Source: Phaeosaccion multiseriatum (taxonomy: Eukaryota; Protista; Ochrophyta, other classes). Taken from it: a stretch of DNA of 64,000 nt. A program made the position numbers and the translations under genes. The DNA lies in assembly GCA_965112735.1 (NCBI GenBank), contig OZ218951.1, positions 2,356,001 to 2,420,000 of the forward strand, written 5' to 3'. Below the pieces are notes generated by a model. It searched no databases. It was given only the letters and a program-made list of their open reading frames with translations, and was not told the origin of the DNA. This document shows, piece by piece, positions 1 through 64,000 of the stretch; position 1 is the stretch's first letter, and each line of letters opens with the position of its first letter.

Positions 1-69
1 GTGGGCAGAGACACCGACAAGAGAGAGAGCGCGCGCGAGAGACAGGGAGAGAGCACGACAAGTCTATGC

Positions 70-176
70 TTTCATCTCATCTCTGTCTGTGGCTGGGGGA
101 GGGAAGACGGCAGAGCAGCTTGAGTTTGTTTCATCTGTCTGTGGGGGAGGGAAGACGGCGGAGCAGCTTGATTTTG
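70..176 (+). repeat. Imperfect 2-copy tandem duplication (~50-59 bp)
   Basis: tttcatct..gtctgtg..gggggagggaagacggc(a/g)gagcagcttga(g/t)tttg occurs at 70-128 and 129-176. Confidence 0.85.
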
Positions 177-1564
177 AGTCCCTCCCCTTGTCACCGTACA
201 AGTTGGGGCTGCCATTACATCACGACCGACGGAGGGACGGTCTTGGCGGCTTGGCGCCCCCCCGGGGTACGGCGACGGTAGGAGGGTGGTACGTCTGCCC
301 CGTCGCTCTTCCCTACTGCAGAGAAAGAGAGAGAGAGAGAGAGAGGGAGCTTTGATGCTCTTGTCGTCTGCGGCTCTTTGGCGTGTGCCCAGCCAACGGT
401 TCGCAACGGTGGAGCGAATCGATGTAGGGGTACTCGTTTCTCTCATTGGGCCTTGCGCTCGCTCCCGCAGCCGATGGGCAAACCAACCCCCGGCCTGGAG
501 GCAAATAAGAGGAAGCAGAGGAGTCGAAGCAGGCCGTTGTAGACAGGCTGGTTACGTACCATTGCAGCGGCAAACGAGAGGACCGGAACCTAGGGCGCCC
601 GCGACTCTCGTTTGGGTGAAACGTCGGCAGAACGGCAGGCAGGGGCGGCTCCGGCGTCCATCAGCCCACCCCCCCCTGACCTCCATTTTTCTGTGCTGCT
701 GGGTGTAGAGAAGGAGAAGAAGTGCGTGTATGAAAGAATAGAACAGAATGAATCGGTCCGGTGTACTCAAGCGTCTCGCGCCCCTCAAAAAATATATCGG
801 GGTGGATGCGGGAGGGAAGCCAAACCCCTCCCGAAAAACGCTCTCGCCCCCGGGGGGGGTGTTATGATCAGAATAGTGGGGGTTGAGGTTGTTGGGGAGA
901 GGCAGGGGAATAAAAAGCCGAAAGCCCAAAGCCTGCCCGCACCCAGGATCGTAAAAAAGATCTGCACCAGGGGAGAGAGGGAGGAGGGCAGCTGCAGCGT
1001 GCGTCCTGCGAGGGTGAGTGGAAAGCGAGCCAGTGGAAAGTTGTGTGACCCCCACGCGGCCTACGGACCCTTCACCCTTTTTCCTCGCATCTAAATCATC
1101 TTTGTGACGGCGAGCAGTTGGTGTCTCTTGTGTTTTTTAATACTGCTCCTAAGCTGTCAAGCAGAGGTGACGCTGCTGCTTCAGCATATGCTGCTTCTTG
1201 CTCGCACATGCCTTGTCCGCCTTCACCTGCTGTGGCATGAATCTCCCCACCCCACCACCACTTTTCCTGGGAGATAACCAAGAGCATTGGGAACAAAAGC
1301 GACACTTGGGCATAGGCCGACAACTGCGACGTGCTCGCCTCGCCATCTGATTCCCTTGCGATTTGCTCCTTGCCTCCAAACGGCTCTCAACCCAAACCTT
1401 AGGTCCTCCTGCCACATCAAGATCAGAGGATTGAGGGAAGGAGGGGAGCATTGACCACCACGGCAATGAGCACGGAGAGGCGCTTTTGAATGAGCGCTAG
1501 GAGGAGGAGGAGGAAAGTTGGTCTGAGTTGGTGCTGCCATCACTAGTGGTAGCTATCTTTCAAA

Positions 1565-4500
1565 ATGGGCGGAGGTGGAGGGGGTAACGGCGGCAGTAAC
1601 AGAGACCGAGACCGCCACAGGAGAAGGGAGGGCGGTTGGGGGAACGAGGACATGAATGGCGAGAGCGGTAGGAAGCCTTCGTCCACGTCACGCAGCAAGG
1701 ACAGGGACTTCCGTGACTCGGGCAGCAGTGGGAGAGACAGAGACAGAGATCGAGACGGCTCCTCCTCCCGGAAGAGACGCAGGCCTCAGGATGAGGGAGG
1801 CAGCGGGAGGGATGGCCCCGGGTCGCCTGTTGCAGAGAAAGGGTGGACAGCATCCGGGACAGATGGAGGCGGGCGGTCTAGGATCGACGACAGCAGCAAC
1901 AACAGCAACAGCCACGGCAGCAGCACCTTTGATAACAACAGCAGCAAACGATCCAAGGGACCGCCCGTGGAGGGCCGGGAAGAGAACGCAACAAGCTTGG
2001 CGGATAAGTCGGAGTCGGGAGGGGACCGAGTGAGTACTTCTTCCTCGTCGACAGGCAAGGCAACGGCCAAGACAAACGGAAGCAGTGGCGGTGGCGCGGG
2101 GGGCGGTACCGCAAAGGCTGATGTACCACCAAAGAAGGCCGGAGATGATAGCCGCAAGAGCAGTGCTAATAGTATCCCGCAGCCTCGCGTGACGCACATT
2201 CATTCCGACCAGCTCAAGCCATCTGTAGACAGCTCTCGGGACGAGGTGCTCACGCACGACATTGGGGCCAACATCTGGGAGCTACGGAACCCCAAGGGTG
2301 ATGCAGAGATGATGAAGGCGGAGGTAGAGGCCGCCGAGGCTGCTCAACGAGCGAAGCTGGCGGAGGCAGAGGAGGAGAGGAGGAGGGAGAAGGAGAAGGA
2401 GAAGGTGGTGCTGGAGGCAGCGAACAAGGCAGAGCAGAAAGATGGCGCAACAGAGACAGTGGCGGGGGAGACGGGGAGAGGAGAGCCGGAGGAGGGAGTT
2501 GAGCAACGAGAAGGGCCGGAGAAGGAAGATGGAGTGCGTGGAGGCAAAGAGGAGAAGGGGGGGGGCGAGAAGGATCAAGGAGGAGAAGGGGCTGCCGCCA
2601 TGGAAGTGGAGAGCGAGGAGGTCCTAGGCAGCACGGCGACGGCCTCTGTATCACCAACTGCTGCTACTGGCATTGCCCAACAAGCGGAAGGGAAGGAGGA
2701 GGAGGAGGAGAATAGAAGCAAATCGGTAGCAGTAGAGGGTAGAGAGGAGGAGAAGGGGGGATCAACCACTGTTACGGGGCAGAAAGACGCAGCACCAGCA
2801 CCAGCACCAGCACCGCCAGCTGTTGGTGATGCAGTAGCAGCAGTAGGCGGCACCCCTCGGCCACCAAGCCCAACTTCCGCTGTCCGTGCCCCTGCCCCTC
2901 CTGCCCCGTCGGTAGTAGAGGCAAGCGTGCCCCGCGTCCGGCCTTTGAAGGAGCTTGCGCTGCCAGCCTCTCAGGCCTGGTTCGACCCTGACAGTGTCTC
3001 TTCCTTCGAGATGCGCATGTTGCCAGAGTTCTTCACAGGGCGGAGCACCTCCAAGACGCCAGAGACCTACTTGGTGATGCGAAACTTCATCGTGGGCTTA
3101 TGGGACAAGAAGCAGCAGGCGCAGTTTCAGGGAGCGGGCGGAGGAGGGGGGGCGGGGGCGGGGGCAGGGGCAGGCGGGTTTGCGAATGACAGAGGTGGAG
3201 GGGGTCGTGGTCCTGCTGCTGCTGCTCCTCCCGCCCCGCTTTTGAGCGCGACGGAGTGCCGGAGACAGCTCAGTGGAGACGCCGGGGCAGTGCTGCGGGT
3301 GCACGACTTTTTGGAGAAGTTTGGGGTCATCAATGTGAGTTTCAGTCCGGATCCCGCGGCGCATGCGGCTGCGAGTGCCGTTGACGATGCGGCGGAGGCC
3401 CGTGCTGCCGCTGCCTCTGCTGCTAGCGCGGCGGCTACTGCCCGTGCGGTCGCTGCTGCTGCTTCTACTGCTGCTGCTGCTGCTGCTGGGACAGGGGAGG
3501 AGCGAGACGCGAAAGAAGTTGCTGCTGCTGCGGAGGAGGCGCGAGCTACCGCCGACGCCGCTGCTTCCAAGGCAGCTGCCCTGGCTTCTGCCACTGCTGC
3601 TCGAGCCACGCAAGCCACCGCTGCGGTGGAGAGTGCTCGCGCTCGGGGAGTCCCCACCAGTGCCCCTACGGACATCGCTCATGCTGCTGCGGCAAGGAGA
3701 GCCACCAACGCCTCCTCGTTTGCGTTGCGGGGAAATCAGTTCTTTGCACTGCCGCCCGTAAAGGACGTGTGGGACACTCAGTGGAGCAGAGAAGCAGCCC
3801 CGGCGGGGGGGCGTGCTCAGGTGAATGGCGGCCGTCGCGGTGATGCTTCTTCTTCTGCGGCGGATAGCAGTGGATGGTCGGCCGATAAGGTGATGGTGAT
3901 GATCAAGGCGGTGGCGAAACACCGCGACGATTGGGGGGCGATTGCGGCCGAGGTGGGCATTGAGGGGGTGGACGCCGCAGCTTGTCTGCAGCGCTTTGTG
4001 CGGCTCTCTGTAGAGGAGATACTGGGGGAGGGCGCCGACATGCAAGGCTCGGTGTCTGTCGCCGTCCAGCAAGGAGGGGGAGGGAGGAGTAGTGGTGGTG
4101 GCAGTGGCAGTGGAAGTGGAGGATCTGGTGGAACGCCGTCCTCCAAGGCGTCCTCGTCGTCCTGTGCTAGGCGTTGTGCAACTACCGCTCACGCTGCGGT
4201 GGCTGCGGGTGGAGCAGGTGGCTCGTTTGTGGTGAAGGACGCCGTGATGCCGGCGCTAGGCCTGGCCTCGTCGCTTGTGCACCACTGTGCTCCGGAGATT
4301 CTCAAGGCGGCGTACTCTGCGGCACAGGATGCTTTGGGCGAACAAGTCAGGCTTCAGGGGTCGGAGTTCAGCACGATTCTTGAGGAGGAGCTCCGCAGGC
4401 TTGATGAACTGGACTGGCCTCAAGACGATGAGGAGGAAGGACAAGGAGGAGAGGAGGAGGAGGATGAGGAGGAGGAGGATGTCGCAATGGATGAAGAGAG

Positions 4501-6565
4501 TGACGTTAGTGAGGAGGAGGAGGAGGACGACGACGACGAGGAGGAGGACGACGAGGACGACGAAGAGGAGGAAGAGGGGGAGGAGAAGAAAGAGGCGGGT
4601 AAAAGCAATGGGGTGGAGGAGGATGGAGGTGTAGGTAACAAGGAGGCCCAGCCTCGTGCAGCAGAGGAGGAGGGAAAGAAAGAAAGAATTAGAGAGCCCC
4701 TCCCATCGGCAGCGGGCACTGGGACTGAGGAGCCGGTCGGCAAGGAGAAGACGTTGGGGGATGAGGAGGAGGCCGACAAGAAGGAAGGCCGTGAGGAGGA
4801 CCAACAGGCGGGAGCGAGTGCTCAGGAGAACAGACCCTCTGCAATGCACGCTCAAGACGATGCTGCTGTATCACCAACTGCTGCAGCTGCCGCCGCTACC
4901 GGTGATAAAGGGGAGAAGGGTCACAATGGCGCACCAGGCGACGAGGGCGAGGCACCGAGCAGTGGGGATAAGCAGAGCAGTGACTCGGAAGCGACAACGA
5001 CTCCCGAGAAGGTTTCCTCGGACGATACGGCTTCGAAGGAAGAGGACACAGGGGCCACAGACGAGGAGAAGGAGGCGGTTGACCGTAAAGAGGGGGGTGG
5101 TGAGGAGGGAGGTGGAGGCTCCGAAAAGGGGGCGGCAGACGCAGCAGAAGGAGGGGTGGGAGGGGGGCAAGCAGAAGAGGGGAGGAAAGAAGGATCAGCA
5201 GTAGCAGCAGCGGCATCAGCAGCATCGTCGGCAGAAGGATCAGAAGGAGCAAAAACGGTTCAGAAAGAGGGGGAAGCTGGGACTGACAAGTCGCCTTCTA
5301 CTGACGGAACGAAAAGCAGCAGCAGCAACAACAACAACAGCAGCAGTAGTAATAGTAGTAGTTGTAGTAGTAGCAGCAACAGCGGAGGAGGCCACAACGA
5401 GAGCGAGAAGCAAGAGCGACAAGAGAATGGTCCTGTCAAAGCGAAGAACGAAGAAGCAGGGTCATCGTCATCAGCTCCTCCTGTCTCTTCCACAGGCGGC
5501 GACGCGCCAGATGCAGAGGCTCTCAAGGAGGAAGGAGGTGGTGATGGGAAGAAGGGCACGGCGTCCACGGACAAGGGCAAGGCAGAAGATGCTGGGGCGG
5601 CAGTTGATGGAGCAACAGCAGCAGCAGTTGGTGGTACTGATGACATGGAGGTTGGCGACGACACTGGCAAGCAAGCTGGATCACCATCCGAAGAAGCAGC
5701 AGCAGTAGCAACAGCAGAGGACGGTGGGGAACAGGGCGGCAGCAGTAGCAGTAGCAACAGCAACAGCGACAACAAGAATAGCACTAGCGGCAAGGGCAAG
5801 GCCAAAGGCAAAGGCCCCAGCAAGAAGGAGAAGAGGCGTGCTGAGAAGGCCGCGAGGGCTCTGGCCAAGAGGGAGAGGGCCAAGGCCAAGGCTGCCGCAG
5901 CGGCGCGGAGGCGTAGGGAGGCGACTGCGGCGAGAAGGGCCAAGGCCCGAGCACAAGCAATGGCCAAGAAGCGTGTCATCATTTCGCAGGCGCTGGCGCA
6001 CGTGGCGTCTAGTGTGGGGGCTGCTCATGCCGCCGTGTTGTCTGTGTCTGCTTTGCAAGCAAAGGCACTGGCGGAGCAGGTGAGGGGATTCGGGAGAGGG
6101 AGGGGTGGGGGGAGGGGGGGGTGGTTTCTCGCTCCAGTCTTTTGTCCACAGGGCTGATGGATGATTTCGTCTGCCCTGCCCGCTTCTCTTTTGAATAGGA
6201 AACTCATAAATCATTGCTCTCTGTCTCTCTCGCTTTCGCTCCTTCCCCCCCACGCACACCCACGCACCCACACACACACACACACACATGCACACACACA
6301 TGCACACACACACATACACACACACACACACACATACACACACACTCACACACACACACACACACACACACAGGAGGAGAAGCGCTTGGAGCACATCGTA
6401 GGGGATCTCGTGGAGGCGCGAGTAAGACGCTTGGAGGGAAAGATGCACTACCTTGAAGAGTTAGAGAGCTTGTTGGAGAGGGAGAGGGAGGATCTGGAGT
6501 GCGAGAAGGTGGAGGCCCTGACGCAGCGGATACGGCACTCCATCGGGGCGCAGCATGGCATTTAG
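1565..6565 (+). CDS. SWI3: SWI/SNF complex subunit SWI3/SMARCC-like (SWIRM + SANT + C-terminal coiled coil); exons 1565-6079, 6374-6565
   Basis: SWIRM motifs AWFDPDSVSSFEMRMLPEFF..KTPETYLVMRNFIV and LSATECRRQLSGDAGAVLRVHDFLEKFGVIN. SANT-like WSADKVMVMIKAVAKHRDDWGAIAAEVG..CLQRFVRL. C-terminal AKALAEQ|EEKRLEHIV..LEGKMHYLEELESLLERER is joined by a phase-0 GT-AG intron at 6080-6373. Confidence 0.9.
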
Positions 6566-7269
6566 AGCAGAGGGGTGGGGGTGAGAGTGGGGAGGAGGGG
6601 GTTTGAAGGAGGAGGAGGAGGAGGAGGAGGAGGAGGAGGAGGATGGGGTTGGGGTGGGGGGGAACTAGGAGGGGGTAGTTGGGGAGTTTTTGGGGTCTGC
6701 CCCTTCGACTCCCCCTCCTCCCTCCCTCCCTCCCTCCCTCCGTCCGTCCTTGCCTCTTTCTAGAGAGAGTTCGTCGTGGCTCTTTGCTGAGGGTTGCTTC
6801 GATCGATGGTGTCGCGTAATCATAGCTGGACTGGACAGGTGTGCCTCGTATAGTAGGCCGGCTGTATCCGGCTCAGTGCGCTGCACCCTCTGGTCTTGTG
6901 GCAAGCAGGTTACGATGCAAGTGTATAGCAGGAAAGGTATTCGTGTAACAAAGAATATGAAAGAGGTAGCGGCCAATCTTCTTCTTTTTCCCTCCTCCCC
7001 ACGGTGTGGGAGTAACCTCGACACAAAGGTGTTGTCTGTCTCTGTTCTCCTCCCCTACTTACGATCAACAAACACATAATCTAATGATCTGAAACTTAAA
7101 CTCACCCCCCCCCCACCCCCCCCCCCCGACTTCGCGACACAGCGCTGAGAGGAGACACCACGCTCCGCAGTAGGTCAGCGACGCTGGAAAAGAGCGATGA
7201 AGTCCTCCTGAAAGACACAAGTCAGGCTCCTTTCTACCCTCCGCCTCCACAAAGGAGGAGGGCGCGGAA

Positions 7270-10200
7270 ATGGAGCGGCTAGGCGGGAGGGAGCGGCTTC
7301 CCGCCAGTGTCGAGATGGAGACAATCTTGAGCAGGCCGTGCTTGGCGAGCATGAGTCTGTTGGCTGTAGCTAGGAGCCCGGCCCTCCACAAGGCCGTGCA
7401 TGCCATGGAGCGAGAACGCCTCGGTCTTGAGCCTCTCCACCCAGACCGTCCCCCACTCGACAGCAGCAGCAGCAACAGCAAAAGCGACGGTACGAAAGCG
7501 AATATCAGGGGAGGTGATGTGAAGGCGAGGAGAGCGCTCCATCGCCTCCTCTGCCTGGCCGCGGACGATGCCATTCTCCCGACGCAGGGTCAAGCAAGGT
7601 CCGGAGGAGGGAAGGGAAAGGGTGCGGCTCAAGAAGCGTTCCTGAGTCTGGTGCAGCAGGTTGAGAACGGCGATGGTTTGAACCGAAATACTCCGAGCCG
7701 GAATCACATCTTGACCATGTGGGGTGGAGCGTCGCCGGCCCAATACGTCAAGGAGATTTGCGGTCTGGACTTGGAGGGAATGGCCCACCTGCTTGGTGAG
7801 TAGTCTTGCCCCACCTCCCGCCAACTGTCTATTCCTCCTACTCTAGCCCATGTGCAAGCCAAGCGCGGGCCTTCCTTTGCCCTCCTTTTGCTTCCATGCG
7901 AACGCTCCTGACTCACTATGGCATCGTCACCTCGTTACCACCGCATTTCCGCCCTCACCGTCTCAGGGCTTTGCTTCCATGAAACCTTCTTCTGCGAGTG
8001 TACCACTGGTGAGAAAGAGGTGCCCCCCAAGAGCAGCAGCAGCAGGAGCAGCAGCTGTCGTATGGGCAACGGAATTTCAGCGAAGGAGGGGGAGCATGCT
8101 CCCGTCGACGGCCGCTTAAAACCGGCTCCGTTAGTCGTGAAAACGAGGGGGGGAGGAGGATTGGGTGGTGCGGAGGGCCCAAGCTTGGGTAGAGGTACAC
8201 CACCTTCCACTCTGGCCCAAGCGTTGGAGAACTACTGGTATTCCAGGGGGGCCTGCCCTCGATGCCAGAAAGAGACCATGGTGGCAAGAACGGTCATGGA
8301 GCCTCTGCCAGATTGCTTCATTGTAAGCATCGACAGCGGCCCATCTAGTGGTGCTGTGGGTGGTGCTGTGGGTGGTGGTGGTGGTGGTGGAGGAGGAGGA
8401 GGAGGACGAGGAGGAGGACGAGGAGGAGGACGAGGCGGGGGGAAGAGTGGCGGGAAGAATAGCCAGTCCATGACTTCGTTCATGAGGAACCCCCCGCCCT
8501 TCAAGCTGGACTACGCGACTACATTACACTTGTACCAGCATCAGGATCAGCGCCAGCAGCCGCGAGAGGGGAAGGGGGAGGAGGAGGAGGAGGAGGAGGA
8601 GGAGGAGGAGGAGGAGGAGGAGGAGGAGCATGGTGGAGGGCAAGAGGTGTATATTACCGGCAACAACATCAGCAACAACACCAGCAACAACAACAACCGG
8701 GTGCAGGGGTACCAGCTTGTCGCCGCTGTATTTAGGGACGGAGAGGGCTACTGTACGGCCTTTGAAGGAGATGCAGGAAAGTGGTGGTTGGCGACGCGGG
8801 AGAAGGGGGTAGAGGACACGGCGCTTGACGACCTGAACTTGGCCAAATCGCCGGTGTTGGGCTTGTATCAGAAGGGGCGATACCTTAGTGGCAGTGGTGT
8901 TCGTAGTGGTGGTGATGGTAGTGGAGGAAGGGGGATCGGGCGGAGGAGTCCGGCGGAGGCAGGGAGGGGAAAAGTAGGTGCAGCAGCGGGAGCAGCCCCA
9001 GGAGCAGCAGCAGCAGTACGACATGGTGGCAGAGAAGCTCTGTCTATAATTGGGCCCTCTTCGAAGCGCAAGCCCATCTCCCCCCCCAGCGAGGATATAG
9101 TAGAGATCAGCAGCGACGAGGAGGGGGAAGAGGATGTAGGGCCACAAAGAGTGGGAGAGAAGGACAAGGGAAGTAGTGAGGTTTCACCTGAGCAGCTGAA
9201 GGGGAAGGAAGAGGGAGGCGAGAGAGGGGAGAGGGCGAACAAAGACAACGGGGCGGCATCAGGGACAGGGGGGGGAGAAGAGGCGACTGACAAGGCACCA
9301 CAGAAGGCGAAAGATGATGGGAGAGCTGCAGATGGAGGTAGGGAGGAGGAAGGTGACACAGAGAAGGACGAGATGGACATTGATGGCGGCAACGAGGAGG
9401 AAGACGAGGAGACTCAGGCGAAAGGCACGCAGAAGGATATCGAAGATGTTACTGAGGGATGCAAGAAGATGAGTTTTGGAGGCTCGTCTTCAGATTCTCT
9501 TCTTGGCACGATACTTACGGAGGAAGGCGGAGGAGGAGGAGGAGGAGGAGGAGGAGGAGGAGGAGGAGGAGGAGGAGGAGGAGGAGGAGGAGAAGAAGGG
9601 AAGGCCGAGAAGGAAGAGGAAGAGGAAGAGGAGGACGCAAAGAAGGATGCCAACGAGGAGGATGATGTGAACAGGGGGCAAGGGGGGCCTGGAGAGGGAG
9701 GAGAAGGGATTACGGTAGAGGAGGAGGAGGAGGAGGAGGAGGAGGAGGAGGAGGAGGGGGAGGAGGAGGAAGAGGAGGAGGAGGAGCAGAAGGAGCACGA
9801 GGAGGAGCAGGAGGAGGAGGAGCACGAGGAGCACGAGGAGCAGCAGCTGCAGCAGCAGCAGAAGGAGGAGGGGGAGCAGAAGGATGCAAAGGAAATGAAG
9901 GCGGCGGACAGGGATGAAGGGGTAGAAGGGAAGGCGGACGAGCATGTCAAGGGGGAAGAGAAGAAGAAGGGTGATCCCAGGAAGATTCTCACCAAGTTCA
10001 ATCTGAAGCCAACGACGTGCAAACAACAGAAGGTGAACGACAAACGGAAGACGGAAGACGGGGAGATCAAGACACCTTCAAGTGTCTCCGCTGATGAAGA
10101 TGCAGCCGATTCGCCCCCTCCCTTGCCAGTGCCACCAGCCATGTTAGTTGGAGCCGCACTAGTTGGTGGTACAAAGGCAGCATTGGCAGGAGAAGCAGGA

Positions 10201-10481
10201 GGAAGAGGAGGCGGAGGAGGAGGCGTTGCAAGAGAGCAAGGGGAGGGAGTGGATGCTTCTCCTTGCGCTTCCGCGGCAGCTGGGGACGGTAAAAGTGACA
10301 TGGGCGGGAACGACAAGGACAAGTACGACGCCTATAATGATGATGGTACTACTGATGAGGATGATGATAAAGAAGGGCGAGGAGGAGGAAGAGGACGAGG
10401 AAGAGGACGAGGAGGAGGAGGAGGAGGAGGAGGAGGAGGAGGAGGAGGAGGTGATGCTGCTACTGCTGCTGTTGATGATGG

Positions 10482-10513
<32 letters not shown>

Positions 10514-12367
10514 TGGAGATCGTGGAGCTCCACAGTGTGAGTAATGGGGGGCGTGGCGGCGGTGTGAAGGGCGGAGGAGGAGCATCGGCAGTGACGAGTA
10601 AGGGGGAAAGTGGTGGGAAGAAAAGCGAGGCCCTCACCAACATTTCCCGGAGCTACAATTCGAATGCGCAGGGGGGCGACACGAGTAGTGATGATGATGA
10701 CGATGAAGATGATGCAGACATGAAGGCGGCGAAAGAGGCATCTCTTGCCGAGCACCAGGCTAGGAGGGGTCTGTGCTACAAGAGGGCCCGGGGGACAGAA
10801 ACGAAGAAGACAGTGACAGGGGCAGAAGCAATGCTCGGTGGTGGTGGTGGTGGTGGTGGTGGTGGTGGTGCTGCGGCTGCTGGGAAGAAGAAAGGGGGAG
10901 GGCTGGGCGGTGAGATGGTAGTGGACTTAAGTGAGGACCTCGGTGAAGATGGCAACGGCGACCACCAAGAGGAGGCTGGAGGGGGTGGAGGAGGGGGGCG
11001 AGGAGGGGGGTGGAAGGCTCTTGCCGACGGGAAGCATGAGAAGATTGGGGCAGGAAACGGGATCGGCCGCGGCGGCCATTTTAAGAGGAAGGGCGGGAAG
11101 GTACAGGCAGGGGGAGGGGTAGAAAAGAAGAAGAGGAAAGTCAGCACCGAGGAGAAGGGGGGTACTGACGCCATGGATGAGGAGTACGAGTATTCGTCGG
11201 GTGGCACGGAAGACATTGACGACGACGATTTTGAGGAAGAAGACAATGGAGCACTAACATCTGCAGCAGCCAAGAGCAAGATACAGGCTCACAGCAGCAG
11301 CAGTGGCAAGAGGGGTCGGCCAGGGGGGGTGGGGGAGCCGGGTGGGGACGGGCAAGTAGGGTGGGGGACGAAGAGGAGGAAGCAGCTGAGACAGAGCACG
11401 TTAGATGGCTTGGGGGGCGTGGGGGGCGGGGCTTCTCCCTCCTCGAAGGGGAAAGGCTCTTGGGGAACGTTACCGCCAACTACTGCCGCTGGGAGAGCGG
11501 CCTTGGAGCGAGCTCAGCGGGCGGGGGTGGGTGCTGCTGTAGGAGGAGGAGGAGGAGGAGGAGGAGGAGGAGGGGGGGGGGGAGGAGGGGGGGGGGGAGC
11601 CGCGGCGCGCAAGAGGGGGAGAGGGGTCGTTGCGACTGGGAGAGGAGGAGGTGGCGACTCTCGTAGGCCTCTGGACGGGAACTTGACGACGAAGAACGGA
11701 AGGAAGGGCGCCGCATCAGACGAGGAAGAAGAAGGCCCTTGGAAGGACAAGTTTCACAGGGAGCCTGAGGAGGAGGAGGACGAGGAGGGCAGCAAACTCG
11801 CTCAATTCACCAAAATGTTCCCCACGGCTTGTTCGAACCCGGACCCGGACCCGGACTGGGCGAACGCTCCCGAGAGGAGTAGCGTCTCTTGTCTCCCGGG
11901 GGGCAGGGGGCTTGGTGACCGTATTCCCCGTACCATCACCACCACTAGCAGCTGTAGCAGCAGCAGCCGGAGCGGCGGTGGTGGCAGTAGTAGCGGCGTT
12001 GGGCGTCAGCGGGGCAGAGAAGTGGTTGTGGGGCACTCGGTGCTGCGTACGAAGGGGACCATTTCGACGGGCCACACAAGGAGGTCAAGTGGTAGAGCTG
12101 CGGAGAGAGTGACAGAAGTCGAAGATTACAGCGATGAAGAAAGCGCGTGGGAGGAGCAGCCAAGAGGGGGAGCGAACAGCAAGAGGAAGGCGAAGGCGAA
12201 GGGCGGCAGAAGCAGTGGCAGCAGCAAGAGGGGATCTGGCAGGGTAATGGCGGAGACCATTGATGACACTGACGATAGTGATGACGACTTCGAAGTTCAA
12301 GCAGGACCGAGCAGCATCACCGCCAGCGGACCGAGGACGAGAACGTGAGTTTCAGTACCCTGTCTGA

Positions 12368-12410
<43 letters not shown>

Positions 12411-14439
12411 TCCCCTTCTCGTTCTTTCCTTGCTTGTCCCACTTGCCGATGATCATCCTTCTAACGTCAATCCCCCCCCCCCCCCGTGTCTCCCCCTCTC
12501 CCTCCCCCCCTCCACCCCCCCTCCCCATCTCCCCCACTCCTTCCTCCCCTCCCCTCTCCTCTCTCCCTCCCCTTCCTGCCAGCCGCAGCGGCCTCAGGAG
12601 CGCAGCAGCAACCAAAGCCACCAACGCCGCCGCATCCATGCAAGCCTTCGACGTCATGGGCCTGCACATCTCTCCTGAGCTCATCGACAGAATCATCAGC
12701 GACGACGGGTGGCTGACCTCGCAGATCATTGACGCCCGTCTCATGCAGTTGGGCCGTCAGTACCCGAGGTGTCTCTTCCTCAACACCTCCTTCTTTGGGC
12801 TGCTTTGCCCGTCCTCGGACGCCCAAGGAAACTTTCAGGTGCGAAGGGGGGGGGGATCTCAAAATGTAGTCATGTACTTCGAAGTATACAGCAATAGCAG
12901 GAAGAGTGGTTGAGCCAGTGCTGTCGTCCTTATTGACATACTGCACATGTGTCAGTGCTTCTTCCCTCCCTCCCTTCTCGCCTCGCTCCTCTCCTTTGAT
13001 CCATCTCCGTTTCCCCTCCCCTCTCTCTCTCTCTCCCTCCCCCTCCCCCTATAAGGTGGACTACGAGAGAGTGAAGCGCTGGACCAAGAAGAAGCAGCTC
13101 CCCGGCGACTGCTGCACCATCTTTGACCTCCTCAAGGCATGTCACTTACTTGACTCTTGACTCAATTCTTTTTTAGTGTAGTACTAAGTACACTGCAGAC
13201 CAGGACCGGGCCTTCCTCCCCCCCAACGGAGAAACGCCACACCCAACTCTCTCCTTGTCACTCACTTTATCAAAAAGGCTTTTCTGCATAATTATTAATT
13301 ATTGGGTAGAAGGTCTCAGTAGACTGCAACAACTGCCTCACCTGCAACACAATTGAACTGCAACTACAACAGGTGTTCATCCCCATCAACGTGGCCAACA
13401 GCCACTGGGTGCTCGTGGTGGTGGACCTCGTCGCCAAGACCATCTCCTTCTTTGACTCCTTCGGTTCCTCAGGGCACAACTACGTCCAGGCCATTCAGGA
13501 GGTAAGTCAATGGGTAGATGGGATGGCAGTCGATGGGTGGTGTGTGTAGTGTGTGTGTTTGTGTGTGTATACTTCTTCCATCTTGGCCCTCACCATCCAC
13601 TGCCATCCCGGCCTTGCTTGCTCCCTCTCTTGCTCCCTCTCGCCGTCTGCCACATTACTTTCGCACCCCTCCCACCCCCCTCCCCTCCTCCACACACCCA
13701 CACCACGCACCCTCTCTCGCCCACCCATTCACCCACCCACTCATCCACCCACTCACCCACCCACTCACCCACCCACTCACCCACCCACTCACCCACCCAC
13801 TCACCCCACACGACCAACAACTAGTACATGGCATGCGAGATGTCCACCTGCGGCCACCAGGCCCAGGCCTCGCCTGCTGCGCTGAGCACCACCACCACCA
13901 GCGCCACCGCCACTGCCGCCCCCACCACAACCACTCTCGAGTGCCGGCCCAAGCCGCCTCGCAACGCGCCCCGTCAGCATAACAAGAGCGACTGTGGCGT
14001 GTTGGTGATACACGTGATCGAGGTGCTGGCAGGGGGTGAGCTCGAGTCGCTGCGCAGGTTATCGCAGAAGCAGATCACGGACCTGCGCTCCAACATGCTC
14101 ATACAGCTCAGCGGAGGAGGGGGAGGAGGGGGAGGAGGAGGAGGAGGAGGAGGAGGAGGAGGAGGAGGAGGGGGAGGAGGAGGAGGAGGAGGAGGAGGAG
14201 GAGGAGGAGGAGGAGGAGGAGGAGGAGGAGGAGGAGGAGGGGGGGAAGCAGTAGCAGCAGCAGGAGGAGGAAGCGGAGGAGAAGGAGGGGAAGGAGGAGA
14301 AGGAGAAGGCGGAGGAGGGGGCGGAAGCGTGGAGGTGACTGAGGTAACCGATGGAGCTGGTCCGAGTCTCAAGGGGAGCCCTGCCCAGGGAAGTCCCGCC
14401 AGGGGGAGCCCCGACGGGAGTGAGGAGGAGGTGTTGTAA
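7270..14439 (+). CDS. Large protein with N-terminal USP/peptidase C19-like domain (probably inactive), long disordered linker and C-terminal Ulp1/SENP peptidase C48 domain; exons 7270-7795, 7967-12344, 12583-12838, 13056-13136, 13373-13501, 13825-14439
   Basis: Ulp1 motifs: GWLTSQIID, FLNTSFF, VDYERVKRWTKK, VFIPINVANSHWVLVVVD, FFDS, PRQHNKSDCGVLV. USP-like boxes: RPCLASMSLLAVARSPAL, AQEAFLSLVQQV, FHETFFCEC, TLAQALENY..CPRC..LPDCFIVSI, YQLVAAVF..KWW..LGLYQK. All five junctions are phase-consistent; one uses a GC donor. Confidence 0.8.
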
Positions 14440-15308
14440 CGTTCGTTTTTGTCTTTTTTTCTTTTTCTTTCTTGTGGCGCCTTGTGTGTGGCGTCTGTCT
14501 TGCTTGGCCTGGCCTTGTGCGTGTGTGTGTGTGCGTGTGTGCGCGTGGTGGGGTGGGGTGGGGTGTGGTGGGGAGCTTCCTCCCGTACACAGCCTTTGGT
14601 TTGGTTTGGGTTGGTTTGATTTGATTTTGATGAATCGATGACAGATGGACTGGTTTCGATTTGCTTATTGAATAGTGTACCCAGCCTTCTGCCGGGGGGG
14701 ATGAATCACAGTTCTGTATAGGTTTGCGTATCACCAATCTGTGTGGATGGGTAGGTTTACACAGTATGTATGAGATATCGGAGTAGCGTCGGGTCCGACT
14801 TTATAGGGGATAGAAAGCATCAGGCGAGATTCTCTTCGTTTAAATATGTAAGTAATATAAACCCTTAGGGATGGTTTGGCTTGGCTCTACGGCTGCGGAT
14901 GATGCTCTGTGCAGGAGCCCCTTCAACGTGCTGTCCAGCGCCAAGAGGAAGAGGGGGGCTTGAGGATGGGCAGCAGACAGGAGGGGAAGGCTTACGCTTG
15001 CCTTGACGCGTATGCACATTCACCCAACCCACGCCTGAGCAACAGAAGAGGAGCCTTGTGTGCTCTTTGTTCTGTAGGCGGCGGCGGGCCTCCGTCCACA
15101 CCGTTCTATCCAAGAGGGAGGAGGGAGGAGGGAGGAGGGAGGAGAGCTTTATCTAACCTCAAACCAAGAGGACAGTCCAGAGGGGGGGGGGGGTACACGT
15201 CATACGATAAGAGACTTCTTATTGACATATCGCACAGCAAGACAAAGTGCTTTCACTCGCGCACTGTGCAGCAGAGAGAGTCAACATGATGCAGAAGCAC
15301 TTGTCTTT

Positions 15309-17907
15309 CTAACACGTATTCGGGACACCACCAGAGGGTTTCCGAAACTTGGCGTGCACCCACACCCTGCACCTCGCCTTGGCCTGCTTGCGATTGGCGT
15401 ATTGTCTCCGAATGAAGGCACACTCCACTTCCTCCAACCCTGCTCCATGGGGGCCTGTGCCGAACAAGCGCCGTATGTCCTAGGGAGGAGAGGGAGAGGG
15501 GGAGGAAGGGGAGGGAGGGAGGGGAGGGGGGGGTGGAGAGAGAGAGAGAGAGAGAGGGAGGGAGGGGTTGGAGGGAGGGGTGAACGGAAGGGGGGGGGGG
15601 GGGTTGAAGGAAGGGAGGGAGACAGACGAGACCAAGAGAGAAGGACCAGAGAGTGAGTCAGAGAGAGAACAGAGTGCGAGAACCGCGCAACGAGAGAGAG
15701 AGGCGAGACCAAAAGGCGAGAGACAAGCGCCTACAAGGAAAGGGGACCACCAAAACCAAACACACACTCACCCACGCCCCTCTGACCCACCCACGCACCC
15801 ACCCACGCACCCACCCCAACCCACCTACCCACCCACCCACCCACCCCCACCCAATTACCTCTAGGTCAAAGTAGTAGGCCCTAGTACCATCCTGGCGGGC
15901 GTAAAAGTTGTCCTGCAGCTTGTGCCCTTTACCGAAGCGCAACTGAGCGGCATCATACCGACCGTAGTCACGCATCAAGAGTAGTCCTCCGGGGCGCAGG
16001 GCAGTCGTCGCCAAACGTACAAAAGCCGCCATTTTGTCTGGGGACACTGCAGAGAGACTGAACTGCAACAGCACCATGTCCACCCCGCCTCCCTCCAGCA
16101 CGTCTGTTGCCATTGGGTGGATAAGTGGGTGGATGGGTTGGGTGGATGGGTGGGTGGATGGGTATGTGAGGTGAATGGGCGGTGGGTTGGAAGGGTTGTA
16201 TGTATAGCTGGTTGATCCGTCCCCTCCCCTCTCACTCTTTGATTGGGTGAGCCCTCCCTGCCCCTCTCCTTCCCTCCCCTTCCCTCCCCTCCCCTCCCCT
16301 CCCCTCCACTGCCCTTTCCATCCCATCCCACTTGTTGATTGATTGAGCCCTCCCCTCCTCCACTTCCCCTCACCTGGCGGCAGCGGATCCTGCGTGGCAT
16401 CGCACACATGAGCCTGACACCTGCTACCGATCCGTGTGTACCCGTCCAGCCCCTCCAGGATTCCAATGGCCTCGCTAGAGAGATCCAATGCATATACAAA
16501 GAGCCCTTGGTTGGACTCAAGCAGCGGAAACACCGCATTGCCTACCCCTGCCCCGAGCTCGAGCAGAGTGCGCAGGCCCTCACGCTTCCGTCTCCTCTGG
16601 CGACGACGCGGAGGTTGGCGTGTTGGTTCTCCGTCTGCTGCTGTTGCTGTGGCTGCTACTGTAACTTCTCCTGCTGCTGCTCCTCCTCCTCCTCCTCCGC
16701 CTCCTCCTCCTCCTCCTCCTGCTCCTGCTCCTGCTCCTGCTCCTCCTGCTCCTCCTCCTCCTCCTCCTCCTCCTCCTCCTCCTCCTCCTCCTCCCTCTTC
16801 TACTGTTCCATTGGATTCCATCACAGAGTCTTGTGCAGAGGAAACATCCTCCGCCTCCACCCATGCTCGACCCGCCTCTCTGCAAGAGACACGCACGAGA
16901 GGCGCACACACGCAGCGAGAGAGGGAGAGAGGGAGAGAGAGACAGGGAGAGAGAGAGAGAGAGAGAGAGCTGAGCTTGAAAAGCGGTGACGGAGGTGAAA
17001 GAACGGACGGGGAAATCAAACACTTTCTCGTGACTCCAATGCTGTTGCTCTGATGATGTGCGCCCGTGCCCCCCCACCCCACAGCTCCCAGCTCCCACCA
17101 TACCTGTCTTGGTCGGTCTCTGCGAGCTCCGGAAAGACGATGTGCAAGTAGTGTCGGTCCTTATAGAAATTGTCCTGAGTGTACGAAGGAGGGCAAGGGG
17201 GAGGAGAGAGCGAGGACAGCAATCGAGTCCACGGAGGACAAAAGGAGAAAGAGAGAGATGGAGAGAGACAGGCATCAAGTAAGTGCCCTACCGCGGCCAA
17301 ACCATGTTTCTTGGGGCTTACACCCTTTTTGGGGGGAACGATACTGAGGAGTATCTCCCTCTCTCCCTCTCTCTCTCTCTCTCTGTGTGTGTGTTGTGTC
17401 CCTGTCCTACGATCATCACGAAGTGTTGTTGCCCACACCTTGTTTCGCTTATAGAAGATATCCCACGAGCGCTTGGCTTGTTTCTCCAGTCGCTCCACGT
17501 GGAAAGGCGCCATGGTGGAGGTATGATCGCTGCTGCTGAGGATCCTCTGCGCTTCTAGTTCCTTAGGAGAGCAGAGGGAAGGGAAGCAAAGAGGGCGGTG
17601 GGGACGGGTTTGGTGGTTGTGTGGGGTAGGAGAGAGCGCTCAGTCAGGCTCTAATCATTGGAAGCTCCACGGGGAGTAGTCTCCTTACCCTCTCCGGCGT
17701 CCACAGGTCTTCAGTCCAAACGGGGGCATCGGGGTTGGTCAAGATATCTCCCTTGTAAGGCGGCGGCCCAGCACTCGTAAAACCTTCACCCTTGAGTCTG
17801 TCTGCGTCTGTCGTCGACGGTTGTTCTCGACCGCACAAGAGGGCGAAAAGGGTTGCTGCATAGCCCACTTCGCCGCTGCTACTACTCCTCTGATCTCCCA
17901 TATTCAT
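15309..17907 (-). CDS. METTL6: tRNA m3C methyltransferase, METTL6/METTL2/Trm140 family; exons 17907-17689, 17561-17439, 17174-17104, 16879-16374, 16103-15859, 15479-15309
   Basis: WDIFYKRNK|DNFYKDRHYL..FPEL, SAM motif LLELGAGVGN, LRPGGLLLMRDYGRYDAAQLRF, NFYARQDGTRAYYF, NRK..RVWVHAKF. All junctions are GT-AG and in phase. Confidence 0.9.
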
Positions 17908-18031
17908 ATATTCATCATTTTGGTCAGAAGGAGACACGCCCAAGCCCCATTACCATCTGTGACTGGCTATTGGGTGGATTCTATCCTGAGCACGTGGTGA
18001 AGCTGTTTGCTGTCACATACACGTGACCATC
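17908..18031. promoter_or_regulatory. Putative bidirectional promoter (124 bp) between METTL6 and ABCD
   Basis: Head-to-head start codons at 17907(-) and 18032(+). Inferred from geometry only. Confidence 0.5.
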
Positions 18032-21000
18032 ATGAAGCGGCATAGCAAGGTGAAGGCAAGCGCTAATGAAGAGGGGGAGGGTATGGAGCTCACTCCGCGT
18101 ATAGAGAAGTTAGACCCTTCAAGGAGCAGCAGCGGCGAGAAGAAGAAGCCGACGAGCAAGGCGCCCCCCCCTCCCGCTCCACTCTCCTTTTTCGCAAAGT
18201 TCTGGGTAGTCTTTAGGTGAGAAGCGGCAGGAAGCCCCCTCCTCCCCTCCTCTCCCTCACAAGATGCCCCCTCGCTGTCCGTCCGCGTCCCCGCTCCTCA
18301 CTCAGCCCCTTCTTCACAAGGCACAACCCCACGGCGGGCAAGGCGTGGGGCTGGGGAGTGGCTATGCTGCTGCTGCTCTTGGTGGAGAGCGCCGTCCTGG
18401 TCATGTTCAGCTATACACAGGTGAGTGAGCCTCGTCCACAGGCCTTGCATAGCTGCATACGGCTCTGTTTCCCTATTATCCCTTGCACAAACTGAGAAAG
18501 GAGAGAGGGATCGGTCCAAGCGGACCAGCGTCTTTCCCATTTCCCGCCGGGGGCTGGAAAGGAGGGAGTGGGTGAGGGAGGGAGGGAAGGGGGGAGTGTG
18601 AGGGGAAAGAAGGAAGGGAGGGAGGGAGCCAGTGGTTTGAGTGGGCCGCTCAGTGAGTGAGTGAATGAGAGAGAGCGAGGACGAGTGAGTGAGCAAGTAA
18701 GGAAGGACGCAAGAGAGGGAGGGAAGAAGCCTGTCCTGATACGGTGTGCTTCCCTCCCTGCCCCTCCCCTTCCCCTCCTAGAGAGACTTCAGCACAGCCA
18801 TGACGAACAAAGACGAAGAGGGTTTCTACGTTGGCATTCGCAGATACGTCACCATACTCGTTCTGGCAGCGCCAATGTTCGCCCTGAGTAAATGGGTCCA
18901 GGGTCGCCTCGCACTGGAGTGGCGAGCCTGGCTGACAAAGCTCTTGTGCAGCAGCTACCTCAGTGACAACAACTACTTCCACTTGAAGATGGGAGGAGGC
19001 GAGGGGGGTACTACAGGTAGTGGGAGTAGTGGTACCCCAAGCAGTGGCAGCAGCGGTATGGAGGGCAGCAGAGGTGGCAGTAGCGAGGGTGTTGCTACTC
19101 GAGACGAAGGAGATGGGTGAGTGAGGAGAAGGGAAGAAGGAAGAGGAAGGGAGCAGGCGTTTTGTAGGGGGGAGAAGGGTAGGAAGTAGGTGTGAGAAGG
19201 GTAGGTAGTAGGTGTTTATTGGAGGGGGGGGGAGATGGGCAGAAGGTGAAGGGATACGATGAATGTAAGAAAGAGAGGGGAGGGAATGGGAGGGGAGGGG
19301 AGGGAAGGGAAGGGAAGGGAAGGGAAGGGAACGGCATCAATCGCCTCCCGAACGCCGAACGTCGAAAGGCGCTCACTCGTTTCGTCAAACCGTCAGCAAA
19401 TGACATTCCTTCCTATGTACCGCATGTACTGCTCACTCAACCACCGACACACACGCCAGCAGCAGCAGCGCCGCCGGCTCCTCAGGAGCTACTTGTGCTG
19501 CTCCACGGGGGGCAGTGTCCACCCGAGGGGGCGGCTGCCTGTCCACACGGGGAGGGGAGGATCAGGGGGGAGGCCTTGACAATCCCGTGTCCGCAGCTGA
19601 CAATCCCGATCAGCGTATCGGCGAGGTGAGTTACCCTTTTCAGTTTTTCAGTTTGGGGGGACCTTGCCCAAGCATAGCGATAGCTTCTGCCAGCCACTAG
19701 AGGGGACCCCCTTCAACGTCCTTCGCCTATGAACGGCCCCTTGGACCCCCAACGCCCCCTCCCCGCCTTGACCCTCTTGCCCGCTCTTCTCCCTTCTCCA
19801 CCTCCCGTGAACCCCCGTTAACACCACCCCCGTTAGGACATTGCCACGTTCACCAACAACTGCATCACCGTCATCACCTCCTTCATCTCCAAGCTGCTCA
19901 ACGTGCTCTCCTTCGTGGGGGTGTTGGCAGCCATTAGCCCACAGCTCACGGCGTTCGTGCTGCTCTATTCACTCTTGGGTACCCTCTTTACGACGGTGCT
20001 CTTTGGGCAGCGTCTGAAGCATCTGCACTTTGAGTCAGTCAAGAAGGAGGCAAACTTCAGATTCGGACTCGTGAGTATAGAGAGGAGGGGAGAGGAGAAG
20101 AGAGGAGAGTAGAGGGGATGGAGAAGGTTCAGAAGGTAGAGTAGAGGAGAGTGGAGTAGAGAGGGTACAGAGGGTACAGAGGGTACAGAGGGTACAGAGG
20201 GCACAGAGGGTACAGAGGGTACAGAGGGTACAGAGGGTACAGAGGGTACAGAGGGTACAGAGGGTACAGAGGGTACAGAGGGTACAGAGGGTACAGAGGG
20301 TACAGAGGGTACAGAGGGCACAGAGGGTACAGAGGGTACAGAGGGTACAGAGGGTACAGAGGGTACAGAGGGTACAGAGGGTACAGAGGGTACAGAGGGT
20401 ACAGAGGGTACAACGGGTACAGAGGGTACAGAGGGTACAGAGGGCACAGAGGGTACAGAGGGTACAGAGGGTACAGAGGGCACAGAGGGTACAGAGGGTA
20501 CAGAGGGTACAGAGGGTACAGAGGGTACAGAGGGTACAGAGGGTACAGAGGGTACAGAGGGTACAGAGGGTACAGAGGGTACAGAGGGTACAAAGGGTAC
20601 AGAGGGCACAGAGGGTACAGAGGGTACAGAGGGTACAGAGGGTACAGAGGGTACAGAGGGTACAGAGGGTACAGAGGGTACAGAGGGTACAGAGGGTACA
20701 GAGGGTACAGAGGGCACAGAGGGCACAGAGGGTACAGAGGGTACAGAGGGTACAGAGGGTACAGAGGGCACAGAGGGTACAGAGGGTACAGAGGGTACAG
20801 AGGGTACAGAGGGTACAGAGGGTACAGAGGGCACAGAGGGTACAGAGGGTACAGAGGGTACAGAGGGTACAGAGGGTACAGAGGGTACAGAGGGTACAGA
20901 GGGTACAGAGGGTACAGAGGGCACAGAGGGCACAGAGGGTACAGAGGGTACAGAGGGTACAGAGGGTACAGAGGGTACAGAGGGTACAGAGGGCACAGAG

Positions 21001-21416
21001 GGTACAGAGGGTACAGAGGGTACAGAGGGTACAGAGGGTACAGAGGGTACAGAGGGTACAGAGGGTACAGAGGGCACAGAGGGTACAGAGGGTACAGAGG
21101 GCACAGAGGGTACAGAGGGTACAGAGGGTACAGAGGGTACAGAGGGCACAGAGGGTACAGAGGGTACAGAGGGCACAGAGGGCACAGAGGGTACAGAGGG
21201 TACAGAGGGCACAGAGGGTACAGAGGGTACAGAGGGCACAGAGGGCACAGAGGGTACAGAGGGTACAGAAAGTAGAGTAGCGTAGAGAAGTGGTTCCTTC
21301 CTTCCCCTTTCTGGCACTGCACTGGTCCTTCATCCTTACCGTATCCCACCCCTCCGCTGTCAACACCTGTGCTGCGACTTTTGCATCCATCGCGTTTCTT
21401 TCTTTCTTTCTTTCTT

Positions 21417-21465
<49 letters not shown>

Positions 21466-24314
21466 ATCTGTCTCTCCTCTGTCCCTCTCTCACGCACACA
21501 CTCTCTCTCTTCTCCCTCTTTCTCTCCCTCCCTCCCTCCCTCTCGTGCATTGCATGTATCCTCTCTCTCTCTTCCATACTCCTCCGTCTCCTTCTCCTTA
21601 TCCTCTCTCTCTTCCATACTCCTCCTCCTGTCTCCTTCTCCTTCCTAAGGTCCGAGTGCGTGAACATGCCGAGGAGGTGCGTTTAAAAAGAGAGAGAGAG
21701 GGAGGAACAGGGGAGAGAGAGGGGCAGACGCGGTATTTTGCTGTGCAAGGATTGATTTAGAGACTTTTGTTTAGAATGAAACCTTCCCTCTCTCTATCTC
21801 TCCGTCTCTATCCTCCTCCTCCTCCTCCTCCTCCTCCTCCTCCTCCTCCTCCTCCTCCCTCTCTCTCTCTCTCTCTCTGTCACGCACACACATATCTCTT
21901 CTCCCTCTTTCTCTCCCTCCCTCCTTCCTGCCCTTTCCATGTCCATCCTCTTTCTCTCTGGTCCCGTGCCGTGCCCGTAGATTGCCTTCTACCAAGGCGA
22001 GAAGCGCGAGTCCAGAGACATCACCTCCCTACTCTTCGAGGTCATCGCCAACAAGAAAACCTTGCTTAAGACAGGGGCCTACCTCTCCGTTTTCCAGAAC
22101 AGCTTTTCCTGGCTCACCACCGTCCTTCCCTACATCGTTGTGGCACACAAATACTTTGCCGGGGAGATTGAGTTTGGGTACGTACCATTACGTATGGATA
22201 CGTAATTCGTCCATCAGAGATCAATCAATGAACCTGAAACTGTGGGAGGGAGGGCACGAGAACGAGGTTGCAGACGCTTGTGTAACTGCTCCCCTGAGCC
22301 TGACGGTCCCTCCCTCCCTCCCCCTCTCCCTCCCTCCCTCCCTCCCTCCCTCCCTCCCCTTCTCCCTCCCTCCCTCCCTCCCTCCCCCTCTCCCTCCCTC
22401 TCTCCCTCCCATCTCTCTTCAGAGTCCTCTCCCAAACAGCCATGGCCTTCCGCGTAATTCAGTCGGGCCTCAGCGTGATTGTGACGCAGCTCCAGACCCT
22501 AGCCTCTCTCGCCGCTCAGTCCGATCGCATCCACTACCTCATGCTCGTCCTGGACCCTCTCACGTGCCAAGCGAACGCAAACAAGAGAGCCAAGGAAGAG
22601 CAAGAAGAAGATGCAAAGGTCCGAACTTCAGCTCAAGCTCAGAAGGGGAAGGAGCAGGAGGGTGAGGAGGGTGAGGAGGGGCAGGAAGGGGTGGGAGCAG
22701 AGAGCGAGTATCTGCGGGTGCCGACAGCGAGCGACGTCGACAAAGCCGGCGGTGCTGGTTATACAACTGCTGAAGAAGGGCTAAGGAGAGGAGGAGGAGG
22801 AGGAGGAGGAGGAGGAGAGAGTGGTGTGGAGAGCGCGCATTTACCGACGCTAGCAGTGTTGGCCAAGATGGAGGGACGCATTTTCTTTAAGAACGTAGAC
22901 GAGGGTGGTAGAGGGGGTGGGATGACAGCAAATGGTAGGGGCAAGGACGGGCTGAAAGATTCCTCTCCTCGACCAATGCTTTCGGTGAAGGACTTGGTAC
23001 TACACACGCCGGATGGGGTTAACTGCATCGCTGATGTGAGTGCGTGGAGAGGGGAGGGAGGGAGGAGGGAGGGAGAAGCGGCGTTTGTTGTCTTCCTTCT
23101 TTTGATCGCGTTTGGATAGTTTTCACTTCCTCTCCCCCCCTCACCTGCTGCGGCTCCTTTACGGCCTTTGCTAATTTGACATCACACCCCCGCCCCGTCA
23201 CGCACGCACCCACGCACCACGCGTTCACACTTCACGCATACACACAGAATCTATCCTTCGAGCTCGCCAACGGGGAGAGTCTTCTCCTCTTCGGCAGCAG
23301 TGGGTGCGGCAAGACCTCCCTGCTGAGGTGCATAGCAGGGTTGTGGAGCAAGGGGCAGGGTGAGGTACAGCGGCCCGCCTCGCAAGCAAGCGATATGCTC
23401 TTCCTGCCGCAGAAGCCCTACATGCCGCTCGGAAACCTTCGGTCTCAGCTGCTCTACCCTCGCGACGGAGAGCAAGTACAGAAGAAGAAGAAGAAGAAGA
23501 AGAAGAAGAAGAAGAAGAAGAAGAAGGAGGAGGAGGAGGAGGAGGAGGAGGAGGAGGAGGGGGGGGAAAGGGAGGGGGAGGCGAACAGACAGGATGACGA
23601 CACCTTGAAAGGTGTGCTCGGAGACGTCGGGCTCTCTTATCTAGCGGAGCGGTACAGGAACGGTATCGGAGCGGTCCGGGACTGGTCCGACGAGCTGTCG
23701 GTAGGGGAGCAGCAGCGGCTAAGCTTCTGCAGAGTAGTGACCAACGAGCCTCGACTCTGCTTTCTCGACGAAGCCAGCTCAGCGTAAGTGGGTGGAGACG
23801 GGGGCACTTGGGCCAGGAGCGGGGTGGGAGGAGGTGGGGAGAGGGAAGTAGGAACGAAAGAGGGGTTGGTTTTGGGTAGTGGTGGTGGGTATAGTTTAGT
23901 AGGAACGTCGGGCTGTAGCAAGCAATGTCATGCTTATGGCAAGTAGTGGATGTGACGGACTTTATTCCTTGCTCACGATGAAACGCTTGCCAATCAATCG
24001 CATGCATGCTTGCTCCCACGTACACACATGACAAACAAAATCACAGACTCGACGCTGCGAATGAGGAGAATGTGTACAAGACCCTTACCGAGACGGTGGG
24101 TTGCTACGTCAGCGTGGGACACCGACCCTCCCTGTTCCAATATCACACGCACGTCTTGTTTGGACAGGTCACGGAGGTGGAGGATGGCAGGATGGCAGTG
24201 GATGGGGAGGGCGAGGGGGGGGCTGGGAGTAGGGGAGTGCTTAAGAAGCAGACGACGTGGGCCTTCATGCCTATGGAGGACTTTATCAAAACACGCCCCA
24301 AGGGGCCGGCTTGA
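18032..24314 (+). CDS. ABC transporter subfamily D half-transporter (ABCD/YddA-like); exons 18032-18216, 18306-18420, 18782-19116, 19460-19625, 19837-20070, 21650-21676, 21981-22177, 22423-23035, 23248-23783, 24047-24314
   Basis: DNPDQRIGE|D; EAA-like KEANFRFGL|VRVREHAEE|IAFYQGE; Walker A GSSGCGKTS; FLPQKPYMPLGNLRSQLLYP; signature LSVGEQQR; Walker B CFLDEASSALD; H-loop SVGHR. Confidence 0.92.
20160..21266 (+). repeat. Intronic minisatellite, 123 x 9 bp AGAGGG(T/C)AC
   Basis: Directly visible; 1107 bp is exactly 123 units. Lies inside ABCD intron 20071-21649. Confidence 0.98.
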
Positions 24315-24962
24315 GCGGGGGATGGATGGAGGGAGGGAGGGAGAGAGGAGGGAAGGGAGGAAGGAAGGAAGGAAGGAAACCAGAGGATGGGAGCAGAAAT
24401 GAGATAAGAGTCGTACTTTGCGTTGGAGCTTCTTACTACCTCTCTCATCGATCTTCTATCAATAGAAGTTGACGCAGCAGCAGTGGTGATACAGCAGCCA
24501 GACTGACTGAAAACAGAACACCATGTGCCACCCGCCCGTCTGCCCAGCGCTTCGGATTTGTGTGCATGTGGCTGTGTATATATTGAGATAAATCGATCGA
24601 TCGATAAGCAAAGCAGCCCCTTTCTTGCGTTCTTGCCGTGTTTCGTCACCCCATGAGGGAAAGGCCCCCAACCACACATACCCAACCATCTCGCATGGTT
24701 CTCATCCTCGCTTTGAATGAAAGCTTCGCTTCCCCTTCCTTCAGGCCCCTCCCTCCACCCTACCCCACCCCCTGATCCTCTCCGCACCAATTAATAGTCG
24801 CATCCTCCCCTCCCTCCCTCCCTCCCTCCCTCCCTCCCTCCCTCCCTCCCTCCTTCCTTACGATACCTGCCCTGCAAATGAAATTGAACCCAATTCCGTA
24901 CAAGCTTTACTAGATACATGCAACACAAGTTGGATGAACAAGGGCTGTTGGTTCTTCACTCT

Positions 24963-25387
24963 TCACTTTTCCGCCGCCGAATTGGCCGAGTTGCGAAGGT
25001 AATGCAGGAGAGCCGTGCCCTCCTCGTCGGCCTTGCCCTTGCCCTTCTTCGCTGCCGCTGGTGGTGCCCCCGATGCCGCCTCCTTCCCTGCTGTTACCAC
25101 TGCAGCCTCTGCCTCGGCCGCTGCTGCCGCTGCTGCTGCCGCTGCCGCCGCTTTCTTTCCACCAGAGACAGGGCTACCGCCCTTTGAGGCGCTGCCGCCC
25201 TTTGCAAGGCTCTTGTCGGCTGCTTTCCCCTCCTTAGTGGTGCCGGAAGAGGAAGGCTGCCCTGACATGGGTCTCTTCGCTCTCGGGTTGCTGACCGCAC
25301 CGCTGCCAGTGCGGCTGGTCGTGGCGGTGGAGGGGGGAGCAGGTGTAGCAGGGTGTGCTGTGGCCGCCTCTTCTTTCTCTGGACGCA

Positions 25388-25418
<31 letters not shown>

Positions 25419-25822
25419 CGGCGCATGATCCTTCTTGGTGCCATTGCCGCCCTCAGCAGTCTCAGACGATGCACCACCATCACCACCACCACCGCCGCCG
25501 CCACCACTACCAGTAGTAGTAGTCGGAGCAGCAGCAGTAGCAGCAGCAGCAATAGGAGTAGTAGCAGTAGCAGTAGCAGTACCAGAAGCAGAAGCAGGAG
25601 CAGGAGCAGGAGCAACGGCAACAGCAGCAGGAGAAAATTCGGGTTTGCGCCGCTTCCTTGGCGGCACAGAGCCTCCTAGCACCGCCACCGCTGGGGTACC
25701 TCCCTTGGCACCACCACCAGTGCCCTCCCCACCAACCAACCCATTGCTATTGCTCCCATCAGCCCCATTGGATGTGTTGCCAGGCGTCAGATCCGCGGTG
25801 ACCACACCCTCCACAGACGGCA

Positions 25823-25856
<34 letters not shown>

Positions 25857-26116
25857 CCTCTTGGCCGCTTTCCGTGCCCTCCCTCCTACTGCGGCTTCTC
25901 CTGCTCCCGGATCAGCCGAACGGGCAGCAGCACCCATGACTGCGGCTGAGAACGACGGCAACAGACGGCCCCCAGGGCCCATTTTCGCAGCGTCCCCCCC
26001 AATACTGCTCTCAACAGCCGCAGAAGCAGTAGAAGTAGCAGCAGCAGCAGCAGCAGCACCGGATTTGGTTTGCCGTCGCTGTTTCCGCATAGGTCCATCG
26101 TCCTGTCCCCCCTCCA

Positions 26117-26158
<42 letters not shown>

Positions 26159-26726
26159 GGCGGTAGTCCTCATCCCCCTTGCCCTCCTTGCCATCATCAT
26201 GCCCCCTACCTTCAGCTTTGCCCCCTGCTCGTCCGTCGACCGCTGTATCGTTCAGCAAGTTCTCCACGGGGAGCCTGTTGACGAAGCTTGGCGGCCTCTC
26301 TGCGGCCACCCGACCGCCACCACCGCCGCTGCCAACGCCGCTCTTTCTCTTGTGCCTGCCGCTCCTGACCGCCGCTCCAATCGCATCATCACCACCACCA
26401 CCGCCTGCGTCATCGTCGACAGAGGTGCTGCTGACGCTACTCAGATCTTTGGAGCGCAAGCCGTCAAAGCTGTTCTGCTTTTCCTTTCCTCCTAAGCCCC
26501 CGCCGAGCACAGGGCGGGAGGTGGGTAGCTCAGAGAGGTCCGGAGTCCCTCTCTCCTCTCCCAGAGCATTGTTGGTGCCTCCTCCTCCTCCTCCTCCTGC
26601 TCCTGCTCCTCGCCCCTTCTCGCCCCCCCCCCCCGCGCGCTTTTCTCCTCCGTCTGTTGCCCTGGCTGCTATTGCTTCTCCCGCTGCTGCGGCAACTGTT
26701 GCTGCTGCTGTTGCTGCTACTTTTGC

Positions 26727-26766
<40 letters not shown>

Positions 26767-26948
26767 ATCGCGAACTGCTGCTGCTGTTGCTGCTGCTGGT
26801 GCTGCTGTATGGCATACATATCTGGCCCCAAGGATGCATCCCAAACCGCCCGGTTGCCCCCCCCTCCTCCTCCGCCACCCCCCGCGGAAGACGCCTGACC
26901 CACAGTCCCAGGGGGGAAGGCGCTGCCTCCAGATCCCCTTTGCATCAT

Positions 26949-27016
<68 letters not shown>

Positions 27017-27737
27017 GCTGCTGCTGCATTTGCATTTGCTGCCGCACATGCAATTGCTGCTGCATTTGCTGCTGCATTTGCATGTGGTACAACTTCTCCT
27101 GGTACGCTTGCAGCGGGTGCTGCTGTGTCACCAGCTGCTGCTGCTGCTGCAGCTGCTGCTCTCCTCCTCCTCCTCCTCCTCCTCCTCCTCCTCCTCCTCC
27201 TCCGCCTCCCCCACCACCAGCACCAGCACCACCACCTCCTGCCCCTCCCCCTCCCCCTCCTTGTTGTGGTTGCTGTGAAGCATGCTGCTGCTGCGGTGCG
27301 TGCGGGTACGGAAGCTGCCGCCCTCCCCCTCCTCCCCCCCCTCGTCCTGCCCCCCCCCCCGCGCCTCCTCCTCCTCCCCTGGAAGTCACGGTACCACCGG
27401 GGTAGAGATTGGGCGCCAAATTGTGCCCTCGCCCTCGAGTCATGCCAGGCAACCCCCCTGGGGCCAGCCCCCCGGGAGGCACCCCCCCGGGGGGTAAGCC
27501 AGGCAGCCCCACCCTTCGCGGAGGAGGAGGGCCGGCAAAATAACCGAGGGGTGCCCCGCTTGCTCCCCCTCCTCCTCCTCCTCCTCCTCCTCCCGCCGCT
27601 GAGGCCGCCACGGCAGCAGCAGCAGAGGGTGGATCAGTGGGCCATCTTCCTGCGTGCTGCGGGTAGTGATACATGCGCTTGTCTCCTCCGTCACCGCCAT
27701 CTGCTGCTGGCACCAAACCAGCTGCTGCTGCTCCCCC

Positions 27738-27771
<34 letters not shown>

Positions 27772-29455
27772 ACATCAGCCCCCCCCATGCTCGCCTTGGC
27801 CCCTTCCAAAGCGCCTGCCACCACCCCCTTCTTGTCCCCCGCCTTTCGCAGCTTGCCGCTCCCGTCATCGGAAGGAGACATCAGTAGGCCTATGGGCACG
27901 AACGGAGTAGTTAAACGGAGAGAGATCGAGAGAGAGAGAGGTCGAGAGAGAGAGAGAGAGAGAGGTCGAGGAGAGATCGAGAGAGAGAGGAGAGAGAGAG
28001 AGTAGTCAGAGGCAGGCGGCGACTGATGAGATACCAAGGGCCTCTTCCCCGGACGGAGCCATGCTCCACCACCCATCAGCAGCACCACCACAGCCTACCC
28101 CCACCCAGCACCCCCAGCACCTCACGCACCTGCTCCTACCCCTCCTCCTCCTCGAGTCCCTCCCAAGGGCGAGCTCTGGGACACCGCCACCGCCGTCGTT
28201 GCTGCACTGGCCGCAGCCACTTTGGCCGCCTGGTGGATGGCAGCCGATGAGGGTATGGAGTAGGGCTGTCCAGAAGGGGGCTGGGAGGGGGGGGCGGAGG
28301 AGGAGGAGGAGGAGGAGGAGGAGGAGGTGGGGTGCGCCGACGAAGACGAAGAGGGAGGGGGCGACACGTGGCGGTTGTGGAAGGGCGGGCCTTCGTCAGT
28401 GGGTGCACGCCCCCCTGCAAGCACGGAGGCAATGAGGGGGTCGTTCATGTTGATGCCCGTGTGTTGGTACTGAATGTGCTTCTTGCGATCGAATTTGCGT
28501 GTGAATCGCATGCCGCAGGACTCGACGGGGCAACCGAAGGGCCTGCTTCGGGAGTGGGTTCTCTCATGACTGTGCAAGTCGGAGAGACGAGCGAAGCGTC
28601 GGCTGCAGCTGACGTGTTGGCACTCGTACGGCTTCTCTCCTGTGTAAGATATGTATGTATGGGAAGGGCGGAAGGGGGGTGGGGTGGTGATGGGCCAGAC
28701 GATACGACCAACGCGTCAAGGAAACAGACAGCGACGACGACGACGACGACGACGAGGAGGAGGAGGAGGAGGAGGAAGAGGAGGAGGAGGAGGAGGAGGA
28801 GAGGATGCGTGCAAGGTCGCGTCCCAATACTTGTAAGAAGCGGCTCTTCTGCACAGGTGCCACCCCACATACTCAAGGAACTGACGCACCAATGACTCTC
28901 TTCCCATGTGCCTCAAATCTCTACTCTTCCTCCCTCCCCTTCCGCTTCGAATGCTTGTCACTCACCAGTGTGCACGCGGCGGTGTGTGACAACGTCTGCC
29001 TTCCTGGAGAAGGCTCGATGGCACACATCGCACGCGTACTTTTTCTTCCCGGTATGCACCTCCTGATGCCTGCGCAGATTCCCCTTGAGAGTGAAGGTTT
29101 TCCCACACCCCTCCTTGTTGCACTTGAAGACCGCCCGGCCATTGGAATTCGTCTGGGCCGAAACAACGGCGACTTTGGGGCAACCCGGCAGCGCCGTGAG
29201 ATGTTTGGTGGCGGTGGGCTGCCTTGGGGCATTGAAGGTGTTCATTGGTGCACTCCCGCTCGCCCGAGCCGCGGCCACTGCCGCTGTCGCTGCTGCCGTC
29301 GCCGCTGTTGTCGCAGCTTGTGCTGCACCTGCTGGTACTGCTCCCGCCGCCCCCGCAGCCGGTGCTCCGGCCGCCGGTGCTCCCGCTGCCATCGTTGGAG
29401 CTGCTGCTGCTGTCGGCCCCGCTAACGCCCCCGCTACTGGGGCTACGGCAGCCAT
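24963..29455 (-). CDS. C2H2 zinc-finger transcription factor (4 fingers) with long Gln/Gly/Ala-rich C-terminus; exons 29455-28966, 28639-28130, 27889-24963 (start codon uncertain)
   Basis: FKCNKEGCGKTFTLKGNLRRHQEVH-TGKKKY-ACDVCHRAFSRKADVVTHRRVH-TG|EKPY-ECQHVSCSRRFARLSDLHSHERTH-SRSRPF-GCPVESCGMRFTRKFDRKKHIQYQH. Both introns are phase 1 and consistent. Confidence 0.9.
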
Positions 29456-29834
29456 GGTCTCTACTTTGTTCACAGTTATTGCCTCTCCTAAACACTTCAA
29501 TGGCGGTGTCCGTTCTTTGGAGAAGAAAACGGCCCCCCGGCCTCAGCGTAATTAAGGGAGTGGCAGTAGGTAAGCGGCGCTCTTCCCTCTCTTCTCTTGT
29601 GGCAATCTCTTCCCCTCCGCCTCGTATACGCCACCGCCTTGCTCCTCTCTGTTAAACCTTGCGCCGATGGCGGCCACCCTCGGATCGAGAAGGAGGGGGA
29701 AGTGGCCCATATACCTCCATCCACAATCTTCTCCCTTCCTTCCTGTTTGTTTCCCTCCCCCCCCCTGACGCTTCAATTGCCCGCTGTCTTTCTGGTCAGC
29801 TTCCCCAGCCTCAGGTGGAGCTGGCGTGGACTCC

Positions 29835-30289
29835 ATGAGAAGGAGGAGGAGGCAGAGGACCGAGAGCGCTTGCTCGAGGCTGGTTGTGGCCGTCACGGTG
29901 AGCAGTCTGCTCTCGGCGCAAGACAGACAGGCCAGGAAGAGTAGGACGAGCAGCAGCGGCGTGGTTTCCTCCTTCGAGCTGGGGACGGGTGGCGTGGGGG
30001 TGGTCCGGCAGCCACAGCGAACCAGGGTACTAGGGCGAGGCAGCGCACTGTCATCATCGCATGCATCATGGGCAAGAGGAGCAGGAGCAGGAGCAGGAGC
30101 AGGATCAGGAGGTCCAGGAGCAACAAGAAGGAAGAGAAGCAGCGATTGTCTTGGCCGAGGAGAAAGGCAGTGTTCAGTTCTACTTTTGGCAGCCAAAGAG
30201 GTAGGCGCAGCAGGAAGAGTTACAACCTCGACATCGGTCGCGACGGGGGAGGGAGGAGGGTCTATGCAGCGACGGCAGCAACAGCAGTG

Positions 30290-30322
<33 letters not shown>

Positions 30323-31787
30323 GGAGGAGGAGGGTCAGGATGAGCCAAAAGACGAGAAGGGGAGGAGGCGGCAGCGAATCGCGTGGTATGAGGCAAAGCT
30401 AGAGGAGTTGGGGAATGGGGCCAAGAGCGGCGACATCCGGCGAATTTTGGGCACGATGAGGAAGGAGGGACTGCTGGGAGATGGTGATGAGAACAAGAAT
30501 AACGAGGAGGAGGAACATGGAGGAGGACGAGGAGGAGGAGGAGGCCAGCGGATTTATGCACTTGCCATCAAAGCCGCCGGCATGTGCAAGAAGTGGCAGC
30601 TAGCGCTGGACCTGCACAGGGAGATGGTGCAAGAGGATGGCATTGAGCCAGACTTGTTCACCTTTCGCGCCGCCATTGACGCGCAGGCGGGCTCGGGCAA
30701 GTGGAAGACGGCCCTCGCGCTCTTGAAAGAGATGCAGGAGGAGGGGGAGGAGGAGAGGGGGCGCCGACGAGGACGGCGAGGAAGAGGAGGAGGAGCAGGA
30801 CTCCGGCCCGACGTGGGCATCTATAACAGCGTCATGCGGGCGTTACTGGGTGCAAAGAAGATCGTGGGCTACACCAAGAAGAAGACGCACTACAACCAGA
30901 TTCTGAGGTTGCTTGTGCACATGTCTACTCAAGGCGTGGAGCCGGACGGACACTCCTTCGCGGCGGCCATCAACGGGTGTGCTAAGGGAGGGAATTGGAA
31001 GGCTGCCCTTGGTCTGCTGCGGCAGATGGAGCGCAGCGGTCTTGAACCCCAACTCGACCAGTTCACCACCGTAGTCAAGACGTGCGCAGCGGCGGTGAGT
31101 GAGTGAGTGAGTGAGTGGGTGAGTGAGTGGGTTGAGTTGGGTGGGGGGATGTCTGGCAGAGTCGTATGTGTGTGTGTGTGTGTGTGTGTGTGCACTCCAT
31201 CGCTCACCCCGTCACTCCCTCACCCACTCACCCCTTCTCCCTCTCCTCCACCCCATCCCTCCCTCCCTCCCTCCCTCCCTCCCTCCCTCTCTCCATCTCA
31301 ACCCATTCCAACAGAAAAAGTGGAGCCTGGCCCAAGGTGTGCTAGACGTTATGCGAGATCGTAGCCTCCACCCCGATGCCACGCTGTTCTGCTCTCTCAT
31401 CCACGGATGTGCCAAGACCGCCAATTGGCAGAGGGCTTTGCGCTTCCTCACTTACATGGGGAGTGTTGATGGGGGGGTGCGTCCCAACACTTACTGCTAC
31501 AACGCCGCTATTGACTGCTGTGGCCGGGCAAACAGGTGGGGCGCGTGGTTTGATGGGGAGGTGGGCGCGTGCGTGCGTGGGTGGGTGGGTGGTTGCGTGG
31601 GTGCGTGGGTGGGAGGGTGCGTGGAGGGGGAGGTGTGTGGGTTGGGAGGGGGGTGGTGCGGAGTATGTATACATTCAAGTGTACCGGAGCAGAGAGGGAG
31701 AGAGAGAGAGAGAGAGGGTGACACCATGTTGACATACGGAGACAGAGGTTTAGACGCACACACGCACTCAAAACGAAGCGTCCATCC

Positions 31788-31822
<35 letters not shown>

Positions 31823-33947
31823 CACACACAGATGGGAGAAGGCCGTATCGCTTTTGAATCACATGGAGGCCCTGGGTTCGAGGGACCCTGATGCCGCACC
31901 AGATGTGGTGACGTACAACAGCGTCATCAAGGCCTGCGCCAACAGCAACGAGTGGGTGCGAGCCGTCAGTGTGCTGTACGACATGTACTTCAAGGTACGC
32001 CAACCTGTGAACCAACGTGTGATCCGTACGCCAACCTGTGATGGGCTCTCGCTCTGCGCTTGCCCTCATCCCTGCTCCCCCCCCCCCCCCCAAACACACA
32101 GGGCGTCAAGCCCAACGAGCGGAGCTACTTGTCAGCCATCCACGCCTGCTCCAAGTGCGGGCGGTGGGAGGAGGCTGTGAGTCTGCTGAGGGAGGCGTCG
32201 CATGTGGGGTTGAGGCCCAATGTACACATTTATGCCTCGGCCATGCACGCCTGTGCCCAGGGGGGCAAGTGGGAGATGGTGACGAAGTTGCATGCGGAGG
32301 TGCGTGCTCTCAGCCAACCTCAGCAGCCAATGGGAGGAGGAGGAGGAGGAGGAGGAGGAGGAGGAGGAGGAGGAGGAGGAGGAGGAGGAGGAGGAGGAAG
32401 CAAGGGCGCTACTCACCGGAGCGGCTCTTCCGACAGCGGCAGCAGCAGCAGAAGTAGTAGTGGTGGTAGGCGGGGGGGGAGGGGGTTGGCAGCTGATGGT
32501 GGTGAGGCGAGTCTGGTGAAGATGAACCGGATGATCATGAACGTCGCCATCCAGGCCTGCGGGCATCAGGAGGTATGTCGCGCACACGCCCACACCCGCC
32601 CACGAGACTGCCCTACCCCTCACCTTGACCCCGGACCCGGACCCTGACCCTAATCCTGACCCACACCCTCACCCTCACCCTGACCCTCACCCTGACCCTC
32701 ACCCTGACCCTGCGTATCCTGTCCCTGGCCCTGCCCCTGTTCCCTCCCCTCCCCTCCCCTCCCCTCCCCCCCCCCCCTCACTCCCACTCCTAATCCCTCC
32801 CTTCTTCCTCTGCTGCTGGCAGGGGAGCGCGGAGCTCGCTCTATCTCTCCTGGATGAGATGGTCGCTAACCGCTGCTGGCCCAACCGCGTGAATTACAAC
32901 ACGGCCATCACTGCCTGCGCCAACGACCGGCAGATCGATAAGGCGCTCGAGCTCTTTACTCGCATGCGGGATGGTGCCGTAAAAGGCGTCACTCCTGACA
33001 TCATCACCTACAACTGTATGCTCTCTGCCTGTGCCAAGACGAGCAACTGGGAGGCTGCCTTGGCGATTCTCAACGCAATGGAGTCGGGAGGGGAATCTTC
33101 TTTTCCTTCTTCATCTTCCTCTTGTCCTCCTCCTCCTCACCTTTCCATTGACGCTGGTACTGGCAACAACAACAGCAACAACAGCAACATCGGGCCCCCC
33201 ATTGCTCAGAGTGATCGGACGAGCGCAACAGCACCTCGCAACGCCAATACTGCAGTGACCACCCCTCCGCCACCGCCAACCCCCATTCCTAAGCCCAACA
33301 TTATGACCTACAGTGTGGTCATGGACGCATGTGCCATGGGGGGTCGCCTGGAGGAGGCGCTGGAGGTGTGGGCGCGTGTCAAAGCCCTTCCTGGGCAGCT
33401 CCGGCCCAATGTGTACACGTACAACGCGCTGGTCAAGGCGTGTGTGCACTCGGGAGACTGGCAGAGAGGGATGGATTTTATGGAGGAGATGACCGTCAAA
33501 CGTGAGTGGGTGGGTGGGTGGGTGACACTTTAGATGTAGGCGACACAGGCGGGAAAATGTCTAGTCGCTTGTCGCGTATAGCCCGCTTATCTTACCTCCC
33601 TCCCTCCCTCCCGCCCGCCCGCCTTATCTTCTTGCTCTCTCCCACCAGGCGTGCCTCCAGACCTCTACACATACAAGCAAGCCATCCTGGCGTGCTGCGT
33701 GGCCAACGAAAAGCCCACCGCCTTGCTGCTCATCGACGACTTGAGAGGCCTCGGTAGGCCTATCGAGGTGCCGACATACTACGCGCTTTCAGACGCCTTC
33801 GGTCCCAATGTGCTCATCGATCGTCACGAGGGGGATGCCCACACCAGTTGGAGACCCAAAAACCCCAAGGGCAAGAGATATCAGGGTCTGAAGCGCCCGG
33901 TTGTGATTCGGAGGCCCTTTTTGGAGGATGACGACGAGGAGGGGTAG
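29835..33947 (+). CDS. Pentatricopeptide repeat (PPR) protein, probably organelle-targeted; exons 29835-31094, 31315-31535, 31832-31994, 32102-32572, 32823-33501, 33649-33947
   Basis: Many ~35-aa repeats, e.g. PDVVTYNSVIKACANSNEWVRAVSVLYDM, PDIITYNCMLSACAKTSNWEAALAILNAM, PNVYTYNALVKACVHSGDWQRGMDFMEEM. Confidence 0.93.
32626..32711 (+). repeat. Degenerate CCCT(G/C/A)A hexamer array in a PPR intron
   Basis: About 14 hexamer units (gacccg, gaccct, caccct, aatcct) are visible. Confidence 0.8.
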
Positions 33948-34441
33948 GGGGAGGAGGAGGAGGAGGAGGAGGAGGAGGAGGAGGAGGAGGAGGAGGAGGA
34001 GGAGGGGGAGGAGGAGGAGGAGGGCAGAGGCCACCGGCAAACAGATGAAAGGAAGGGTAGAAGGGCGAGGGGGAGGGAGACGAGGTGGGGAGGACAGTAT
34101 GGGAGGTGGAGGAGGAGGAGGAGGAGGAGGAGAGAGGAGGAACGAGGCGGAGAGCAGCACAAGGAGAGGGGACACAACAACACCGGGTTCTTTCTGTTCT
34201 CGCTCTACTTGAGTAGTAAATAGCTCGTTTGTTATTATGGGCAGGGATCTTTGTTTTTTTTATTTTAATTTCTCCTTTTTACGGCAAAGTATGAATAATG
34301 CAATAATGCCGCTAAATTTAATTGGTTTATTGGATTAACCTTCCATCCCCTTCGGCCACGAGGCTCCAGCGCCAGCTCCTTCTCCTTGTGTGGCATCTTC
34401 CTCTTATCCTTCCTCCAACACATTCACGGCTTATTGTCTTG

Positions 34442-35946
34442 TTATTGCTCTTGTTCTTGTTCACCCTCCAGCAGCTCGGGAGTGATGCCGAGGTCGCCTC
34501 TGACACGGTGGTTGCGCTCAATCTGCCGACTTAAGTTCACGGCCTGTCCCCTGCTCGCCACCGTCTGTCGCAATCTGGGTTGTTAGAGGTCGATGGGGTG
34601 TGAGATTGCACGTGGGTAAGGGTGACAATCATCCATGCATCCATTGCCATCCATTGCCATACACTGAATTCATTCATGCATCCATTGCCATCCACTGCAT
34701 TCATCCATCCATCCATTGCCATCCCTTCCCCTTTCATGCATCCATCCAATTATTCATATTCAGGCTAGCAAACAGCGTGTGAGAGTGAGAGATCCTATCC
34801 TTCTCCTTCTCAATTGTAAAGGCCAGGCACTAGTGTGTGTAAGCAGAGTGAGTACGTTTCAGTGACTTATGAGTGCTTCTCAGTGACTTATGGATGCACA
34901 CCTGATGAGGTCCCTTCGGAGGATGGCGGTGTGCTCTAGCACGTGTCGATGCTTGATCTCTCGTATCGCCCCCTTCCCCTGCTCCACGGCCTCTCTCTGC
35001 TCGCGGTACAGCTTGATCTCCTGCAGCAGCGGTTCAGTGGTTCCGTGGTTCCGTGGTTCCGTGGGGGCCGGGGAATAGGGCAAGGAACGGTATGTGGCAA
35101 GTGAGTGGAACGACGTTGACAGAGCGTTATTGGCGGCGCCAGTAAACTCCACGACAACCCCTATGTACCACCAACTCCCATACTTCAAGTACCTTCATGA
35201 AGTCCCGCATGAAGGACAAGTGACCACTCTCCATGGCCAGCTGCACGGGATCAACCTGTCTTCCCATCATCTCACTGCCTGCCCCACTGCTGAGGGCGTG
35301 CGGGTCAGCCCCGTTGTGTAGGAGGGCGAAGGCTGCCTCCAGAGAGGCTTGCTGGCATGCGTAGTGGAGGGGGGAGAGGCCCAGGCCGCGAGTTGTCATC
35401 GCCTCCTTGTTGGCGCCGCTGAGGGGGGGGAGGAGAGAGGGGAAAGGGGAGATGGGGGAGGAGATGGAGGGGGTAAGAGAGGGGAGAGGGGAGGTGACAC
35501 TTTGTTATTATCGTGTGTGTGTGGGGGGGGGAGGCGGACCGAACTGACTCACTGACTTACTATTGCAGGAGGATTTCGATACAGCCCGGGAAGTTGTAGT
35601 GTGCTGCTGTATGCAGCGGAGTCTCCCCCAGACAGTTCTGCTCGTTCGGACTGAGCCCAGCTACACAACATAGCGGGAGGGATGTGCGTGAATATAGGCG
35701 GCAGCAGCAGCGTGGTAGGCCAAAACAAAGTGCAAAGGCAAAAAAGCAACGAGGACGTCAGAAGAGGGTGGCACTAGGGTGCTCGCTGGAGACTTGACAG
35801 GGCTCTTTCACATGCCCACACTTCAGGATGGCAGCACAAGGGCCCTGTTCACACTCGCCACTGGCGGCACTCAGCGGAGCACAAGATGACGTTAGTCTAT
35901 GCGAGTCGACTGTAGGACGTACAACACAAACCAGAAGGCCTCTACT

Positions 35947-35999
<53 letters not shown>

Positions 36000-37018
36000 C
36001 GTCACAGAGCCAGCGGATCATGCGGGCACTCCCTCTCTTGGCCGCCAGCTGACCGAGAGTCAGGGCGGGTTTCTTGTCGTCCATCCCAGAGCGGAAGTCG
36101 CGGGTCTTGCGTCTACCGCCGTCCAGCAGAAGCTGCACGCACTCCTCGTGCCCTCGCTCCACGCTGATGTGAAGGCACGATTTGCCGAACTGTGGAGCAC
36201 GTGGGAAGGCGAGAGACGCGACAAGAGGCAGTATCACCATGCATTGTTAAAGGTTTTGAGACGAGATGCGTATGATGGAAGACGGGCCTTATCCCTTTGG
36301 GAAAAGCTACTTACACCCATTCACGCACTCACATCATTGCCGTGGCAGACGCGAGCCCCCGCCTCCAAGAGAAGGGCGACAATTGCACTCTCCCCTTTGG
36401 CGCAAGCGTGCTCGAGGCATGAGTTCCCACTTCCCCCCAGCCTGTCATCCACCGTATTGACGAGCTCCTCAGCCACGGAACGGTAGTCTCGTATTAGTCT
36501 CCGTATCTCTTCCAGAGTCGCTCCTCTCTCCTCTTGCTGCTGCGCCTCGGTGGCAGCCGCAGCGGCCGACGAGGCAGTGCTGTGAGCCAACAACCCGCCG
36601 GAGAAGCGCCCGCCTGCTGTCTTCTTGCTCTTGTGCTTCTTTTTGCTCTTCTTCTCACCAGCAGCGGCAAATGTGGTTGGAGCACTGCCCATCATTTGGC
36701 CACCAAAGGGCGTCCCCTGCCCCCTAAACATGCTGACAATGTCCTTTGAGCAGAGCTCCACCATTGTTTGCTGGAGAAACACGAGCTCCTTGAAGCTCAG
36801 GCCGCTTCCTCCCCCCCCCCCCCCCCTCCTCCTCCTCCTCCTCCTCCTCCTTCTGCTTCTTCACCTTCCTCCCTCCTAGTACCATCTTCCACGCTCGACG
36901 CCGCTAGGGCAACTGCGGCGGTCGCCCTCTCCAACTCTCTCTGCTGCTCCTCCCGTACCTTAACCTCGTCTTCCCCTTCCTCTTCCCCCTCTTCGCCATA
37001 GTCATCGCTTTCCTTCAT
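34442..37018 (-). CDS. Ankyrin-repeat protein with an apparent frameshift in the C16 run 36811-36826; exons 37018-36333, 36189-36000, 35660-35561, 35418-35193, 35020-34902, 34574-34442
   Basis: ANK repeats GNSCLEHACAKGESAIVALLLEAGA, GKSCLHISVERGHEECVQLLLDGG, GETPLHTAAHYNFRGCIEILLQYGA, GLSPLHYACQQASLEAAFALLHNGAD. Junction phases are consistent. Confidence 0.85.
34631..34749. repeat. Degenerate ATCCATTGCC/ATCC minisatellite in the last ankyrin-gene intron
   Basis: Repeated atccattgcc and atccatgc units are visible. Confidence 0.75.
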
Positions 37019-37104
37019 TTGGTACGTGGTCGAAACGCCATTTATTGCTTAGGCGTGGGCCATTGACTCGGGGGGGGTGCTCAATCATCGCTCCACATCC
37101 TCAA
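37019..37104. promoter_or_regulatory. Putative bidirectional promoter (86 bp) between the ankyrin and Mpv17 genes
   Basis: Head-to-head start codons at 37018(-) and 37105(+). Inferred from geometry only. Confidence 0.5.
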
Positions 37105-38366
37105 ATGATGTCGTCTCTGCTCTCTGTGATGGTGGTCCTGGCCACCCTTCTCCTTGGGGTGGTACTTCCCGAGCAGCGAGCCACAGTGGCAGGCTTTGCG
37201 CTGGCTCCATCAAGGCATTTCCATAGCAGTAAGATTTGGAACAGTCAGAGGAGGAGGAGGGGTGGAAGGGAGGCCAGCATTGGAAGCTATGACATGAGCT
37301 GGAGTCGGAGGAGTAGTACAAGAAGTTGTGGTCGCTCCGCGAGGACGGTCATGGACCTCGGCGGCGCAGGAGGCCTATGGGACAGCTACCTCTCCCTGCT
37401 GGACACCGCCCCTCTTCTGACGAAGGCAATTACGGCTGGACTCATCTTCCCAGCCGCAGACGTTGCGGCACAAAAATGGGACACGAAGGAAAATGAAGAT
37501 GGAGGATCTGTGGACCTTGCGCGAGCGTTTCGCTGGTGCATCTTCGGGTTTGCTGTGCAGGTACGGTTCGCGCGCGTAGGATTAAGACTGGGTGTGGGGA
37601 GGAGGCGACATCCATGCGATCAGTCAGCTTCTCGTTGCTCCTCTGCACAACGCTACTGCCCCCCGAGATTGCTACCAAGGTACTGGTCTACCCATTGTGC
37701 ACTCACTCCTTTACATCTCACAATCAACCCCTCTCACTGTTTGTGCCACCACGACCAACCTAAACAGGCCCCTTGGAACCACTACTTCTTCGGGGCGTTA
37801 GACCAGGTCATCCCCCCCGCAGAGGAAGCTTTCTCGGCCACTACGGCTCTCAAGGTGTTCATCGACCAGGGCCTGCAGGCTCCGGTCTTCACCGTCATAA
37901 TCTTCGCCGTGTTGGGTTTTTTGGAGGGGAAGGACACAGAAAAGATCAAGTCCCAGCTGGACGAGGACTACAAACCGACCATGATTGTGGGTGATAGTGC
38001 GAATGCTTTTTCATGTGTGAGCAGCTCTCTCTCTCTCTCTCTCTGTGCTACTCTATCGGACCTATCTCTCTCTCTCTCCCTCTCTCGGCTCCCTCCCTCC
38101 GTGGCTTCCCGCCCCTGTTTTTGTCTTACCCCGTCCCCATCCTCTCTTCCCCCCCCCCCCCTTCCCTCTCTCATGCCTATCTCTGTCCCCCCTCTCCATG
38201 TCTCCACGAGCAGGCCAACTGGAAGCTCTGGCTGCCCGCCTCCTTCATCAACCTCGCCTTCTGCCCGCCCCCACTTCGCGTGCTCTTTACGAATGTCGTG
38301 TTCTTTTGTTGGACAGTGTTCCTCTCACTCGTGGTCAACAAAGCATCTGAAGAAGGCGAAGCATAG
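37105..38366 (+). CDS. Mpv17/PMP22 family membrane protein with bipartite plastid-targeting-like leader; exons 37105-37560, 37768-37986, 38214-38366
   Basis: YLSLLDTAPLLTKAITAG..AADVAAQ, DLARAFRW, KVFIDQGLQAP, ANWKLWLPASFINLAFCP..RVLFTNVVFFCWTVFLS. The N-terminus has a hydrophobic stretch, then VAG|FALAP and an S/R-rich transit-like segment. Confidence 0.9.
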
Positions 38367-38686
38367 ACCGGTAGACTGGCTTGCTTATTTACAGATATAC
38401 AGAGACCTAGAGGGGGGAAAATGGCGCCTCGGCTTTTGTCACAAAGGGGGAAGAAGTGGATTTCATTTTCACCATATGCCTATGTACATACATGTGTAGC
38501 GACTCTCTCTCACTCCCACAAAGGCCCCAGAGGCCATTTATTGACTTAATTGTAGGCGAGAGGGGATCAGGGGAATAGGGGAAACGTTCAAGTGCCATCT
38601 ATGAAACGGGGAAACCAACCGAATCGTATCACCAACTTGTGAAGGCGGACCTCCCTCCATCGTCTCCCTCTTTTTATTCTCCGGCC

Positions 38687-39760
38687 ATGGCGCACAGAAA
38701 GCGCCCGCTTCCCCGCAGCGGAGGCAGTGACTTCCGCGTGACGGTAATGACATGGAATGTGTGGTGCAGCGCCGGAGAGCCCGCCCTGTGGGCAGAGCGA
38801 GAGGAGGGCCTGAAGCGCCTCCTCAGCACTTTCCACCCCGACGTTCTCCTCGTGCAGGAGAACCACCCCACAATCGCGGAGGCTATCATGTCAAGCATCG
38901 TGTCGTGCCCTTGTCGGGCCGTGTTTGCGGGCTCGGCGGGCCCTGAAAGCGGTTCCTGCTGTTGCTACAGAAGCATCTGTCGAGAGCCTGGGTCGGAGGC
39001 GAACATCTTCTACAATCCCTCGAGGGTGGAGGTGGTAGTGGGTGACCCGCAGCGAGGTGAAGGGTGCAGAGGAGAAGAGGGCGAGAAGAGGGGGGAAGAA
39101 AGAAGACGAAAAGGGAGAGCAGGAGAGAGGGACGGAGGGAGCAGAGAGAGAGAAGGCGAGGGAGATCTTGCCGCGGCGGCAGAGAGGGTGGAACGAGGCA
39201 GCATACCACTGAATATGGAAGGCTACCCCGACCGGTGAGCTAAGTGGCCAGCAACGCTGCCGTACCAAACAGGGCCCAAACAGGATGGGAACACTGGAAC
39301 GATTTCCCCTTTGAGATTCCAAAGTCTTGTTTCCAACGTTCCCGACTGAGTTTCTGTAGTGCCGGACTGAAAGGGCGTACGAGGGCGTCCACTCCTCTAA
39401 ACGAAAATTCCAATGACCCCCTCCCCGCCCGCCCTCTCTCCCTCCCCCCTCCTTCCCTCCCTCTCCCTCCCCCTCGCCTCCCCTCCCCTGCTGCCCCTGC
39501 TGCTGCCCCGTCCACACCCCTTCCATCAGGTGCCTCGCTCACGCAACCCTCCGCGCCGTCATGGCCGTGGGAGGGCGGGGAGACGGGGAGAATCCTTCCC
39601 TCGTGCACTCCGTGCCCTTCCTCGCGTCGACGGCTCATCTGCCATGGGTCGGTAAGCTGGGGCAACCTCAGAGGCATACACATATGTAGTGTGTCTTTTG
39701 GTCACACCGATTGCCTTATGCTCTCTCTCACACGTTTGCGCTTATGTATGTATGTATGTA

Positions 39761-39801
<41 letters not shown>

Positions 39802-39814
39802 GTGTGTATGTATG

Positions 39815-39845
<31 letters not shown>

Positions 39846-40089
39846 ACGTGCACGTGTGCGTGTGCGTGTGTGTGTGCGTGTGTGGTCATTGCTCCCCTGC
39901 TCCTCTCCCCCTGCCCGTCCTCGCCCCTTCTGTGTGGTCCTGGCCTTGGGGTCGGTACTGGGTATCAGGACACCCGCTGGAGCTGCAGAGCGGCAACAAC
40001 CTCCGCATCAAAGCCATGCGCACTATCCTGCCTCTCCTCCAACGACTGAGGCGAGCGCCCGTTGAGGTAGAGGGCGCACTTGCAGCAGA

Positions 40090-40177
<88 letters not shown>

Positions 40178-40963
40178 GCATCTGTGGCAGCGGCAGTTGA
40201 AGGGATGGCGCAGCCCCCTTCTGGAGGTACTGTGAACAGTCGCAGAACCCCAGCCTCCCCTCTGCCTGCCATCTTCGGGGGCGACTTCAATGAATCCTTC
40301 CACCCTGTCCGAATGCTGGAGGTGAGATGCGGTGCGAGAGGGACGCAGCGACCGGCAAAGGACCGGCAAAGGAGGGGGTGATGTAGGCGCTTTATTTATC
40401 TCCCCCACAAGCGCACACTCTCTCTCACATACAAACATAAACGCACACGAAGAGAGATTAATGGAAAGGGCGCTCAGGCGCCCGCCCCTCCCCCGTCGCT
40501 GACCTCTGTCTGCCTTCATACTTGCCTTGTTTTTGTTGTCGTCGAGCACAGGAGGAGGGCTTTGTGGACTGCTTTAGGGCCGTGGGTATGCCTGTGCTGC
40601 CCACACACCCCGCACGTGAGTCATGCCATGTCGATAGTCTGCATTGCGTGTCGGTACTCGATATTACATGTCGATACTCGATACTACATGTCGAGTCACA
40701 GGTGTCCATATACACACCCTCCTTTGGCTTTTTTTGGGGGGGGGGGGTGTCTGAGACCAACTTCGCCTCTTCTGTGTCTTGAATGCCTGGCAGCTCTTGC
40801 TCCCCCCCCGCACCCCTCCCCACCTCTCCAGTTGGTATCCACAGCACTGCAACTGCATACGCGAGTGTGGGCGAACTCAACACAACCACGCACCGCCTCT
40901 GTCGACATGCCACTCGCATACAAACACGCACACGCACACAAACACACACACAACACACACATA

Positions 40964-41017
<54 letters not shown>

Positions 41018-41244
41018 CACACAACACACACATACTACGTACATCCGCCGCCTCAGGCCCATCCCACTCCAAGGAGGAAGGCCGGCCCGACCGCGCTCTG
41101 GACTGGCTCACTGCCACCGCAGATCTCACTCCCACCATGGCGAGCGTGGTCAAGACGGACACAGGGGGCCGGGGCACGCACCCTTCGGACCACCACCCGG
41201 TGTTCGCCATGTATCTCCTTCCCGCAGAGGAGAGCAGTTGGTGA
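38687..41244 (+). CDS. Endonuclease/exonuclease/phosphatase (EEP) family protein; exons 38687-39234, 39530-39651, 39969-40321, 40552-40615, 41057-41244
   Basis: EEP motifs in the expected order: VMTWNVW, PDVLLVQE, STAHL, IFGGDFNE, GFVDCF, PTHP, ALDWL, PSDHHPV. Confidence 0.9.
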
Positions 41245-41538
41245 TACCGCAGAAGCAGCAGCAGCAGCAGCCAGCAGCAGCAGGAGGAACAGCAAGTTAA
41301 ATATTTGTTCACGCATATCTTTATCAAAGCATGTACCACTACACGGCGTTTGAGAAACCGTATTTATGAGTTACACGTCCTCTTTTTTTTAGTTTTTCTT
41401 CTTAGGATGGTGTGAATCAGCGCGAGATTCACAACACCAGACTTGGACTGAGGCAACGTACCATACAAACACAGTCTATAAACAACAACAAAAATCGATC
41501 GATATTAACATCGATATATCACTCAATACAATTAGAGC

Positions 41539-43487
41539 TCACGAGACTTGTCGCTTGGTGTCGGGGAAGAGCAAGGCGTGAAAGCCGTGCACAAGAGTGA
41601 AGCACTCTTTGGCGCTGCTGCAGGTGAAGTCCAACGTTCTCTCGTCGAGGATGAGGGAGAAACTCCGGCACAGATCCCCGGGTGCCACGGCTCGCAACAA
41701 CGCCGTCCCTCGCAGCTCCTCCCCTCCCTCCGCCACGAATTCACTCGTGTCTGTATCTGTCCCTGCCCGGACAGACCGCACCGTGCTCATGTCGAAGGTT
41801 TTGTCCGGGGCACCCAAACTGGCACTCAAACTACCTCCACCACCGCTGCTGATTCCAGCAAGAGTCTGCTTGTGTTTAGGCTTGTACCATGCCAACGTGT
41901 GCGCACATGCGTCCTTGGAAGCCAACACACGGACCACCGACTTTCCGTTGCGGGAGTGCTTCGTCACTGGAATGCCCTCTCCCCTCAACAGACCTGCTAC
42001 GATCTGCGGAGCATCTCGGGCCTGCTCCCTCCGCTTCTCCAGCCCCGCTTCCCGTCTCTTCCTTGTGTTCTCCAGCTCCGCCCGGTTCTCCTCATCCACC
42101 TTGATTCGGATGCGCTCGGCCTCAATGGCCTGGAGTCTCTGTCTCTCATCCTGCTCGGCTTTGGCTCTCTTTGCCTCTCTTTCGGCGGCGATATGCTGCT
42201 TGATGACCTGTATGGAGAGCGCAGAAGAGAGTGGGAGAGAGAGAGCGGGAGAGGTCAGAGAGAAGGGGGGGAGGGGGGGGGTAAGAGCGTCGCCTGCAGT
42301 ACCAGCAGACAGTGGTCAGACTGGCGGTGTCAGTTCTGTCAGTTTGGTCAGACTCGTTCGCTGCGAAGGTTGAGCAACGGCAGGCACGACGGGCGGGAGC
42401 GGGTGATGACTGTCCTGTGACGCTCAGCCCTAGCCACCCACCCACCCATAGTGGAGGTTCCTCTATTATGCTCTTCCTGCTGGTGTGCCCGTCTCCATTC
42501 ATTGTCGACTCTCCATACGACGAATGGTCCACTTGCTCACTCACTCACTTCGTCTCTTTGCTTCTCCTGCAGCACAGGCGCTTCGAGTTTGCGAAAAGCG
42601 GCGAGTCTGTCCTTCACTCCCCCGGGAGATATCGACTTGTTTGCGTCCAGCACACTGCAACAAGACAACAAGATCGCGGGGGGGGGGGGGGAGGTAGCCA
42701 ACAGAGAGAAGAGGGAGAGAGAGCCAAATGCAATAAATGGCCGGGCCACAGGCAAATGGGGAGGGAGACGGCCGGAAGGTCACCGGAGAGGGGATAGATG
42801 CTACAAGCGAGAGAGAGGGGTAGGGGGCTTTGGGTGACGCCCCTGCCGAAGGCCAAACCAGCCGGGGTCGCAATGCCCCCCCAGGCCTGGGCCTACATCA
42901 CTACTTGAGAGATAGAGCGATGTGCTCATGAGTGAGTGAGGACGTGCCCGCCCCTCAGCAACTTTCCCCTCTTGTCGCCTCCCCACTCCCGCGCGTAAGT
43001 ACCTCATGTCGCTGGTGTACAAGGCGGACGCAACGGTCGTCTGCGGGGAGTCGCCGTCTGCTCTCCACATCTCCGCCTTGCGCTCCTGTTCCCGCCTTTC
43101 CAGCTCTAGCTCTCTCTGACGGCGGTCTTCCGTGGCCTTCTGGACAAGCTCCTCGGCCAGCGCTGCTCTGCGCTCCTTCTCCTCCACTTCTCTCGCCCGT
43201 CTATCCGCCTCTCTCTCGGCAATCGCCTCTTCCTGCTGCCGCCTCTCGAGGAGGGTCCGCTCCTTCCACGCCTCATCATACTTCGTCTCCTCACATGTCT
43301 TCCCCGACGGGTTCTCACTGCCCGCATTGCCTCTGAAGGGGCTTGAAGGCGCGGTTTTCCCAGGGCTGGGGCTCGGAGGCGCTCCTCCAGCGGATGCGAT
43401 ATTCAGCTTGCCAATCGCGGCCGTGACCGAGGCAACCTCCTCAGCCTCGCCACTCTTGCTGGCACTCTTTTTTTCCAGATCTGCCAT
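41539..43487 (-). CDS. Coiled-coil protein with C-terminal PH-like domain; exons 43487-43003, 42654-42549, 42207-41539
   Basis: E/R-rich helices precede LLRGEGIPVTKHSRNGK..LAWYK..FDMSTVRSVRAG..RSFSLILDERTLDFTCSSAKECFTLVHGFHALL, which resembles a PLC-type PH domain. Confidence 0.75.
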
Positions 43488-43638
43488 TCCTGGGAAGTGA
43501 AAAAGAAAAAAACGTTACGGAAAAATCGCTCAAATTTCCCCCCCCCCCCTACTTTAACACAGTTTTTACTATTGGATAGGCATCTCATCAATCTCAAAGA
43601 GCTATAAACGTCCCATTCTTTCTTATATAATATATTAC

Positions 43639-44777
43639 TCAAAGGGTGATACCCTTCCTGTTGGCAGCACGATGGCCCGCCAAGTTGAAGCCTGGAGGCA
43701 GCGGCAGGAAGGTGAACAGCTGCTCCAACAACCTCCCACCGTCGCCGGAAAAGTCGTCCTCCAACATAGTGACGCTCAGGTCGTACGCCAGCTTGATCAT
43801 GTTCGCCTGCACAGACGTCGACCCCGTCTCTGTCCCTGGCCATGCTGTCTCCTCTGTAGGTATTAGGCAGGATGGGCTGTGGGCCCTAGCGAGAGGCCCC
43901 AGACGAGAGCTCTGGAGCAGCAGGAGCAGCAGCTTCTTGACTCGAAAGCCCTGGTGCTTGAAGCGGAAGACGAGACGCTCCACCAGACCGCGGGCCTGGT
44001 CCTGCTGCTTCTTGGTCGCCCCAAAATCAGCTGCGAAGACGGGGTGGCACATGGCCGCCTTCAGGTCCAGACTGGAGCCCGGCAGCTCACGCGACGTGCA
44101 CGGCTGCTGTGGTTCAAAGCCAGAGCCAAAGCCAGAAACAAACTCAGAGGGAGCGGCGGGGGCGGGCGCTGTTGAGTAGTAACAAGAAGCTGTGGCTACT
44201 CTGGAAGGAGGCCCGCTTGCCGCAGACGGGCGCTGGTGGGGCGCTCGCTCGTGCTGCTCGGGCCCCTGCCGCTGCTGCCCCTGCCGCTGCTGCTGCTGCT
44301 GCTGATGTTGCTGATGTTGCTGGTGCCGCTCAAGTGATTGGCGCTGGCGCATCAAAGTCTGATGTCGAATGAAGTTCTCCTGCATCTCCTCCTGCGCCCG
44401 CTGCCGGTCTGCCTGCAGCGAATACTCTCGAGTCCGAGCTGCGGTCATGACCGGCATCATCCGCTGCTGCTGATGCTGATGTCCGACCTGCTGAGGAGGA
44501 GCAGCAGCAGGAGAAGAGGAAGAGAACCCCCCCCGCGCCAACTGCCGCGGCTGCAGCTGCTGCTGCTGCTGGGTGTGGGCGTGTTGGAGTCGTTGCTGCC
44601 CGTTAGGCCCCCTCCCCCTGGTCACGGAGGATCCATAATAGGACTCTGCCGCGGGCATACCCCCACGCTGCGCCACCACATGTGGGGTCGGTGCATGCCC
44701 CCCCTGGGGCGCCATAGTCGTCACGGGGTGGCGACTGCTGCCGGTGTACGCAACATCGCGATCATACTGCTGCTGCC

Positions 44778-44811
<34 letters not shown>

Positions 44812-45403
44812 AGAGTAGGCGTAGGCGTCCCCGCCCTCACCTCTCCTTCCCTCCCTGTACCCGAATGGACTAATGTGGGCGACTCTCGGCGACGGCACGG
44901 GCTTCCTCGTAAAGAGCTCTTGGACGTCGTTCTCACCCTCTTCGACTTGCGGTGCTGCTACCGGCAGTCGTGCCAAAGACAAGGAATGGCTTCGCCGCTG
45001 CTGCTCTACCTCCTCATGGTGGTGATACGGTGACACGCGTTGTTGCTGGCGTGGAGTCATCTGCTGCTGCTCGTGCCTCTGCTGGCGCGGAGCAGGGGGG
45101 TGTGGGTTTCGCTGCTGCTGCTGCTGCTGATGTTGTTGGTGGTGATTGTGCTGCAGCAAAGGCCCCTGTGAACCAGCAGTGTGAGGGCCAGCAGCTGGGG
45201 GTCGATGTCGCTTCCCCGCCTGGTAGGCCCAGGCTTGTTCCGGCGGGGCAGAAGAACGAGCAGAAGCCCGGGCGTGCTGCTGCTGTAACACCGACTGATG
45301 CTCTCTCCTGAGAGCTCCCTCCCTCCAGCTGTCCCTGCGAGACCCGGCAGGCTCCTGGTCTGGATAGGAGGGCCCTGGGGCGTACTGCTGCTGAGCACGC
45401 GCT

Positions 45404-45435
<32 letters not shown>

Positions 45436-47911
45436 TTGCTGCCGCCCATAGTCTTGGGGGGGTGGTGAGTGCTGTGGGTGATGCTGTCGATGATGCTGCT
45501 GCTGTTGGTGCTGGTGGTGGTGGTTGTGGTGCTGGTGAAGGTGGGACGGCGGAAGGGGGCGATGCCGCGAGGAAGGAAACCCAGGGGTAGGATCGTAAAC
45601 CCCTCTTTGATGCTGCTGCTCCTGCTGCTCCTGCTGCTCCTGCTGCTGCTGCTCCCGGTACTGCCTCCGCTTGATCTCCAACACAGCCCGGTCTCTGAGC
45701 CACTGCTTGAGGCTGTTGTCTGTACTGCCAGTGCCCATCCCAACCCTCCCCATCGTCGCCGTCGGCGTCGTTGTTGCTTGCCCTCTATCCTCTTCCACCC
45801 CCTTCGCTGCTGCTGCTGCTGCTGTATCACCAACTGCTACACGTCTCCTATCTTCCGTGCCCCACCCGCCGCCGCCCTCGCCCTTCGCCTGGGCCTCGGC
45901 TGCCCTCTTCCCACTCGCCCACACGTCCATCACTAGATCAATGGCCACTTTCCGAGTGGCGTCTCTCAGACAAGCCGCGACTACGGCGCGATCCGAATCC
46001 ATAGGCTTAGGTGGCGCGACAGCAGCGGTACCGCCCCTCCGTGAACGAGACGGATCGACGACAGGCTTCGGTGATACAACAGCAGTGGTACCATCCTTGC
46101 GTCCACGAAACTTTCGCGCATACCCCTCTTGAGGATGACTACTCCGTGCCCCCACCATGTCGCGTCTCGTGTGAGCTTCCTGCCTCTCCCCCTCCTCCTC
46201 CTCCTCCTCCTCCTCCTCCTCCTCCTCCTCCTCCTCCTCCTCCTGCTGCTGCTGCTGCTGTTGTTGTTGTTGCTGCCACTGGTCCTCTTCGATCCACCTT
46301 CCAAATGATGGAGAAGTATGGGCATCATCGTCTCCGCTCTCGTCAGAGTCACCGCCAGCCCTCCACCACCTGCCATCGGCCCTTGGGCTGCTCTCCGCGC
46401 CGCCCTGGGGGAGACAGAGCTGAGGAGGCCGTGGCAGTACCACGCGCCGCTCGAGAGGAGGGCTCCTGTCTACTGCTGCCCCTCCTCGTCCTCGCCCTCG
46501 TCCTGCCCCCCCTCTCCCTCGCCCTCTCCCTCTCCCTCTCCCTCTTCCTCCCCTCCCTCCTCCTTCTTCTGGTGCTACTGCTGGTGGTGGCGGAGGTGAT
46601 GCTGGTGGTGCTACGCCCACTCCTCCCCCCCTCCCCCTCCCCCTCCCTCTCCCTCTGCCCCTCCCTCTGCCCCTCCCCCTCCCTCGTCCTCCTCCTCTTT
46701 GTGCGGCTGGTGCTGGTGCTGCTACTGACATGTCATCTCCGGTGCTGTCGCCCACTTGCCCGGCTGGTGATGCATCATTCTCATCGCGCCCTTCCTCGTC
46801 CGTTTGGAGAGTAGTGACGCTGCTGCTCGTCCTTCTCCTCTTCTTCCCCCTCCTCGATATCCCTCCGCCCTCCTCGTCCCTCCCCCTTGCCTCGCCCACG
46901 TCCTGCCCCCCCTCAGATGCAGTGCTGTCCTCCTCCTCGTCCTCCCCACCAACGTACTTGTCCTCTGCACAATCGTGGTGCCTCTCGCTACTCTCTTTCC
47001 TGGGCTGCCGTGACGTATATACACCTCCCCCCTGAAAATCCTCCGCTGCCTCCCTCACTTGCTTTCGGCGAAGAAAGTCCTTCGAGCTTACTTCTGAAGT
47101 TGCCCTCGCACCTTCACCCCCCCCGCCGCCCCTTCCCCTTCCCCGCAGGAGAGACGCTTCCAGAGCGCGTACGTGGTCATAAACAGAGCTCTCAGTCGAC
47201 AGGACCTAGGAAGGGAGGGGGTGGGGGGAGAGGGAGGGGTTTAATACGCCGTGCCGGAGTCCTGCATGGATGAGACTTTTCCGTGGGGGAATAAGGGAGC
47301 AGAGGAGGAGCGAAACCGACAGAGGCGCTGGAAAGCCTTAAGGCAACAACCGAGGCCAAATAAAACAAAAGTTGTCATGGCTAGGGGTGCTCATGCATGC
47401 ATGCTTAGACCACTCTGACTTGGCAGAGAGGCAACATCTTACTTGCTTACCATGGAGGTAAAAACTGCCGAGTCGCTTCCAGTCCCAATGGTACATGTTT
47501 CCAACCTGCTGTTGGTATCTTGCCCTTGGTGCCCTCCTCCTCCCTCCCCTCCTGCCTTGTTCTTCCAGCTGCCTCTCATCCTCGGTGGCAGGACCGAGCT
47601 TCGCTGTTGCTGGTGCTCTTCGCCCCCTCTGTGTACAGAAAGCGTGTTGCTACTGCCACTGTCTTGCTCTTGCTGCCCCTGCTGATGCTGCTGCTGCTCC
47701 TCCTCCTCCTGCTCCTCCTTCTGTTTCAGAAGCTCCTCCTTCTGTTTCAGAAGCTCCTCCTTCTGTTTCAGAAGCTCCTGCTTCCGCAACGCGATATTTT
47801 CCGCTCTGACCCTTCTCATATTCTCCATTCTCAACATCATCTTTGCTCTCTTCTCCTCCTCCGCCTTGAGCTTCGTCGCGGCGGCTTCATACTCACTGCT
47901 GCCCTCTCCTG

Positions 47912-47945
<34 letters not shown>

Positions 47946-48865
47946 CTTTCTCCTCTTTCTCTCGCCCTCGCCTACTGCTGTTGCTACGCCTGCTCCTGCT
48001 GCCGCCGCATCTGCTCGTCCACGCCCCCGCTTGGCTGTTTCCTTTCCCTTTGCGCCCGAGACTCTTGGTGACCCCCGAGACGAGGACGTTAAGCCGCGAT
48101 GGATATCCCCCTCCTGCCCTTCAAACCCTCCGATGTCCACACCAGAGTTGTTGCCCTCCTCCGCCCCGTCTGCGAATCTGGCGGGACGACCACAAGGCTT
48201 CCTCCCTCCAACTCTATTCAAGTGCGCGGAAGAAGACAAGGCCTGATCGCTGCTGTCCCCAGTCTTGTCCTCGGCACACGCTGCCACCCTAGTAGCAGCG
48301 ATTAGCAAAGCATTGAACACTCCCTGTCCTCCCTCTGACTTTTTAACCCTCTCAGCAGCAGCAGCAGCAGCAGCAATATCTGCCTTGCTCGGACGGCCTC
48401 GCTTCTTTCTGACTGGCGGGGTCGGAGGGGCAACAGCAGCCCGAGTGTGAAGCCTCTCTGTCGCCGCTGCTCCTGTTCCGCCATTCTTCTTTCGCACCCC
48501 TCCCCCCCCGTTGTACCCGCCCTTCAGCCCCCCTCTTTTGACCTCATCCTCCTCATACCGAAGATGCTCGTTATTCTCATCACTGTCTTCTCCTTTGTCG
48601 CCTCTACCACCACCACCCCCACATGCAGTCTTAGGAGGCAACTTATACAGCAAATTGTGCTGGATCTTGAGCTTCTCCGCCGCGCTTCCCCCCTTGGCCG
48701 CTCTTTTTTTATTTTTCCCCGCTCCCGCTCCCTCTCCTTCTGCTGCTGGTACTACTGCTGTGTCTCCTCCCTTATCGCGCGGGAGTCGCCGCTTTTGATC
48801 GCCCCCGCCCTCCCCCGTTCCTACCATGTCGACATTGGATAGGGCTCTCTTCGTCGCATGTCTCC

Positions 48866-48896
<31 letters not shown>

Positions 48897-49460
48897 CGCG
48901 CTGGTGGTGCTGCTACTGCGGCTGCCTCTTGACTCAAGAGAGTGGGGCACAGCGGCAGAAGACGATGAAAGACTTTTGCCCCTGCCCCCCAAGACACCAC
49001 TTGGTTGCGAAAAGGCCTTGTCGGTACTGTTGGCATTTTCCGGGCCACCCTTTGCGCTTCTCCCAGTGCCAGCTGCCTTTGACCCAAGAGAAGTGCGGCC
49101 TCCGGCCGGTTCTTGTCCCTTTCTCGATGGGTGATCCCTTCTCCCGCCCCTGCTACTTGAGGAGAGGGACTTCCCCTCCCTCCCCTCTCGCAATCCAGAA
49201 GCACTTTTATCCGACACATTCCCGTGTTGCGTTAACCCCCCCCCCCCCCCTTCCCTTCCTCGTCCTGCGTTCCTCCCTGGAGTACATCGGCCAACCTTTT
49301 TGGGCACATCTTTTGCTGATGAGAGAGTGCTGCCCGACCCCCCCGCCAACAACTTTTTGTGGGCCTTCTCGACGTGCTCCGTGAGCGTGCGCCCAACAGG
49401 ATAGCTTTCCATACAGAAGGGGCACTTTCCATACTCGATGCGGCCCCGCCGTTCTGACAT
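43639..49460 (-). CDS. ~1850-aa putative nuclear protein: single C2H2-type finger, AT-hook, RG repeats, poly-Q tracts, unassigned C-terminal domain; exons 49460-47451, 47205-43639
   Basis: CPFC-x12-H-x4-H at the N-terminus and KKRGRPSK. The donor ATG|GTAAGC (47450) and acceptor CCTAG|GTC (47206) join two long ORFs in phase 0. Confidence 0.7.
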
Positions 49461-51099
49461 GGCAGCACAGGCAGAGCTAATCCCAAACACCCCTCAGCCT
49501 TGACCTTCCGATCTTACACGTTCACTAGCTAATTCCTTTCACCTCCTTCAGGTGCCCCCCCTCTCTCTCCCCCGCCTCCTCAGCAAGTGTCTGTTCTGGG
49601 ACTGGTAGTACTTAAGCCGCTACACTAGGAGTATTAGAAAAGCGACTTGCGTTTTCACTTCTTTCTTCCTCCATTCGAAGGTTATGATCAACGTCGAATC
49701 CGATTCTCTCCTGCTGCGTCCCTGTCCTCCGCTTATTATTAGCTTGTAGATCGACGCTGAGGAGGCGTGGCGTGCACATACAGCGAAAGTCCTCTCCGCA
49801 GATGATCACGCAAAAAGGAAGGGGGGTTGAAACTTTCAATTTCGGGTACCGCTTCGCAAAGAAGCTTTCAGAAACGGTGGGAGGGGATAGAAAAAAAACA
49901 AAAAAAAAACAAAAAACCTGTGAGAGGGGTCTTTGGCTGGCTCTTCCGCGAGGAGGTCTGAGAAAAAAAAAAGGACAAGCAAGCACAATAAGCAAAAGAC
50001 CCACACGACAACAAGGAAGGCGCAGAAGGCAGGGCGTGGCGAGAGAAGGACAAGCGGCTCTAGCTAGTGTTGCTGCCTTGGCTGAGAGCGAGAGAACATA
50101 GGGGGAAAAGGCGGAAGGAAGGAAATTAATCTGGAGGACATGATGGTTGTAGCTGGCTGCAAGAAGCTACTAAAAGCAAGAAGAAGGTTGGGGCTAAACA
50201 AACACATAAAGAGCGTGTGGCTGTATTGTGAGAGGCAGGCTGAGCCTAGGCCTGCTGCTATCTGGCTGGTTTCCCTACTACTAATAAGGTCGGGCGGGGC
50301 GGGCGCCGCGGCGGCGGAGCGAGGAGCGGCGGGACTAGTGCCTAGTCTATGAATGCAGCCATGTATCTGCATAGACACTACTGAAAAACGGGGGGCTGTG
50401 GAGCTTAGAAGTGCCATCCAAGGGCCAGTCCATATCAGCGCGGCCTTGGCCGCTCTACAGCAGGCAGGCAGGCCGGGGGGGCTCGCTCAAGAAGCTCACC
50501 AGGCAAGACGCCAAAAATCCCGCTGGCCTGGCTGGTGAGCAGTAAAAGAAGAAGCAAGATCGTCAGGCAGGGGAGAGAAGGAGGATTGCTCAAGCAAGAT
50601 ATCCTGGGACTCCCAGTGGTGGGTGCTTGGAAATGAAGGAGGGGAGGAAGAAGAAGAAAAAAGCAAGATGATGATGGGGGAAAAAGGAGAGGAGAGCAGC
50701 AGCCCCGACAGCAGAGAGGAAGGCAGAGCGAAGAACCAAGCAAGAGCCAAGCAAGCAAGGCAGGGAGTGCCAGCCAGAGCGAGGACGAACACCACTAAGC
50801 AGCCAGCCTGCAACGACCAAGCAACGATGGTGCAGGCAGCCAAGCAGCCAAGCAATCAGTAGCTTTTTAGCTTTAGCTCAAGCAGCCAAGCAAAAAACTG
50901 AACCCAAGAAGGTGTAGCTACCCGTCGATCGATCGCTCCATTGCTCCATCGCGCAAGCAAGAGGCTGTGTTTGAAGAAGAAGAAGAAGAAGAAGGGGGGG
51001 GGGGAGTTTTTTTCTTCGTGTGTTGGTGTTCCGGGAATCACAGAAAATGCAGCGGCCAAAGGCGAATCTGTGCATTTGCGGCCATCGTGTGTGGTGCCA

Positions 51100-53104
51100 A
51101 TGGTGCAGTGGCAACAGCAGCCTCCTGTGTTGCCACGGATTCGGAGAGCAGTAGTGGTTGCAGCAGTGGTTGCGCTGTTTGCAGATGGGGCGCTCGGGTT
51201 CTTAACCCCTTCAGGCTGTGGTTCTTGTTATAGGAGTAGTGGTAGTAGCGTTAGCAGTAGGGCGACTTTAGTGGCGTCCCCGGGAGTGCTTACAAGGTCT
51301 GCTCGGGCGGAGTCCCGCCGCGGAAAGGGAGGGGGGTTGGCAATGAAGGCCGGAGCTGGCGACTTGCTTCCCAGGGAGAAAATCATTAACACCGCTGGTG
51401 GGTTCCCGGGGATACGGTCTTTGGCCGAATAACACGCGCGACTGTGGGAAGGATATGCGTCAGGCTTAGCTACCACCCGGAAAGCATTGAATTTTCTCTC
51501 CCCGTGATGTCTCTTTTCTACCGTGGTGGTCTGCGCGCCATACAGTGCTCTGGCAACACAGAATGATTTGGCATCTCCATCCACCTCGTCCTCGTCCTTC
51601 ACTCCTCATCACTTGTCGTTGTCCGTGTCCATATTCCTCCGTCATCGGTCTCTACACAACAATCTCCTGGAATGCTACGCTACAGCCCACGAAGGGGTGG
51701 ACAAAGTTGTGGCGGTGAGTGAGTAGGTTAAAGGAAAGGGGAGCAAGGAACGAGAAAGGATGGACAGGGAGGCAAACAAAAGAGACGACCCAAGTCGAAA
51801 CGGGACAACAATGAAAAGGCGGTGACAAATGAGAGTGATAAAATACACCCACGCAACCACCAACCACCAACGCCCGCTCTCTCAGTATCCTCGGCATCCC
51901 ACACCCACACCCTCGCCCATCCACTGCCATCCCCGAACATACAGGCCCAAGTGCTGGACACTGCCGAGGCTGCTCTGAGGAACTGGGAGCTCTCAGGGAC
52001 GGACTTTCTCACGCCGCCGGAGTGCGCGGTGATGGAGAAGCTGTGCGCCCCTCTTGTGGATGTGGAGGTCAAGAGCTGGGGAGGGTTTCCACAGGTAGGT
52101 CAGATGTCAGACATCAAGGCCAGAGCGGGTCTGTGGGGAGGGAGGGAAGGAAGGAAGGAAGGAAGGGAGGGAGGGAGAGGGGGAGGAAGAGAGGAAGGGA
52201 GAGAAGAAGCAAGGGAGGGAAGGAGGGAGCGAAGGACGGAGGGAGGGAGGGAGTGGGTGAGTGCCGGAGGGAAGGAGGGAGAGCTGGGGAGGCTTTCCAC
52301 AGATAGATCAGAGGTCAGAGCAGGCCTGTGGAGTGAGAGAGCGAGGGAGAGAGAAGAGAGACAGAGAGAGGGTGTTGATGATTGCACGGGCATGTAGGAA
52401 CAGAGAGAGGGACGGAGAGAGGGGGAGAGAGTGAGGGGGAAAGAGAGAGGGGGGGGGGGGGGGGAGGAAACAGAGGAATGGGGGGAGAGAGGGAGGGAGG
52501 GAAAGAAGTAGAGAGAGAAAAAAGTATTGGCTGAGTGAGTGAGTGGGTGAGGAGGCAGAGGTGTACTGTGATCTGATCGCCATCCTATTTGATGGAGCCA
52601 TCTTCCTTCAGTGCGCCTCTCCCATCCCCCTTTATCTATGTTCATACTCTTTCCACGTCATCACATACCATCTTTCCCTCCTTCTGCTACTCCTGCCTGC
52701 TGCTGCTTGCTGCTGCTGCTGCTGCTGAACCACCAACCCCGCTACTTGCTGTCTCTCTCTTTCCCTCCTCTTCGGTGCCTCAGGCCGAGCGTAAGCGCCT
52801 CTTCTTCCACAGGGCAGACATGGACATGAGCGAGGTGCAAATGGAGGGCGTGGCGGCGCTGGTGAGGCAGTTGGAACTACGCTTGAGGCAGTTTGTCGCG
52901 ACCCATTTGACAGCTGTGGCTACCGCCATTGAGATACTTTGTAGACTACCTTTGCGACGAGAGCGAATGTCCATCGGTTTGCATTCGACGCTGGCCAAGT
53001 CACGTCTGTCTGTCCCATTAAACCCCTCTATCTATGGAACACGGACGGATCTGACCTCCTGTTGTTGCTTTTGCTGTTGTTGTTGTTGTTGCTGTTGCTG
53101 TTGC

Positions 53105-53179
<75 letters not shown>

Positions 53180-53220
53180 CTGTTGTTGTTGTTGTTGTTG
53201 TCGTTGTTGTTGTTGTTGTC

Positions 53221-53256
<36 letters not shown>

Positions 53257-55670
53257 CGTTGTTGTTATATTTGTTGTTATCATTGTTGTTATTGATGCTG
53301 TTGTTATTGTTGTTGCCGTCATACGATACTTGTCTGCCGCTCTTCTCCTCTCCTCTCCCCCCTCCTCGCCTATCCTCACCTGTCCTCTCCTCTCCTCTCC
53401 TCTCTTCTCCCCTCCCCTCCTGACCCCCCCTCTCTCTCCTCTCCACTCCACTCTCCTCCCTCCCCTCCCCTCCTTCCCTCCCCTCCCCTCCTCCCCTCCC
53501 CTCCCCTCCCCTTTCTCTCCTTCTCCCCTCTCCTATCCTGCTGTGCTGTGCTGGGCAGGACGTAGGTGGGCAGTTTCTCTTCGATATGGCGGAGCATAGA
53601 GACTTCTTGGGAGCCATATTGAACACAGGTTAGCGATAGGGTTAGTTAGTGAGTATACCCTTATTCTCTATAGTTCGGGAGCCATATTGAACACAGGTTA
53701 GCGATTAGATTAGTTAGTAAGTATCCCTTCTCTCAGTTAGGGAGCCATATTGAACACAGATTAGCGATAGGGTTAGTTAGGGAGTATACCCTTACTCTCT
53801 ACAGTTAGGGAGCCATATTGAAGACAGGTTAGCGATAGGGTTAGTTAGGGAGTATGCCCTTATTCTCTGCCGTTAGGGAGCCGTATTGAACACAGGTTAG
53901 CGATAGGGTTAGTTAGGGAGTATACCCTTACTCTCTACAGTTAGGGAGCCATGTTGAACACAGGTTAAGCGATAGGGTTAGTTAGTGAGTATACCCTTAG
54001 CCATGCTTACTGCCCTGACATTCATTCACTCACTATCCTGACGCTCACTCACTGCCCTCACACATACCCACTCATTGTTCTGACACGAAAGGCGTGAGTA
54101 GGACCAAGGTGGGCGATATTTTAGTCCAAGGAGAGAGGGGCGCACAGGTGGGTGGGTGTGCACGTGTGTGTATGTGTGGGTGTGCGTGTGAGTGGCTTCT
54201 TTGGAGGAAGAAATAAAGGGGGCCCTGGCGTTGCCCTCCGCCCCCCTCCTCTGTGGGGCGGACGTACGAGACTCACTTCGCTATTGGCCGCATGCACCCG
54301 CCTCTGCTCATATGCCTCCATCACTCTCTCTGTTCTCTTACTACCTCTCCCTCTGTCTGCCTCTGTCGCTCTCTCTACCTACACATATATCTTCTCCTCT
54401 CCTCTCTCTCCCCCCCCACCTCTCCCTCCTTCTCTGTTTTGTCTCCCTGCCACTTTCTCTCTCTCCCTATTTCTCTCTCTCCCTCCTTCCCTCCTTCCCT
54501 CCCTCCCTCCCCTCAGATAATCGTGCACCCAGAGTTGGCTGAGTTCTTCTCCACAGCCTTGCAGAGCGTTCGGTCCATCTCAGTGAAAGTCAGCGCCATC
54601 CCCCTAGCGGAGCTCAAAGTCAGAGCCCAAGTTCTGAAAAGTGTGAGTGCGTGAGTGAGTGCGTGAGTGACGGAGGGAGGAAGTGAGAGATTGACTGTGG
54701 GAGAGAGGAAGGGAGTGAGCAAGTGAGTAAGTGTGGAGAGGGGGGGAGGGGAGGGGAAGAGAGGGTAAGAGAGAGACAGCGCGCGCGAGAGTGAGAGAAG
54801 TGAAGAGGGGGGAGGGGGAGGGAGGCAGGGGAAGGACGGAAGGGCGAGTAGGAGGGAGGAGGAAGAGAGGGAGAGAGAGGGGAAAGGGCGAAAGCATAGC
54901 GTGGAATGAAAGAAACAAAGAAAGAAGGAAGGAAGGAAGGAAGGAAGGAAGGAAAGGGCTCTGCGTGCGAGGGGCGGAGGCGCAGAGGGAAGGGTCGTTT
55001 GGGGTGGAGCTGGGTAATGAACCAAGGGCATCTATCGTACCAACGTCAGACTGACTCTTCATCTTCCGATTTGATCGCTCCTCCTCCTCCACTGGCTCTT
55101 TAAAACTACCCGCCCCGACGCACTGCCCGACACTGGGCGCCCCCCCCCTTCTGTCTGTGTGCTGTGCTCCTCCTTCCTCTAGTTGTGCTCCGTGTGCTCC
55201 TTCCTCTACTTGTGCTTCTCCGAACCGTAACCGTAAGCCATTCCCTAACCCTGGTTGTCTCTCTACCCTCTCTCTCTCCCTGTGCTCTCTGCTTTCTCTT
55301 CTCTCTCTACTCTCTCTCTCTCTCTTCTCTCTCTCTACTCTCTCTCTCTCTCTCTTCCTCCCTCCTGTTCACCTCCTTCCTCCATCGAATCTCTCCTCCT
55401 GCCTCCTCCTGCCTTCAGATAAGCTCTGTCGAATCAAGTCTCCGACTGGACGCCATCGCTAGTGCCGGCATGAGCGTAAGCCGCTCTAAGATGGCTGATG
55501 CAGTCAAGAAGGGAGGGGTGCTTGTGAATTGGAAGGAGGTCACCAACACGTCAGCCACAGTGCGAGAAGGAGACATGATCACCGTGAGGGGTAAGGGGCG
55601 GGTGGAGGTGGAGAGCATTGTGCTGACCAAGAAGGGAAAGTGGAAGGTTCAGATGCAGCGCACCACATAG
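51100..55670 (+). CDS. ylmH: YlmH/Sll1252-like S4-domain RNA-binding protein, plastid-targeted; exons 51100-51397, 51686-51714, 51945-52094, 52784-52861, 53559-53628, 54092-54147, 54517-54642, 55419-55670
   Basis: LLPREKI, TDFLTPPE, WGGFPQ|AERKR, GQFLFDMAEHRDFLGAILNTG..KVGDILVQGERGAQ, and the S4 domain SLRLDAIASAGMSVSRSKM..VNWK..GDMITVRGKGR. The leader has a hydrophobic segment followed by ALG|FLTP. Confidence 0.93.
53060..53315 (+). repeat. Intronic (TTG/CTG)n trinucleotide tract
   Basis: Directly visible inside YlmH intron 52862-53558. Confidence 0.95.
53609..53999 (+). repeat. Tandem array of ~6 x 68 bp units spanning the YlmH exon 5 / intron boundary
   Basis: Units start at 53609, 53677, 53740, 53808, 53876 and 53944; consensus GGGAGCCATATTGAACACAG|GTTAGCGATAGGGTTAGTTAG... 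Confidence 0.97.
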
Positions 55671-55885
55671 AACTATGCTCAGGTAGGTATGTATGGGTAG
55701 TAGAGTAGGAGAGATAGGTCGGGTGCCATCACCATTGTAAGAAGAGGAGAAGTAGTGAAGTAGTGTAAGAGTAGGAACGTTCGGACGACGAGCCGCACGT
55801 GTTGGTGATGTGTAAAAAACTGAACGCTTTCCGTCTATTGCACCTTCGTATATCCACCTTCACCTGCCCATCTCAAAAGAGAAGG

Positions 55886-58787
55886 TCAGAGGCCCTTCCG
55901 CCACGCCGGCACCGCCCGCTGTCCTCTCCGAAGGTCCCTCGCACTCCCCGCCACCAGGCTTTCGTGTGCCCCCTCCATCTGCCGCTCCATCTCTCGATCG
56001 TCCAACTCCTCCGCTGACACACCCCTCACTCGCGAGGCCTTGGTGGCCGCCAGCACTCGCAAAGGATCAGCCACGGCGACAGGAGCATAGCCTTTTCGGG
56101 AACCACTCCGACCACCGCTCCTCCTCCCCCCTGTACCACCATCACCCTCAGAAGGACCGTCTGGTGAATCCCCACCCTCACCCCCACCCCCGCTCCCTCC
56201 TCCTCCTCTGCTGTCACCACCCCTCGCCCTTCGTCTGCTCTGCGGAAGCGCCGCGGCGGCCTCCTTAAGCCTCTGATCCTTGCCGCCTTGCCTCTCCGCC
56301 GCTCGTCGCTCCAACTCTTTCCGCTTGTCCCGTGCAGCCGCCATGTCTCTCCTCACCATCTCCCCCACGTCCACCCGGCTCACACGCGTGCGCTCTCGCT
56401 TCAGCATGGCATCGGTCTCCCTCTGACGCTTTCCTTCGCGCTCCTTCTCCAGTTGGTACACCGCAAGCTTCTCTCGCGCTCGCGCCTTCCGCTCCTTCTC
56501 CTCCCGCTGCTCCTGTAGATACCTTACCTCCCTCTCCACCTCCTCTTTTCGCCTCTTGTCCTCGTCTCTCTGTGACTTTTCCTGTCGCCATGCCTCCACA
56601 GACTTGATCTTTCGTTCTCGCTCCTCTAGACGGGCCGCTTGGACCGCTCTCCTCTGCTCCGACGACGGTTCTCGCCTCTTTTTGTTGGTTGAAGGTGAGG
56701 TTGGCGTAAGAGCAGGGCACACACAAGCAAATACAGGCACAGGCCTTCGTTCGTCAGCTGTGAATAGGGGGCAAAAATGACGCCCCACCGCCCGCCCGCT
56801 CGCCTGTCCTCCTCCCTCCCTCCCTCCCTCCCTCCCTCCCTCCCTCCCTCCCCCCCTCCCTCCCTCCCTCCCTCCCTCCCTCCCTCCCCCCCTCCCTCCC
56901 TCCCTCCCTCCCTCCCTCCCTCTCACGCACCTTCTGCTCCTGCCGCTCTCGGTCCGCCGCCTCCTGCCGCTTCCCCCTCTTCAGGCGCCTCCACTCCTCC
57001 ACCAGCTCCTTCTTCTTATCCAAGTAACCGCGATACCGTACGCTCCAAGCGTAATGCTCCCTCACCTCGTCACTCCCCACCTCCGTCAGCGCTGTCGCAC
57101 CCTTCTTCACGAGCTCATTCACTCTCAATCCCCTGTCCTCAGGTAAGCGCTGCACTTGACTGAGCAGACGGAGAAACGTGTCGTGTAAATGGTCTGCCCA
57201 GCCGCCCGTGGCTCCCCCATCCGCCGCTATCGCAGTGTTGATACGCTCAATCTCCCTCTCTAACCCCTCCTGCTCTATCAGCGAGTCCGCACCCCGCCCC
57301 TGTCCGTCTACTCCGTCTCCACCCTTCCCCTCCTCATCTGCCTCTTCGCCGCGGTTGGCACCACCGGCATTCGTAGCGCTGGCCTCACCGCCACTGCCTC
57401 TGCTTGCTGCTTCCCTCCCCCCTCCCCCGCCACCGCGCATTGTGGCCCAGGCGTCGGAGTCGAACCTTGCTGCTAAGGCTTTTACCTCCCTGCTCAGGAG
57501 CTGCTCCTGCTCTGCTACTTGGTTGTACTCCTTGCGCATGGCAGCCTGCCGCCCCGCCCCCCGTGTGGCAAAGCGAAGACAAGAAAAGGCATGTGTGTAT
57601 ATACATGGGCAGGGAGAGAGAGAGAGGGAGAGGGTGTGTGTGAGAGAGAGAGAGGGAGAGAGGGAGAGGGAGAGAGAGGGAGAGGAGGAGAGGGAGAGAG
57701 AGAAGGAGGAGGACTAGGAGGGCCTCGCGAATGGCGTCGGTCACCACAAGAGTATGAACACACTCCCTATATACACACATATGCGCGCACACACATCCAC
57801 ACACGCACAGTCACACACAGACTCTCTCTCTCTCTTTCTCTCTCACAAACACACGCACACAAACACAGCCTCACAAGACCGCGAAGCCCCAACCCCCAAC
57901 AACGAGGCACTTCCAAGCCCCCACCCACCCACGCACCCACCCACACTCACCCACCCACCCACACCCACCCAGCCCTTCGTATCACCACCTTGTGAAGTTA
58001 CCTTAAAGTGGTGCAGCTCCGCCTCCATGGCGCCCATGATGCCCTCGAGGTCCACAGAGAGGTCTCTCCCCTCGGACAGAGCCTGCACGCGGCTGCGGAT
58101 CTTCAGCATCGTGTTCTGCTCGTGAGGGGGGGGGGGGGATGGGTGGGTAAGTGGATGGCAGCGGGCGTCGAGAAGGACAGTAGGGGGGGTTAGGGTAAGA
58201 GGGGTCACACAGGCAGCAGCAAGCAGCACGCCGATTTTGGATAGCATGGTATACCCACTTATATGAGGGTGTGTGTGGTATATGTAACGGTCCGTTGACG
58301 AGGGAGTCACACACAGCACAGGAGAGCAGCGCCCCGAGAGCAGAGAAAGTGAATAGGGAAGCCCAACAGAGAATATGGACAAGCTGAGGGAGAGGGACAA
58401 AAAAAAGAGAGAGACACACAGAGAGAGAAGAAGAAGAAGAAGAAGAAGAAGAAGAAGAAGAAGAAGAAGAAGAAGAAGAAGAACTTTTGACTTCGCACTA
58501 CAAATAGGCAACAACAAGGAACAGAGCACTGGATAAGAGTACCCCAACTGCACCTTCTTCTTCCTCAGCTTGCGGGCAAGGGCGGATTGCTCCGCCTGCC
58601 GAGTAGAGTCGAGCTCGCGCTGCTCATCCAATAATTCCTGCACCTCGTCATGAAGCCCGTCTCTGGCCTGGTAGAAGCTGGCAGAGTCCTTCGCAAGGGC
58701 CGCCCACCGTCGCTGCTGCATGGTGTGCTCCCTCTTCCATACTCCCATCTCCACCTTGTTGGGTCTTCTTGACGCCATTGCATTCAA
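55886..58787 (-). CDS. CCDC112: Coiled-coil domain-containing protein 112-like; exons 58787-58554, 58115-58002, 57545-56931, 56677-55886
   Basis: Recognised family motifs GGATGGWADHLHDTFLRL, EVREHYAWSVRY..KKKELVEEWR, ADPLRVLAATKA and C-terminal RAVPAWRKGL. Confidence 0.8.
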
Positions 58788-59427
58788 CTGCCTGGATGCC
58801 TTAGAAGACGACCGCCATCACTATCTAGGAGAGCAATAGGCGACCTCTGTGGCTCCTCCAGCCTCACGTGCCGAGCGTGCCAGGCCCGAGTTCAAAAAAA
58901 GCCTTCAAATCTATAGCCTCTCTTATTGAGATGTCTGGGCCTCTCATTGCTGCGACAACGCGTCCCGAACAAGTGAGGGAAGCTCACCTTGTGAGGGAAG
59001 CTCACCACCAGAAGGTACTTGTAGGATCGCAGTGAGCGAGCAACAAGAACAAGAAAGAAGAAGGGAAAGGCAGCCCTTAGCCCAAGCAATTTCATTGGCT
59101 TATTACATATCCCATTTGATATCGAATATCGATCTCGAAACCATCTCAAAACTGAACGTCGCACCAACTTTTGTTTAGAGCGAGCTCAAAACACCATAAC
59201 AAACACAACACACAAAAAAATTGATACGCGTGTGTGTAGGAGAAGATGGCGCTCAATACCCATCCCCCGGTCCTGCTTTCCTGGAGTGACTGAATTCTCA
59301 ACTTCCACCTTTTCGCGACGCTCTCTTAAATGGCGACATCATGCTTCCAGCCTCGTGGACTCCCCAGCCCCCCCCCCCCCTCCCCTTTAGATGGAAGAGG
59401 GACAGAACTAAGCTGTGAGGCGTGAGT

Positions 59428-61209
59428 ATGGACACCTTAGCCTGGGGGCAGGAGGACGCCGTCCCTGCGCTCGATGATGACTTCTTGGGCGGGCTCGATA
59501 TGTTTATCATGGACGGAACGGCGGGGGGCAAGGGGGGCATGCTCTCCGCCGATGCATTGGAGGAGGAGCTGGGCGGGCTGGGAGGAGGTGAAGCAGGGGG
59601 CGGGGGGGCAGCAGCGGCGGTGGCACCAGCTCAGGTCGGGGCCGCCACACCATCGGCTGGTCAAGCAAACACGCGGAAAGGAGGACGAAAGGGGGCAAAG
59701 GGCTCAAAGGCGGCGAAGAAGGCTGCCAAAGGTCGAGCGACTGCTGCTCAGAAGGCCAATCAGAAGGCCACTTCGCTGCCGGCTGCGGCACGTGGGGGGC
59801 CGACCACCCGGGGGGCTGGGCGAAGGGGACAGCCTGTCGGAAAGGGCAAGGGTGGGGCTGGTTCTGCAGCGGCTGCTGCAGATGCGTCTGAGTCTGCTGC
59901 TGCTAGTGCTGCCCGTGCCAGGGCTGTGGACGCCAACGATGGCGTCACAGGGTTCAGTGGTGGTGAGAGGAGTCGTACCGCTGGCAGCAGCGGGACAGGC
60001 AACGACGGCCCCACCCCGGCCCCTCACGTCCGGAGACACATGGCTGCAGGTATGGGAGGCTTTGCGAGCAACCACCCACAGGCGCCGGTGCAGCCAACAA
60101 TGGCGAACCACAAAATCGTGGCGACGCGCGGAATGAGTAATCTGCAACCAGTCTCTTCGCCCGCCCTTGCGTCGTCGTCACACCCCTTTCCTCCAGACGG
60201 GCAGTCTACAGGCGCCCGGTCAGGAGTAGCTCCAGCAATGGGGGGTCAGGGCTTCCGGCGCAGGCGGCCCAGCGAAGAGCCCAATCAGCAAGCAGTGTCT
60301 GTGCTATCGCCCAAGTCCAGGGGTGTTCTAGCAGCAGCAGTTGGAGGAGGAGGAGGAGGAGGAGGAGGAGGAGGAGGAGGAGGAGGAGGAGGAGGAGCCA
60401 AGGCGGATGGGGAGATTGCCCCCTTATCATATGCACCGACGTGGAAAGGGGGGGCAGCGCAGCAGCCGCAGCAGCCGCAGCAGCAGCAGCCGCAGCAGCA
60501 GCAGCAGCAGCAGCCGCAACAACAACAGCAACTTACATTGCAACAGCTGCAGTTCCAGGAGCAGCAGCAAATGAAGCTTCTCTTACAGGACCAGCAGCGA
60601 TTACTGCAGCAGCAGCAGCAGTGGCAGCAGCAGCAGTTGGTGATACAGCAACGGCGTAAGGCCCGTGAAGTGCAGCAGGCGCAGCTCGATCCGCAGCAGC
60701 TCGAGGTACAGCAGCAACACCAGCTGCTGAGAAACGCACACCAACACCATCAAATACAAGAGCTGCATCGGCGCCAGCAGCAGCAGCTGCAGCAGAAGCA
60801 GCAGCGACAGGTTCAGCAGCTCAAGCTCCGGCAGCGACAGCAGCAGCAGATGCAGCAGCTAAGACAACAGCAAGTGCAAGGACAAGTCCGGGAGCAGCGA
60901 AAACAACACGTACAGGTACAGCAGCAGCAGCAGATGCCGCAGCTCCGTTACCACCAGCAACAGCAGCCACAGCAGCAGCCACAGCAGCAGCAGCAGCAGC
61001 AGCAGCAGTCATATGGGCAGCAGGAGCAGCCCATTAGACCTCTCCCGCAGCAGCAGCAGTTGGTGATACAGCAGCAGCAGCAGCAGCAACACGACCCGGT
61101 GCTCTTGTTTCTAAAGCAGCAGATCGAGCAAATGCAGCGGATGCAACGGATACAACAGTTGCAGCATATGCAGCAGCAGCAGCGGCGGCAGCAGCAGTTG
61201 GTGATACAG

Positions 61210-61250
<41 letters not shown>

Positions 61251-61788
61251 GCAGGTGCAGCAACCCCAGCCCCAGTCTCACGTCAAGTTTCATCCCGATC
61301 CTGTGCGCCCCCCCCGCAGCAACACCACAAGCGAGGCGAGCAGCGGCAGCGGCAGCGGGCGAGGGGACGATGACTATATGCCGGACGAGGACGTGGATCA
61401 CCACGCAGCAGTTGGTCGTAGAGCAGCAGCAGTTGGCGGTACCGCAGGAGCAGCAGCATCAGCAGCAGCACCACCACCACCACCAGCAGCAGCAGCAGTA
61501 GCATTTGGTGATGTAGCAGCAGTAGCCGCACGAGGACGAGGAGAATGGGGAGGAGGCGGGCGAGGGCGCACGGGAGGGATGGGCGAAGCGGACAAGAGGA
61601 ACGAAGGCCAGGGCCGAGAAGGTTTCACCCCCAGAGTCATCCCGGGCGTGCGCAGACCATCCCGGGGGGTGCCTCGACCCCCCGGGGGAGGGATACAGGA
61701 CCCGGACGTAGATTGGGACTTTCTGTGTGGGTTGGACGCCGCTCTCAGCAGCGAAAGCGACGGAGTGCGGCGGATACACCCCTACTGA
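59428..61788 (+). CDS. Gln-rich low-complexity hypothetical protein (single exon, ~786 aa)
   Basis: A 2.36-kb uninterrupted ORF whose CAG/GGA/GCA codon runs match those of neighbouring genes. No domain recognised. Confidence 0.65.
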
Positions 61789-63262
61789 CTTATTACACCC
61801 CTACTGACTTATTAGGTCATGTGTATCGGACTTTGGTGACTTGTTGGCGCCTCCAAGCGGTGGGGATAGGCGGCGGAAGGAAGCACAGCGGTGTCGGGAA
61901 AGCGGGGCAAGCAAAAGGTTGTGGGGGCAATGTGCACGGGGCGTAACGGTGTTTCAGCACAGTGAGGGCAGAGAGAGAGAGAGGGGCGTAGAGGCGCGAT
62001 ATGTGAGGGAGGCACATGAGGGGGGAAGGAAGGGACGGAGCGGAGGCGGGCCAAGTGGTCCGAGGAGAGCAAGAGAAGCAAAAGTGAGGGAACACAGAGG
62101 AGAAGCACAACGGCGGAACACAGCGGAGAAGCACAACGCCTTCGGTTTCTGATTGGCAGGGCGGCGTGGCGCGGATCGGGTTTGGGTCGGGTCGCGTGCC
62201 CTGCAACCCAACCCGCAACACTTGGCCCCTTCGTTCCTCCGCATTTGGCGGGGGAGGCAGAGGAGATGAAGGTCGGCACGGGAGGGAGGGAGGGAGGGAG
62301 GGCGGGTGACGCATGTTGAGGAGGCGCGGCTCTCCTCATGGCACCGCACAGGCACAGCCGTGTTGTTCTTGTTCTTGTTGCATGGAGGCCTCCTCTGCGG
62401 CGTGTTACTCAGAGCTTTTTTGGTCGTTTCATTACGGTAACCGTCAGGCACAGAGGAAGGAAGGAAGGGAGGGAGGGAGGGAGGGAGGGAGGAAGGAAGG
62501 CCTGAACACCGGGGGCGGGGGTGGCGTGATATGCGGAGTACCCACTCCGTTTCTTGCGCACATCTGTTTGGGTGTCCGATCATCCACCCAAACAGGAGGG
62601 GCAGGACAAGATGCACAGCAACTGTAACTCCCAGAGCAGCTCCTACAGGACTATACGGAGACATGTTAATTGTTCAGCAAGAGAAGAGGTAAGGGGAGAA
62701 GAGGGGGAGGTGGTGGAGGGTGAGCAGTATGACAACAGAGGAAGGCGAGATGAGAAGCGTCCGAACCATTTTTTGGCACAGACAGATGCAGATTCGATCG
62801 CCTACTCACAGAATAATAAGCAAGCCCTCCCGGTGGCGCTTCTGTAGGGCTGTGGCACATCACACGAACCACCACACACACACACACACCACATGCATTG
62901 TATTTGTTTCAGTTGAGCATCAGACGAGTGCAGAGCCATTAGTTCGAGGCACACAAAGATGAAGGAAGGAAGAATTATTATTCTTTTTGTAGTCATGTTT
63001 ATATTAGAAGGGGGGGAGGGGTGGTGGTGGTGGTGGTGGAGGAGGAGGAGGGGAAGCCAAGTGTATTTTGAGGATGGCAAGCGGGCTACAACTTCAGTTT
63101 GATTAATTCACTAATTATTATTATATGAAACGTGATTGCAGAAGGACTGTGGTGTACTTTGCCACTTTGCCAAATAAGTAACATAAGTACGAAGGGTCCC
63201 CCCCCCCCCCCAACATACACACACGTGCTCACACACGAGCCCACACACACTCCCACTCCCTC

Positions 63263-63691
63263 TCAGTGCGCGGAGCCTAGGAAGGATTGCCCTCCCTGCT
63301 TCTCTGCCCGCTGCCTCTGCTTCTGCTTCTGGTAATCCTCGTACTCCTCCTGCTGCTGCTTCTTCTGTCGCTGCTCCTGCTTTGCCAATCTCTTTCGCTT
63401 CATTTGCAGCACGATATCGTCCTTCTCCTGAAAGAGCACACCGTCGGGAAGCGTGGGGAGACGGTCTTGTGTCACCGCCGCTGCAAACTTCCTACAGTGA
63501 AGATAGCCCGTCTCTGCCTCATCCATCTCTTGCTTCATCTGAACAAAGTCTTGGTCCGTCAAGGGCTCGCCCTGGTTGCTCAGGAAGCGTTTGAGCTCGT
63601 CCAGAGGAAGCAACTCGCCATCTCCATCGCCTTTGATGATGCCTAGTGCAGCGTATACGTCCTTAAACTCGCTAAAGCTCACGAAGCGACT
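63263..63691 (-). CDS. Last exon of an EF-hand/calmodulin-like protein (gene continues beyond the window)
   Basis: EFKDVYAAL..DGDGELLPLDELKRFLSNQGEPLTDQDFVQMKQEMDEAETGYLHCRKFAAAV. The acceptor CCCAG lies at 63692, preceded by a long pyrimidine tract. Confidence 0.75.
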   Translation of the reverse strand, partial: SRFVSFSEFKDVYAALGIIKGDGDGELLPLDELKRFLSNQGEPLTDQDFVQMKQEMDEAETGYLHCRKFAAAVTQDRLPTLPDGVLFQEKDDIVLQMKRKRLAKQEQRQKKQQQEEYEDYQKQKQRQRAEKQGGQSFLGSAH

Positions 63692-64000
63692 CTGGGAGGG
63701 AGGGGAGGGGAGGGGGAAGATAGGGGAGGAGAGGAGGAAGAGAGGGACGTACGGACGGAGAGAGGGAGGTAGAGTGGGAGAAGAAAGGATGGACGGAAGG
63801 AAGGAAGGACAGAGGAAAGGAAGGAAGGAAGGAAGGAGGCAAGCAAGCAAGCAAGGAGGAAGGAAGGAAGGAAGGAAGGAGGGAAGGAAGGAAGGAAGGA
63901 AGGAAGCAAGAGCTATCAGTCACTCAGGCACTCACTCTCTCACTCACTCGCTCACTCACCCACTCACTCACTCACCCACCCACTCACTCACTCACTCACT

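Follow-up and report, generated by a model that had tools for sequence, protein, structure and literature searches.

Yeast Ulp1 and human SENP1 and SENP2 share one order of catalytic motifs, with a His-Asp-Cys triad and a Gln, and in each of them the N-terminal region is non-catalytic and serves targeting. Long disordered N-termini are usual in SENP/Ulp enzymes. In the nuclear poly-SUMO chain editors SENP6, SENP7 and yeast Ulp2, a long disordered region bearing SIMs precedes the C48 domain, and SUMO-guided targeting led by SIMs is a known way for this class of SUMO protease. Mixed SUMO-ubiquitin chains are products of SUMO-targeted ubiquitin ligases; to our knowledge, no enzyme acts on them as a single-chain reader-eraser. 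Catalytically dead ubiquitin-specific protease (USP) domains are found in PAN2 (USP52) and USP39/Sad1, where they serve as scaffolds. The dead domain of PAN2 is part of a chain that also contains an active hydrolase from a different class. USP domains are also known to tolerate insertions between their blocks. USPL1 is a USP-fold SUMO isopeptidase (PMC8983731).

In this study, we focused on a gene of the stramenopile alga Phaeosaccion multiseriatum within a window of 64,000 nt (the whole stretch of DNA analysed, to which all positions refer). Our preferred reading, which we hold to be somewhat probable, is that the gene encodes a nuclear SUMO protease of the Ulp1/SENP1-2 class with an eroded, catalytically dead USP (C19) derivative at its N-terminus. 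The predicted protein has the motif order and catalytic residues of Ulp1, SENP1 and SENP2 behind a non-catalytic N-terminal region. However, this region extends over about 1650 aa, most of it low complexity rich in Gly and acidic residues, with a USP-like remnant at its start, and the algal C48 domain differs in a Thr/Ala-rich insert between the Asp and Gln-Cys segments and a run of about 50 Gly after the domain. The long region with its SIM-like motifs recalls SENP6, SENP7 and Ulp2, whereas the catalytic exon matches Ulp1 and SENP1/2/5 in the PDB and not SENP6/7, and the algal motifs are putative SIMs recognised by their sequence pattern. Like PAN2 and USP39/Sad1, the USP-like module lacks catalytic residues. 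Pfam clearly recognises the domains of these two proteins, which are conserved throughout the eukaryotes, whereas it does not detect the algal module, and no orthologue of the latter was found. A linker of >1000 aa connects this module to the C48 protease, instead of the two being packed together. USPL1 resembles the algal protein in tying a USP fold to SUMO instead of ubiquitin, but it is active and has its catalytic residues, whereas these are missing from the algal USP-like part, and the chemistry on SUMO would be left to the separate C48 domain.

Gene model and splicing

The gene spans positions 7270-14439, and its six exons (Table 1) splice into a CDS of 5985 nt (1994 codons plus stop), which agrees with the in-phase ORF of about 2000 aa described in the first-pass annotation. 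All exon junctions are in phase, two of them through split codons (G/GG for Gly and AC/C for Thr) and the remaining ones in phase 0. The five introns are 171-323 nt long and pyrimidine-rich; their donors are, in order, GTGAGT, GTGAGT, GTGCGA, GCATGT (a GC donor) and GTAAGT, and all acceptors are AG. Codon-usage log-odds are positive in the proposed frame only, for each exon (+0.18 for exon 1).

Table 1. Features of the gene, in window positions.
Feature	Position	Strand	Description
Exon 1	7270-7795	+	175 codons + 1 base; starts at first in-frame ATG after stop
Cys-box-like stretch	7333-7386	+	Cys codon 7339-7341
AQEAFLSLVQQVE (AQEAFL stretch)	7624-7668	+	aligned to QQDAxEF helix of USPs
Intron 1	7796-7966	+	171 nt, GTGAGT...CAG; codon log-odds negative in every frame
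Exon 2	7967-12344	+	
USP-like fingers/palm remnant	7967-8883	+	first ~305 exon-2 residues; split by Ser-, Gly-, Glu- and Asn-rich runs
Block LAQALENY...CPRC...LPDCFIVSI	8197-8331	+	exon-2 aa 77-121; aligned to USP region before and in KRF box
His-box-like strands YQLVAAVFRDG..YCTAF..WWLAT to LGLYQK	8710-8874	+	catalytic His and Asp/Asn absent; FRDGEGYCTAF at 8731-8763, WWLAT at 8782-8796
Gly/acid-rich low-complexity linker	8899-12344	+	~1150 aa, open in one frame only
SIM-like motif 1	9097-9135	+	IVEI then SSDEEGEED; 11 of 16 flanking residues Asp, Glu or Ser
SIM-like motif 2	10483-10530	+	Asp run then VEIVEL
SIM-like motif 3	10918-10950	+	VVDL then SEDLGED
KKKRKV	11125-11142	+	classical monopartite nuclear localisation signal by sequence
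Intron 2	12345-12582	+	238 nt, GTGAGT...CAG, 78% pyrimidine, (TG)18 run
Exon 3	12583-12838	+	predicted C48 domain start; GWLTSQII = WLND-type motif; aligns by eye with the genome's own Ulp1 paralogues
Exon 4	13056-13136	+	YERVKRWTKK...IFD; GC-AG intron next
Exon 5	13373-13501	+	predicted catalytic His 13403-13405 (HW) and Asp 13454-13456 (FFDS)
Exon 6	13825-14439	+	predicted oxyanion Gln 13975-13977 and catalytic Cys 13993-13995 (Q..N..DCG), then ~50-residue Gly run, stop

An in-frame stop (TGA, 12346-12348) and a Met shortly ahead of the C48 domain would also fit two genes, namely a USP-like/low-complexity protein that stops at the TGA and a short stand-alone Ulp1 protease that begins at ATG 12638 (MQAFDVMGL...), and the agreement of phase has a 1 in 3 chance. 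We consider this arrangement improbable. The TGA sits within the donor site of intron 2, which is placed exactly where the 1476-aa reading frame ends, and codon log-odds in this intron are strongly negative in all three forward frames. The gap resembles the other introns in its length, its pyrimidine content (56-68% in those four) and its splice consensus, unlike local intergenic DNA (43-49% pyrimidine in the flanks). Two genes would leave about 290 nt for a 3'UTR, a spacer, a promoter and a 5'UTR. Because the spacers to the neighboring genes measure about 700 and about 1200 nt, the 238-nt gap is too short for two UTR sets and a promoter. A start of the Ulp1 protein at ATG 12368, in a frame through the TG repeat, was rejected for its strongly negative codon log-odds. 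Exons 1 to 6 are, as predicted here, one gene in one six-exon model.

C-terminal C48 domain

By its predicted residues, the C48 domain is complete, with the His-Asp-Cys triad and the oxyanion Gln in order, and the earlier claim of an intact catalytic set held when Pfam was applied. PF02902 matched exon 5 (E 4.5e-9, 36.9 bits) and exon 6 (E 3.1e-5, 24.3 bits), both over the gathering cut-off of 20.7 bits, and a six-frame scan of the genome returned the same two matches. Exons 3 and 4, which are short, were left unscored by Pfam on its own; they match the genome's own Ulp1 paralogues motif for motif, including the WLND-type helix and the RWT segment.

When exon 5 was searched against the PDB, yeast Ulp1 was the best match (E 3.4e-5), with SENP2 and SENP1 next. 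The PDB matches of this His exon comprised Ulp1, SENP1/2/5 and bacterial Dub/deneddylases, and both SENP8 and SENP6/7 were absent from them. The matches to Ulp1 and SENP1/2/5, with none to SENP8, point to SUMO, rather than NEDD8 or ubiquitin, as the probable substrate of the C48 domain. The enzyme would take SUMO off nuclear substrates.

USP-like region

The first-pass annotation had read the box order of C19 proteases along the N-terminal part of the protein. Two of these boxes, both in exon 2, stood out from shuffled sequences, namely the second CxxC with LP..IV (aa 77-121; hhalign E 0.009-0.013) and Y.LVA.V...W (aa 248-274; E 0.002-0.036), each of which was reached by 0 of 100 shuffles. hhalign prolonged the latter as far as the terminal LFY motif (LGLYQK) at E 0.036. 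Each block matched the USP profile at P about 0.01, and HMMER after objective low-complexity removal gave P about 0.008 for the exon-2 piece (8 of 1000 shuffles reached the score); P values of this order are somewhat optimistic, since several methods and trimmings were tried, all reading one signal. In the ESM atlas, a language-model search over all families, UCH came first for the exon-2 piece with 24 of the 30 nearest clusters and a top score of 0.93. We regard the ~305 residues at the start of exon 2 as bearing a weak but reproducible resemblance to USPs, which the atlas seconds independently.

The same region might instead be a fast-evolving N-terminal stretch, specific to the lineage, of a long but ordinary Ulp1/SENP protease, with about 300 non-repetitive residues that resemble USP motifs by chance. 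This origin is rather unlikely, and the disordered N-termini that SENP/Ulp enzymes normally carry are consistent with it. It also accords with the Pfam scan that had been proposed as a check, in which UCH (PF00443) and UCH_1 (PF13423) gave no match at E <= 10 on any exon; a six-frame genome scan found 68 UCH matches elsewhere and none at this locus. An HMM of USPs, constructed from USP10-like proteins, scored the untrimmed pieces no better than shuffles, the hhalign probability of the two blocks is only 1-16%, and in the atlas both the recognition value (2073, against the 2300 reached by 91% of known-family proteins) and the number of shared features (169, against a guide value of 170) fall short. 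However, a chance match in the atlas would have had to land, among thousands of families, on the one named beforehand. Furthermore, the two blocks are collinear, with the expected order, spacing and positions in the USP profile, a pair that 0 of 200 shuffles reached with hhalign, and the PSSM block Y.L..V..H.G in exon 2 has p <= 0.001.

The other boxes fared differently. The first pair of the supposed zinc ribbon is CxC, not CxxC, and was aligned by none of the methods. In exon 1, the Cys-box-like stretch had a PSSM score of -7.5, equal to the shuffle mean (rank 2 of 153 positions; not significant). AQEAFLSLVQQVE was the top hhalign and PSSM match of this exon and lay at the right profile position, but with E 0.3-0.55 and p about 0.13-0.5, and 48 of 100 shuffles scored equally well. 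The Cys box and the QDAQE box of exon 1 are thus statistically indistinguishable from chance in these sequence comparisons, which also accords with an origin outside the USPs. The atlas found no family for exon 1. Structural modelling, another of the proposed checks, yielded no USP fold: the AF2 single-sequence models had pLDDT 34.6 and 49.6 and were unusable. The exon 1 model (pLDDT 50) was all helices, with Cys24 at the beginning of one, and Foldseek with it returned nothing at E <= 0.001, a result that is meaningless at that model quality. Exon 1 is a putative, unproven thumb part of the module.

The replacement of the His box by FRDGEGYCTAF and of W..FND by WWLAT was confirmed letter by letter. 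There is no His within exon-2 residues 222-310, and WWLATRE has neither Asp nor Asn at the aligned position. Because the His-box region lacks His, the possibility that the module is an active USP of the canonical kind is excluded, and with the catalytic His and Asp/Asn lost it would not deubiquitinate. Its low-complexity runs fall between the blocks, at loop positions. The module is probably a dead USP relic; the N-terminal ~480 aa would then be a heavily eroded C19 domain interrupted at its loops, which may serve for binding or as a scaffold without catalysis, like the dead domains of PAN2 and USP39, or may be a relic turning into a disordered region.

Searches for relatives

Protein searches were run exon by exon. 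Among 1.84 billion proteins, only low-complexity matches were obtained, with no orthologue and no paralogue. Word-index searches with exon-2 residues 1-330 (swamped by low-complexity words) and 243-305 gave nothing, and whole-library HMMER with residues 1-310 gave 12 matches, all of which lay on the Gly/Glu runs and carried no Pfam family. phmmer against PDB sequences returned Gly-linker artefacts only. No relative of the USP-like module was present in the metagenome and viral scans, and no paralogue of it in the alga's own genome. A USP-Ulp1 fusion was not the subject of any paper that the literature searches returned. The pairing of a USP-like with a C48 domain was found nowhere else in the searched collections; since these hold no orthologue or paralogue, constraint on the module and conservation of the fusion cannot be shown.

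Linker and targeting

The proposed acidic/Gly-rich linker of >1000 aa was borne out: it measures 1148 aa (Gly 22.5%, Glu 12.6%, Asp 8.6%), and no Pfam domain was found in it. Three SIM-like cores match the consensus, against about 1.7 expected by chance in such a linker, and their acidic flanks alone distinguish them. These motifs suggest targeting that is guided first by SUMO, rather than by ubiquitin; in this disordered linker they would direct the enzyme to targets rich in SUMO, as the SIMs of SENP6/7 and Ulp2 do. The role of a ubiquitin-guided deSUMOylase, put forward in the first-pass annotation, is speculation.

For that role, the dead module would still have to bind ubiquitin (or SUMO) and guide the Ulp1 domain to chains that mix SUMO and ubiquitin, which we credit with only a small probability. 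The four Cys left at roughly zinc-ribbon positions, the retained hydrophobic cores of the palm strands and the SIM-like motifs on the same polypeptide are consistent with such binding. On the other hand, the first Cys pair is CxC, and a module riddled with low complexity and without detectable relatives fits relaxed constraint equally well. That a dead USP-fold reader of ubiquitin (or SUMO) and an active Ulp1 domain combine with three SIMs into a single-chain reader-eraser of mixed chains is very unlikely. If the fold has been kept for binding, the gene would present a natural pseudo-deubiquitinase reused as the targeting part of a SUMO protease, and would give a handle on how cells dismantle mixed SUMO-ubiquitin signals. 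If the module is a mere relic, it would show a catalytic domain dissolving into a disordered region after gene fusion.

Under our preferred reading, in either of these cases, this gene is an obvious candidate for the alga's main nuclear SIM-guided deSUMOylase. Nuclear entry would depend on KKKRKV in the linker, which we take to be a localisation signal from the established SV40-type motif.

Results

Structure of the gene

The genome that holds the window comprises 67 Mb in 22 contigs. The first-pass annotation had described six exons that splice in phase into one reading frame of about 2000 amino acids, and this description held up: the exons total 5985 nt, or 1995 codons including the stop, with the codon bias expected of coding sequence in every exon. 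Codons are split at two junctions (Gly, G/GG; Thr, AC/C) and the remaining junctions are in phase 0. Each intron ends in AG, and the donors, in order, are GTGAGT, GTGAGT, GTGCGA, GCATGT and GTAAGT. For exon 4, the GC-type donor (AAG/GCATGT; GC-AG intron 13137-13372, within the C48 domain) is the sole option that gives a gap-free IFDLLK/VFIPIN as in the Ulp1 relatives. A codon-usage log-odds score was trained on four USP reading frames from this genome that lack introns. In every exon of the gene it was positive solely in the proposed frame (+0.18 per codon in exon 1; a SWI3-like exon upstream of the gene gave +0.22), and each frame of the introns and of the intergenic DNA on either side scored negative.

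Features of the gene and its neighbours (window positions)
Feature	Position	Strand	Basis
SWIRM/SWI3-like (SWI3/SMARCC-like chromatin-remodeller) gene, upstream neighbour	1565-6565	+	SWIRM E 6e-16, SWIRM-assoc_1 E 4e-12
Exon 1	7270-7795	+	sequence reading
Exon 2	7967-12344	+	sequence reading
SIM-like motif 1, IVEI-SSDEEGEED	9097	+	sequence pattern
SIM-like motif 2, D-run-VEIVEL	10483-10530	+	sequence pattern
SIM-like motif 3, VVDL-SEDLGED	10918	+	sequence pattern
KKKRKV, textbook nuclear signal by sequence	11125	+	sequence pattern
Exon 3	12583-12838	+	sequence reading
Exon 4	13056-13136	+	sequence reading
Exon 5	13373-13501	+	sequence reading
Exon 6	13825-14439	+	sequence reading
Methyltransferase gene, other neighbour	from 15658	-	flanking gene

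It is quite probable that the USP-like head and the C48 domain are fused in a single gene. The alternative is that a separate Ulp1 gene begins after the TGA at 12346, but a 3'UTR, a spacer, a promoter and a 5'UTR would then need to fit into about 290 nt; the spacers to the two neighbouring genes measure about 700 nt (SWIRM/SWI3-like side) and about 1200 nt (methyltransferase side). That TGA falls within a consensus donor site, and the 238 nt between exons 2 and 3 are 78% pyrimidine and end in CAG. The four remaining introns (171-323 nt) are 56-68% pyrimidine, and the intergenic DNA flanking the gene 43-49%.

Microsatellites lie in intron 2, as a (TG)18 run (12368-12405), and in intron 5, where a CCCACCCACTCA-type unit is repeated about nine times (13700-13810); both yield long spurious ORFs in the ORF listing. 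A CA repeat read as (TH)n between the last two coding parts of the SWI3/SMARCC-like gene is probably intronic as well.

The C48 domain

Protein searches were made exon by exon, in separate pieces of the gene. PF02902 matched exon 5 (E 4.5e-9, 36.9 bits) and exon 6 (E 3.1e-5, 24.3 bits) over its cut-off of 20.7, and a genome-wide six-frame Pfam scan recovered the same two matches. Exons 3 and 4 were unscored by Pfam alone because they are too short; they match the other Ulp1 genes of the genome motif by motif (WL..II, F.N..F, Y..V.RWT, IF). Among solved structures, exon 5 was closest to yeast Ulp1 (E 3.4e-5), followed by SENP2, SENP1, SENP5 and bacterial Dub/deneddylases; SENP8 was absent from these matches. 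The catalytic set claimed for the C-terminus is complete (His 13403, Asp 13454, Gln 13975, Cys 13993). We assign the gene product to family C48, with an intact domain of the Ulp1/SENP1-2 kind. Directly 3' of this domain, about 50 Gly codons (GGA/GGG) follow one another at 14110-14250, and exon 2 has five more such runs; the Gly runs may be subject to length errors in the assembly.

The USP-like head

No piece of the gene matched Pfam UCH or UCH_1 at E <= 10, and the genome scan gave 68 UCH matches elsewhere and none at this locus. Word-index protein searches with pieces of exon 2 gave no matches, the own-genome search no paralogue, and metagenome and viral contigs no relative. A full HMMER search of 1.84 billion representative proteins returned low-complexity matches only; the genome lies outside that library, since its own protein was not recovered. 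A USP HMM scored no higher on untrimmed pieces than on shuffles.

Further comparisons used a profile of 32 USP10-like proteins and the USPs of the same genome. With hhalign, exon-2 aa 77-121 (LAQALENY..CPRC..LPDCFIVSI) aligned to the stretch leading into the KRF box (E 0.009-0.013) and aa 248-274 (YQLVAAVFRDG..YCTAF..KWW) to the His box (E 0.002-0.02). Neither block was equalled by any of 100 shuffles, and the collinear pair by none of 200 (46.2 against a shuffle maximum of 31.8). With a second hhalign implementation the alignment of the latter block reached as far as VLGLYQK, opposite the terminal LFY motif (E 0.036, probability 1.4%), and an ungapped PSSM for Y.L..V..H.G scored 17.6 bits at YQLVAAVFRDG (p <= 0.001). 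The low-complexity runs of exon 2 sit between the conserved blocks, at positions such as those where USP domains tolerate insertions; once an entropy filter had removed them, HMMER found two collinear domain matches at the same places, with a score equalled by 8 of 1000 shuffles. These tests read one shared signal and several variants were tried, so we put their joint P at the order of 0.01. They are seconded by an ESM-atlas feature search, given no target, in which UCH clusters made up 24 of the 30 nearest matches (top score 0.93, 169 shared features); scores of that level arise for 4-10% of shuffled proteins, but a chance match would still need to fall on the sole family named in advance. 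We consider USP ancestry of exon-2 aa 1-305 likely.

Of the USP box order read in the first-pass annotation, the CxxC..LP..IV and Y.LVA.V...W blocks scored above the shuffles, whereas the Cys and QDAQE boxes of exon 1 remained at chance level. The best exon 1 match, AQEAFL against the QQDAxEF helix, was equalled by 48 of 100 shuffles, the Cys-box position scored the shuffle mean, and the ESM atlas found no family for exon 1 (score 0.79). AF2 without alignment modelled exon 1 as all-helical, with helices from Cys24 and over AQEAFL..VEN; the layout fits a USP thumb at low confidence (pLDDT 49.6), and Foldseek gave no matches to this model. For exon-2 aa 1-310, likewise modelled without alignment, the pLDDT was 34.6, too low for the model to be of use. 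Exon 1 is coding and positioned as expected for a USP thumb, its homology being unproven.

The reported loss of the catalytic His and Asp/Asn was borne out. If the head is a USP domain, it would be incapable of canonical USP activity, because exon-2 aa 222-310 hold no His and the conserved Trp is followed by WLATRE, which has neither Asp nor Asn at the aligned place. The product is not a demonstrable C19 member, since the Pfam models fail and the His box lacks what the family requires.

About 30 kb before the window, a USP gene on the same contig (C2:2324578-2326771, minus strand) has the Cys box GLNNLKSTDYVN, with the catalytic Cys replaced, as it is in USP39/Sad1, an inactive splicing factor. 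This conserved dead USP is still visible to Pfam, unlike the head under study.

Discussion

The linker (1148 aa; 22.5% Gly, 12.6% Glu, 8.6% Asp) contains 11.8% hydrophobic residues. Hydrophobic clusters are few, and three of them, flanked by acidic residues or Ser, are shaped like SUMO-interacting motifs. About 1.7 such cores would be expected by chance, and the flanks set the three apart. Neither these motifs nor KKKRKV had been named in the first-pass annotation. Together with KKKRKV, they suggest targeting via SUMO itself, the known mode of SENP6/7 and Ulp2, a likeness drawn from sequence patterns. In its mode of action the gene product is predicted to come closest to a nuclear SUMO protease guided by SIMs.

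The head has its closest analogues in PAN2 and USP39, each with a dead USP domain. Searches of the literature and of the 1.84-billion-protein library gave no paper and no protein in which a USP-like module precedes a C48 domain. The missing relatives cut both ways, because without them there is no evidence of constraint on the head either.

One USP of the same genome has its best relative in the brown alga Pylaiella littoralis (42% identity). Six near-identical Ulp1/C48 ORFs are dispersed over five contigs (C2:1778972, C12:1534240, C12:2185548, C3:5130293, C13:2274716 and C1:6836739) and look like copies of a repeated element that encodes a C48 protease, comparable to certain plant transposons; two of the six have an in-frame TAA, perhaps within an intron.
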